DNA of 64,000 bases, from NCBI GenBank assembly GCA_964252035.1, contig OZ176204.1; one strand, given 5' to 3'. The notes beneath the pieces are model-generated. The model saw only the letters and a program-made list of their open reading frames with translations. It was not told where the DNA came from and did not search any database. A program made the position numbers and the translations under genes. Source of the DNA: Podarcis erhardii (Eukaryota). Below are positions 1 through 64,000 of this stretch, piece by piece (the first letter of the stretch is position 1; every line of letters begins with the position of its first letter).

Positions 1-80
1 CAACTCCCATGATCCCTAGCTAGCAGGACCAGTGGTCAGGGATGATGGGAATTGTAGTCTCAAAACATCTGGAAAGCCTG
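1..80. mobile_element. Partial palindromic hAT MITE at the window start
   Basis: Same core as 34005-34140 and 60058-60193. Confidence 0.8.
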
Positions 81-170
81 ATCTAGAACATGACTATTAA
101 ACTAAAGATGTTTGCCTTTTTTCTTCCCATGCTCCTGCAATTAAATTATTTTAGTTTAACTAAAACTCAC

Positions 171-1291
171 GTTGTTGGCATCCATATGTCTCACAAGACA
201 ATGGAATGTGCCTCCGCTGCATTAGCAGCACTGAAGTGACCTACCCAGGACACAAACTTGGGCAGTCTGTATGGAGGTCCAGATGGCAAGACCCCACCTC
301 TTGGCCTCGCTGATGTGGTCCAAAGGAAAGCGGAGAAAAATGTTTTGGCACCAGCTTGGCTGTAGGAGTTGCCAGAAGGAGACATACAAGGCGCCATCCA
401 ACCATCTTAGAGACTCCACTCTGGATTTCTGTAGGGTTTACACCTTAGCCTGCCTTCTCCCAAAGATATCCCGTGAGGCAGTGGAGGTTTAGGATCAGTG
501 TTTTCCTTCTAGGTGAGTTATTTCCCAGGTTGACAAGCCCCATCTGCCCCTCACTTCGCTCTACAGCATATGCAAAAACTGCTTTCTTGACCACTGGACC
601 CACTATTGGTCTCATCCATTCAGTCCACCAGTGGCTGTCTTCGCATGCAGGGGAAGTCCCTAACTCACCAAGGGTTTGAGACCCATTGGCTACCCTCATC
701 TGGTTTAGCCAGCCAGTCGGAGCTGTTCCTGGGGTGTTGCCACTGTCACATGCTGACAGCTTCTAGGAGCCACAAGTGAGAGCTGAATGCAGGGTGAAGA
801 CCAAAGGTAGACATACAAGGTAAAGGTAAAGGACCCCTGGATGGTTAAGTCCAGTCAAAGGCGACTATTGGGTTGTGGCGCTCATCTCGCTTTCAGGCTG
901 AGGGAGCCAGCGTTTGTCCACAGACAGCTTTCCAGGTCATGTGGCCAGCATGACTAAACCGCTTCTAGCTTAACGGAACATCGTGATGTAAGCCAGAGCG
1001 CACAGAAATGCCATTTATCTTCCCCGCCACAGCACTACCTATTTATCTACTTACAATGGCGTGCTTTTGAACTGCTAGGTTGGCAGGAACTGGAACAGAG
1101 CAACAGGAGCTCACTCTGTCATGGGGATTTGAACCGCCGATCCTCCGATCGGCAAGCCCAAGAGGCTCAGTAGTTTAGACCACAGCGCCACCCACATCTC
1201 TACAATGCCTACAAAGACATACTATCCCAGAAGGAGCACAACATGTCCCTCACCATTGGTACTATCCTTCCCCTAACACCCCATACAGCCC
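171..1291 (-). mobile_element. Non-autonomous RTE-tailed element (copy 1), interrupted by a Sauria SINE
   Basis: Homologous along its length to 44047-44781. Minus-strand 3' end GGCACATTCCATTGTCTTGTGAGACATATGGATGCCAAC matches the RTE-type tail at about 20350-20396. Confidence 0.75.
817..1200 (-). mobile_element. Sauria SINE (Squam1)
   Basis: (ACCTTT)n tail and tRNA-like head; AGACATAC present on both sides. Confidence 0.92.
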
Positions 1292-3430
1292 TATATTTAC
1301 TCATAGTTCTTACATAAGAAGAGGCCTACTAGATCAGGCCAAAGGCCAATATCGTCCAGCTTTCTCACAGCAATCAGATGCTCATGGGATGTCCACATGC
1401 AGGGTATGAGTATAATAGCTTTCTCCCCACTTGCGATTTGCAGCAACTTGTATTTGCAGGCATATTTCCTCTTACAAGGTACATAGGATCCATGTGGCCC
1501 TTTCTTTCTGCCGCTTCTCATATTTCGCTTGAAATGTTACTGCCTCAGTGAACGTGAATGTTCAAAGAAAGATGGTTTGATAAGCCTTCAAAGAAGTGGT
1601 TTGCGGCAGCAGAAACCCAATAGTCTCAAGGCAAAACTCTGGGTCGTGTCACAAGGCTGGCCAAAAATCTAGCTAAAGTACCGTAAATTACAGTAGGGAT
1701 CAGCAATCTAATCCTGGGGCCAACATGAAGAGCACTTCCAGTAGCCAGTATAATGATTGGCTACTATTGTAAAATTGTGAAACAATATTTGACAGACAGT
1801 AGGAGAGACGTCTTCAGCCTCTTTCTTGCTCACAAGCTGGCCCTCCTCTAAATTTAATGGATTACCAGCGCTCTAGGCCAACATTTGGCTGGCCACTCTG
1901 GGAAGCAAAATGCTAAATTTGATGGATCTTTACTCTCTTAGGTGGTGGTGGGTGTCTCTGACAGCAGAGGGATTTGTGAAACAAACAGGGCTCTTCTCTG
2001 TGCTTGCAGTGATATTGTTAAGCCACACCAATTTTGTGAGCTAAAGTCATATGGAGACTAAAATAGAATTTTATTATAGGAGTTCATTGCAGCCAGCACA
2101 ACAATATTTCACAGTTAGTGGTCGGGAACTGTACTATATCTCACCATTATTCCAGCCTTATAATCCTCCCCAGTTTCAATGTATTGTCAAAATGAAAGGT
2201 TCTCGGTGAAATGACCCAGTTGTCTTTAGTCAGCTAATGTTATTGCTGCTTTTTGCAATGGCTGTGATTAATTTTCCCATGCAATAAAGTACTGTATTTG
2301 GAAATAATATATATTTTGCTGTCTGAATAGATAGGTGTACAGCTTCTCTCCCGGGAAAAGATCTAATTACTTGTTTGAAATAACTTACTGTAGGCAATTT
2401 GGACTTTCTGTTAAGATTAATTGACTTTAATTGGTCATTGAATAATAAAGAGATGAGAAAAATAGGGGACAAATGCATGTAGAAAAATGGAGAACTATTA
2501 AGTCCTCTGCAATCCACCAAAGCTTTTATGATTATTTTATTGTTTTAAGCAAAGAGAATTATGAACCTGAATTATTTCCCCTTAGAAATGGCAAAAACTC
2601 CAGTGTTGTTACATTTTCAAATTATTCCTTGTTATTTCTGGTTTTAAATTCTTAATTGTTTTTATGACTTAATCTGTTTTATATTCTGTTTCTGTACTCC
2701 ACTTTTTATGTTGGTTTATTGTTTGGTTATACTGTATTTTGTATCTTTTTATTTTATTGTCAGGTGGAGTTGAGATTATAAGATGCTTTGTGGAGGACGT
2801 TCCTCAAAAAGTGGAATATGAATGTTTAAATAAATATTTAAATTAAAGAAAACACTGCTTATACCTTATACTGTACTAAGACATCCTTTTATCGGACATC
2901 CTCTGTAGGAGAGCAAATAAATGAAGGTATCAGTAGCAAGCATAAAAGTGCTGAAATGGAGATAGGAGAACAAACAATACTGATTATATAAATATATATA
3001 TATAGTGTTGTAGTCTAGATTTTTCCAGATTGCATATTATGCTTATTATGAAAGATTGAGGCAGTGTTTTGAAAAGTAGCTCCTCAGTTGTCAGTGTAAT
3101 GTGTGCATTATCAACTAGGCATCCTGGCATATGAACCCTTTAAAAAAAATAGCTATGACCCAGGAAGCCTGCTTCCAGAGAGCGGACGCAGAAGTATGGT
3201 CTGGCTGGAGAAGCTTTTTACTACTCGAAGAAGTTTCCCTGACATCATCAGAAATTGAGTCTGTTAACCATTAACCTGGCCTGCGGTGAGTTTCTTCATA
3301 AAAAGCTAAAAACAACACTGAGAGGAAATCCATAGGGATTTTTTTGGCTAAAAGGGGAGAAGGAACCTGAGTGTTTATTGTTTCATTTTTCATTTTATGC
3401 AATTGTAAAATACTCTATTGTAAACAAATA

Positions 3431-3671
3431 CAGTGGTACCTCGGTTTACGAACTTAATCTGTTCCAGAAGTCCGTTCTTAAACCAAAACCGTTCTTAAAC
3501 CGAGGCGCGCTTTCCCTAATGAGGCCTCCAGCCACCAGTGCCCTTCCACCATTTGGCTTCCGTTCTTAGACCGAGGTAAAGTTCTCAAACCGGGACACCA
3601 CTTCTGGTTTTGCGGAGTTCATAAACCAAATCATTCATAAACAGGATTGTTCTTAAACCGAGGTTCCACTG
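3431..3671. mobile_element. Tc1/mariner (Tigger-like) MITE
   Basis: TIR CAGTGGTACCTCGG / CCGAGGTTCCACTG, TA on both sides. Confidence 0.88.
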
Positions 3672-4991
3672 TATGTATATATCAGTGGAAACATGTTCAG
3701 CAGTTTAAAGATGAAAGTGAATAAAAACTATCATTATCCCAAATGGGGGGGGGGAGGCATTATAGTGTTACTGAGAAAATTAAACGTGTCCGTCCCCCCC
3801 CCCCCCGCTGCTTTTAGATTTAATTTCAAATTATTTAATTCACTTTTTTACTTTTGAGAATGAACACCTCCCCACTACAACAAGATGTGATGATGGTACC
3901 TGCCGAAGCTAAAAAAGAAAGGAAGACCGTGAGGTCTCCTTTCAACAACCACCAGCCATTTTTGTTTGTATTTTTAAAATGGTGTTATTTAGGAACATAG
4001 AAATCTGCCTTATACTGAATCAGACCCATTGTTCCATCTAGCTCAGACTGGGGACATTCCCAGCCCTGCTCAGAAACGCCAGGGATTAAGTCTGGGAACT
4101 TCTGCATGTAAGACAGGTTTTGAACCACTGAGCAATGGCCCATATGAGTTCCAAGTACTACTTTAAACCTATAGATCCATTGGATGTTCCTGAGCTTTTG
4201 CACTGTGTGTATAAATAACTCTTCCCTATCCAGTCCCTTCAGAATGCTTGTAAATTTTATATAAGCCTATCATATCTCCAGTGCACATTGGGATAAGGTT
4301 AACTCGTTGGTGTTTCCCAGCATGCTCATCATTTAAGGAGTTAGGAAAGTCCAATGAAAAGATGCCATAAATCTCTGGTGTTTTGATAGCACAAAGATAA
4401 GAAAGGTTAATGGAACTATTAACATTGGGAAACCAAGATCAGTAAGAAGAGCGCTAGGAGGAGAAAACAGGTTTTGAGTTTTAGTGCTTGCATTGTCCCT
4501 GCTAGGAAGTACATTACCATTAATCTTTATTAATGCTGACATGCCACCCATTATAATGCCAATGCCAGGGACAAAAAATAACCAGTACCCTTGAGGAAGA
4601 GAATGTAAATTGAATTAGTTTAGAAACTTAGCTAAACTACAGGGAATCTGCCAGAGGATGCTTTTTTAAACAATTTGGCTCAAAACACCACTTTGGAACC
4701 TGTCTGTATAAATAAAAGGGGGAAGATCAAGCAAGAGGAAACAAAAAAATGGAAAATAAGTTTAACAATTTTCAAAAGAGATTCTGAATTGGATCTGAAG
4801 GTGCTGTACTGCTCAGGGAATGACTCCTTTGGACCCAATCATATATCTTTGGCTTTTTAAGCTAATTTAAGTATCTGATCCAAAGCATATTTAGATGCAA
4901 GGATGTACACTAATTACTTGGTGGGGGTGCTTCTGTGTAAGCTTAGAATTGCTGTGTAAGTTTGAAATCCTATGCACATTTATTTTAATTA

Positions 4992-5250
4992 CCGTATTTT
5001 TTGCTCTATAAGACTCATTTTTTCCCTCCTAAAAAGTAAGGGGAAATGTATGTGCGTCTTATGGAGCGAATGCAGGCTGCACAGCTATGACAGAAGCCAG
5101 AACAGCAAGAGGGATTGCTGCTTTCACTGTGCAGCGATCCCTCTTGCTGTTCTGGCTTCTGAGATTCAGAATATTTTTTTTCTTGTTTTCCTCCTCCAAA
5201 AACTAGGTGCGTCTTGTGGTCTGGTGCATCTTATAGAGCGAAAAATACAG
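4992..5250. mobile_element. Tc1/mariner MITE (CCGTATTT TIR family)
   Basis: TIR CCGTATTTTTTGCTCTATAAGA / TCTTATAGAGCGAAAAATACAG, TA TSD; inverted copy at 40514-40772. Confidence 0.9.
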
Positions 5251-8200
5251 TAAATTATTTGTTATCGTTTTTATTATTTAAAATTCTATTCTCAAGAGGA
5301 TGAATCCAGACTGGAGCTGTATGAAGTCTATATAGCAAAAATGTAACATGAATTTAGTTTTCCTGGGATTTTGTGGATTCATTTGACTTTTTAGCATCAC
5401 CAAAGATCCTGGGATCTACTTCATTACTAAATGTATTGTGTACCTAATGTGGATTAACACCAATTGTAAGGAATGATGTTTATGTCTTGCAAAAGGGGTT
5501 TTGACAAAGTGCCCATTTGCTCACTTTCAACTATGGTTTTTATTGATAAATAGTTTTTTTAAAACGTATAGCATTTTAACTATACCTGAAAATCTATCAG
5601 TCTAAATAATTTGAGGGACAATATCAGGAAGAAAATAGGGGAAGCTATGAAGATGCCTCCTGATTTATACTGCCGAATCAGAAACATACTCAACATTTTC
5701 CATTGTTTCTTAATTAGCTAACAGAAAAGAAGTTACTTATCATTAGGAATGCAGGTGGAATTTGATATCTGTGAATTCCAAAGTGGACTGACCTGATCCA
5801 CGTCACCCCAACTAGCATGTGGATTGGAACATAATTGTCCTTCAGACTTCTCTGAATTTTTCCTATACATTTCTCAGCTCAAAAACATACCACAATGCAT
5901 ATTTTAAAAATGTATCTTTTGTGTTAAAATGTGTTTTTAGAAACACATACTTTGAGATAAAGTACATATTTTGTGAAAAAAAATCAAAAGTTAAATATAA
6001 TTCTCATGCTTTTTAAAAAAGATATATTTTTACAAATTAATGTGTTAAGAGGAGAACAGACTTATGAATGAGTACATGCATGCACAATTCACACAGACTG
6101 AAAATAGGCTGATCCAGCCATAATCAACACTTAGTATATGCCTCTCTGACCCTGTTTGGTAGCATAGAAATGTAATGCCCCCAAGTGGAATATACCAACA
6201 CAGCACCTTAAGGCAGTATGAAGAAGAGCAAGGGATCTTTTCTAAGTTCACAAAGCTTTAACCTATGATATTCTGATTAGATCTTTTTTAAAAAATAAAT
6301 AAAACGTATGTGCATGTAAGGGGGTGGTGCAATGCACTGTCTAAATTATACAGATTCGTTCCTGGAAGCTAATTTGCTTTCTAGCAGTAAAGAAAGCGAA
6401 ATCCAGGAAATAGAATGAAGTGCTCTTCAAAGGATGACTTGTGTGCACTTGGCAATAAAATGCATCCCTTCTTGAAAATATGCCATAGAGTAGGATCAAT
6501 ACTCAGTCTTGTGTGAAAGACGCAGACATTTTTTTGAGAATTACTAGAGTTGGTTCACATAAGCTGTCGATTGATTCAAATGTGTTTTCTCGGGCACATC
6601 CAGACCCCACATTTAAAACACTCTTATCCTACTTTTAACAATCATGACTTTCCTGCAAAGATACCTAGAAACTGTAGTTTCGACAGGATGCTTGGAGTTG
6701 TTAGGAAACCATTAACTAACTGCAATCCCCATGTCTCTTTGGCGAAAGCCATGATGCAATAAAAGTGCTTTAAATATGTAGTGTTGACAGTGCCAGTATT
6801 CAATGGGACATTTCATAAAGAAAAGCAAAAGTTGAAATCTGCCACACAGTACAGGTATTTCAATAGTTCAATTATGATTAGATGTTTAAATTAGGAAACT
6901 GAAAACCTACAGGTTATATAGATGGATGGTTTGCTTTGACATCACTGACTGACAGACTCAAAAGAGTATCAAAATTCCTTGGGTTTTCCCCTGACAGACA
7001 ACTGATATTCATGGATTCCAATATATCTTGCATTTTAGACACATCTGAAAATAATATTTTCTTGTGCAGTTTCTTTGGCACCTAGACTACGTGCATTACC
7101 TCAATGTAACAATTGGCCCATATGGACAACGGATTGCCAGAATGTGCTAGTTTCTTAAATGAACACCAGTTTTGTGGAGCAGGGAAGGGAATGTAAGGGA
7201 GGCTGGGAATGTAAATCTGAATCCACAATCCATCATGAGAGATTTTTGCCTCCTACGTTATTTAACAGAGGCAGTGGGAGGATATTTACGCTAGCAACTG
7301 GGAACACCTCTACATTCAAAATTCAAGCTGGTTACGTAGACAGAGACTGGATACACATATGGCATCCGTCCCATGTGCTGGGTTGAAACTGGGTGTGTAC
7401 CTGACTCTGAAGCTCTTGTTGAAAACAGTACCCTGTAAATATCCTTTTTGGCCACAGCAAGCTGTAATGCTGTTTTCCTATATCAGAGGGATGGTATTGC
7501 TTGAAAGTGCATATCTTGAAATAAAGCCCTTGAGCTGCACAGATAATGGGAGGTACTGCCCCAGGAATTTCAACTTTCATTCAGAACAAACAAAATATGT
7601 GACTGCTGTCTTAGCATCACATTAAATGTTTTATTTTCTGTCAAATAATATTTTTTAGTTTTTCAATTTTTTAACGAATCAATATCGAATCACATCAGAT
7701 TTAAATTATTTCCCCCCAAAAAAGTTGGCTTCCAACTCTTTTCCCTAAACGCATCCCTACTCTCCCCCACCACCACCATTGCTGCTTGATATTACATATT
7801 TATCTCTAATTCACATTTCATTCCTTATATCAGATTTTATTTTTTGATATATCTTTCCTCAGTGATGTAGATAGGAGACGGCTGTGGAAAGGACTGCTCT
7901 GTAAAAGGGGAAGATTTTGCAGAGAGAGCCAAGCTCATGGGGAGGGAAGCTGCAGTGTGCCCCACATGCCCCCCCCTTTATACAATGAGTTCCCGTAGAA
8001 GAGTTTTATCAAGCCTGATTGATGTACACAGTGGAGGGAAGGAGGTGAGGCAATACCCATGGCTAGAGTTTTCCCATTGCTGCTGTAACTTTTTCTGTGT
8101 AGCTTAAGCCTGGGATATGCCTAACGAGTTCCTGTATTACTTAATGAGAAGCAGGTCACATGTGCTGCCAGGACCTCTTACCTTTTATCTGGCTGATCAA

Positions 8201-8314
8201 TCCTCCTCCTCTAATAGACAGGCCAGACCTTGCCATGCGGCTCTAGGCTTGATTACTGCAATGTAGGGCTACCCTTGACGACTACTATGCAGCTTCAACA
8301 GGTACAGATTCCTG

Positions 8315-9448
8315 GGGGCCACTAGGGGCCGCATCAGAAGATGGCTGACAATAACATCTCTCCGACCCACACGAGGTAATTTGGAGGCTGTGATGGGAGT
8401 AAATAGCCTCCCTACCCCCCCCCCAGGATTGTGGGGTGGGACTGCCCTTGCCTGCTGTGCCCTATACCACCCCCGAATTTGTGGGGATGGGGGCACTAGG
8501 CACAATGCCCTCCTGTGGGATTTCGGCGCTCCTGGACGCCGTCTCTGATCCGCGCCACTAGCTGCAAGAACTTCAAAAGAAACAATTTGGATGAAGCGAA
8601 TGCACATATTTCAAGGAAGAAGGGGGAGTAAAGACTGCTAACAGAAGAGATCTCTGATAAAACAAGAAGAGTCGAAGGAGCAAGTATAAATCACGAGAAG
8701 ATACGCCAAGACTCGGTATGGCAAAGGGACTGATGGGGGAGGGGGGAAAACCTTACTTACTTTCTTATATGTGATTAAACAAGAACACCCCCCCACAAGC
8801 CAGAAATGTCGTTTTAAGGACTTAAGCTGTGGATTTAAGGCTGTGTGGAGATAAACTTTCGAACCAAAGCATGTTTTGAGAAGAGCGTGGAATGTATAAG
8901 GGCTTTGGAATGACGCAGTTAAAAGTGCCGTCGCCATATTGGGAAGTTCTGTCGGAGGATTTAAGTCTGAGAGGAGAATTAGAGAAATATAGCTGTTTTT
9001 ATATTGTGGGTGAAACTCCTCAGTGGGACTTAAGAACGACAGTTCTGTAATTAATGATGGAAAGAGCGCTGTTATCTATGAAGGCGATGATATATGGAAA
9101 CCATCTCGATTTGAGGATTGGAAGAACGGAAAAATTCACACAGGATTATTATTGGTGTTTATCGGCTTAAGGAGACTATCAGAAGAGATCATAAAGAAAA
9201 AAGAGAAAATATATGAACAAGAGGTGATGTGGAAACAGCAAGATAAGACTGGATAGAATTATGAACTTTGTTTGGACTGATTTGGACATTAACGCAGTAG
9301 CAAGAAGATGTTCAGAATCCCCCTTCGGATCTTGAAATATGGGTCCCCTCAACAAAATTTAAAATTCGGCTTTGTAATTCGGAATTTATGTGATGTGATG
9401 TGATGTGATTTGATTTGATTGGCTGTTTAATAAAAATTATAAAAAAAA
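8315..9448 (+). mobile_element. 1.13-kb non-coding poly(A) retroposon, probably L1-mobilised and non-autonomous
   Basis: 19-bp TSD CAACAGGTACAGATTCCTG at 8296-8314 and 9449-9467. G-run 5' end with AAGATGGC at 8338-8345; AATAAA at 9429-9434 followed by an A tail; no long ORF. Confidence 0.85.
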
Positions 9449-10726
9449 CAACAGGTACAGATTCCTGTTCTGCACTTTCTAAGTGGTTTTAAGGATTCAC
9501 CCATATCCGTTTTGTTCTGTGCCATACATTTTCTGGCAGTCTGCTTCCAGTTCCAGTTCAAGGTACTAGTTTGAACGAGTGTTCGAAACTCCCATTGTTC
9601 TAGGCGCATTTTTGCGACAGGGAATTTCATTAGCGCTCTGGGTGCAGTACTGTGCCCAAGTTTTCAGAGTGGAAGGAAAGGAGGACCCTTTTCTGCCTCC
9701 CCAATTCTAGCTCTTCTCTGAAGACTGGAAAAGAGACCTCCTTAAGGATATTAGGGGGGTGGGCAGGGGAAGGACTAGACCATGTGAAAAATGAACATAA
9801 TATTTTTGCTGCAGTTCATTCATTTTTAGCTTTGTATTCTTGTTATTAAAAAGTGTGCCTAGACATTCTCTTGCTGCACCCATAGCCTAAATTTAAGATG
9901 CCATTTATCTCCTAGCTTTCATATCTCAGTTTCTAACACTGGTTTGAACTTTTCAAGCCTTCCATGACCCCAGTCCCTTGCCTTTCCCTATAAAAGCCCA
10001 CCTACAGGTTTTCTCATCTATGCCACCTTTGCAGCAGGCATGGGCAGCTTATATTAATATTTTTACAGTAGCTGACACTGGACTATCTTCCCAGTAGAAG
10101 GGAAGAAGTTTGCAGGCCTGGACCTTTGAAAGGGTTGTAGGAGTATGTAATCTTTTCCACCAGATTTTTGTCCGGTTTCTGTAGGAACTGTTAAGATTTA
10201 GAATATTTGGTACTGCTGGTGGTATTTAAGTTGTTTTAAAATGTATTCTTTTACTGCTATGTAAACTGCTTTGTACATTGGGGAAAGTAGTATAAGATTC
10301 ATTTAAATAAATATGGTTCAAAAATATTCTTTATAGGGTAATCACTTCTTAAGCAACTTGGCACAGCAATATAGGAGGAGGCAGGATAATGTGAAGGGTA
10401 GGAACTCATAGTCCCCAATATAAGCTTGGGGATCGGACCCACCCCAGCCCACATCAGTTTCATGGGAGGAGGAAGTTATCCTACATACCAGCTGGCTGAG
10501 CCAGTCCTGCCAGTGGGATTGGTGGCAATTGACTCTAGTAATTGCAGCACATTGTATTTCACACATGCAGCAATGGAATAATTAGACAACATGTTTACTC
10601 AGTAATAGAATCATAGAATTGTAGAGTTGTAAGGCGTCCCAAGGGTCATCTAGTCTGCAAGTAGGAAATCACTGCATATATCATATGTAGTAGATATATG
10701 GCAAGATGTTTAGAACTCTGTTCATA

Positions 10727-10871
10727 ATAGCTCAGTTGATAAAGCATGATACTCTTCCTTTCAGGGTCATGGGTTCGAGCCCCATGTTGGCCTAAAGATT
10801 CCTGCATTGCACGGGGTTGGACTAGATGACCCTCAGGATCCCTTCCAACTCTACAGTTCTGTGATTCCATG
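10727..10871 (+). mobile_element. Squam3-like SINE (tRNA-derived head plus CR1 tail)
   Basis: ATAGCTCAG...GGTTCGAGCCC A/B boxes followed by the CR1-type tail GGGTTGGACTAGATGACC...CCAACTCT...GATTC. Confidence 0.85.
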
Positions 10872-11738
10872 TCACTAATGTGTTCCTCCATTCGCTCTCA
10901 GGTTCACCTGATGGTCTTATTAAGATAGATGTCTTCTATGGAGTTCCTTAAATATGCCCCATATTATGCCCCCAGACTAGGAGACCTTAGTTCCAATCCC
11001 TATTTAGCCACAGATCTTTTGGAGTTAAAGACAAAAAAATGTGACTGCTATATTAGCATCAGACTATATTTTCTTTTCAGGGACACATGCAGGCATATAT
11101 TTTTACACCCATACTGCACCAATTTGAATGCAAACTGAAGGCACTCGGGGGGGAGGGGTGCATTATCAGTAATTAGGTCTATAAGCAATAAAAGCGCATG
11201 GTGTTTTTCCAAGTATGAATCATGTCCCCACTAGTAATACTAAAAGCAGGGTTACCCTAGGCTGGGCCGAAAGCTATGCAACAATTATGTTGAAGGACTG
11301 GGCATGTGGTTGGCTGTGTGTGTGTAAAAGATTTAGTACACTCAGGAGCCGTAAAGCTGACTTTCTTCTAAAGCTTAAGGAATATGTTTCGTGATACACT
11401 TAATTATGCCACCCACTTCCCATGATTAGAGTCAGTAACAAAATTGGCTTCAAGTTATTTGGCCAATGAAATAGAGCCAGACTGTCCCTCGATTTCGCAG
11501 TCCCAGAGCACCTGGTGGTTATAACACAGTTCTTACTGGCAGTGGGTGTGGAAGAAGATGTGATTTTTCTAACCAAGGGCTGGGCCTAGTCTGATCTTCC
11601 TCATACCATGGATCATTTGTATTTTTTCTGTAAAAGAAGTAGTATGGTGTCCTATTGCCTCTGAGTCCTCTGGCAGATGGATGGGGACCATTTGGGCTTC
11701 CCTTCAGTTCTGAAGTCCCAGGGTAACTAATAGATTAT

Positions 11739-11962
11739 CAGGGGTGCCCAAACTTTTTTCAAAGAGGGCCAGATGAAGTGAACATGCGTGAGGGCTGACC
11801 AAAGTTGTTGAACTTTTTTTAGGATTGAAGTTGTTGAGCTTTTTTTTACAATTTCCCCCCAATTGTTGCGAATTTTACCCCAGGACATCTACTGCCACGG
11901 GGCCCAGATTAAATCGACCAGCGGGCCGCATTAAACCCCAAAATGGATTTTGGACATGCCTG
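11739..11962. mobile_element. hAT (Charlie-like) MITE
   Basis: CAGGGGTGCCCAAACTTTT...GGGCCGCATT...TTTGGACATGCCTG ends; TSD not clean. Confidence 0.7.
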
Positions 11963-13162
11963 GATTAAATGGTAGCTAGAGTTTCAAATATGCTTTGAAT
12001 TGCTTCTGTTTGCTTCTAGTTTGCTCAACACTCTAGCCGCATTTGGCACTGGTTTCTGGATTGCCTTCATGAATAGACCCACATAGAATGTGTTGTGTTA
12101 TGTTTGCTTTTGGTACCTCATTTATTTTATTTGCTTTTCATTTATTTTACATAAATCAAACACCATGAGTTTTCTTGGTCGCTGCTCCCAGACTACCTGC
12201 CAAAGAAGACCAAGGCAATACTGTCTTTTACGACTTTCCACTGGTAGGCAAAAGCCTACTTTTTCAGGCTCCTGATGCCGATCTGTACAAATTGGCTTCT
12301 ACTAGTTGTGTTTGTTTATGTTTATGTGCCTTGTTTTTTATTTGTATTTTATTACACTTCTTTGCATCTATATTATATTAACCGTCACAGTGGGTAAAAA
12401 GTCAGGATACAAATGTAACAAATAAACACATTTATAATAATAAATCAGTCTTTGCACCAGTCTTTGATACATTTGCCTTTCTCTTCAATCTGATTTGAAT
12501 TAGGCCATCTAAAGGGTCTTTCATTATTCCTTGGAATTGTAACATACCAATTCCAGATGCTTCCAAAATATTTGTGCACAAATCTGCATGTATTTGTTCA
12601 GCGCTTGCCCTTCATTCAGAGTTACAGGGAAAGAAATGAGATGATCTGTTCATTATTTCATTTTATAAATGCAAAGATTATCCAACACCACAGACTGAAT
12701 AGGAAAGAGACATGACTCAGAGCCACGTGGACTCAAAACAGATGATCAAACTTTCCTTCTGCCAGAAATGCTACCTTTGCTTTGCTGATGTTGCAACCTC
12801 TTTCAGAGTACACAGTGGTGATGTATTTGAGAATACCTCCCATTTCTTCCTAACATCTTCTGTTTGCTTCCCAGTCTGCACTAATTAAAGGGGTGCCTTT
12901 CTCAGTCACTGACTCGCATGTGTTTGAACAAAGCTATTAAGAGGGAGCTGCTCTGTAGTTTTTAAGGAAAAGTGTGTTTCGTACTGGGAGTTGTCTCTCT
13001 GAGACAGTTCTTCACCCTCAAGTTCAGTATCTGAAACCCCTTCCAAATAGTGTGAGCCACTTTACATATTTAGTGAAAAGTGTAGGATTAGAATCATTCT
13101 CTTCTTCTGTGTCACTCACCAGGTCCTCAGCACAAGAAACTCTTCTTGTATTTGTACTGAGT

Positions 13163-13190
13163 GTTTGTTTGTTTGTTTGTTTGTTTGTTT
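13163..13190. repeat. (GTTT)7 microsatellite (another at about 15210-15242)
   Basis: Direct reading. Confidence 0.9.
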
Positions 13191-13714
13191 AAGACCATTT
13201 CTAAACCTCTTCATATTAAAAATCTCTACACAGTCTCCCAATAAATCCCAAATGTACAATAAAACCAGCCATATAAGCCACTAAAAACAACATCATAGAA
13301 AAACACAAATGCAATACACCATCATAAAGTCCAAAAGGACAGGGCCCACCTTTAGGGAAGCTCAAAAAAAGAGGAAACACAAAACTCTTCTTGCATAGGA
13401 AAGGGGAAATGTGATGTTTCTTTGATGTTTTGTTGCTGCTTTTATTTCCATTTCACTTGCTTCCAAATAAGAGAGCATATGGACTGCAGTCTTAGTACTT
13501 TTGATGAAGGGAGATCTGAGTGAATTAATTTTTTTTAAGAACCTTATGTGTCAAAGAAAGACATATGGGATCATGCTTTTTATTGATTTTGGTTTTTAAT
13601 TGCTCGGCACATATTTTCTCTGTTATTTTATCAAATTGCAATATTTCTGTAGCTGTGGGTGAAGTAACTTCCTCTAGGATGCCTGGAACACAGCCCTTTT
13701 TTAACCATTATAGG

Positions 13715-13860
13715 CAGTGCTTTTTTCCTTTAAAAATGTTTTGGGGTACTCTCATTTTCCTACCCATATTTAAATACTGCCCCTCAATGAGGCCAAACTT
13801 CCATTCACAAAATGTTTAGGGGTACGCGTGCCCCTGCATCCCCCCAGAAAAAGAGCACTG
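13715..13860. mobile_element. hAT MITE
   Basis: TIR CAGTGCTTTTT / AAAGAGCACTG; 8-bp TSD ATTATAGG; inverted copy at 23721-23866. Confidence 0.9.
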
Positions 13861-16079
13861 ATTATAGGAGCTGCCGAAGGGAAGAGGGAGAAAGTTGATG
13901 ATCTGAGAGAGAATAGAAATACTGGGGAGATGGTGGGGGGGAAGGGAGGGAACCATAAAAGATCACGGAGAAGAAAACAGCCACAACCTTCTTTCCTCAC
14001 ACAAAAGCAAAAGCTCCACTGTAGGAGTGTGTGGCAAAGCATCTCAGGACTGTATTGGGTCCTCTCTTACTGTGTTTTCATAGAGCAGAGTCATTCAGAC
14101 GTACTTTGTTGTTTTGGGGTGTGGTTTTTTAAAAACTAAAATCCCGCTCCACCAGCTGGAGCCTGGTGTAACACTTCAAATTAAAGAATTCTGAGGCCAA
14201 GAATTAAGGAATTTGAAGGGCCATGGTTTGTTTTCTAAAAAACTGAATGGAGCTTACACTCTTCCTACACAAACCCCTCCCTTGGTTAACCAATCCCCAC
14301 CTGAGCTTTCTTCATTTCAGCAGTGTCAATTATGGGGCAGTGGGGTATAAGTTTCTTGCTGGTAATGTTAAATAGGAGCAACTCACTCAGAGATCTGTCA
14401 CTCAGAGATCTCTAAGCAATGGTCAGGGATGATGGCAGTTGTAGTCCAACAGTGTCTGAAAAGCCACAGGTTCCCCATCTCTGCTCTGGGTGAAAACATG
14501 GTAAAATAAAAGTGTTTGTCTAAAGGCATGAAAACACCACCAATGATGGGGTCAGCTGGGCCTCCCTGGGCACAAAAGCCTGGGTGCCACAATGGAAAAG
14601 GCCTTGCTATGTCCTCACCAACCTCTGTTTGTGGTAGGAGGCGGATGAGGGCCTCTGCCAAAGACCTGAGTGGAAAGACAGAATCACGTGGCACCAGGCA
14701 GTCTTTTGAGTACCTTGACATGATACCTAGTTTGCTGGGCACGCTATTTGACAACTTAAAGAGAGACAATTGCACTGAGACATAAATGCATGTTCTATCT
14801 GTGGTATCACATTACAACTCTTTATTTGAAGCATCCCACTCAGGGTGCTAGCCAGACTTCATCTGGCTTTTCTGGTTCTATTTTTAAACACTGACGTTAG
14901 TTTTTCCATGCTTATTATCCGCCTTGTGTGTAAATTATTCATTGATTGCAAGATGCCAGGGAGGGATGTTTGCAATGCTTAATAATCTGTTTGTGGCCTG
15001 CTAATAACAGCAATCTGGTTAGTTTCTATGAGCTGGCACTCTGCTTATTAGATAGCCTCAGTACTGTATTTCCCCTGCTCTCCCTAGGAGAAGTCTCTCA
15101 TCAATGGGTATGAATCACTGCACATTGTTGTTGTTTTGGAATCTTGTAGCTTGGATGCAGAAATTTAGCATATGCTCAATATACAGTTTCCCCTCTTCCC
15201 TCCCCAATGTGGTTTTTGTTTGTTTGTTTGTTTGTTTGTTTGCAGGAGTGTGGCTGAGGTATAGCAGGATCTAGAATATTCATAAAGAGCAGCTCTCCCC
15301 TCTCTGGAGGGGTGAGAACCTCAGCTCCCTTCACAGGGTCCTCTCAGACCAGGAATTGTCTCTGATTCCTGCAAGCAAGCAGCTTGGTAGCCTTGCACTG
15401 CCCCCCCCCCCCACTTTTTAAAGGCAAAACCACCAGATATTTCACAATTTGTCAGTATTATCTATAGTTTGAGCCTGTTTGTTGTAAGGACCTAGATGTT
15501 CCTTAGAATGTAACAATGTTGGGTAATTACAGAGAAATTACACTGCAAGTTTGCTGTAAATCTTTCAGCCTTAGCCTCTTCTGTTTCCCAGATTATGAGG
15601 ATACTAGGACTGGACTGCATTGCAAGGTTGTTGTTAACCACTCACTCAGCCTTGACCCCAGCTTCATATGAGCACAGGGCTACTTTGGGCCACGGGGGTG
15701 GGGAGTCTAAACATACCTAAAATAACAGCGTTGGCATCACCCAAAGTCCATTCAACCTGCAGTCAAAGCAGCCTTATAATAACTGGGATCCGCAGCAGCA
15801 TTTTTTTGTTGTTTGAGTATTTCTGACAAGACCCTCAGTAAGATATATGGTCGTGTGCTTATTTTGCACAATTATTCCGCCTTCCCAAGGCGCTGAATGG
15901 ACTTGAGGGAACAAGGGAAAGGGAAGAATACATGATAGTGGTAGAGGGGTGCTTGTTTCTGTTCAGCTGCCCTGTCGGCTTTGGGAAGAGCTTGTCAGGC
16001 TTCCTCAGCCTCTCTCAGCAGGTTCCCGAGGAGGCTGAACGCCACTTAGGGCTGGGCACTGTTGTATATATAGGATGGC

Positions 16080-16960
16080 AGGGAGAACGGGGAGGGATGG
16101 GAAGCAACAACCGCCATCTTGCTTGAGGGCGGCAGTGGCTTAAAGCGTTTAGAAGTCATGCGGCGAGGTGGCCATTTTGGGTGCGGGCAAGCAGAAAGTG
16201 GGCGGGGAGTCGCCGACCAATCAGCGGAAAGGAAAAGCCAAAGCGCGGAGGGGGAGGCCCCTGTGGCTCGACTTCCTGCGTGGGCTTCGCGCTTTACACC
16301 GGGGTTGCGGTCCGGGCACCGCGCTTAGGAGGAGAACAGCCGCTTCCTCGCCGCTCTCATGCTGCGACCCGACGGCTGCCTCTTGCTGCTGCTGCCGCTG
16401 CTCTTCCTCCTGGCGCCGGGGCCCGCCGAGGGGAAGGCGGAGGCGGCGGCCGAGAGGCTGAGCCCCTACTTCGGCACCAAGTCCCGCTACGAGGAGCTGC
16501 ACCCGGAGCTCCTGCGGGACCCGCTGTCGCTCGGGCCGCCGCAGCCGGGCTTCCCGCTGCCGCCGGCTTCCTGCGCCCCGCTGCAGCTCGGCGCCGTCTT
16601 CCGCCACGGCACCCGCTTCCCGACGCGCAAGCAGATCCAGAAGCTGGGCCGCCTCCACGGACTCGTCCAGGGAAACGCCGGGAAATGCAACGCCAGCGCC
16701 GCCTCCCGCCTGGCGCGCTGGACCATGTGGCTCCGGCCGGACATGGACGGCAAGCTGGCCCCTCGGGGGCGCCGCGACATGGAGACGCTGGCCAGGCGCC
16801 TCGCCCGCCGCTTCCCCAGCCTCCTGGCCCGGAACCGACGCTTCGCCTTCGTCAGCAGCTCCAAGCACCGGTGCCTGGACAGCGCCGCCGCCTTCCGCGA
16901 AGGGCTCCGGCAGGCGCTCGACGGCCAGCGGCAGGGCACGTCCCAAAAGCATGGTGAGAG
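16080..16960 (+). promoter_or_regulatory. CpG island and promoter of MINPP1
   Basis: CpG-rich. GC box GGGCGGGG 16200-16207, CCAAT 16217-16221, ETS-like ACTTCCTG 16271-16278, YY1-like CCGCCATCTT 16111-16120 and GCCATTTT 16171-16178. Confidence 0.85.
16359..16953 (+). CDS. MINPP1: MINPP1 exon 1 (signal peptide and RHGxRxP histidine phosphatase catalytic motif)
   Basis: ATG at 16359 encodes MLRPDGCLLLLLPLLFLLAPGPAEG (signal peptide), then YFGTKSRYEE, FRHGTRFPT and LAPRGRRDMETLARRLARRFP. Donor CATG|GTGAGA at 16953/16954; 595 nt, phase 1. Confidence 0.97.
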
Positions 16961-17019
16961 TAACCCCGCATCCTTCCCACTCCCAGCAAGCCGTCCATTC
17001 TCTGCTTCATTATAACCTG

Positions 17020-17237
17020 CATGGGCGTAGCTAGGATTTATGTTAGTGAGGGCGGGGACACCCACCTGTCATCGTCCTCTGTTTGGCTCTGTCCAGCAGT
17101 TTCCGAATGATATGTCTCAACAACAGTTTTTTTACCACTTTCTTTTGACCCCAAGAGTGATTCTACAATTGCTACTTTCAGTTAAGTATTTGGAGGGGCG
17201 ACTGCCCCCCTGCTCCCCACCCCCAGCTATGCCCATG
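17020..17237. mobile_element. MITE with CATGGGCGTAGCT TIRs (Harbinger-like, tentative)
   Basis: TIR CATGGGCGTAGCT / AGCTATGCCCATG. Confidence 0.6.
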
Positions 17238-17589
17238 ATAGCTGATGGCACTTTGGGGTGTGGGTGCAGAGGTCCAGACCATTTAAAGACCCCAAGGCAG
17301 CAATAATGTACCCCACTTACTATTTTTATTTTTATTATTTTATTATTATTTGCACGTATTAGGCACTTTAGGCAAAGAAAAAGCATCAAAATGAAATGCA
17401 CCACATGAAAGCAGTTTGGCGCCTGGGAGTAAGTGTCATCATTGAATTCAGTAGGACAGGGTTGTTGGTAGAGAAGCCTAGGTTTGCAATATGAGACCCT
17501 CCCCACCCCCAAGCAGATACATTAAAACCAAGAGGAGGAAAGGTTTTGCCTGGCAATGCCAGGCTGGCGTCTAAATATATATATATAAT

Positions 17590-18600
17590 CATGGCGCCAG
17601 ACAATACTTTTTGGAGAAAGCATTCTGTAAGTTGGGAGGCACTGCATAAAAGGCGCCTGGTGTTGCCACCCTCTGGGACTCTCATGGAAAAGTCCTGCAA
17701 TGCTGATCACAGGGTCTGGGTCAGTTCAAATGGGGAGAGGCAGCCCTGGAGGTATTGCAGTTTTGAACCGTTTAAGGCTTTATAGGTCAAAACCTGCAAT
17801 TTGAATTGGGCCGGAAATTAATTGGCAGCCAGTGCAGTTGGGCCAGGATTGGTGTTATATGTTCAAATGGTATTGCTCTGATGAGCAACCTGGCTGCCAA
17901 ATGTGAGCCCCACAGATAATATGTTGCAGTAATCTAACCTAGAAGTTGCCAGAGCATAGATGACAGAAGTTAGGTTATCACTGTCCCTGGGCCACCAGCT
18001 GAAGCGGATGGAAGACACTTTGTGCCACCAAGGCCACCTGAGCCTCAAGCGACAGCAAAGGATCCAGAAATACCCGCGAGTTGCATACCTGCTCCTTCAG
18101 AGGGAGTGTGTAACCCCATCAAGAGCAGGCAACCTCCTATCCTTCGGTTCTAGGGAACTACCCACTAACAGTGTCTCGTTCTTATCTGGATTGAGCTTCA
18201 GTTTATTGTCTCTCACCGAGTCCATTACCGAGGAAATACATTAATCCAGCACATCCACTACCACACCCTGCAGGTGTAAATGAGAAGCAGAGCTGTGTGC
18301 CATCAGCATATTGCTGACAACATACTCCAAAATGCCAGATAACGCCACTCAGGAGTTTCAGGTAAACAGCGCGGTGAATGAAATCGAACCCTGAGGAACT
18401 CTACATTGAAGTCTCCATGGGGCTGTACAGCACTCCCTAAGCATCATGCACTGGAAATGACGGTCCAAGTAGGACTGGAACCATTGCAAAGCAGCATCAC
18501 CCACCCCTAACTTGGACAGCTGATCCAGAAGGATTTCATGGTTGATGGTATTGAAAGCTGGTGAGAGGTTGAGGAGAATCAACAGGGGGACATCTCCCTG
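17590..18600 (-). mobile_element. Degraded L2 LINE (RT fragment)
   Basis: Minus-strand peptides LLNLSPAFNTINHEILL...WFQSYL...VPQGSI and ALATSRLDYCN. Confidence 0.85.
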
Positions 18601-19009
18601 TCTCTCTCCTCTTTCTGTGCCAAAACTGGGTCTAAACCCTGATTGAACTTAGGGGGTTGGATAATCATTTAAGACCCCAGTCCCAGCCATTTTCTCTTGA
18701 TAAGGGTTGCTTTTGTCCCCCTTTGTGTGTGATACTGGTCCCTCTCCTAAAAATAGAAGACCTGGCCAGAACTTTCAAATCATAGTTAATGTGCTTATCT
18801 AATATTCCTGCTCACTGCACAGCTAACTTAAATACCAGCCTTTTTTGTTGTGGTTTAACACTCGCAAAATGTTTGAAGGCATGAAGGCAGCCTTTGGAGC
18901 AATAGTAAGGAAAACTGCACTACTGAAAACCTTTTCTGGAGAGATTATTACAGCAGCAAGCAGGTGAAGCAGGGCACTTTTAAGAGTTATACTCACAGGA
19001 AAACAACAA

Positions 19010-20396
19010 TTATCTGACACAACAATTTTCAACATCCAGACTCTTGACAGCAGAGCTAGGTTCATCTCCTACCCTTGGCAAGCTGAGGAATGCCATCAAC
19101 TCTCAGGCATGTGGTAAAGCCCCAGGACAGGTCAGAATCCCAACAGAAGTGCTGAAAGCCGGCCTCAATTTCTCCCTCATAATACACCTCCACAGCCTTC
19201 TCTTGCAGTGTTGAAAACAAGGATCCATGCCACAAGACATGTGTCACCACAGTGTCAAAAGTGGATGCCAGGAATAAATCACACAGATTAAGTGACGTTA
19301 ATTCTTTATTGGAAGAAACAAGGTCTGCTCAGGAGTGCCTGGCCTAATGATCACCATTCAAGGTGGAGGTCTGTTCAACCTGACATGTCTCCACACCAAG
19401 ACAAAAGTGTGGCAGGTTCTTGTCTGCGAAATGTTGTTTGCAGACGACGCAGCCTTGACAGCACACTCTTAAGCAAGCTCTGAAAAGACTCGTCAGCAGT
19501 TTTGTCCAAGCTCGCATGGAGTTCGGCCTCACCACCACCCTGATGAAGATCAACATATTGGGTCAAGATGTTACCAGCACTCCAGCATCAGCATTGAGGG
19601 TGGTAGACAATTTTATCTACCTGGGCTCCACCATAACCAGCAACCTTTCCATCAATGCTGAGCTGGACAAGTGCATTGGCAAGGCATCTATCTATGGCAA
19701 TGGTTTCCCTCTTCAAAAGGGTAAGGGAGAATGTGATGCTAACAACCAATGCCAAGATGAAGGTCTATTGGGCTTGTGTGTTGAGCAGGCTGCTTTATGG
19801 AAGTAAGTTCATGGGTAACTTATACCCACCAGGAGTGATGCCTCAGTGCCTTCCATATGCATTGCATCAGGTAGATTTTGGACAGAGTCTCAAATAAAGG
19901 TATGTTCTCCCAAACCCACATTCCCAGCATGTTCGTAGTTCTGTCTCAGTGACATCCCTGCTGACTTGGTCATGTACACAGAATGGAAGATGGCAGGATC
20001 CCCAAAAGGGAGCTGTCACTAGACCTGTTGGCAGACCAAGTCTGCATTACAAAGATGGCTGCCAACATGACACAAAGGCTGGCAACATCAGTCCCGTTGT
20101 ATGGGAATCCCTTGCAGATGATTGGAGTGCCTGGAGAACGACAGACAGGTTGTGCATTTACAGCAGTGACCAGAGGAGGAATGACTACTCGGAGGAACGC
20201 AGACAGAAGAAATGCCATAGTACACCTGCATCAGTGCAGCCAGACTCCTTCATCTGCCCCAGCTGCAATAAAACATGTTTCTCCCTTATTGGTCTCTACA
20301 GCCACAGCAGACGCTGTATCTCTCCCAACGGTTCGACTTTATCCTCAAAGGCACACTCCTACATTGGCTCCTGAGACTGATAGAAACCAGCAACAA
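19010..20396 (+). mobile_element. Degraded RTE-clade LINE, 3' portion (reverse transcriptase remnant)
   Basis: Frameshifted peptides PTLGKLRNAINSQACGKAPG, LFADDAAL, FIYLGSTITSNLSINAELDKCIGKAS and the C-terminal CPSCNKTCFSLIGLYSHSRRC zinc-finger-like motif. Confidence 0.88.
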
Positions 20397-21093
20397 TTAT
20401 GATCAGGAACATCTGTTCTTTTTCCTTGTGTTCATAATAGCAAGCATTTCTATTTTATTTTTTCATAAAATGCCTTATAGGTTCTGTTTATTCTTCTGGA
20501 ACAGAACTGGCAAATTATGAATTGTTTCCTAACTTTCCTTAAATGTTTTTATTCATCCTTAAATTGACATCCCCCCCCCCCTCGCCGTTCTACATTTATC
20601 AATATCTTATTTGCCATGCTAAGTAAGTTAATGGAAACTGCAAGTTCAGAACTTGCAGTGGCTTAGAATATCAGAAGCTGGATAAAGAGGGTCAACATGT
20701 CTGTGTCCTGTTTTATGAGCTTCCTGGAAGCAACTGTTGTATGGAACAGTAGGCTGAGTTAGATGGATTTTGAACTAGTTCAGCCAGATTTTTTATTGAT
20801 CTTTTGCTTACTCAAGCTGTTTTTCCAAAAGCCATACTTATCCATTTTACTTTTTGAGGATTATTTAATAAATCACAGAATTCCTGCACGTTACACGTGT
20901 CCGCTTTACCACAGAACCTTTAGATTAAATCTTATTCCACAACAGAAATTAAGCTGAAGTGTATAACTATCATTCTCTAACCTTGATCCTCACAAGTTAG
21001 CCTCACTCTCCCCCCTGCACCCTGGTTAGGTTGGATCTTCAAAAACGTTTGTGCGTGCATTTGCTTTTGTTATTGTATGAAATGACACGTACA

Positions 21094-21236
21094 GGCAGCC
21101 CTGTTCAGGGAAGTTTTTAATATGTGATATTTTAGTGTATTTTTTATCTCTGTTGGAAGCCGCCCAGAGTGGCTGGGGAAACCCAGCCAGATAGGCGGGG
21201 TACAAATAATAAATTATTATTATTATTATTATTACT
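21094..21236 (+). mobile_element. L2-type 3' tail fragment
   Basis: GAAGCCGCCCAGAGTGGCTGGGGAAACCCAGCCAGATAGGCGGGG followed by (ATT)n; same family as 46318-46602. Confidence 0.75.
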
Positions 21237-22440
21237 GTACAGAGATAGCACTTACTACTAATAATACATGGCAGATATGCTTGCATAGGAACTAACATGA
21301 TACTCAGTATAGATTGGAAACGTTGGCATTTAATACATTTCAAGTATGAAATATATTGCAGTATATTTAAACATACAAATTTTAGTAATATTAAGGAAAT
21401 TTAAAATGAATAAATAAAGTGAAAATATTTTATGTAAATCACTTCAATGATTAAGCAATACACTAATTGTGTTAAATAAACAAATAACATAAGACACACT
21501 GTTGGTAACTGGATAGTACTGCGTATGCCAGCAGTTAAAATTAATCTTGAACCAAAGGCTCCTTGGGTCATATTCAGCGTTTGGGCCATTTGTTCCTCGC
21601 TCACGATATAAACAGTGCATACTGAGAACTGCAACCAAGAGATTGAAAAACCAATGTGATTGATGTCAGAGTAGGTTAAATTTACATGAGATTTTCATAT
21701 TAATTGTTACACAGAAGATAGGCATGTTGAAACACATGAAACATTCCAAGGTAGTGTATTCTGTTTATATGTAGGAACTGGGGGAGAGGAAGATCAGTCT
21801 CAGATTTTTGTACTGGGATTTCAGGTAGGGGCACTCAGAATGCTAATGAGCTGTAGCACAAAGTTGGGAGATAAGGAATAATGGATGTTCTAAAGGGCAC
21901 TGAGCAAAATCACTTCCTTAAGTTCCAAGTGCCCAGAAGTGAGGGGTGGTAGTTACTGGGAAGATAATCATAATTTTATGAACTAGGGAAAGTGCAGAGC
22001 TTGGTATTTGGAAAGGATAAAATAAGAGCAGTCCAGGATCATTCAGATGGTTGATTTTAGTGAGACCCTGAATAGTGTCAGGCAGGCCATTGCCTGTGGT
22101 GATGTGACTTTATGGTCCCTTGTTTCTAGAATCAAGCCCACTATATTCTTTGCGCAAACCATTTGTCCAGTTTACTTTTAGCAAGGTTTTATGTTAATAG
22201 AGGAATTCACAGAACCCTTGGTTTCAGAACCCTTTTGAGAAATTCTGTGCAAAATGCTTTATATAAAAAAGCATATGCCCCCTGTAGTTTACTTGAAGCA
22301 ACTACCTTTAACTCAGTGTTTGACAGAAGATTATTCAGTTTTAAGAGTGTGTATTTTGCAACGTGCTTGCTTTTGTGAATTTATATTCCACTTTAAAGCA
22401 ACTTACGACATTTAACAACCTTTTGCCCTTTCATTTTCAG

Positions 22441-22638
22441 CCACGACGACAGAAGGAATTGAAACCAACGACAAACTGATGAGGTTTTTTGATCTATGTG
22501 AAAGATTTGTTAAAGATATAGAAGACAATGATACGGCTATGCATGAGCTGGATGCCTTCAAGGAAGGTCCTGAGATGAAGGAAGTAGTGGGGAAAATCGC
22601 AAATACCTTGTGTCTACCAGTGAATGACTTAAACGCAG
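22441..22638 (+). CDS. MINPP1: MINPP1 exon 2
   Basis: Acceptor ttttcag|, donor GCAG|gtaatg; 198 nt. Encodes NDKLMRFFDLCERFVKDIEDNDTA...LCLPVNDLNA in frame with exon 1. Confidence 0.97.
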
Positions 22639-23720
22639 GTAATGTTCTTTTATCAGCTTCCTACCTGTTCTCAGTTATTACGAAGAGCAAATAAGCAGTA
22701 AACATAAACATCTGTTGGAAAAGCTTTAAAGGTTAACTTCTGTTGAACCTGACTGGGGGACATAAAATATTTACCCTTCCCCCGTCCCCGCCCCCCAGTG
22801 CCTTGTTTTCATTTTCATCGCTCTTAGGGACTGGTTCACATAAGTTAAAGTATCTCAGCTGCATGCATTATATGACTCTCACAAGTGCAGAGATGCACAC
22901 TTGTGCCACGCAGAGCGAAAACTGAAGCCTAGTTCATGTTTCTGTGGTAGCCTGGAGAGAGCAGACAGTCGTGCTCCATTGAGACACACTCTTAGAAGTA
23001 TTGAAGATGCTTGGGAAAATTTGTACGATGAAGTGTGGAATGCAGAAAGGAAATGGCCTATCAACTCTTGCATGCGGTTTTCAGGTAATGGTGCACACAT
23101 GCCTATTTCACTGCTACAGTGCTTTTTCTTTTTAACTACAAAACATCCACTACCAGCAAGCTCTGTAGCTAGTAACTAACAATATCCATGTCACGACCCA
23201 TTATCAACGTTGTCTTTTAATAAGCTTTATTTTGGTGTGTGGCATAAGCTACTGGTGTCGGCACCCTTTCAAGAACCTCTGTAGGAAGAGCAAACAACTA
23301 AAACTATCTACCACAAGAGCTGCAACTTTTCCAAAATTATGCCTAGAATAAATGTACAACTAGTTCTCTGTGCCCAGCTGATATCTACCCACAACTGACT
23401 GCTGCCAGAGTTGTTTAAAGAACTGCTGGTGGTGAAGCATAGAGGAAGGATGTTTGTGGTTGCTTTTCTTTGTAAGTCTGTTTCTCCTGGGTACATGCAG
23501 ATGTTTGGGGCTGCCTAAAGGAATGCTTTGGCTTGTGGTCAAACACTTAAGAAGCATGAGAAACCAACTATTGTGTACAAGTTCTTTGTGGCAACCTTTT
23601 CCCCCTTCCTGGGCCACAGGCTAACTTTATTAGATTTTACCAGGAAGAAAGTATTTTCATGAGAAAAGAGAGGTCCTCATCTTGCTGTTGTTGTACAAAC
23701 TTTATGGATCCAGATGGTGA

Positions 23721-23866
23721 TAGTGCTTTTCTCTGTGGGGGACGCAGGGGTAAGCATACCCCTAAACATTTTGTGAATCTAAGTTTGGTCTCATTGAGGG
23801 ACAGTATTTCAATATGAGTAGGAAAATGAGAGTACCCCTAAACATATTTTTAGAAGAAAAGCACTG
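23721..23866. mobile_element. hAT MITE (inverted copy of 13715-13860)
   Basis: Reverse-complement similarity across its length. Confidence 0.85.
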
Positions 23867-25611
23867 GTGATAGATATTCCGCATAACTTTGTGAATCAAG
23901 ACGGTGTTAGGTATTCCAGTCTGGGACTAAAAACCCACATGCACCCAGTTTAGTGGGACACAGATGAACAGTGAAATGGGCATCTGGATGTGCATTTGCA
24001 TTAATTATTTGTATTATGGATCTCCTTTTACTGAATCAGGAAGTATTATTTCATTCTACAGTATTTTATCCTTCCTATCAACCGTTTCAGGTGGTTAACA
24101 TTCCATTTAAAATACAACAGAACATCACTAAGCCCCAATCAAACACAAAAAGTGGGGGAAAGACATACTTTTATCGGATGAACATAGGTAGTATCATTAT
24201 TACAGTTCACTACTCCCCAGAGCCACTGCAAACAACTCTATCCTGTTTTTATTTGTGATAGATAAAGGCAGGTGCATCAATTCAAGTTTTCTAACAGCAT
24301 AAAAAGTCCTTTCTGTCTCACTCTTGAATTCATTAGGCAAGGGATTTTGAACCATAATTGATGAAGAAGGAGCTCTAAGATATGCAGATATAAATGTAGT
24401 AAAGAAGGTCAGTGTCATATGATATAGTATTGACACTTCCGTAACTCCAACTGATGCAGTTTTGACAGTTTCATTTGTCACTTGCCTTTTCTACAGATTG
24501 GGTTCTGGTGTCCTTTTTCACTTGACCATCTGAACTAACTAAAGAATATTGAGTTTCCTGTAGTGTACATGCAACAATGATTTCTAGTTACTTTAATCAT
24601 AACCCTTCTAAGAGTGATTGAAACAAGAGCAGGTAGTAAGATGTTGTCTGAGTATATGTATTCACTTATTGTATGCATGCTGGGTTTTTTACAGAATATA
24701 TGATTATGATTCTTTCAATGGTAGAAAGTTTAACATGTTAAGTTTCACCTAACAGCCTTAAAAATGAGGCTTATATTTATACAGTTTGCAATTTTAATTA
24801 AGTTGAGTTTTTGAACAAGTTTGTGAATATTTTCAGAAGCACATGCATGCATAAAACACTCCAGGCACTGATGTGTTCTTGTTCATACAAATCTAATCAA
24901 ATAATTCATTGCAAATATTTAATACCCACCATGTATTCCGTGTTTATATCATATGTTAAAAACATGCTTGAAATACATAAAAATCCCATATTCACTAGCT
25001 CATTTCTTTTTGCTTATAGTTTGTAGTGTATTATATGTATTGATTCCAGGGATGCAGCAGACTACGGACCCATTTGTGGAATTGCAAGCATAGTTCTTGC
25101 TCGTCACCCCTGTTTGTGCCAGGGATAGGGGAATTTCTTGCCTGCAGGCTAGATCTAGCTCCTGGTGCCTTTGGATCCACTCTGTCTCATCCCTCTTTGC
25201 CCCTCCTTGACACAGTAATTAGACTAGAAAAAAGCTTCTGTTGTTGCCAATGGAAGCTTTTTTTCCAAAGCCTAATTGATGTACGGAGGATAGGAGTTCA
25301 GAAGTGAGAGAAAATCATGACCTTGCCCCCCACGCTTGTTATCCATTTCCCAAGATGTTATCCCTGAGGAAATACGACTCTCAGCGTACAAAGGGTTCCC
25401 TAGCCTTGTTCTATACACAGGACTTGGTTCCCAGATTGTATCTCTTTTTATTGCATACCTTCATAGCAGTTTTGTAAAGGGGCGTTTTGTTCACCACTGA
25501 TGTGGTCCTTGTGTCTTGCCCTTTCTGCGTAAACATTTCATTGATGGCTTGTGGCATCCTGCCTGACGTACTGTCGGTGTGTTGCTAACTGTTGCTTTCT
25601 CTTTACAACAG

Positions 25612-25709
25612 ATTTGGTTCAGGTGGCATTTTTCACTTGCTCATTTGAGCTGGCCATAAAAAACATTAGCTCCCCCTGGTGTTCGCTCTTCAGTGAAGAA
25701 GATGCCAAG
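25612..25709 (+). CDS. MINPP1: MINPP1 exon 3
   Basis: Acceptor acaacag|, donor AAG|gtaggt; 98 nt. Encodes [33 protein letters not shown]. Confidence 0.97.
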
Positions 25710-25859
25710 GTAGGTACTGTGTACACATCTGCAACCCCCTTAACTAAAGAAATGGAGAATTGAATGTTGCAATGTATTGTGAAAAAAACTATTATTCGGT
25801 CTCACAGAATTATATAGGACATAGCGGGTAGTATTCAGCCAAGAGTAGAGCTGCTGAAA

Positions 25860-26193
25860 GGGATGCGGGTGGCACTGTGGGTTAAACCACAGAGTCTAGG
25901 GCTTGCCGATCGGAAGGTCGGCGGTTCGAATCTCCACGATGGGGTGAGCTCCCATTGCTCTGTCCCTGCTCCTGCCAACCTAGATAATAGTAGATAAATA
26001 GGTACCGCTCCAGCGGGAAGGTAAACAGCATTTCTGTGTGCTGCTCTGGTTCGCCAGAAGCGGCTTAGACATGCTGGCCACATGACCCAGAAGCTGTACG
26101 CCGGCTCCCTCAGCCAATAAAACGAGATGAGCGCCACAACCCCAGAGTCGTCTGCGACTGGACCTAATGGTCAGGGGTCCCTTTACCTTTACC
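25860..26193 (+). mobile_element. Sauria SINE (Squam1), MINPP1 intron 3
   Basis: Full length; 14-bp TSD TAGAGCTGCTGAAA at 25846-25859 and 26194-26207. Confidence 0.96.
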
Positions 26194-26344
26194 TAGAGCT
26201 GCTGAAATTAATCAGCATTACTCAGCTAAGTCCATTAATTTCAGTGGTCTACCATGAGGAAAACTTAGTTGAATTCTAACCATGAGCTGAAATCTGGCAC
26301 TCACTTAACATGATTTAATTTGACCAAAACAGCCTACTGAGGCA

Positions 26345-27065
26345 CAATGAGAGGCACAAATACAAGATGGGTGACACCTGGCTTGAGAGCAGTACATGTG
26401 AAAAGGATCTAGGAGTCTTGGTTGACCACAAACTTGACATAAGCCAACAGTGTGACGCGGCAGCTAAAAAAGCCAATGCAATTCTGGGCTGCATCAATAG
26501 GAGTATAGCATCTAGATCAAGGGAAGTAATAGTGCCACTGTATTCTGCTCTGGTCAGACCTCACCTGGAGTACTGTGTCCAGTTCTGGGCACCACAGTTC
26601 AAGAAGGACACTGACAAACTGGAACGTGTCCAGAGGAGGGCAACCAAAATGGTCAAAGGCCTGGAAACGATGCCTTATGAGGAACGGCTAAGGGAGCTGG
26701 GCATGTTTAGCCTGGAGAAGAGGAGCTTAAGGGGTGATATGATAGCCATGTTCCAATATATAAAAGGATGTCACATAGAGGAGGGAGAAAGGTTGTTTTC
26801 TGCTGCTCCAGAGAAGCGGACACGGAGCAATGGTTCCAAACTACAAGAAAGAAGATTCCACCTAAACATTAGGAAGAACTTCCTGACAGTAAGAGCTGTT
26901 CGACAGTGGAATTTGCTGCCAAGGAGTGTGGTGGAGTCTCCTTCTTTGGAGGTCTTTAAGCAGAGGCTTGACAACCATATGTCAGGAGTGCTCTGATGGT
27001 GTTTCCTGCTTGGCAGGGGGTTGGACTCGATGGCCCTTGTGGTCTCTTCCAACTCTATGATTCAA
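26345..27065 (+). mobile_element. 5'-truncated CR1 LINE (ORF2 C-terminus and 3' UTR)
   Basis: Open 209-aa frame EKDLGV...KANAILGCI...[21 protein letters not shown]1 3' tail, 7-bp TSD TGAGGCA. Confidence 0.95.
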
Positions 27066-27682
27066 TGAGGCAAATACAAATGGTACCACCACGGTTTGGT
27101 TTTGGGGAGTGTCATTTAACATTCCTGCTCTCGTTAGATACCCTCTCCTACTCTGCCCAACCTTCCAGCCTGTCACCCTGAACATCTGCATGTAGATGCT
27201 TAGGGTAACAGATGCATATATATTGGCTATTTTCAGTCTCTTTCTAAGGAATACTAAGTTCCTAAAAGTAGCATCTGCTTTTAACAGGGCTCATAACCAA
27301 TGTCTTTAGCATTAGCTGCACCTATTGACTTCACTCCTGTGCAGGAAAACAATCACTCATATTCCTATTAAATTGTAGACTTCAGTGCTCATTCCCGTTT
27401 GCTGTTCCTGGCTTGCCCCTGGGAGGTTCGACTGCAGTGTTATAAAGGCAGATCTCTGCCAAAGCATTTGCTCCTGATTGCAATGGTGGTGGGGTGGGAA
27501 GAGGAAAGAACCCATTGCCTGGGGTGGAAAACGTGTTATCTATCTATATTGATGGGTTAGGTACCAATAGCTATATGAAAGTTTGTGTGCGTTGGAATGG
27601 CCTGCCTGCAATTTACTAAAATATCTTGTTGCATGTAAAATAATCTTTCTCTGTAACAACTTTTAAATGTGTGTGATACTAG

Positions 27683-27816
27683 GTTCTTGAATATCTGAAT
27701 GATCTGAAGCAGTACTGGAAGAGAGCTTATGGGTATCCTATCAACAGCCGCTCCAGCTGCATTCTTATGCAGGATATCTTCAAACATTTGGACCAGGCTG
27801 TTACAGAGAGTAAAAG
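27683..27816 (+). CDS. MINPP1: MINPP1 exon 4 (not in the supplied ORF track)
   Basis: Acceptor atactag|, donor AAAG|gtaaaa; 134 nt. Encodes [44 protein letters not shown]; phases match exons 3 and 5. Confidence 0.96.
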
Positions 27817-27994
27817 GTAAAAAGTGTGTGGTGGTGGTGGGAAAACATACTCTGTTTCGTGGTCCCATTCTAGGTGTCACTAAAATGGTTCCACCTTCTT
27901 GAATGTGCCACAGCTGCTATTTGTGGAATGATCAATATATGTAAGCATTCTTTTTTATGTTTTAAAAGACCAAAATGAGTGTGTGCGTGTGGCA

Positions 27995-28200
27995 CAGAGC
28001 TTTCCAAACTTTTCATGTTGGTGACACACTTTTTAGACATGCATCATTTTGTGAAACAGTAATTCAGTTTTACTAGCTAACTAGAGGTTAAATTAACCCC
28101 TTTCCAGCCCCAGGAGGAGTGTGGGGAGCATTCACATGACACACCCACACACTGCAGCTAACACACTAATGTGGTGTAACATGCAATTTGAAAAGCTCTG
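27995..28200. mobile_element. hAT MITE
   Basis: TIR CAGAGCTTTCCAAA / TTTGAAAAGCTCTG; TSD GTGT(G/A)GCA. Confidence 0.88.
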
Positions 28201-28509
28201 GTGTAGCAGGTGGTGGAAGAAGGGGACAGGGAATGTGGGTTGGCGAACCTTTTTCAGCCCAAGGGTTGCATACCCTTCTGGGCTATGTTCCAGGGACAAA
28301 AAGAGGCAGAGCAACAAATTTGAATGTTAACTTTGTACAGTAGGCTAGTTTTTCTACACCCCTGCCTCTTCCTACAGTCAGAAAAGCCCAAAGCATCACA
28401 ATTCAAGGACTCATTCTAGCCAGCCAAAAGCATTTAAGGCCACAGAGCAGGGAAAGTAGCCTAGGGAGGAGGGGGCGGCCTGGAAAAAGTCCTGAATGTC
28501 AGATATAGA

Positions 28510-29003
28510 TGCTTACAAAACAAGAGGATGATTTATTGAGAGAAGTGTCTTCTACAGGACCGCCTCTCCTGGCATGCCCCATGGAGAATCTTAAGGTCCA
28601 CAAATGACACACTTTGGAGGTCCCAAGTCGCAAGGTGGTTAGATTGGTCTCAACTAGGGCCAGGGCCTTTTCAGTACTGGCCCTGATTTGGTGGAACACT
28701 CTGTCACAAGAGACCAGGGCCCTGCAGGACTTGACATCTTTCCGCAGAGCCTGTGAGACAGAGCTTTTTCACCTGGCCTTTGGTTTGGACTCAGTCTGAC
28801 CCTTATGTTTCCCTTCCCTTATGGTTTTGATCTATGGGCTACTTTTAAAATGAAGCTGCATTTTAAATTGTATTTTAACTTGTATTTTAAATTGGTTTTT
28901 TTCTTTTTCTTTTTCCTATTATGTTTTTATTGTAATTTTACTGGTGTTAGCTGCCCTGAGCCCGGCTCTAGCTGGGGAGGGCGGGGTATAAATAAAATAT
29001 ATT

Positions 29004-29042
<39 letters not shown>
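28510..29042 (+). mobile_element. L2 LINE 3' end
   Basis: RARAFSVLALIWWNTL...FRRACETELFHLAF followed by GGCGGGGTATAAATAAA and an (ATT)n tail. Confidence 0.85.
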
Positions 29043-30178
29043 GATTTAAATTCAATTGAACCGCTATGGTCACAGTTAGGTGTATGATCAGGTATTTTAT
29101 TTGGCTTGCAGCCCACTTGCGACTGATTTCCCACTTCAGTTTGGATCTGTGGCAAAACCTCCCTTTAGTTTGTTTCTGGATGCCTGGATATCAAACACAT
29201 GACTATAACTTTTTATATTCTAAAATGAGTGGAGAACATATGGTGTCCGTTCTTTAGTGAGCATTTATTTTGAATCATTTGCAGAAAGGCAGTATGACTT
29301 CCCATCAAACATTATCCCAGTTTTTAGGGCCCTTCCCTGTCACTTTCCTTACTGCAATAAGTCATTTTTATTTTTTTAAAAAATGGATTTGTTGCACCAG
29401 AGCACTTTAAATTGTGCAGAAGACCTAAATATCCATAAGCTGTTGAATCCCTCCTGAAAAATAGTGCCAGTCTGTAGGCAGCTGATTGTTAAACAACAAA
29501 AAGCTGCAGGAGATCCCAGTTATGAATTGCCTGCATCGTGTCTAGATTTGATATAATTAGGAGCTTTGTGAAACAGTGCTGTTCCTTTTCCTAACAGTTG
29601 ATGGCAGTATAAACAGAAGATTCTAATCTAAATTTTGAATAGGTTTCTCTTAACTAAGCGTAGTAAACTAAAGTACCTAATTGCCTCTTTCACCTACCAG
29701 CTTTTTCTGAATACTGATCATTGTTTATCCTGACAAGGGAGCAGAGGGCAGCTGTTGCCTTCTATGGAGGGTGAGTTGAGACACACATGGAAACAAAGTG
29801 ACTTGCCGTATGTGACACTTAGAATCGAGTAGATAAGTTTAACTTCCAGCCACTAATCCCCAATTAAAGCTGCAGCTAGATGAGATAACGTATGCAGAGC
29901 TAATGTAAAATAACAAGCCACTATTTATCTATCATTTTTCTATTAAAATGTACTTAGTATGGAATAGTAGAGTATTTAATCAGTGTTACTTGTACCAAGA
30001 GGCAAACAGTTCTTTCCCACAACATGAATTAATGTTTAAAAAACACTGTGAAATCATTGGAAGTCTTTAAACTCTGTTTTAATTTGGGGTAGAACTTAAT
30101 TTTCTTCCATGCGAAGGTAAGATTTTGAGAAGTGCCCATCTCTAGATATGCCCTATTCCACAATTCCATTCAGTATCA

Positions 30179-30181
<3 letters not shown>

Positions 30182-30219
<38 letters not shown>
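30182..30219. repeat. (AT)19 microsatellite at the 5' junction of the Penelope fragment
   Basis: Direct reading. Confidence 0.95.
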
Positions 30220-30221
<2 letters not shown>

Positions 30222-31101
30222 TTTCGTAGATTGGACAAACAAACAGACGAATAAATGCACGTATCGCAGAACACAAGAATGCCGTCAAAAAAGAAGAAAA
30301 AACTTCCTCTCTTTTCCAACACATGAAAGAAACAGGACACGAAATTAATTTTGCAGATTCCAAATTGCTCTTTAACACGGAACATCACCACAAGAGAATA
30401 ATCATGGAAGCCATCGAGATAGAGAAACACCCTCACAACATGAACAAGCGTGACGACACATCCCGCTTGCCAGACATCTGGAAATTAGCCCTCCCCACAA
30501 AAACTGACACCAGATCCAGAGGCACACAGAACGCCAACACCAATCAACCACACCAGACCCAAACCCAGACCCTCTCCACAGATGAATTACAGACACCATC
30601 CAGTAGCCAATCCATGGTGGCACCTCCGGATGCTGCACCCCCCTGCAATCCCTACACAGATCTGGCTGACACAAGCCACAAAACCACAGCTCGCCCCTAT
30701 ACACGAAGCCAAGCCAGAGCACAACTAAGTACAGTACAGCCATCTTCTCAGGAAAACTCTTCACAAAGTTCAAGAGGTCAAGACACAAAGACTTTAGCAA
30801 CTAATCCACACCTAATGACCCACCTAAGTGGTACTCAGGATATCACTCAAGAAATCACTCAAGATATCTCTCAAGTAATTAAGGAACAAAAGAAGAAAAG
30901 GCACACTAGCCTGGGAACTTCCTCTCTGCCCAGAACATTGGAGGCTATACACCACACCCCCTCTACAGTATTTATAGGAACTCAAACACTGAGATCCTGC
31001 TCTGTTCCAGTAACAAGAAGCCGAAAGCACCAGCCTGAAGATGACGAGTGAGACCTCGTCGAAACGTCGCCTAGACACCCCAACTTTTACACGGGAAGAC
31101 A
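30220..31101 (+). mobile_element. Penelope-like element 3' fragment (GIY-YIG endonuclease remnant plus pLTR region), cut by a gap
   Basis: (stop)IGQTNRRINARIAEHKNAVKK...LFQHMKETGHEINF...RIIMEAIEIEKHPHNMNKRD is typical of Penelope GIY-YIG domains; ends in a CTGAAGATG...GAAACGTC motif. Confidence 0.88.
31035..31068 (+). ncRNA. Minimal hammerhead-ribozyme-like motif in the Penelope element
   Basis: CUGAAGA-U-[GACGAG ugagac CUCGUC]-GAAA-CGUC. Perfect 6-bp stem II and palindromic ACGU stem III; stem I is weak in this copy. Confidence 0.6.
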
Positions 31102-31243
31102 NNNNNNNNNNNNNNNNNNNNNNNNNNNNNNNNNNNNNNNNNNNNNNNNNNNNNNNNNNNNNNNNNNNNNNNNNNNNNNNNNNNNNNNNNNNNNNNNNNN
31201 NNNNNNNNNNNNNNNNNNNNNNNNNNNNNNNNNNNNNNNNNNN
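31102..31243. other. Assembly gap (142 N)
   Basis: N run. Confidence 1.
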
Positions 31244-31248
31244 TAAGC

Positions 31249-31354
31249 CAGGCATAGGCAAACTCCCATCATCCCTAGCTAACAGGACCAGTGGTCAGGG
31301 ATGATGGGAGTTGTAGTCCCAAAGCATCTGGAGGGCCGAGTTTGCCTATGCCTG
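31249..31354. mobile_element. Palindromic hAT MITE with a left-arm deletion
   Basis: TIR CAGGCATAGGCAAACTC / GAGTTTGCCTATGCCTG; TSD GACTAAGC on the right, with TAAGC visible on the left after the gap. Confidence 0.85.
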
Positions 31355-31562
31355 GACTAAGCTACATAGAAACATACAATTGTAGAGTTGGAAAGGACCC
31401 CAAGTGTCATCTAGTCTAGCCCCCTGCAATGCAGGAATCTCAAGCAAAGCATCCAAGGCAGATGCATAGTTGCTTCATAATTTCTTCCTCCTCACTTCGT
31501 AAATTGTTTCCCCCCCCCCTTAAGAATTTTAATTTGTATATGATATGTTTATTATAAGGTTA

Positions 31563-31925
31563 GGTAAAGGTAAAGGGACCCCTGACCATTAGGTTCAGTC
31601 GTGACTGACTCTGGGCTTGCACGCTCATCTCGCTCTATAGGCCGAGGGAGCTGGCGTTTGTCCACAGACAGCTTCCGGGTGATGTGGCCAGCATGACTAA
31701 GCCGCTTCTGGCGAACCGGAGCAGCACACGGAAACACCGTTTACCTTCCCACTGGAGCGGTCCCTATTTATCTACTTGCACATGACATGCTTTTGAACTG
31801 CTAGGTTGGCAGGAGCTGGGACCGAACAACAGGAGCTCACCCCGTCGCGGGGATTCGAACCGCCGACCTTCTGATTGGCAAGTCCTAGGCTCTGTGGTTT
31901 AACCCACAGCGCTACCCGCGTCACC
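31563..31925 (-). mobile_element. Sauria SINE (Squam1), MINPP1 intron 4
   Basis: 13-bp TSD TATTATAAGGTTA at 31550-31562 and 31926-31938. Confidence 0.96.
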
Positions 31926-32148
31926 TATTATAAGGTTAACCCTGCCTTAATAGAGTGACCATATGCAAAGGAAAGCACTGCTTCTGTGCTTTTTAACTGA
32001 GGGAGGAATTTCAGCAGGTGCAGCCTATCCTATGCATGTATAAGAGACACTTCGTGTGCTTAAATCTTCTTCTACACAACTTTTAAACATTCAGAAGTTC
32101 AATTGGGTTATTCAGCATTGTGATTCATTAATACCTTATGACCAAGGA

Positions 32149-32294
32149 NNNNNNNNNNNNNNNNNNNNNNNNNNNNNNNNNNNNNNNNNNNNNNNNNNNN
32201 NNNNNNNNNNNNNNNNNNNNNNNNNNNNNNNNNNNNNNNNNNNNNNNNNNNNNNNNNNNNNNNNNNNNNNNNNNNNNNNNNNNNNNNNNNNNNN
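32149..32294. other. Assembly gap (146 N)
   Basis: N run. Confidence 1.
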
Positions 32295-34004
32295 GAGGGA
32301 TCACTATTTGACATCAGAAGACAGCCTTATTATTGACCCTATATGAGATATGCTCCTCTGTGTATTAATCTTTGTGTGTTTAGGGATTAGCTTTGTTTGG
32401 AATGGCTTTACGGAATGTTTAATTATATAACCTTGTAAAGATTTTTAAGAGCTCTAAACAGTTTAGGGGAGAAATTGACTTGTCCCAACCGAAGTGACTT
32501 TTAAAACTGCATCCTGAGGTTGAGGAACAACTTCTCTCATTTGATTCCTATCGGAAGTTAAGACTCCACCTGGTGGACCGTAGCCACAGCCTCAGCTTCT
32601 GAACAACGCACACTGAACATTTCAAAGCCCTGTGAAGTGAATGGTTGCGCTTCTGTTGTGGATTCCATTTATTTTTACAAAGACATGGCCATGTTTTTAG
32701 TCCTCTTGCGTGCTATAGAAAGAAATTGAAGAAAACTTAGAAGGAGCAATGGCAGTCCTCATAGTTGGAATCATGGAATTGCAGAGTTGGAAGGGATCCC
32801 AAGGTTCATCTAGTCCAACTATACTGTACCTGCAAACCCAGTGACCTTTGTGACGCTATCAGCTGGCAGCTGATGTTCGAATGGAGATAATGCATTACAT
32901 TCTCTTCCTTACTGAGAACAGTACACAGATCAGAGCTGTTGGGTTGTCATCGGGCCAACAGGTGGTAGGGAGGGCAGCATTAGGGTTGGTTTGAGAATTC
33001 AGTGTTGAGCTGTGAGTGCCGAGTTCTGTCACCGTTGCCTTATAAGCTTGGTGCCAATTTCTGCCTATTTTTTGTCTTCCTGCGTAGTACTGCTTTACAA
33101 GCATAACTGAACGCAGTAAGGCATGTGTATGCGTAAGACATGGACAGGTTTACACTGTCAGATACTTTTCAGAAGGGCAGGGAGAAGCAGAGCAAGAACT
33201 GAAGACACTACCACTATAGTCAGATAGCTCCAGTGTTATTTCATCAGATTCAGCCTTTGCCAATACAGTGTCCTTCAAATGCTCTAGGGCTACAAGGGCT
33301 ACAACTCCCAACATGCTGCCTGGAATTGAGTTTTACACTGAGCTTTCTTCTTCATTGCAGCTTAGAAATGAGAGGGTAGCTTCTAGTTATTATATCATTT
33401 CAAAAGGCATTTGGTAGTCAACAGAAGGAGTAACAGGAGTCATTTAACAACGATTGAAGTTGAGATTATGTACCTTCCCTCTTCTGAGTCATACCATCTG
33501 TCCATCTTCGAGAACAGTGTTCCTCAACCTTCGGTTCCCAGGTAACGTTGGACCACGACTACATCCCTGACCACTGGCTAACTGGATGGATCCAAGGTTG
33601 AAGAACACTGCTCTAGAGGGTGGGGAATCTTTTCCTGGGGCCATATTGAAAGCTCCCACTTCCTCTCATGGGCCATCGTGACAGGTAGATGGGGTCCAAT
33701 GGGAACTCCGATGCCCGCAGACTTGCTGATTTGCACTGACAGCAAGCCTTGCTTTGTCAAGGAACAATAGAGAGTGCTCTCTAAGGCTCCTAATTGTTGG
33801 CAAACACGTCTCTACCTGCTCCACACTTAACATCGCAGATAATATCAGGTGTCGGGCAGGTTGGTGTGGCTTGGGGAAAATGGTCTCATAGACCAAACTG
33901 GAACCCATGCTGGGCCTGACTAGACTTGTAGACCGGAGGTTACCCATCTCTGCTGTAGAGTCTAGACTGGGACTGGTGGTATTTGAAGTCCAAAACACCT
34001 GAAG

Positions 34005-34140
34005 CAGGCTTCCTCAAACTCAGCCCTCCAGATGTTTTGAGACTACAATTCCCATCATCCCTGACCACTGGTCCTGCTAGCTAGGGATCATGGGAGTTGT
34101 AGACCAAAAACATCTGGAGGGCTGAGTTTGAGGAAGCCTG
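34005..34140. mobile_element. Palindromic hAT MITE nested in an older related MITE
   Basis: TIR CAGGCTTCCTCAAACTC; flanks ACCTGAAG / ATCTGGAG lie within a degraded MITE arm. Confidence 0.88.
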
Positions 34141-34956
34141 ATCTGGAGAGTGCCAGATTGACCAAGGCCGATCCAGCCCTGTGTTATGTATTGTGACTTG
34201 CAGCAGCTCACCCAATAGCAAGGGATAGGTTTTAGGGTTTCTGAACACATCTTGACAGCTTGGTGGCAAGGTATTCTGTGTGCTGAATTGACTTTGGGAT
34301 ACCCACTTCCGATTCTTTGAAACAGAAATAAAACTTTAAAATGCCAGCATGTAAATTCAGATTTTATTGTTTTCTGATATCTCTTTACTGAATGGGTTTG
34401 TACATTACTCCCAAACTCTTATTACACAAGCTAGAGAATTTTGGATTTTGTTGTTGTTGTTTAGTCGTTTAGTCGTGTCCGACTCTTCGTGACCCCATGG
34501 ACCAGAGCACGCCAGGCACTCCTGTCTTCCACTGCCTCCCACAGTTTGGTCAGAAGATAATTTTGGATACAGTGGACTATCTCATTAGGCATTAAACTCC
34601 TGAGTTCATGCTTGAGAGAAACGCCTTCTTTCTAAACCAGTCAGACACTGCCTTCATTTGTGGGTGAGGCTTCTAAGCTGGCAGCCAACAGATGAAAATG
34701 CCAAAGATCACCTTTTGCCTAAAGAAAAAGAACAAAGATCTGTTTGCTATGATAGTTTACTAAACAGAAAGCAATTTGTGCTGTTCTTTCAGATGTCAGA
34801 TGTTGGCAGAAACATTTCTGCTCCCAGAATTTTGATACTGATTTCTGATCAGTGTCCAAAAATGTGCGACAGCACATTGGTACAGGCTTCATTTATTTGA
34901 GTTTTATGTTAGAGTTACCTAGCTTATTCTTATGCGCCTTATTAGGCTATGCATCA

Positions 34957-35195
34957 CCTGCCAACCTAGCAATTTGAAAGCACGTCAAAGTGCAAGTAGA
35001 TAAATAGGTACCGCTCTGGTGGAAAGGTAAACGGCGTTTCCGTACGCTGCTCTGGTTCGCCAGAAGTGGCTTAGTCATGCTGGCCACATGACCTGGAAGC
35101 TGTATGCCGGCTCCCTCAGCCAATAAAGCAAAATGAGCGTCACAACCCCAGAGTCGGCCACGACTGGACCTTATGGTCAGGGGTCCCTTTACCTT
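34957..35195 (+). mobile_element. 5'-truncated Sauria SINE
   Basis: 14-bp TSD TAGGCTATGCATCA at 34943-34956 and 35196-35209. Confidence 0.95.
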
Positions 35196-37549
35196 TAGGC
35201 TATGCATCAGAGAAACCTGAATGTAAGAAGCATGTACTAAGAAGCACTAGCCACATGGCAAAGACTATAGGAAGCAATGACTTTGGTAAAGGAGGCATCT
35301 CATCAAACAGCTAAAATGTTCATCCTGACCAAAGACTAAATTCACTTGTGTTGGTTTTCTTAATAAAATAAAATAAAAGAAAGAAAAAAGAAGGAAATTT
35401 GGTATTTGTTGCTTGCATTGGGTCAGTAATTGTGGGAAAGGGGAAATTGTATACCTTCATTTCCTTATGTAAAAACAGTTTTTAGTCTGATTTCTTGGGC
35501 TTGCTAAATCACAGTATTGTGGGGAATTTCTTCTGTACTACCCCACCATAAGCACAAAAATATGTATATGAATTCTTGGAGAAATGAGTAATCTATCTTA
35601 TTTCCTTAAAGCTTTCCGGTTATAAAGAACTGAGGATATAACATAACTTATGCAGTACTTTATTATGTCAAAGTGTCATTTTTAAACTTCAGAAGCAGGA
35701 TACTTCAAAGCATTCTTCTCTAAATGGGACAGGTCAAACAAGTAGTTGCATTTTATTTCCTTTTTGATGTTACAGGTTAACATGAAGTACCAAGAACTTT
35801 CCTCTGTTGAATTAAAAACTGTATTTTCGCTTTGGCTTGTTGCTTGGCCTTCGTATGCTTGTCATAGCTGCTGCTAATAATTCTAAGGCTTGAAAGTTTT
35901 TACATTTAATTGTGATGAAAACCTGGATTTATGAACTGGGCTTTGTTTATTCCATTCACAAAACACAACATATGTCAAGCATGGCATCCCCTAATGCAAA
36001 TTATAGTTACATCTGTATGTTCCTTTATAAAGATTATGTTACAAGCTTCTAAAGGTAGGGACAGCATAATTTGATAAGTATCTTATCAAGCTTACTACTG
36101 AGAAGCTTGGTTTAGCTGGAACTCTAAACATACTTACTCATTTCTTAAAATGTATACACCGCTTGATGCGGGGGGCACACCTCAAAGCAGTTTACAAAAA
36201 GATAAAACTGAGAAAAATCCACAACCTTACTTCAAAGCATACAAAGAATAAAAATACTGGAGTTGACATTCTGCTTTACTATAACATGAGCACATGGAAT
36301 CATGAGTAGCATGGGATCTTGGACCTTTAAATTTTCTAAAAAATATATTAACTATAAATAGTAGTGATGATAATAGTTTTGGGGAGAAGAAACTAGACAG
36401 CTGCTTTTGCATTACTTTTTTATATTGTACCATCACCGCGGTACATTAGAGTTACATAAGCAACATAGACGCTGTAGGAACTTACAATCTGAAATGAAAC
36501 AGGCATTTGGTCAGTTGACTGTCAAGGTGGAGGAGTGGGCAGAGATAAAATGAGAAATAGGAGTCAAAATATAGGTTGAGCAGGGGCAGAGAGAGGCCTT
36601 GAAGGCCAGGCTTTCTGTTGACTATAGAAGATCATGGGAAGTCAGGGAAGGAAACAAATGATGTGGTCAGATCAGTGAGAAATGAGAATAATTTTGGTTT
36701 TGGTTTCTCGATATACGGGAGAGGACTAAGATGTGAAAGAGGAAGAGGCCAGAGGGCTTACATAAACCAGAGTTGTAGCCACGAGGACAGAGAGGAACAG
36801 TTGGATTTTTAGTATGTTGTACAGGGAGAAAGGTCCATAACATGGCCGTTCTAAACAGGTGGGTAGCAGTGGAAAGAAACTAATCCAAGAGAAGCTGTGA
36901 CACTTTGCCTGGACAATAGGATGAATGAAGTCGTCGCCATTCATGTGCCAAAAAAATCACTACAGAATGAGCACATCATCTGTAGATGAGTTGCGAGTTG
37001 CACATTCTCTGCTTTGCCATTCATTCTCTTTAGAGAATTGATCTCTTCCACTGCACCCCAATATCCACATGATCTCAGCTGTAACTGCAGGTCATCTCTT
37101 AACCGGGAATGAGATTGAACTCTGTAATCTTCTAGTTCTTTTCTTTAAAATAACATGTTGTTGTTGTTGTTGTTTTAAAAATGATTTCTTGACCAAGAGT
37201 TTTTTAGCAGTCAAATGCCATTCCTACGATTCAGACCACCAAAAGTAAAACAACTCTATTACAGTAGCATAGTTTGCTAATTCTTGTAACTATACAGTAG
37301 TTGTGCCTCACTGCTTGGAACTCCACTACATTAGTAAAAAAACACCGTTTTGAATGCGTTATAAACATGCAACACCAGATGGTGTTGGAGAGTGAAAAAA
37401 AATTATGTGATTTTCCATAGCGTTTCTTTTTCTTTTGTTATAACGATTTAATTTCTGACTTATTTATAGCGTGTTTTCCCCCGAATGTGTAGATCCACCC
37501 TTAGATTCATCTGACTAACCATCTTTTGCTTGGCTTTTAAACTTTCTAG

Positions 37550-37961
37550 TTCGAAGCCTATTTCCTCTCCCGTGATCCTCCAGTTTGGACATGCAGAAAC
37601 CCTTCAACCTCTCCTTGCTCTCATGGGCTACTTCAAAGACGAAGAGCCTCTTAAAGCTAACAACTACCACAGGCAGATGCACCGGAAATTTCGTAGTGGC
37701 CGCATTGTCCCTTATGCCGCAAACCTGTTGTTTGTGCTTTATCACTGTGATCAAGCCGCAACTCCAAAGGAAGAGTACAAGATCCAGATACTGCTCAACG
37801 AGAAGCTGCTGCAATTTCCACACACGGGAGAAACAGTTGCTTTGTACACCGACCTGAAAAACCACTATAATGAAGCCCTCCAAAATTGTCACTTTTCTGA
37901 AGTGTGCGACATGCCAAAAAATACTACTGAAGGTGATCTGCATATAAAGGGGACAAAGTAG
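37550..37961 (+). CDS. MINPP1: MINPP1 exon 5 (last coding exon; HAET motif)
   Basis: Acceptor actttctag|T; encodes [24 protein letters not shown]...[20 protein letters not shown]...[18 protein letters not shown], stop TAG 37959-37961. Spliced CDS 595+198+98+134+412=1437 nt (478 aa). Confidence 0.96.
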
Positions 37962-38820
37962 AGGAAGCGTTTTTTGTGTGTGGAAGTGTTTGATAAAATG
38001 TAGCTCTTTTGCTTTTGCTACTTTTTAGGAAGATGTACCATCACACTTTAAAAAAACAACTTCATAAACTGGTTTCTCAAATTCAAAAACAAAATTACAA
38101 AAACAAAGATACAGGACATCTCAAAACATTCAAACAAACCTCTGAAGCTGTTTCTGGGGGGAAAAGCTGCCTTTTTTAGGATCAAGAATGATCTAGGTGT
38201 AACCACATGGTATTTGGCATACAGTTTACTTCATAGCTATGCCAGTTATTTAATGTGAATAGTTTGGAAGTTATTGTGGATCTCAATTGCTGCTTCACTG
38301 GAATATTCACTTGTGAATACAGCCTCTTATCTACAAACATCTCCTAAGTACAAACATCTCTTATATAAGATTCCAGGTGGTTTTCATGGTTATGTTTTAC
38401 AAAAATAATTGGTTTTTGCCAAGTATTTTGGAGACCTTGCATAAAAGGTTGCATCTAGTTAAGTTATACTCAAAATAGTCCACTGAAATAATGGACTTTA
38501 CTAATTACTGTTTTTAATGGGTCTGCTCTGAATATGACCTATTTGCGCACAACCCCAAAATTGTAAAGCAATAGGAGAATACTAGTGCTGCTTAATCTAT
38601 TTTCATAATTCAGTCTTTTTGGTGTTTTGTTTTGGTAGCTTTTGCCCAGCAATAATGTGGCTCTGCGGCTTCAAAAAGAGGCGTCGTACGTTTGCCAATT
38701 GGGCAGATGCCAATCTGTGACGGGCATTCAGGTACTCTATAATAATAACATTGAAGAGAAGGGGGTCACTGCTTTGAGTTCAGTTTCAAAACGAACAAAA
38801 TTACTCAGCTAGAGAGAGCA

Positions 38821-39061
38821 CAGTTGTACCTTGGAAGTCAAACGGAATCCATTCTGGTAGTCCGTTCGACTTCCAGAATATTTGGAAACCAAAGCATGGC
38901 TTCTGATTGGCTGCAGGAAGCTCCTGCAGCCAATCAGAAGCCCCGTCAGATGTTCAGCTTCCAAAAATAGTCTGCAAACCGGAATAGTCACTTCCTGGTT
39001 TGCGCTGTTCGGGAGCCAAAATGTTCGAGAACTTAGCTGTTCGGAAACCAAGGTACAACTG
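38821..39061. mobile_element. Tigger-like MITE in the putative MINPP1 3' UTR
   Basis: TIR CAGTTGTACCTTGG / CCAAGGTACAACTG; internal hairpin CTTCTGATTGGCTGCAGGA...TCCTGCAGCCAATCAGAAG. Confidence 0.88.
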
Positions 39062-39439
39062 TAGTACATAGTGTACATTTTAAAGAGGAAATCCATGATG
39101 CTTTAATATGGCTTCCCCCTTTAAATCCATTCTTGGGTGTGGTTTCCATATGTAAACTGTAAAGAGACTGCTTTTCCCAACTAAATATATTCAATCATGC
39201 ATTGAAGCAGGAATTAGTTTTTCAGAATTGAAAATAGTATTATCACCTCAGTCCTGGCTTTTTTTTGGTCTGTTTCTCTGTAGCTTTTTTTCATTCCTAT
39301 GAACCATTCCTTGAAACCGGAGTGTTGTTTTTTTAGTGGGGCACTATCTTGGATACAGTATCGCTAAACACTTTGAAGATTTGGGTTTTGGTTTTTACCA
39401 AGAGTTGCTGCTAAAAAACCCATGCTTTAAAGAAAAATT

Positions 39440-39445
39440 AATAAA
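39440..39445 (+). terminator. Candidate MINPP1 polyadenylation signal AATAAA
   Basis: First canonical AATAAA I found after the stop codon, with GT-rich sequence downstream; implies a 3' UTR of about 1.5 kb. No transcript support. Confidence 0.45.
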
Positions 39446-40513
39446 GAACAACTATCCATAAAAGAGACTGCATCGTGGTTATACAGTGTGCAGCGTATCT
39501 CTGTGTTAAATTGCTGGTCTATAACGTGAGATGCCATACACCACCATTTTGAAGGGAGCTCTTTCTAAAGGGAAGGTTATACTGACAATTTGGGGTGGGG
39601 TGGGGAGGGGAGGTTCTTAATTGGGAGTGTCAGGTGAACAAACCTGTAAGGATAGGTCTGTTGACACTGAAGTCTTGTCTATCCAATTCCACAGGAGAAA
39701 TGAAATGTAGCATATCACATGATAAAGCTGCTTTCATACTGGATGAATATAAGTATTTGTGAGCAATGTGGTTGCTAAGGTGTGTGCTTACAGTGGAGCT
39801 TTTTGTGTGCCTATAATTCAGTTTATGGTTTCAAACTCCTGCATATCATATAATGGTTTGGTTGCTGTATAACAAAGGAAGGAAAACTTCACGATAGTAC
39901 AAGCTGTTTAAACACCTCAGATGTTGTCAGATAGCTAAATCACGCCATTCCAAGAAAAAAAATTAAAGAAAAAAGTAATTATTGGACTGATTTGTCTCAT
40001 TTGTTAAATTCAGGATAGATGTTTAGGCTTAAGGCACAAAATGCGCCATACAGACCTAAAATGTGGGGAGTAGTCATTTCAAGTGGAAGAAGAGCAAACT
40101 AGAGAGGCTAGTGAACTTTTCTCAGCCAGCTGCTTTTCCCCCCCTGTCTGGGCTTGGAGACTGGAAATGAGCTCAGTTTCGGGAAGGTGTAGTGGTGACA
40201 GGGCTGGGAAAGGGTTTAGCACCTCCCATTGCAGCCTCTGCTTCTCTACTTGAAGTTGTATTCTATACATATATACCTGTATGTGCACACACATATACAC
40301 ACACAATTTTATACCTGTTCAGCAACCCATGTCCTAAGATAAGAATCAACAGGAAGTGATGAGTCATAGAACAGGGCTATGTAGATAAAAGGTGGAATAA
40401 TGAAGAGATGCAAAAAATGCACGCAATTCCCGATGAATAACTCTACCAACTAGAGGCATCATGCAGCTTTCCTTTCTACTTGTGGCAGGGCAGGGAGATG
40501 GAAGAACTATATA

Positions 40514-40772
40514 CCGTATTTTTCGCTCTATAAGACGCACCAGACCACAAGACGCACCTAGTTTTTGGAGGAGGAAAATAAGAAAAAAAATATTCTGAAT
40601 CTCAGAAGCCAGAACAGCAAAAGGGATCGCTGCGCAGTGAAAGCAGCAATCCCTCTTGCTGTTCTGGCTTCTGGGATAGCTGTGAAGCCTGCATTCACTC
40701 CATAAGACGCGCACACATTTCCCCTTACTTTTTAGGAGGGAAAAAGGGAGTCTTCTAGAGCAAAAAATATAG
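40514..40772. mobile_element. Tc1/mariner MITE (inverted copy of 4992-5250)
   Basis: TA TSD; near-identical translations of the two copies appear in the ORF track. Confidence 0.9.
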
Positions 40773-41394
40773 TATTTCATTACTTGAAAACTAGGGTGAA
40801 AGAATGGCGCCCCTTTCTGTATGTTAAATAAAACAATTTAATTATTGTTCTGCACTTTCAGGTTGGCAGTCAGCCTGACCTACCTCACAGGGTCGTTTTG
40901 TGGGGATTATATGAGGAGGGGGGGGAACAATTTATGCTACTTTACGCTTCTTGGAGAATAAAGCTGAAGTATATAAACAATAATACTAAGGTAGCTCCAT
41001 TCACTGCAGTGGGGCCAGCAAGTTTGCTATTTGAAGAAATAATGATGACTCGTACCTGATGCCCTACTTAAATGTGGTATGAGGTTATGGTAGCACACCT
41101 GCTTTCTAAATTGCCACTCCTAAGCGCTTGTTAAAATAGTGATTTGAGCGGCTACTTTTAAAGCATTGAAGATAAAACGGGGACATGATTTGCAATCAAT
41201 TAAAAATATTTGCAGAAGGTGGGGAAATGTATTTTAGTGCAGGAACAGGCTCTGGCTTCTGTAATTTACAAAGTGGGTCAAATGCTTCTGTCCTTGAGCT
41301 TTAAGCTGGCAGCCCTTGGATCTTTCATTCAGCTGTTCATTGGTAGTCCTAGCATGGGTCATAACACTTAAGATATCTCCATATTTTAAGACGA

Positions 41395-41602
41395 CAGTGG
41401 TACCTCGGAAGTTGAACGGAATCCGTTCAACTTCCAAAATGTTTGGAAACCAAGGCATGGGTTCCTATTGGCTTCAGGAAGCAGCATTGGATGTTTGGGT
41501 TCCAAAGAATGTTTGTGAATTGGATCACTCACTTCCGGGTTTGTGGTGCTTGGGAGCCAAAACGTTCAAGTCGCAAGGCGTTCATCAACCAAGGTACGAC
41601 TG
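41395..41602. mobile_element. Tigger-like MITE (same family as 38821-39061, internally deleted)
   Basis: TIR CAGTGGTACCTCGG / CCAAGGTACGACTG. Confidence 0.85.
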
Positions 41603-43480
41603 TATAATGTTAAATGTAGTCAAATGTCCAGGAAAATGCAGTTTCATGTTTACAGAGCAGCTTTGCAATGGTACCCCAAAATAGTTACTACCTACAAAGT
41701 AACAATTGCATTGTATTTGCCTTATGTAAGCTTTTTCTTTCTCTTCTTGGCAGCAAGCCATTAGTCCTCAACAACTTTCAATGAAGTGATGGCAAGTGGA
41801 TTAAAAAGTATTGTTTACATTGCTTCAAAGAAATTAAAACTCCCTGCAATTAAGCTTTTTTTTTTTAAGGTAAAACTGTCTTCTTGAATGGTTACACAAT
41901 TTACCCATATGAGTTTTCTACCTTCCTGCTGATCAGGAAGCTGACACAGCAGAATTGAAAACTCAGATCATTTGTTAGAACAGGGATGGAGGAGGGAGAG
42001 AGAGAGACAGAAAAAGGTTCAGACTTAAATTGTTCTGTGTACAGTCCGAACCCAATAATGGTAATACACTGCAATGCACAGTTTTGGATACAGAGAAATA
42101 AGAGCATAGAGAAATTATGCAGACAGATGGAGGTGCTAAGAGTCACATTGATGGCTCACTGGAGAGAAATTTCCTTCTCACAAGGCAGTCAGTTTGTACA
42201 CACATGCAAAAATATCTTAGCAATCCATTGCCCTTCACAAACACCCTTCTTAAGAAACAAAATAACAAAATGGACTTTTTTAGTGGCTCCCTAATTGTGG
42301 CTCCATCCCTGCTCTAGAAAGATTTTCTGCATTTTCAACCATAGGATGGATTCTGGCATCATGCAAATATTTTGGTGAGTCATAACGTGGGTAAATTTAT
42401 TACAAATTCTATAAAGAAATCTACTTGCACTTATACTACCTTATCATGAGGAGACAATGCAATGCTTGCTCACATAAACGTTCTCTGCTGCTCGCTTTCA
42501 TTTGCTGTTCGCATATCGCAGCATCCGTAAATGAATCTCATTTCTCATTTGGGGTAGCTAGTGCCGGTACTTGGAATACGATTTGCCTAATAGATGATCT
42601 GTAAGATCTTTGGGTGTACTTCCCAATCTTTGACTAAAAGCACGGCAACCAGTTGCCTGACTTCTTGAAGACTGGCCTTAGACTGCAGCAGCAATCTGTA
42701 TGTTTTAAAATGCAAGAGTAAACATGTTGATGCAAAGCCAGTCCTCCTCATCTCCATAGGCCTTGCATGCATGCTTAGACTTAGAGGACCTGAGTGACAC
42801 GTAACTTTTTGAAACAGGCAATACTGATTATTTGCATGTTGTGGCAAAGATATTTCTAATCAGGCAAATGGAGAGAAAGGGAAGTAGAGGGCTGTCTAGC
42901 TGCAGAAGCAGCAAAGGTATTTAAGCCTGTATAACCAGCTTTGCAGTCAGTTGGGTTTTTTGCTTGTTTGTTCTTTGCAGCTCTTAGGAGGGAAAAGGTG
43001 TGGGTTTGTTTCCGTAGTGAAAAGCCACAGCTTCTCCATGACTCCTTTTTCAGCCTCTCTTCACCACACCCTCCCTTGCATTGATGAAGCAGTCCCAAGT
43101 GAAGGTGGAATAATGCACACACATAAAAGCAAGTTGCATACGTGTTAATACATCACGTGAACAGAGGCTTTTGCACACACAGCGCACACAGCGTTATAGA
43201 TTTTAGGACCTTCCTAAAACATTAATTACTAGCAGGCTTGTGTCTGGCATTGCTTGGAAGTCCTAAGAAAAAAAGAAAAATCAGTACAATTTTGAAAGGG
43301 TTCAGTCCACCATCTTGATTCAACATGGAATCCAATTGTATCCAAACAGGTAAAAACCCTGCTCCTTGATCTCAGGAACCACCACATAAAAAAGTGATTA
43401 TGATATCTTAAGAGGTGTCCAAGTGCACAGTGGACCAATGAACAATTTCCCAGAATAGATACTAGATATAGCTGAATTTA

Positions 43481-43828
43481 GGGACGCGGGTGGCACTGTG
43501 GGTTAACCCACAGAGCCTAGGACTTGCCGATCAGAAAGTCTGCAGTTCGAATCCCCGTGACGGGGTGAGCTCCCATTGCTTGGTCCCTGCTCCTACCAAC
43601 CTAGCAGTTCGAAAGCATGTCAAAGTGCAAGTAGATAAATAGGTACCGCTCCAGTGGGAAGGTAAACGGCGTTTCTGTGCGCTGCTCTGATTCACCAGAA
43701 GCGGCTTAGTCATGCTGGCCACATAACCCGGAAGCTGTACGCTGGCTACCCCGGCCGATAAAGCGAGATGAGCGCCGCAACCCCAGAGTCGGTCACGACT
43801 GGACCTAATGGTCAGGGGTCCCTTTACC
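43481..43828 (+). mobile_element. Sauria SINE (Squam1)
   Basis: Starts GGGACGCGGGTGGC; TSD TATAGCTGAATT at 43467-43478 and 43829-43840. Confidence 0.96.
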
Positions 43829-44046
43829 TATAGCTGAATTAAAAGCTTTGAATTGATCTTACTCCCATCTTCTTGGAGTAGAGTTCCCCTAATACCTATA
43901 TACACAATGTTTTTACCAGCAATAACAACAAAAGAGAGAAGAGGGCGATAGTATCTCTTCCATATGACAGTCTTCTGTGAATGGTATAGTATACTTATGC
44001 ATATAAATCATTGCGGGAAGTCACGTTTCTTATCATCATCTGAGCA

Positions 44047-44781
44047 TTTGGGATTGGTTTCTGTCTGTCTCAATAGACAATGGAGTGTGCCTCCAGGGGT
44101 GAAGTCAAAGTGGTTGCATTAGCAGCACTGAAGTGATCTCTCCAGGATGCAAGCCTGGGCAGTGTGTATGGAGGTCCTGGGCTGTCCAGATGACAAGACC
44201 CCACCTCTTGGCCTCACTGATGTGGCCCAAAGGAAAGCAGAGCAATGTGTTGGGAACCAGCTTGGCTACAGGAGTTGCTGGAAGGAAGCATTCAAGGCGC
44301 CATCCAACCATCTTAGGGACTCTAGATTTGTGTAGGGTTTACTCCTTAGCCATTTCTTCTCCCACAGATATCCCGCTAGGCAGCGGAGGTTTAGGATCAG
44401 AGTTTTCCTTCTCCTAGCTACCTTCAGAGGTGGTTGAACCCCATCTGCCACTGACTCCCCTCTACAATACAGCAATCATCTTCCTGACCAGTGGACCCAC
44501 TATTGGTCTTGTCCGCTCAACCTGTTGGAGACTGTCTTCAGATGCAGGGGAAGTCCCAGACTCACTGAGGGTTTGAGACCCACTGGCTATCCTCACCTGG
44601 TTTAGCCGGCCAGGTGAATCTCTTCCCAGGGTGTGGCTACTGTCCTATGCTAACAGCTTCTAGGAGCCACAGGTGAGAGCTGAGTGCAGAGTTGGGACTG
44701 AGGGGGGACAAACTACCCCAGAAAGAGCACATCATGTCCACTACCAGAAGTACTACTCCACTCCTAGCACCCCATGCCCCC
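44047..44781 (-). mobile_element. Non-autonomous RTE-tailed element (copy 2), full length
   Basis: 13-bp TSD CATCATCTGA(G/A)CA at 44034-44046 and 44782-44794. No coding capacity; RTE-type 3' tail. Confidence 0.8.
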
Positions 44782-45515
44782 CATCATCTGAACAACTGGC
44801 TGTGAATTTCAACATCACAGGTGCTTGGAAAGTAGTTCATGCAGAACTAATAGTATGATGATTTCATTTTTTGTAGTCACATAAGGACAGAGCTTTCCTA
44901 ATGATTGGGCTCAAATGTGCGTGCCAGTAACTCATGATGACTTGGCAACTTATGTTTCCCTGTAAATATTGAGTAATTCTTTCAGCAGTCCTCCTCTCCA
45001 ATTCCTGACTCTTGTTTAGCAGCTGAATGGTGCTAAAATCACTCAAAATGCATCACAGGAAGTATAGCTTGCAGCGGGCAGCTTCTTATCCTTGTTATAT
45101 GTCACAGATGAGAATAGAGACACATACATGTTTGTGTGTGTGTGTGTGTGTATTGCTTCTCTTCTCGCCACTCCAATGCTAGACCATTCCCTTCCATATA
45201 GTTGGAGATTCTCTTTCACCTGCTTGACAGTAATCTGACTATAGCTGTTTGCTTTATTAAAAAGAAACAGGAAAGCACAATATCACAATCGTTTCAGCTG
45301 TTCTTCCTATATAACAGATGCAGGTCACGCACACCCATAAACATTTATTCTGTGTATACAGTCATTTATTGAGGGGATGAGGTAGAAGGGCATGACACTC
45401 ACGTATGCATTTATTTGCATGCACACTGAAGTCAGATTGCAACACACACACACACCCTCCAAACTGTAACTTCTAGAGCAGAGCTGAGGGGCATTTTCAG
45501 CCCAAGGGCTGCATT

Positions 45516-45627
45516 CTCAGCTGGTAGAGCATGAGAGTCACGGTCAAGGGTACGAGCCCCATGCTGGGCCAAAGATTCCTAAATTGTAGGGGGTTGAGCC
45601 TGATGACCGTTCCAACTCTACAATTCT
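45516..45627 (+). mobile_element. Degraded Squam3-like SINE nested in a hAT-type MITE remnant (about 45480-45890)
   Basis: Similar to 10727-10871. Flanks resemble 28230-28490. Confidence 0.7.
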
Positions 45628-46293
45628 TTAAAACCTTCTGAAGGTCGCAGGCCAGTGTTGGGCAGGGCCAGGAGCAAAAGCAGGTGGAGCGAGATATGCT
45701 AATCTTACCTCCCTGCAGTGGCCTAATTGCTACACAAATTCACACTTCCCTCAGAGGTATTATTAGAGCTCAAGGACACATTTTAGTCAGACGAAAGCAC
45801 TGATGGTTGCGTTCAGGAGACAGTTCTGAGGCCTAGGTAGAAGGACCTGAAGGACCTTTCAGCTCTTGTGCCTGAGGTTCTCCAACCCTGAGAGAAAATC
45901 CAGTGGAAAGGGTTGAAACCTAACAAGTTCTTGGGCAGCCTTCCCCAACCTTAGGGTGCTTTTGGACTCCTGTCATCTCAGACCATTGGTCATGGTGGCT
46001 GAGGGTGGTCATACTTCAACAACATCTGGGGATCCAAGGTTGTAGGACATGGGTGCATGCAGACAAGTTGTTCTTTTAAAGGCATTGTCATCTACCAATG
46101 GTAGCTGTTACCATGGTGTTGTTCCAGTGTGACAGGCATTGTGCCTGATCCAGCACTTCTACCAGTTACTAGTGCGACGTATGTTGCGTATGCAGTGTAT
46201 AATTGCATAATTAGAGTGACTTCTACATGAATGGAAGATTTGTCTTCTCTTAACTGTTCACTTTAGACTAATGCATAAAAGGCATATTTTCGA

Positions 46294-46319
46294 ATGATGA
46301 TGATGATGATGATGATGAT
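46294..46319. repeat. (ATG)n microsatellite
   Basis: Direct reading. Confidence 0.9.
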
Positions 46320-46602
46320 TATTTATTTATACCCCGCCCATCTGGCTGGGCCTCCCCAGACACTCTGGGCGGCTTCCATAGAAACAAAAAATACAGTAAA
46401 ATCACACGTTAAAAACTTCCCTGAACAGGGCTGCCTTAAGATGTCTTCTGAATGTCAGGTAGTTGTTTATCGCTTTGACATCTGCTGGAAGGACGTTCCA
46501 CAGGGCGGGCGCCACTACCGAGAAGGCCCTCTGCCTGGTTCCCTGTAGCTTTGCTTCTCGCAATGAGGGAACCGCCAGAAGGCCCTCGGCGCTGGACCTC
46601 AG
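46318..46602 (-). mobile_element. L2 LINE 3' fragment (further tail fragments at about 50450-50580 and 56110-56155)
   Basis: Reverse complement of the 21094-21236 family, extended into ORF2 3' sequence. Confidence 0.78.
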
Positions 46603-47219
46603 ATAATGAGTTCCCTATGTGAGTTTCTGGCTTGTAGTGGGGCAAAGGTTTACACCTCCAGCTTGTTCCTTTAAGGCGGTGATCCCCCGCTGCACTGAAA
46701 ACTCCCTTTGTCAACTTTTGGCCTGTTTACTCTCACACACACACAAAAAAAAATCTAACGCTCTGCAAAGGCTGTTTGTTCTGAACAGCCCCACTGGAAT
46801 CAAGTGTGTACACACTTAGCTGTAGTTTCCCAGGTAATATAGCGTGGAAGAACCAGTCTCCCAACGCTGGCATTGTTGTGGCTGACCTGACCAGGATAGA
46901 GATGGGTCAGTAGTCGGAGAACGGCTATGTGAATGCCAATCCAGTATTCACATAGCCCAGTTCTACTCCCATGCAAGAAAGTAGCAGAGGTGGCTCTGGT
47001 GTCAAGAGAGTGGCTCCACTTCACAGCTTGTACCACTATGGCACTGTAGAGCTCTACGTTCCGCTTATCCGCATGCATCTACTAATAATGAGTTCAGGAG
47101 GCTCCCGTTTAAAAATGTCCCTTCACAAAGTATTTTGGGTCTATGTTCTAAAAACAATTTCATCTTAGCTGAGCCTCAGATACTGGATTAGAAGGGGGGT
47201 GCTTTTTTAGTGCGCTCCT

Positions 47220-47577
47220 ACGCGGGTGGCGCTGTGGGTTAAACCACAGAGCCTAGGACTTGCCGGTCAGAAGGTTGGTGGTTCGAATCCCCGTGACGGG
47301 GTGAGCTCCCGTTGTTCAGTCCCAGCTCCTGCCCATCTAGCAGTTTGAAAGCACATCAAAGTGCAAGTAGATAAATAGGTACTGCTTTGGCGGGAAGGTA
47401 AACAGCGTTTCCATGCGCTGCTCTGGTTTGCCAGAAGCAGCTTAGTCATGCTGGCCACATGACCTGGAAGCTGTACGCCGGCTGCCTCAGCCAATAAAGC
47501 AAGATGAACACTGCAACCCCAGAGTCTGTCACGACTGGACCTAATGGTCAGGGGTCCCTTTACCTTTACCTTTTACC
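47220..47577 (+). mobile_element. Sauria SINE (Squam1)
   Basis: Matches the other copies along its length; ACCTTT tail; no clear TSD. Confidence 0.93.
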
Positions 47578-50447
47578 AAACTATTTGCAAAACTAAAATG
47601 ATTCATGTCTTCTTAGCTTCCTTTCCCTGATGGTGTCACCCAGAACTTGTTCCACACAAAAACCATTTCTAAATCACATTAGTTCCTTCTTGCATTACAG
47701 TCTCCTCCTCCAGTCTTACTGTCATCTGATGATTTTATTATTTTTAAAGGTGCTGGTACTGCGTACCCTTGAGTAACCCCCCCCCCCCAAAAGCACTGTG
47801 TCATAATTTTCGGTGATAAACTGCCCATGGCCTTCACTTTGTCTCTTGGACTCCTCCCTTGTGTTATTTAGTTCATTCTCCCTTTCAGCCAGTTTTGCCT
47901 TGCCCTGTCCAGGAATACCCCACACATTGAAGTTACCTCTCCCCCCTCTTTTCTTTTAGATTCCTCATGAAAACACACCTTTTCCAGTAAGCCTATAAAG
48001 AAAACACTCACATTACAGTAGCAAGACACATTGCTTCAACTCATCAGTGCATAAAATTAACGTTGCTGTTGCATTTTAGTTTTTTTTGGGGGGGGCCTTG
48101 TTTGTTTGTTACTGGTGTTGTGTAATCAACCTGCAACCAATAAAACTGCATGAGGTGGGATACTCCTTAATTAATTGTGCGTACTTTTATGTGGGAGGAA
48201 GTGGAACACCTCAGGGTCTACTTCTGAGTAAATGTGCACAGGATCGGTCTGCTTAGTAATAATTAATTTGAAGACTAACACAGCTGTTGGGAAACTAGTA
48301 ATTCCCATTTCTGAACACTTGCCAGAGGCAAGATTAGTTTCGCATTTGTTTGAAATCCAACACATCTTTGTGTTAGCAAAAGCTTCAAATGCATTCCTCT
48401 TTGTTGCTTGAGGTCAATGTGAAGGCAAGAAGGAAGCAAAATGTTCTCAACTAGATCATTTTTCAGCTGCTTGGGACCTCTACACAGTAATGCCCCTGCC
48501 TTTTTAATCCTTTGGCAAAAGGATTTATTCTGAGGCTGTGTATATGTTACCGCTTACTCTGGCTCCAGAGCGCTCCCACCTCTGCTGTTTTGAAGAAGAC
48601 ATTAGCCGCAATGCAAAGGTGTTGTGTAGTTTCTTGAGAAATGGCCCCATCTGTTGCTCTTTCGCTCTTACCATCTTCCATCCAATTAGCAAACGGAAGT
48701 CATGGTTAAACTGGTGTGTACATTTTGACAGCGCATGCAGATGACAGCTTTGATGAATTGGAATTTGGCACTGGGGAACGAATCAGGTAATGGGCACCAG
48801 GTGAAGACATCCATGCCTCCTCTCTAGTGTGAAGAGCAACATAAAAAGTGACTTGAAACGCTGGGGTGGCGGGGGGGGGGGGTAGTGGCAGGAATAACCT
48901 CACTGCTTTTTGAGCTGCTGGTATGTACATAGCCTGAGTTTAGATGTGAGTGGCAAATAGCTGAATCAGCCATTTACACAACTCTGTTCAGAGTCCTGAC
49001 AAAAAAACAAAACTGTGAGCAAATAACTACCTGCAGAAAATGTACCTTGATCAGGCTGTGAACTTTGTGTGATGTTAGATAACTAGCTTAAAGGCAACTA
49101 CGAAAAGGGGATAATGGGAATTATCTGAAACTGTGCTCCCTCCATTCTGTTTAACTGAATCCCTTCAAATTACCTTGCTGGTTTTGAGTGCTTCTAGGTG
49201 AAGATCCCCCCCACCCCGAAGAACTCAAGCATACTTTATGAACACACCCAATACTTGCCAAGATTAGCAGAGTCAAAATAACTGCCACGATCCAAAAGAG
49301 GAGTTGCACAGGGCTTGTTGCATAACAGACACACATTCATAGAACTTTTGTACTGCTTTTCCGCCCCTCTCTATTCAGAGAACTTCTTGCCAAACATCTT
49401 AGCTGTGTGAAAGCTTGCTGTTTTCTTAGCTTGGTTAACTAGGGGAAAACATTAACATTGATGCAAAATTAAAGCCAAAAGTTGTATTAACTTTGCAATC
49501 CTATGCAATGTTCACACGGCAGCAAGTCATATTGTGTTGAAAAGGGCTTTCTCCCTAGTTAGTATGTTTATATTGAAGGCTAACCAGATAAATTCTAGAT
49601 ATTTTTTCTTCAGCATGCGCTGTGTGAATAATATTTCTTTTTGTTCCACTTCTGCTTAACATGATTCATCTAGAGCACAGAGAAAGAGAGAGGTTAAAGA
49701 TGGCAATGAAATGTAATTTACCAGCACTGTGTAACCACAACATTTTATTATAATTTGAGCAACAGAAAGCCTCATACATTTTTCAAGCAAAGCTAGAACA
49801 AACATATGCTAGGACGCCATATCTTGAAATGGTGTGGATGTACTTTTAAATTAATCACTGGGTCATTTCCAGATAAGATTCCTCAAAAGCACAAAGACAG
49901 ATTTTGAGTGCCGTACAAAATGTTACACCCAGAATACGATGATAGTTTCACAAAACCATTGGCCCAAGACAGCGATTACATTTGATGTATGTAGGCCTGG
50001 TCTTTCAGACCTGCATAATCCACTTTGACTCTCTTTTGGGGTGGGGGGGGCAGAATTGCGTATCCCTTTTCACACTATGTCTCTGGGAATTCTCTCCATC
50101 CCCATTCATCCTTCATTCTCCAACTTGGTGCCCTCCAGGTATTTTAGTGAATGACAAATATCACTCATTGGCCATTCTGGCTGGCATCAATGAGAATTGT
50201 AATGTGAAACATCTAAAAGGGCACCAGGTTAAGGAAGGCTAGTTTAGAATCTAAAGTTTTAGGGCAGGGGTAGCCAGTGTTGTGCTGCAGAGCAACATAG
50301 GAAGTGACATTATACTGAGCCGACACTGACTGGCAGCAGCTTTCTGGGATTTCAGAAAGTGGCATTCCCAGCCCTGCCTTCAGTTGCTGCTGATTAAACC
50401 TGAGACCTTCTGCCATTGATCTACTGCCCTTTCCCACAGCTGATGTG

Positions 50448-50448
<1 letters not shown>

Positions 50449-50490
<42 letters not shown>
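50449..50490. repeat. (AAT)14 microsatellite (L2 tail derived)
   Basis: Direct reading; abuts an L2-type tail. Confidence 0.92.
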
Positions 50491-50491
<1 letters not shown>

Positions 50492-52049
50492 GTACTTTAT
50501 TTATACCCCGCCCTTCCCAGATTAAAAATTGGGCTCAGGGTGGCTCAGGGCGGCTAACAGCAAATATAAAACATTGATTATTGTAGTCCAATAACATCTG
50601 GAGGGTGTTGGCTACTCCTGTTTCAGAGCCAAAGACTGGATGAAGGGGTGTGGAACCAAAGCAGTGGAGTTAAGCCACAGCTGATGGTTATCTCTGTTAA
50701 TATATTTGGCTGGTATTGACTACTCCATTGATTATGTTGTGTCATCATCCTAAATGTTTACTGAACTACATTCCAGAATTCACGTAGGACCCGCTTAAGG
50801 TCTACCTGGCCAGTCCTTATTGCTGTTGGGGTGGCTGAATGTGCTGAAACAGCACAGCTGAAGCCCAAAGGAGCTCCAGGACACACAAGAACTTGGGAAC
50901 TGTTCTTACCTATACTCCATTGAAGTGTTTCCCTTGAACAAGTCTTGCGCTTTCCCTGTAAGAAGTAAACAAAGGCAAAGGCCAGCCACTATGAAGTACT
51001 TCTCCAGGACGGGTAAATGGTCCCATTTAACATTGTAAGAAGGGGCTGGATGAGATCATCTGAAGGCTGAAGGTCTATTTTTCATTTTCAGTTGACCTGG
51101 AGTCATTTTCTCCACTGTGGATCTTTGCTTCGGGAGGGATATTAAGGGGCTAGATGTGGGTGAATAAACAAATCTGAATATTGGCAAAATACAATGTGGT
51201 GATGCTGGGTGTTACCCTGGTTAGTTTAGCTGGGAGAGTGTTTGGGATCAGCAGATCATTCTCTACTACAGCAGACTTGCCAACAAATATAACAGTTTCT
51301 GAACATTTCCCTTTGGGATTTTTGAAATATTAAAAAAGAGCAATAAATGTCAACAAATTTCTGACATCACAACGTATGTATGTTTCCATAAATGCCAAAA
51401 ACATAATTCTTAAGCTTTTAGGAGGATGTATCTGTGCACATTGCAGCACATTTAAAACACATACTTAAAAAAAAAAAAGAATATTGGGAACTGTAGTTCT
51501 TCAAAGGTGCTGAAACTGTAGCTTTGTAAGGGGCAAACTAGTATCATTTTAAAATATTGGTGATAAATGGCAGTTGATGTGAGCGAGGTAACAAAACTCA
51601 CACTAAAGGTTACATTTTTCAGGCTCCCCTTTGTGCCACAACAACATAATCCTGTCTACATACAAGAGGAGTGCAACTAACAGTGATGAAAGCATTGCGT
51701 GAGAAATCTCTCCCTACAAATGTGCGGTATATCATAAACCTGTGTTTGATGAGGTCGTTACCACCTGACATCTTCCAGGTCATGCAAGATATTTGTGCAA
51801 GCCTTTGCACAGGCATTCTTACTTGTTCAGAAGAATTATTATGCTGCCTGGGGCTTCATAGCAACTTTTGCCCCAGTTCTTCCCATAGCCTCAGAGTAAG
51901 CTACTGAAATTGATTCAGTGTTGGAGAACATGGGTACCATTAAGCAAACATTTGAGCTGCCTAACTAACACTCGCTTAGATTGGTTGGTGTTAAGCAGCT
52001 TGTGGACACGACTGCAACCTTTAAAAAAATGTAAATTCTAATTAACAAT

Positions 52050-53350
52050 TGTGGCACATTGCCAAATGCTACACCTCTCCCTGACCCTGCAGCGCTCTCC
52101 AAACATCATTACCAGCCCGACAGATTCTAAGACAGGAATGACCGCTCCCCACATCAAATGGGGGGCACCTTTTGCGTGGTCGCGTGCAGCCCCCCGGATC
52201 CTATGTGGCTCCCAGCCATATAGCCTGGCTTCGCCCTTCCCAGGTTGGAAATCTGGAGGTCTCCACCTACCTCAAGCAGTTACCCAATCCCACCTGGGGA
52301 GGCGTTGCCAGGGGACCTGGCCAGGTAGGAGGAGGGACCGCCATACTCACACAATAGAGGGTGGGTCTTACCTGGGAATTGTCAGTTGGCTCCAGAGCTT
52401 CTCCCACCCTGCTCTCCCTCAGTTAAGCCTTCCTTTGCAGGTTAATCTCTTCTCCACAGGTACGAGGGCGCTGCTACATCATGGTCGCTGTTGAAGGGCC
52501 GGAAAGGAATTTTCCTGCATTGGCAGGTTTTGCCTTCCTTATAGCAAAATGTCACAACTTTGGCGGTTTCAGGCATTGGGCAGAATCCTTTACTCTATCT
52601 TCCCTTATTGGGGGGGGTGAAGCAGTGGCCCACGCTCCCCCTGAAGCAGCGATCCCAGGGTTCCCTGTTAAAGGGGTTGTTTTGAGGGGAGGCATTGGCC
52701 ATAGGCCAATTGGATGTCATTGCTCTTCCCTGCAATGGCGGCGAAACGGGGGGCGGGCTCTCTGCTTGAACATATGTTCTCCAGAGCCAGCCCAATCCCC
52801 ACACATTCTGGATAACCCTGATGTTCCCCAGATCCCCGGCCAGGGACTGGGAGGGATAAACACTCAGTGCCTAAGCCAAGGTCTCCCTACATCTGAAACT
52901 TTAACAAAGTTGTGGCCAATTTTAATCCCGTAGCATGTTGTCTTGAGTTGCTATTCCACTCGGGAGTCGCCTGGGGCTGGGGGGACTCCATCTGTCCATG
53001 CAATCCCCTCCCTTTGCTGCCCCACTTTGTCCAGCAGGGCTAGCACACCCCACCTTAAGGTTGGATCCAACACATGTGGCTTAAGAGTTCTTCATCCTCC
53101 TCAACAGCCTGCCCAATCGTCTGTGCTCCTTTTGCAAGTTCAGGAGGCAGAGCTGAGGCTTGCAGTTTCCCATCTTCTGGACTGTGTGTAGGTAAACTGT
53201 ACTTTAATTGCTCCATCCACTTTTGCTTCAGGCCCTACCCGCCTCTGATATGTGGTCCTCAGGCTGTAAAATTCATCCTGCCCCTGCCAGCTTACAGTAT
53301 TTCAGGAGCAAACTGTACTATTTTTCCTGCCAACCTGTTCAAACCTGGGA
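52050..53350. mobile_element. Unclassified GC- and CpG-rich segment, possibly an LTR-retrotransposon remnant
   Basis: Composition differs from the flanks. TGTGGCA (52050) ... GCTGCTACA (52478) could bound an LTR followed by a PBS-like TGGTCG. No TSD or gag/pol motif recognised. Confidence 0.3.
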
Positions 53351-53366
53351 AGCACTGCAACAAATG

Positions 53367-53368
<2 letters not shown>

Positions 53369-53398
<30 letters not shown>
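53369..53398. repeat. (GT)15 microsatellite
   Basis: Direct reading. Confidence 0.92.
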
Positions 53399-53400
<2 letters not shown>

Positions 53401-55772
53401 GGCCTGTCGCTCCCCTCCAGTTACCGTAGTCTCCCATTAAAAGCAGCCTCAGGCACTTCGACTGGTTTCCTTGATTCCTTCCATCCACAGGATTCTGGAG
53501 CCTTGCAACCTCTTAAGCAATATCCCCGCTTTTCTAGCTGCAATCCCTACTGGCTGGGCAAGCAACGAATCTAGCATGAGTAGCAACCAGCCCAGCAAAA
53601 GTTAAAATCCCATGAGTTACTATGGATGTTCAGCCTCAGATTAGGGGGGGAAAACAAACCTCTTTAAAGATGAGTGCAGTACTCTGTTTCCTTTGGGCAG
53701 ACACAAGGGTATTTCAACACCTCATCAAAACAGGAGGGTATTTTACATGCTTAACTTAATACACATTTGTTTGTTTTTAAAAAAGCTCCTGTTATTTTTT
53801 CCTAAAACCTATTATGCAAGGACAAACTTCACAAGCATTTGACCTGTAACCTGGAGTATTGATATTGGCTCCATTGCATGGCTGTTGTGAACCTCTCTCT
53901 TGCTCTCTCTCAACCTCCAAAACAGCAATATGGGAATAATATATTATATTTACACTGGCGTTTCATTGGCAGGATTATTTCAAAATGTTTTTTTCTCATG
54001 GAATATGACAATAGAGTAGTAAATCCGATCTCTGCTGATACTTTTGCATGACAGTAGGCATGCTGCTGCCCAGCCACTACTAAGATGTTGGTGTTCTCCA
54101 CTGATTTCCATGGGTAGCACTCACTTCCATCCTTGGGGAGGCTGAATCGCTTCCAATAAAAACCTGGAACCTCCCTCTCCAGACAGTGAGATGGATCTCT
54201 GGTTTCATTTTGTGGAGACTGTGTTCACACTCCCATTTACTGTGCACTCACTGGGGGTTTATCCACACTTCCTCTTGACCCACTGCTTCCTCCCAATCCT
54301 GGGGAAAACTGCTCTTAAGTGCTCAGTCGGAACAAACATCAGTTTGAGTTTTCCTCTTCATGCAGACCTTTGACTTATTTGAGGTGTGAGTTTGTTTTTG
54401 TTGGATTATGTTCCCTGGTGATAACTGGTATTTATTAGCTGCCGTTTCAACCGTTTTGCCCTCTTCTGGGTCCAAAATGACCCACGTCAATTGAATACCC
54501 GCAAAATGGTCACAGCCTGTACTTTCACACCCTTGTGTTCTTGCTTAACCATAGTTTAGCTCGGCTTCACATGCAAACTGGACCGTTGTTTTTAAACCAG
54601 TTTCGCTGCATTACATATGAGTGTTCAGTATGCATTTTTCAGGTTTTGCAATTTATTGTTCTAAGAGAACAAACCATATTTAGGAATAACAGTCAGCAAC
54701 TACATTGGTCAATGGGCCAGTGTATGGAAACAAAAAAAGCAAAAGGCCAAGCCCCTTCCCTTGCTCTTATCAGTGGGCACTTTATTTTTATTTTTTAACA
54801 ACTTATGAACTGCTAGAAGACCTGGGATATGTGTGCAGGGAAGTAACACACACTCCCACTTTTCCCAGTTTCCCAGCCAGCCATCTTAATTTTACTAATA
54901 CCTGAATAAGCTTGAATAATGTTTCTTGTCTTAGGGAAGCTCATTGTCACAAGTATGAGAATATGTGCTCATGAGATATTATTTTTCACCAGCTGTAGGA
55001 CAAAAAGCAACCCTGAGAGAATTCACAGTGTGTAAGTAAATCCTCTGAAACAACAGAAGCATAGAATAATAAATGTAGTAAATGTATACTAATCTGTACT
55101 AATCCTCATTATTACAAGAAGGGAGCTGTGTTGTATTGCTAGAGGGGCAGTTTTTATTTGTTCAAGAAGAAATATCTCAGGCCAACATATTCACTCTATT
55201 TAGATATTTGTTAGCAAAAGTGACCAACAGTTTAAAATGTTATCCAGGAAATATTGTGTACAGATTGCAGTTCTTTGAGGAAGGGAGTGAGAAGAGTGCT
55301 GCTTTTGAAAAAAGGCTCTCTGCTTATCTGTACCTACCTGGAGTTACATCAGTTATATAGTATTCTAACACTTTACTTCAATTTCCTTTGTGACAAAGCT
55401 TTTGCTGGATCTTCCAGCCCAGTTTTAACTCTTGGAGCCACAAACAAACAAACAAACACATCTCAATGGATTACATTCCAAATGAGTACAGAGACTCTAA
55501 GCATGTTGTTGGTTCAAACTCGTGTGTGTGACATAATGGAAATTTTATCTCACCATAAGTACCTTTCTGTGGATTAGCTATTCACGTTTTATGGCTTGGT
55601 TTTACATTTTCTTATCTATGAAATCAACTGCTTATAGAGTATAGCATGTTCTCCTTCTATATCACTTAAAATGTGTGACAGAGCAATTGCTTGTTCTGTA
55701 CAAAGGGTTTATTTTAGTGCAATGAACCACAATATGTATGCCAGGTTTACCTTCCCACTGTAATGCTATTTA

Positions 55773-55975
55773 CAGGGCTGGCCCACCAAGGAGGCCAGGT
55801 GAGATGACTGACTCAGGTGGCAGGATCCACAGGGGCAGCAGATCCTGATGTAGAGCTTTATCTCTCCTCCCTCTGTTCCCAATGTAGACCTTTACTCTCC
55901 CATTCTTCCCTGACGGGGAAAGGAGCACCCTTTTGTGGTTTGCTTCAGGTGCCAAAATGTCTTGGGCTGGCCCTG
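55773..55975. mobile_element. hAT MITE
   Basis: TIR CAGGGCTGGCCC / GGGCTGGCCCTG; TSD (G/A)CTATTTA. Confidence 0.85.
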
Positions 55976-56612
55976 ACTATTTACACACATGACAAGAAGA
56001 AAGAACAGGAGTCATAAATTTATTTTCCAATTAAATTGCCTTTCTCACTGCAGTAAATGAAGAATGACCACCTAAATGTATCAGCAGCAGCTCTTTGGGG
56101 CCAACATGGGGAAACCCTGCCAGACGGGCAGGGTATAAATAATAAATTATTATTATAACATTTGAAGTTCTCACACATCTGGACCTCCATGGCACACACA
56201 GCTACTCAGTTTTTTCAGTGTCACATTCCCAGTCTCCCCAAGGCAATACTTAACAATTTAGGACCAAGGTAGGCTGTGCATCTTGCGCTGTTGGCTTTCT
56301 ACTCTTGATACTAGGGATTCCTGAAAAACAACAATGAATCCCTGCCCTTTCTGTACTGTATTATATATAATGGCCTTGTCAGATGATGTGGGCTCCAGTC
56401 CACAAAATCTTATGCCATAATAAAATTTGCTCGTCTTTAAGCTTCCTGTTGTTTATGTAGCAGCAGGCTAACAAGAGCAGCCCCTGTGGAAATTGTCTCA
56501 AGTGTGTGAGCTTCTCCTAGCACTGCTGCTTCTTTGCAGCTGGAGTGAAAGAAAATACAGGGATGCAGTTGGCTTGAAGCGGAGGCGAGGAAGGACAGAA
56601 GAATTAAGGTAA

Positions 56613-56952
56613 GTGGCGCTGTGGGTTAAACCACAGAGCCTAGGACTTGCCAATCAGAAGGGCAGCAGTTCGAATCCCCGTGATGGGGTGAGCTCCCGTT
56701 GCTCGGTCCCTGCTCCTGCCAACCTAGCAGTTCGAAAGCACGTCAAAGTGCAAGTAGATAAATAGGTATCGCTCCGGTGGGAAGGTAAATGGCGTTTCCG
56801 TGCGCTGCTCTGGTTTGCCAGAAGCGGCTTAGTCATGCTGGCCACATGACCCAGAAGCTGTAAGCCGGCTCCCTCGGCCAATAAAGCGAGATGAGCGCCG
56901 CAACCCCAGAGTCGGTCACGACTGGACCTGGTCAGGGGTCACCTTTACCTTT
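56613..56952 (+). mobile_element. Sauria SINE (Squam1)
   Basis: Matches the other copies; slightly 5'-truncated. Confidence 0.93.
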
Positions 56953-58170
56953 ATGGAGGAGAGGACTTTTCATGGCACTACTGCCTGAAGCTGCCACGGT
57001 GTTGCCTTTGTGCCTGAAAGCTGTGTGTGTGTCTTTTAAATGTGTTGGTAGCACTGCCACCTCACGCCCTGCCTGTAGGGTTGAAACACACCGTTGGGTC
57101 GTTATTCTTACTATGATCCATCGGCCCATGTCTCCACCTTACATCTTCTTCTTTCTAGAACACATGTGAAGCACTCTTATGCCACTTTAGCAGCCACAGA
57201 GAATCCTGGGAAATGTAGTTTCCGTGGGTGCTGGGAACTGTAGTTCTCTAAGGTCAGCAGCCTTTGACAAACCGCTGATTCTCCATGACTGTTGTGTCAT
57301 CAGAGTGCTTTAAAGGTGTGCTGAGGATGTGTCTGGCTGTAATAGGCTATGATAACAACTGCCGAGGACCAGAAGGAAGTGCTATAAACACCTCCAAGTA
57401 TCCCTAATATATCGCGCCTTTACTTGCCTGCGTGGCTGTGTCACTGCAAGCTGCTTTGGGCTGGGAAGCAGGGCTTATATAGAAAAACAAAATAGGCAGC
57501 CACTTTCCCAGCCCAGAATCACCCAGAGTGTCCTTTGACATACAGTACTTTGCTTTTTTTCCTCTCAGGCTTCCCTAAAGCAGCGTTTAAGGCGAGGGAA
57601 AGCCCGGGGTTGTTGTTGCTTTTGTTCGTTGCACAAAGGTGAGATTCTTGGCGAGGGTTGGACCTCGCCTCCGTCCAGCACCAGCCTGCAAACCTATAGC
57701 CAGGGAAACGCGTGGGTGAGACGGTGTCCCCTATCCGAGCAAGAACACACGTTTTTGTTAAGCGAGCGCCGTCTGAGGCGATTTAAACAATAAAAAAGCG
57801 CGGGTCCTAACTGGCGCGGGGGGGGGGGGAGGACGCAGGCACGAGAGGAGAACAGTTCTCCTGTGAATATCCTCTCGCGGAGCCCTTTCCCCTCACAGGG
57901 AAGGGGGAAAAACCCCGCAATCTTCCCGCCTGTGGCAGCCGGGAGCAGAGCAAGCAGCGAGGGGAGGAGCCAGAGGAGGGCGCGGGGTGTGAGCCGTGGG
58001 CTGGAAAGGCGGTCCGGGGAAGTGCTACGTGTCTCCTCGGCCGCTTTTATACCTACTCCCTTCCCCTCGCAGCTTCTCAGCAGCCCGCGGGAGCCAGCCG
58101 CTTGCCTTCCTGCCCGCCACCCCACCCCGTCACTGCTGCCAGGAGCCGAGGGAGCCGCGAAGCCGGCGAC

Positions 58171-58197
58171 ATGTCCGACACCAAGAAGCAAAGGATG
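58171..58197 (+). CDS. PAPSS2: Probable PAPSS2 (PAPS synthase 2) first coding exon, MSDTKKQRM
   Basis: GGCGACATG Kozak context in a CpG island, 9 codons, donor ATG|gtaggt. Resembles the human PAPSS2 N-terminus MSGIKKQKT (recalled) and fits the conserved MINPP1-PAPSS2-ATAD1-PTEN order. Exon 2 not found in the window. Confidence 0.75.
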
Positions 58198-58233
58198 GTA
58201 GGTGCTGCCTCAGCAGTTCTCTCGCGGCAGTAG

Positions 58234-58257
58234 CAGCAGCAGCAGCAGCAGCAGCAG
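58234..58257. repeat. (CAG)8 repeat just inside the putative PAPSS2 intron 1
   Basis: Direct reading; 36 nt after the donor site. Confidence 0.92.
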
Positions 58258-58910
58258 CGGCATAGTGCCGGCGCCCTGCGGGAGGCGCCTTTTTTTGTTT
58301 TTTAAGCATCTGCCCCGCCACCCTGCGCTCGCGCTCTTCTTTCTCTCTGCTGCAGCCCCCTTCTCCGCTGGGCCAGAGGCAGTCGCGCCAGGGCGCAGCT
58401 GGAAGATGCCGTCCTGGTCCGCGCAGCAGCCCCCGGGTCTACCACAGCGGGGCAGGGGAAGTCCTCTCCCTTTACTAGTCCTCTTTGCGCGCCGCCAGAA
58501 AGGTGATTTTGGTCAGAGAGACCCTCCTTAGAGGAGGAGGAGGTAGGTTGCGTTAGCATCCTGTGGCTAAGAGTTAAACTGGCACTTTGTGGCTGAGGTG
58601 GGTTGGGGTCATAGCTGTCAACGTTTCCCTTTTTTTTAAGGGAAATTCCCTTATTCCGAATAGGATTCCTCGCAAGAAAAGGGAAAAGTTGACAGCTATG
58701 GTTGGGGTGTCTTCCCAAACCCCATGGTTATGGCCATGAATGCTGAGCAAACTTTTGAGTCCGCTAGGCTGGTGTGTGAGTGTGAGAGGACATTGAGGTC
58801 ATGATGCCCGTGTCTTGGCAAATATCCTGTTTTTGTTGTAGAGTCGTGGCTGCGTTCAGACGCATGGTACCCTTAAAGCACCTTTGAAGCACATTCATGG
58901 ATGCTTTAGC

Positions 58911-58988
58911 TGAGATTCCTGCATTGCAGGGGGTTGGACTGGCTGACCCTTGGGGTCCCTTCCAGCTCTACAATTCTACGATGCTATT
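58911..58988 (+). mobile_element. CR1/Squam3 3' tail fragment (similar minus-strand fragments at about 10606-10676, 31375-31450, 32765-32820)
   Basis: GATTCCTGCATTGCAGGGGGTTGGACT...TTCCAGCTCTACAATTCT. Confidence 0.75.
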
Positions 58989-60057
58989 ATTCTTTCACTC
59001 AAAGATTTCTGGGCAGTGTAGTCTACCCATCATGGAGTTACAGTGCCCAGGACTCCTTAATAAACTCTCTCTCTGTGTGTGTGTGTTCTTCAAATGTGTT
59101 TTAAAGGCATAGTAGTCATCGTCTTCAGAATTGGCACTGTTAGTGGGGCTTTGTTTCCTAGTATAGGAGTTTGGGCTGCAAGTCTCAGGGCCAAGTAACC
59201 ACAGGTGTCCTGGTCTAGGTTTACAGGGGGAAAGTCAAAGACCTTGTGACTATTATTTCTTTAGTGGGGCCCCTGCCTCCAACAACTAAGAGCTGCCTGG
59301 TCAGCAAGAAATGAGAGCTTTGTAGCTACTGAGAAGAAATCTTCTCACCTTCTGTGCTGATTGGAGACAGAGTGAAAAGAGGTGAGTCAGCTGCTGAGGA
59401 TCGGGTCCTAGGGTCACTCTGGTGAAAGCATTCAGGAAGGGACACAGAGGAATTGCTGTTCTGTATGCTCCAAAGCTAAGCATTTGGGAACACTGAAAAT
59501 GTGAGCCGCTTCAGTTTCAGGAGAATGGTGTGCAAGTCCTGTTATGTACAATGGAACTTCAAGAAAAACATAAGCTCTCCTCTCTTGGCACCATGCAGAG
59601 GAGATTGGACATGAACTGCAAGCAGCCACCTCTGTCTACTAACCCACCCTCTTTATCATCCCAGTCCACATAACAGTGCCGCCTACAGGGAGAGCGCAGG
59701 TGGTCAAGTGGCAGGTGGTGGCTCCTTCCCTGACCTTCAGCTGTGCTTCACCACCTGTGGAGAGCAAGTAAGAGAGTGAGCAGATTGTGCTTTGTCTTCT
59801 TAGAAGCAGTGGCCATTTCCTCTTTTTGCTCGCTCACTCATTCATCCGGGGGCTTCTTTGGGGCCCAGTCATTCCATTGCACAGCCTAGGGAGCAAGGAT
59901 GTGCAAGCAGCGAGAGGCACTGGGGTAGCCATCCTTTGCCTGATCCTTCCTGTCAAGAGAAGAACAGTCTGAGCAATTATATGGAAACGCAGCTGCTGCT
60001 GCTGCCTCTTCTCAATCACCCTGTCTCATTGAGTGGTATGTTATGGATTGTTTATGC

Positions 60058-60193
60058 CAGGGTTTCCCATACTTGAGTCTCCAGCTGTTTTGGGACTACA
60101 ATTCCCATCATCTCTGACCAATGGTCCTGCTAGCTAGGGATGATGGGTGTTGTAGTCCCAAAACAGCTGAAGACCCAAGTTTGGGAAACCCTG
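60058..60193. mobile_element. Palindromic hAT MITE (GACTACAATTCCCATCATCCCT family)
   Basis: Near-perfect hairpin; 8-bp TSD GTTTATGC. Confidence 0.92.
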
Positions 60194-61157
60194 GTTTATG
60201 CCAAGGATGGGGAGCCTCACACCCATGGCCCCCAAGTGACCCCAAGGTCCCCCTATCTGGCCCCTGGAACTCTCTTCAGGCCACACACCTCATAGTGGTC
60301 CCGCTTCACACCCTAAGTGCTTTTGCTTGGTTGGAATGCGTCCTGGAATTTTGATGATGCTTCTTGCTTGCCTACTGTGGCAACTGTGATTATTCAGTGA
60401 CAGGGCAAAAACACTCTGCGTATGGACAGAGGAAAGAAGTCTGTTTCCATGCATCAAAAGCTTTGAAAATAGATTCTGGATTTGAAGCCTAAATCAGTTC
60501 AATGCTTGCTTGAAAGTTTCTAGATTAACATTTTAAAATAACAAGTTTTTAACAATGGCTGCTTGATTAATATTGATTTATTCGCATTTCCTACACCCAT
60601 GGGAATTTATGTACACATTCTATGTTGTCTGAAATATATGTTCCATTTAAAAGTGGTTTACTTCGACATTCTGCCTGGCATTAATAGGAACATACATGTG
60701 TGTTGAATTATAGATTCAAATACTTTATTGGCATGACTTGTGAAAGCTGCCTATGTTGGAAGTGTCTGTTTTGTGGTGCCATAGTATTCGGGGGGTGGAC
60801 AGGGCACTGATGTATTGTGTCAAGATGCTTAGGGAATGACTGATTAGGGCTTTAGCTATGGTGGGGGATGTATTTGAGACATTTACCTGACAGGGTTTAC
60901 CTTTCCTTTCAGTACCCAGCATCATTTTCTTTGCACAGAACCCAAAGTTTAACCTATGTGGTCCCCTGCCCATCAGCATAGTAGACATGAGTGATAACAA
61001 TATGTTAAGTCACTCTGTGTAGATATACAACTGTTTTTTTTAAAAAAGAGGTGTGGTTATTTAATTAAGAGCATTTATAACTCTGGATTCATTTCACTGG
61101 ATACTAGGATGCGGCAAAAGGTACAGATTCCATAAAATTACATTGCACTATTTGCAA

Positions 61158-61391
61158 CCCACAATTACTGACCCAATGCAAGCAACAAATACCAAATTTC
61201 CTTCTTTCCTTTCTTTATTTTATTAAGAAAACCAACACAAGTGAATTTAGTCTTTGGTCAGGATGAACATTTTAGCTGTTTGATGAGATGCCTCCTTTAC
61301 CAAAGTCATTGCTTCCTATAGTCTTCTGCCATGTGGCTAGTGCTTCTTATCACATGCTTCTTACATTCAGGTTTCTCTGATGCATAGCCTA
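61158..61391 (-). repeat. Inverted duplicate of 35196-35436
   Basis: Manual alignment shows near identity apart from about 3 substitutions or indels and an A-rich tract length difference. Confidence 0.95.
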
Positions 61392-61741
61392 AAGGTAAAG
61401 GTACCCCTGACCATTAGGTCCAGTTGTGGATGACTCTGGGGTTGTGGCGCTCATCTCGCTTTACTGGCCAAGGGAGCTGGCGTACAGCTTCCGGGTCATG
61501 TGGCCAGCATGACTAAGCCACTTCTGGCGAACCAGAGCAGCGTACGGAAACGCCGTTTACCTTTCCACCGGATCGGTACCTATTTATCTACTTGCACTTT
61601 GACATGCTTTTGAACTGCTCAGTTGGCAGGAGCAGGGACCGAGCAACAGGAGTTCACCCCGTCACGGGGATTCGAACTGCAGACCTTCTGATCAGCAAGT
61701 CCTAAGCTCTGTGGTTTAACCCACAGCGCCACCCTCATCCC
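61392..61741 (-). mobile_element. Sauria SINE (Squam1), full length, carrying a copy of the 35196-35436 flank
   Basis: Matches the other copies; the 3' flank 61158-61391 is the reverse complement of 35196-35436. Confidence 0.95.
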
Positions 61742-63982
61742 CATCCACATTTTAGGTCTGTGCTAATTAGCATTTTACTGTATTTGCAATGACCTATGCT
61801 TACAAGCAATAAATATCAGTTGTGTTGGATTTAAGGATAAAGATCAGCTAAAACCAGGCTACAGCTACTGCAGTTGATTGCTATAGCAAAACACTGAAAA
61901 GCAGCATGGAGAAAGGGGTACTCCGGGGGTGGGGATGAGGAACCTAACAAAACCCACTAGGGAGATAGAGTTATTTTGCACAGCAAAGTTCCACAATGAC
62001 CACCTTAACTACTTTGTCTGCCATTTCTTCCAAGGTGCCAGTAGAGTTAGATTGCAGGACACAACTTCTGTATCTGGAAATGTCCTCATTGAGCACAGAA
62101 TGCTGGAAAGTCCCTTCCTTGTAGTAATTATGGTCCAGAATGCAGTGTTCCTAGAGCAGAGAGAAAGAGGGGCCCAAAGTACGGGAAGCCAGAGGTTGTT
62201 TCAGGAGAAGGAATGATATTAGCAAGACACACCTAGGTGGCTCAGGCAAGAAAACCACCAGCAGTGTAAACTGCAAAGAGAAAAGCCAGTGTTCTGAAAT
62301 GCTTAGCAGTTACAACATCATCCTCTGTGCCTGTTAGGAGACTTGCCAGATACTGAGCATATAATCTTGTGGCTGGGCTGGGGTTATATGGTTCTTTCAA
62401 GAATGTTAATAAATCAGAAACTGCTGTCAGGGCTCGGGTACAGAGATGTCAGAGTGACAAGGCTGGGGCCCAGATTATAGTCTTATATCGTGTAGCTAGG
62501 TGATCCCGCTGTATTATTTACATTATTTCAACAGAGTTACTCGGCTGGTAGCATATATTCTGCTTCAACTGCAATGCATTCTGGAGGAAGTAGCTAAGAG
62601 ATATAAGATGACAGGAGAGTAGAAATACTGTAAGATCCTCCCTCCCTCCACTATTATCATGGTTTTCTTCATATTGTGATTGCTGCAGCCTAGGAAGCTC
62701 TCTAATCTCATTTGCTTCCTTTTTAACGTTCAGCTTCATTGTTTGACAAATTGGCACTCTTGACTTGTGTTTCCTAGGCTGTTTGAAGGTTCTCTCAAAA
62801 ATCTTATTGTACACAGGACTGAAGTGACAATACAGAAGATGTAACTCTTTATTGCTCTAATTTCTTTTGTGTGAGCAGTGATGGGAAAATATTTGAAATT
62901 GTTTAGGGGCAGGGGGGGAAGCAACAACAAAGGACAGCACCAAACAGTAATGTGGCCCTGAATGTTGTCCCTGAATGTGTTCAGAAATGAAATTGAATGA
63001 ATAAATACTCTCTTTTTATACCTGCTCAAAGTTTGCTTCTTTTCTTTGTCTTTTTGAATCATGTTTGTAGGACCCAGACTTATAGAAGGCCTGAATAAAG
63101 ATGTCATATATGCCCAGGAAACAACATAATATTTTGATGTGCCTGGGATTTTTGCAGTCCCCAAATCAGGGTGTGCACACTTTCAGACTTCACATAGCTG
63201 TTTACAAGAGAAGAGAACTACGAAGCGTGAAAGCTTGTAGCACTGTTGCCAACATAGGTTGGGTGGGTCTTATAAACCATGATTACTTTTGTCTCTAGCT
63301 GATTGTCATCTTTCAGTATATGAAAACAAAATAAAGAAGAAAGAAGCCCATTTCTCCCTAGTTGGATGTTACACTTACATAACTATTTGTTATTTTTTTT
63401 AGAACCTCATGTCCTTGGCTTAGATCTGAACTGTGCTTGTTAAGAAACAACTCCAAATGTCAGGAATGGATGTGTAGATAAAGAGTTTCACTCACCAGCA
63501 TTAATCACAGCCAATTAGGCACATTGCATCTCACAACAGTTTAAATGCTTAACATTGTCATAGGGAACACCTCAGGGTTTGTGCAGCTGTCATGTTTTCT
63601 GGATATGTTGGTGTATTGTATCTAACAAGGGGGGGGACCCCGTAAATAAACTGATGACAACAGACAAAGCAGAATTAGTGACCCCTTGCTTTTAAAAATG
63701 TTTAGAGCTGGGTGAGTGGAATGCACGCTTTTAAACAGTATTGCAGTTTGTTTTTGTCTGAAAAGAAAATACCCAGTGTATTTACATATAATCTACATTG
63801 AACTGCTTGACAATTTGCCAGGATATTAAAAGTTGAAACTAAGGGCCAAAGTCATTGCAGCCAAAGTCCTTTCAGTACCACCAAGTCCCATTTGTTTAAG
63901 CTTGGGAAATCAATGAGACTAAAAAGTGCCTAGCTTTGGGTTGGGCAGCCTACTTTATGTACCCTGATCCCAGTCATATTTA

Positions 63983-64000
63983 CAGTGGTACCTCAGGTTA
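63983..64000. mobile_element. Start of another Tigger-like MITE at the window edge
   Basis: TA|CAGTGGTACCTC. Confidence 0.6.

Follow-up and report, generated by a model that had tools for sequence, protein, structure and literature searches.

Apart from MINPP1, no animal phytase or InsP5/InsP6 3-phosphatase is known. The enzyme is confined to the ER lumen, apart from its cytosolic substrates, and this separation has been a long-standing paradox. Soluble luminal proteins are retrieved by the KDEL receptor, and one that lacks a KDEL-type tail exits the ER by bulk flow. The described vertebrate enzymes (human SDEL, avian xDEL; HiPER1/MIPP) are ER-luminal histidine acid phosphatases of branch 2. 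According to a 2025 review, in which reptiles are unmentioned, a KDEL-like end is found in eukaryotic MINPP1s, as SDEL in human and as ADEL in birds, and the HAE tripeptide, which replaces the HD proton donor, is the hallmark of MINPP (PMC12580751).

Several forms of the enzyme have been described in which this end is missing or damaged. An engineered avian MINPP without the signal is reportedly secreted. In human MINPP1 the E486K variant, which turns SDEL into SDKL, is associated with pontocerebellar hypoplasia; its activity is kept, and it does not rescue the growth of MINPP1-null cells. That MINPP without its retention signal is still active is stated in the part of one paper that cites Cho et al. 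(2006) (PMC7705663). Human MINPP1 isoform 2, which is without SDEL, has been found in exosomes (PMC8890658).

Here, we report on a 64-kb stretch of genomic DNA from Podarcis erhardii (the window), which holds a single, intact, expressed MINPP1 gene with no KDEL-type C-terminal tetrapeptide. The MINPP1 proteins of squamates are already public; a literature search found no paper noting a missing retention signal in squamate MINPP1. Our overall reading, to which we give a probability of roughly 0.7, is that an otherwise intact MINPP1 has had its KDEL-type motif destroyed twice among squamates and would consequently be exported from the ER.

Structure of the MINPP1 gene

The gene lies on the plus strand in five coding exons that are colinear with those of orthologues. 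The coding part of exon 1 (16359-16953, with the start codon and a donor G/GTGAGA at 16953/16954), exon 3 (25612-25709) and exon 4 (27683-27816) were placed by tblastn and splice sites, as was exon 2 (22441-22638), with an acceptor ...ttttcag and a donor GCAG/gtaatg. Exon 5, the last coding exon, occupies 37550-37961 and runs from GHAET near its start to the stop TAG at 37959-37961. It is followed by a 3'UTR of about 2 kb (37962-39985), delimited by RNA depth, with poly(A) signals AATAAA at 39440 and ATTAAA at 39962. The product of exon 1 begins with a hydrophobic putative signal peptide (start MLRPDGCLLLLLPLLFLLAPGPAEG); the hydrophobic N-terminal stretch LLLLLPLLFLLAPGPAEG is visible in it and conserved across squamate models. 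The catalytic heptapeptide RHGTRFP (RHGxRxP) is encoded at 16602-16622, and GHAET near the start of exon 5 is the HAE proton-donor motif. Both the exon 1 peptide (51.8 bits) and the exon 5 peptide (35.4 bits) match Pfam His_Phos_2 (PF00328) above its gathering cut-off of 23.6. An earlier reading made from the letters of the window (the sequence-only reading) had described an intact MINPP1 with RHGTRFP and HAET, and the five exons, the Pfam matches and the motifs bear it out.

In these respects the locus resembles the described vertebrate MINPP1: five exons, RHGxRxP, HAE, PF00328, a putative signal peptide and a conserved Cys-rich C-terminal domain as far as the N-x-T sequon are shared. In a single-gene tree, where the window protein was represented by its P. 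raffonei orthologue (P0159, 97-98% identical over the exons), squamate MINPP1 sequences form one clade (100/99) within sauropsids. Across the whole MINPP1 locus the window and P. raffonei are 92-98% identical in DNA. A PDB search with the last exon gave a distant bacterial histidine acid phosphatase (7r5y) as its sole match and nothing on the tail, and an Rfam scan of 37000-41000 gave no match.

Coding end, reads and transcripts

In the region 37907-37961 the coding end reads GAA GTG TGC GAC ATG CCA AAA AAT ACT ACT GAA GGT GAT CTG CAT ATA AAG GGG ACA AAG TAG. The C-terminal tail (37920-37958, placed by DNA alignments) keeps the N-x-T sequon and finishes in KGTK, an end that fits neither the PROSITE-type KDEL-like pattern [KRHQSA]-[DENQ]-E-L nor xDEL. 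Ahead of the in-frame TAG, at 37945-37947, there is a TAA in another frame (CTG cata TAA). A di-lysine retrieval signal in ...KGTK was also considered and ruled out, as the spacing is wrong and the tail is luminal; KKXX and KXKXX motifs work on the cytosolic tails of membrane proteins.

Such an end might be an artefact, either an assembly error or a minor last exon accompanying a main transcript that ends in xDEL. The 9.7-kb last intron contains two N runs (31102-31243 and 32149-32294) that could hide sequence, a Podarcis isoform with another end is held in databases, and the P. raffonei gene range extends 10 kb beyond the stop. Four public runs were compared over 37000-40500. One contig (37448-38808) is identical to the window; it possibly comes from the source sample and thus is not independent confirmation. 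Contigs of DNA from a second species, and RNA contigs and stranded raw reads from a third, show no indel over 37900-37961 and give the same frame and stop; their sole differences from the window are C>T at 37907 (synonymous) and C>T at 37941 (His to Tyr). Stranded RNA depth begins sharply at 37548, continues unbroken through the stop to about 39950, thus into a 2-kb UTR, and declines past about 39580 and about 39925. In 88 RNA reads the consensus of the loose ends ahead of 37548 matches exactly the terminal 30 bases of exon 4 at its donor (27785-27814), which shows that the exon 4-exon 5 splice is in use; no well-supported junction leads out of exon 5. On the plus strand of the whole window there is no [DE]EL-stop; a wider scan for [DENQ]-E-L-stop gave one match, at 21845 in intron 1, where about one is expected by chance and which is misplaced for a C-terminus. 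The alternative Podarcis ends are also non-DEL, the reported isoform junction has no GT donor in the window, and the 27 squamate representatives without DEL described below come from independent assemblies. The artefact reading is largely refuted, and we find it scarcely credible. The genuine absence of a KDEL-type end, an out-of-frame TAA 4 nt past CTG and the lack of a downstream DEL-stop exon, all noted in the sequence-only reading, survive this comparison, and no consensus error was seen over the coding end.

The same extended tail is shared by all five annotated lacertid proteins (P. raffonei, P. muralis, P. lilfordi, Zootoca and Lacerta agilis), with the consensus end ...NT[TS][EQ]G[DG]LY[IV]K[GVA][TS]K. 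At 37941 the window has His (CAT), as against Tyr (TAT) in both compared species and in these five lacertids; on this comparison the His is a substitution private to the species of the window, or an allele of it.

For Podarcis MINPP1, the databases list isoforms with an exon some 10 kb further downstream, none of them ending in DEL. P. muralis A0A670IBI4 ends ...EEYKIQ/IPHENTPFPGSL, and the Podarcis isoform model P0313 also ends IPHENTPFPGSL. The exon lies at 30116-30442 of the P. raffonei locus, with its counterpart at about 48000-48250 of the window. At the isoform junction, 37787/37788, the window reads CAG/AT and not a GT donor, and RNA depth is steady there.

Distribution of the retention motif

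Orthologues were gathered through word searches with the full-length proteins of Thamnophis (P0003) and Hemicordylus (P0172). A search with the exon 5 peptide returned MINPP relatives including those of a hemichordate, a brachiopod and fishes, most of which end in DEL, EEL, TEL or AEL. Among 162 vertebrate MINPP1 cluster representatives, 128 have an xDEL end; the other 34 are 27 squamates, three caecilians (xHEL) and four isolated partial or isoform models (Echinops, Pteronotus X1, Galbula partial and Trichechus isoform 2). DEL is kept in tuatara, turtles, gharial, birds and mammals.

The DEL-less squamates include geckos (NATTGA, NATTRA, NSTACA, NTTAFF, NTTAGA), lacertids, a worm lizard (Rhineura, NTAEVG), anguimorphs (Elgaria, NTTSVV; Varanus, NATRVN), iguanians (Pogona, NTTWID and NTSRSG; Phrynocephalus, NTTRVD and NPSRTG; Phrynosoma, NAATAG; Anolis, LTKTG and LTKPG) and snakes (NGTSINSL, NGTTLNSL, NGTSIKLL, NGTNIKGTS, IDEKCPRINS). 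Within the squamate clade, from a sampling that left out teiids, skinks proper, dibamids and xantusiids, only two sequences keep DEL, namely Hemicordylus capensis (NTTTIDEL) and the Logan transcript SRR12657023 (P0163; NSTTIDEL), which group together in the single-gene tree with support 96/93. Compared across squamates, birds and mammals, the loss is therefore concentrated in squamates, as the counts show; the proposal of the sequence-only reading that it belongs to the lineage of the window alone was too narrow, since the DEL end is absent in nearly every sampled squamate.

Some agamids have two MINPP1 genes, both DEL-less: Phrynocephalus forsythii (P0162 and P0252, on one contig) and Pogona vitticeps (P0168 and P0271). 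The copies pair within each genus in the tree, and copy b evolves faster, with RHGTRDP in Pogona.

Loss of the motif

The coding ends of ten squamate loci, one turtle and the Logan transcript were aligned codon by codon. Hemicordylus and the Logan transcript read GAT GAA TTG TAA (D E L stop), the ancestral state. In Rhineura (GGT TAA TTG TAA), Elgaria (GTT TGA TTG TAA), Varanus (AAT TGA TTG TAA) and Phrynosoma (GGT TAA TTA TGA) the Glu codon has become a premature stop, and the relic Leu codon and the old stop persist directly 3' of it. Counted in Hemicordylus, Rhineura and Elgaria, the distance from the Asp codon to a downstream AGTAGAG is 21 nt each time, and this equal spacing indicates a length-neutral nonsense substitution (GAA to TAA or TGA). 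On the accepted species tree, the most parsimonious history has this change happening once, in the common ancestor of Lacertoidea and Toxicofera. In the snake Liasis (AAT TCA TTA TAA) the premature stop is now Ser and the old stop is used again, giving INSL.

The geckos carry a different lesion. Sphaerodactylus reads TTT TGA ACT GTG AAA and Paroedura GCT TGA ACT AGG, each 1 nt longer, and removal of one T from Sphaerodactylus gives GAA CTG TGA (E L stop). From the aligned DNA, geckos have gained one T (+1) immediately ahead of a Glu codon that is itself intact, as against a length-neutral substitution elsewhere, and this gain thus represents a second, independent event.

It could be argued instead that DEL was lost once, at the base of Squamata, and regained through back-mutation in the cordylid lineage, and the step from TAA to GAA is indeed a single one; the fewest changes on the single-gene tree also number two. 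However, the gecko insertion and the non-gecko substitution differ and so cannot be one event, and Asp-Glu-Leu-stop would have to have been restored exactly, which leaves this history very improbable. In the same tree the scincoid pair falls inside the stop-bearing group with weak support (84/79), and an AU test does not reject a position of scincoids outside the stop-bearing clade (p = 0.199). With two separate losses as the preferred reading, the tail would have drifted in each lineage afterwards. Judged from the aligned ends, the loss of DEL is ancient and predates the lacertid extension by far.

The lacertid extension

Unlike vertebrate MINPP1, the lacertid protein has no KDEL-like tetrapeptide and ends in seven residues of translated former 3'UTR, LHIKGTK in the window (L-[H/Y]-I-K-G-T-K). 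In the window GAT at 37935-37937 aligns with the Asp codon of DEL, and the distance from there to AGTAGAG is 22 nt (GAT CTG CAT ATA AAG GGG ACA A/AGTAGAG) versus 21 in Rhineura and Hemicordylus. The TAA at 37945-37947 on the plus strand is the relic ancestral stop, put out of frame by the one base by which the window exceeds those two species; its counterparts in the alignment are the stop of Hemicordylus and the relic stops in Rhineura, Elgaria and Varanus. The AGTAGAG motif itself, at 37957-37963 on the same strand, is common to the 3'UTRs of most of the non-gecko squamates compared (Hemicordylus, Rhineura, Elgaria and Phrynosoma), and its TAG is the lacertid stop; it is AGTAAAG in Varanus and missing in snakes.

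One gained base together with substitutions accounts for the disappearance of the premature stop, the out-of-frame position of the relic TAA and the use of the TAG in AGTAGAG. A small insertion that displaced the ancestral stop had been suggested from the window sequence, and the alignment agrees with it as a 1-base gain, with the addition that the earlier nonsense mutation had already made that stop irrelevant when the base was gained. The companion suggestion, that EGDL is simply a decayed SDEL, has to be given up: CTG at 37938-37940 occupies the former Glu codon, later the premature stop, and does not descend from the Leu codon of DEL. A parallel frameshift into this same relic stretch seems to underlie the elapid tails (...IKGTS), to judge from elapid proteins and python DNA.

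Constraint on the enzyme and its probable export

Every full-length squamate model keeps RHGxRxP, GHAET and the hydrophobic N-terminal signal; Phrynocephalus model a, truncated at its N-terminus, is without the RHG region. Measured over 107 codons, starting at GHAET and running as far as the last Cys, dN/dS lies at 0.11-0.27 for pairs of DEL-less squamates and at 0.17 for the window against P. raffonei. On these comparisons the catalytic domain is under purifying selection and the tail past the N-x-T sequon varies freely.

The putative signal peptide would bring lacertid MINPP1 into the secretory pathway. Because the KDEL receptor would have no motif to bind, this soluble luminal enzyme should leave the ER by bulk flow, and it might serve as an InsP6/InsP5 phosphatase that is secreted or located beyond the ER. 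On the strength of the coding ends, MINPP1 is probably exported from squamate cells.

The tail may have been lost while the enzyme stayed in the ER by KDEL-independent means (a resident partner, thiol-mediated retention or slow export), so that the loss was neutral and the localisation is as in mammals. Other ER proteins are known to be retained independently of KDEL. Once DEL was gone, the tail has been free to vary, as expected of a neutral region, and the catalytic domain is constrained much as before. In addition, the human enzyme is partly secreted despite its DEL, and the motif may accordingly be a modest determinant. The comparative record, however, argues that the motif matters: xDEL is present in 128 of 128 complete non-squamate tetrapod representatives (with xHEL in caecilians), and related ends occur in the hemichordate and the brachiopod. 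Moreover, E486K in the human SDEL is a disease allele although the activity is kept, with no growth rescue, and two independent lesions at one codon would not be expected by chance for a mildly useful motif. We consider neutral loss with unchanged localisation unlikely, but the most serious challenge to export as the preferred reading.

Venom proteomes bear on the same question. In Naja atra venom MINPP1 was present in seven of seven pools at 0.018-0.072%, and the ER residents PDIA6, a glucose-regulated protein and ERp44 were found in only two to three of the seven (PMC12390202), so that MINPP1 is a more regular component of cobra venom than abundant ER residents are, which speaks against unchanged retention. 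In Hydrophis curtus venom MINPP1 was listed at 0.05%, with no ER residents listed (PMC6356285). These are trace levels, from snakes, in studies designed for other ends. Human MINPP1 with SDEL has likewise been found in plasma and culture medium (PMC11633940, PMC7705663), and extracellular presence thus does not prove that retention was lost.

Comparison with known forms and significance

The squamate enzyme resembles the engineered signal-less avian MINPP and human E486K in that the same motif is lost or damaged; activity is preserved in those two, and the conserved motifs suggest that it would be in squamates. The squamate nonsense mutation strikes the very codon altered in E486K. Unlike these laboratory and pathogenic forms, the squamate state is fixed, roughly clade-wide and evidently tolerated. 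Human isoform 2 also has no retention signal and is found outside the ER, where we would place the squamate enzyme from its sequence, but isoform 2 is a minor splice form with much of the C-terminal domain missing, whereas squamates make the full-length protein as their main product. Among vertebrate MINPPs, shark minpp1b also does not end in DEL; this paralogue has what is probably a membrane or anchor tail, in contrast to the truncated or hydrophilic squamate end.

That shark sequence, Carcharodon carcharias minpp1b (P0011; same cluster, Cetorhinus maximus P0335), ends in the long hydrophobic tail HSSFHFIFFLFLLLLFTVYY, which suggests a membrane-anchored paralogue.

We tentatively propose, at somewhat short of even odds, that squamates lost ER retrieval twice, in independent events on one codon, and that an otherwise conserved InsP6/InsP5 phosphatase has been exported constitutively ever since, a span of well over 100 million years, with retrieval retained by cordylids (perhaps other scincoids too), tuatara and all other amniotes. 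If this is true, ER residence is dispensable for the essential role of MINPP1, and squamates are a natural experiment on the control of cytosolic inositol phosphates by a luminal enzyme and on the reason why E486K causes disease. The need for ER retention and an extracellular role (clearance of plasma InsP6, phytate digestion, or a function in venom or other secretions) become testable questions, with DEL-bearing and DEL-less sister lineages available for comparison. The distribution also corrects the textbook statement that a KDEL-like end is universal in eukaryotic MINPP1s.

Other features of the window

A very high-copy, SINE-like interspersed repeat of about 350 bp lies within the MINPP1 3'UTR at 38755-39105. 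Further copies are found at about 25859-26188, 31562-31927, 43480-43829, 47222-47571, 56613-56950 and 61390-61741, and summed contig depth over the repeat reached up to 1.8 million in a DNA run. Two long intronic ORFs on the plus strand, 26319-26993 (225 aa) and 30230-31048 (273 aa, adjoining the N run at 31102), resemble transposable-element remnants. Finally, a GC-rich block at 57700-58700, with long ORFs on both strands, may be a CpG island or the first exon of a neighbouring gene.
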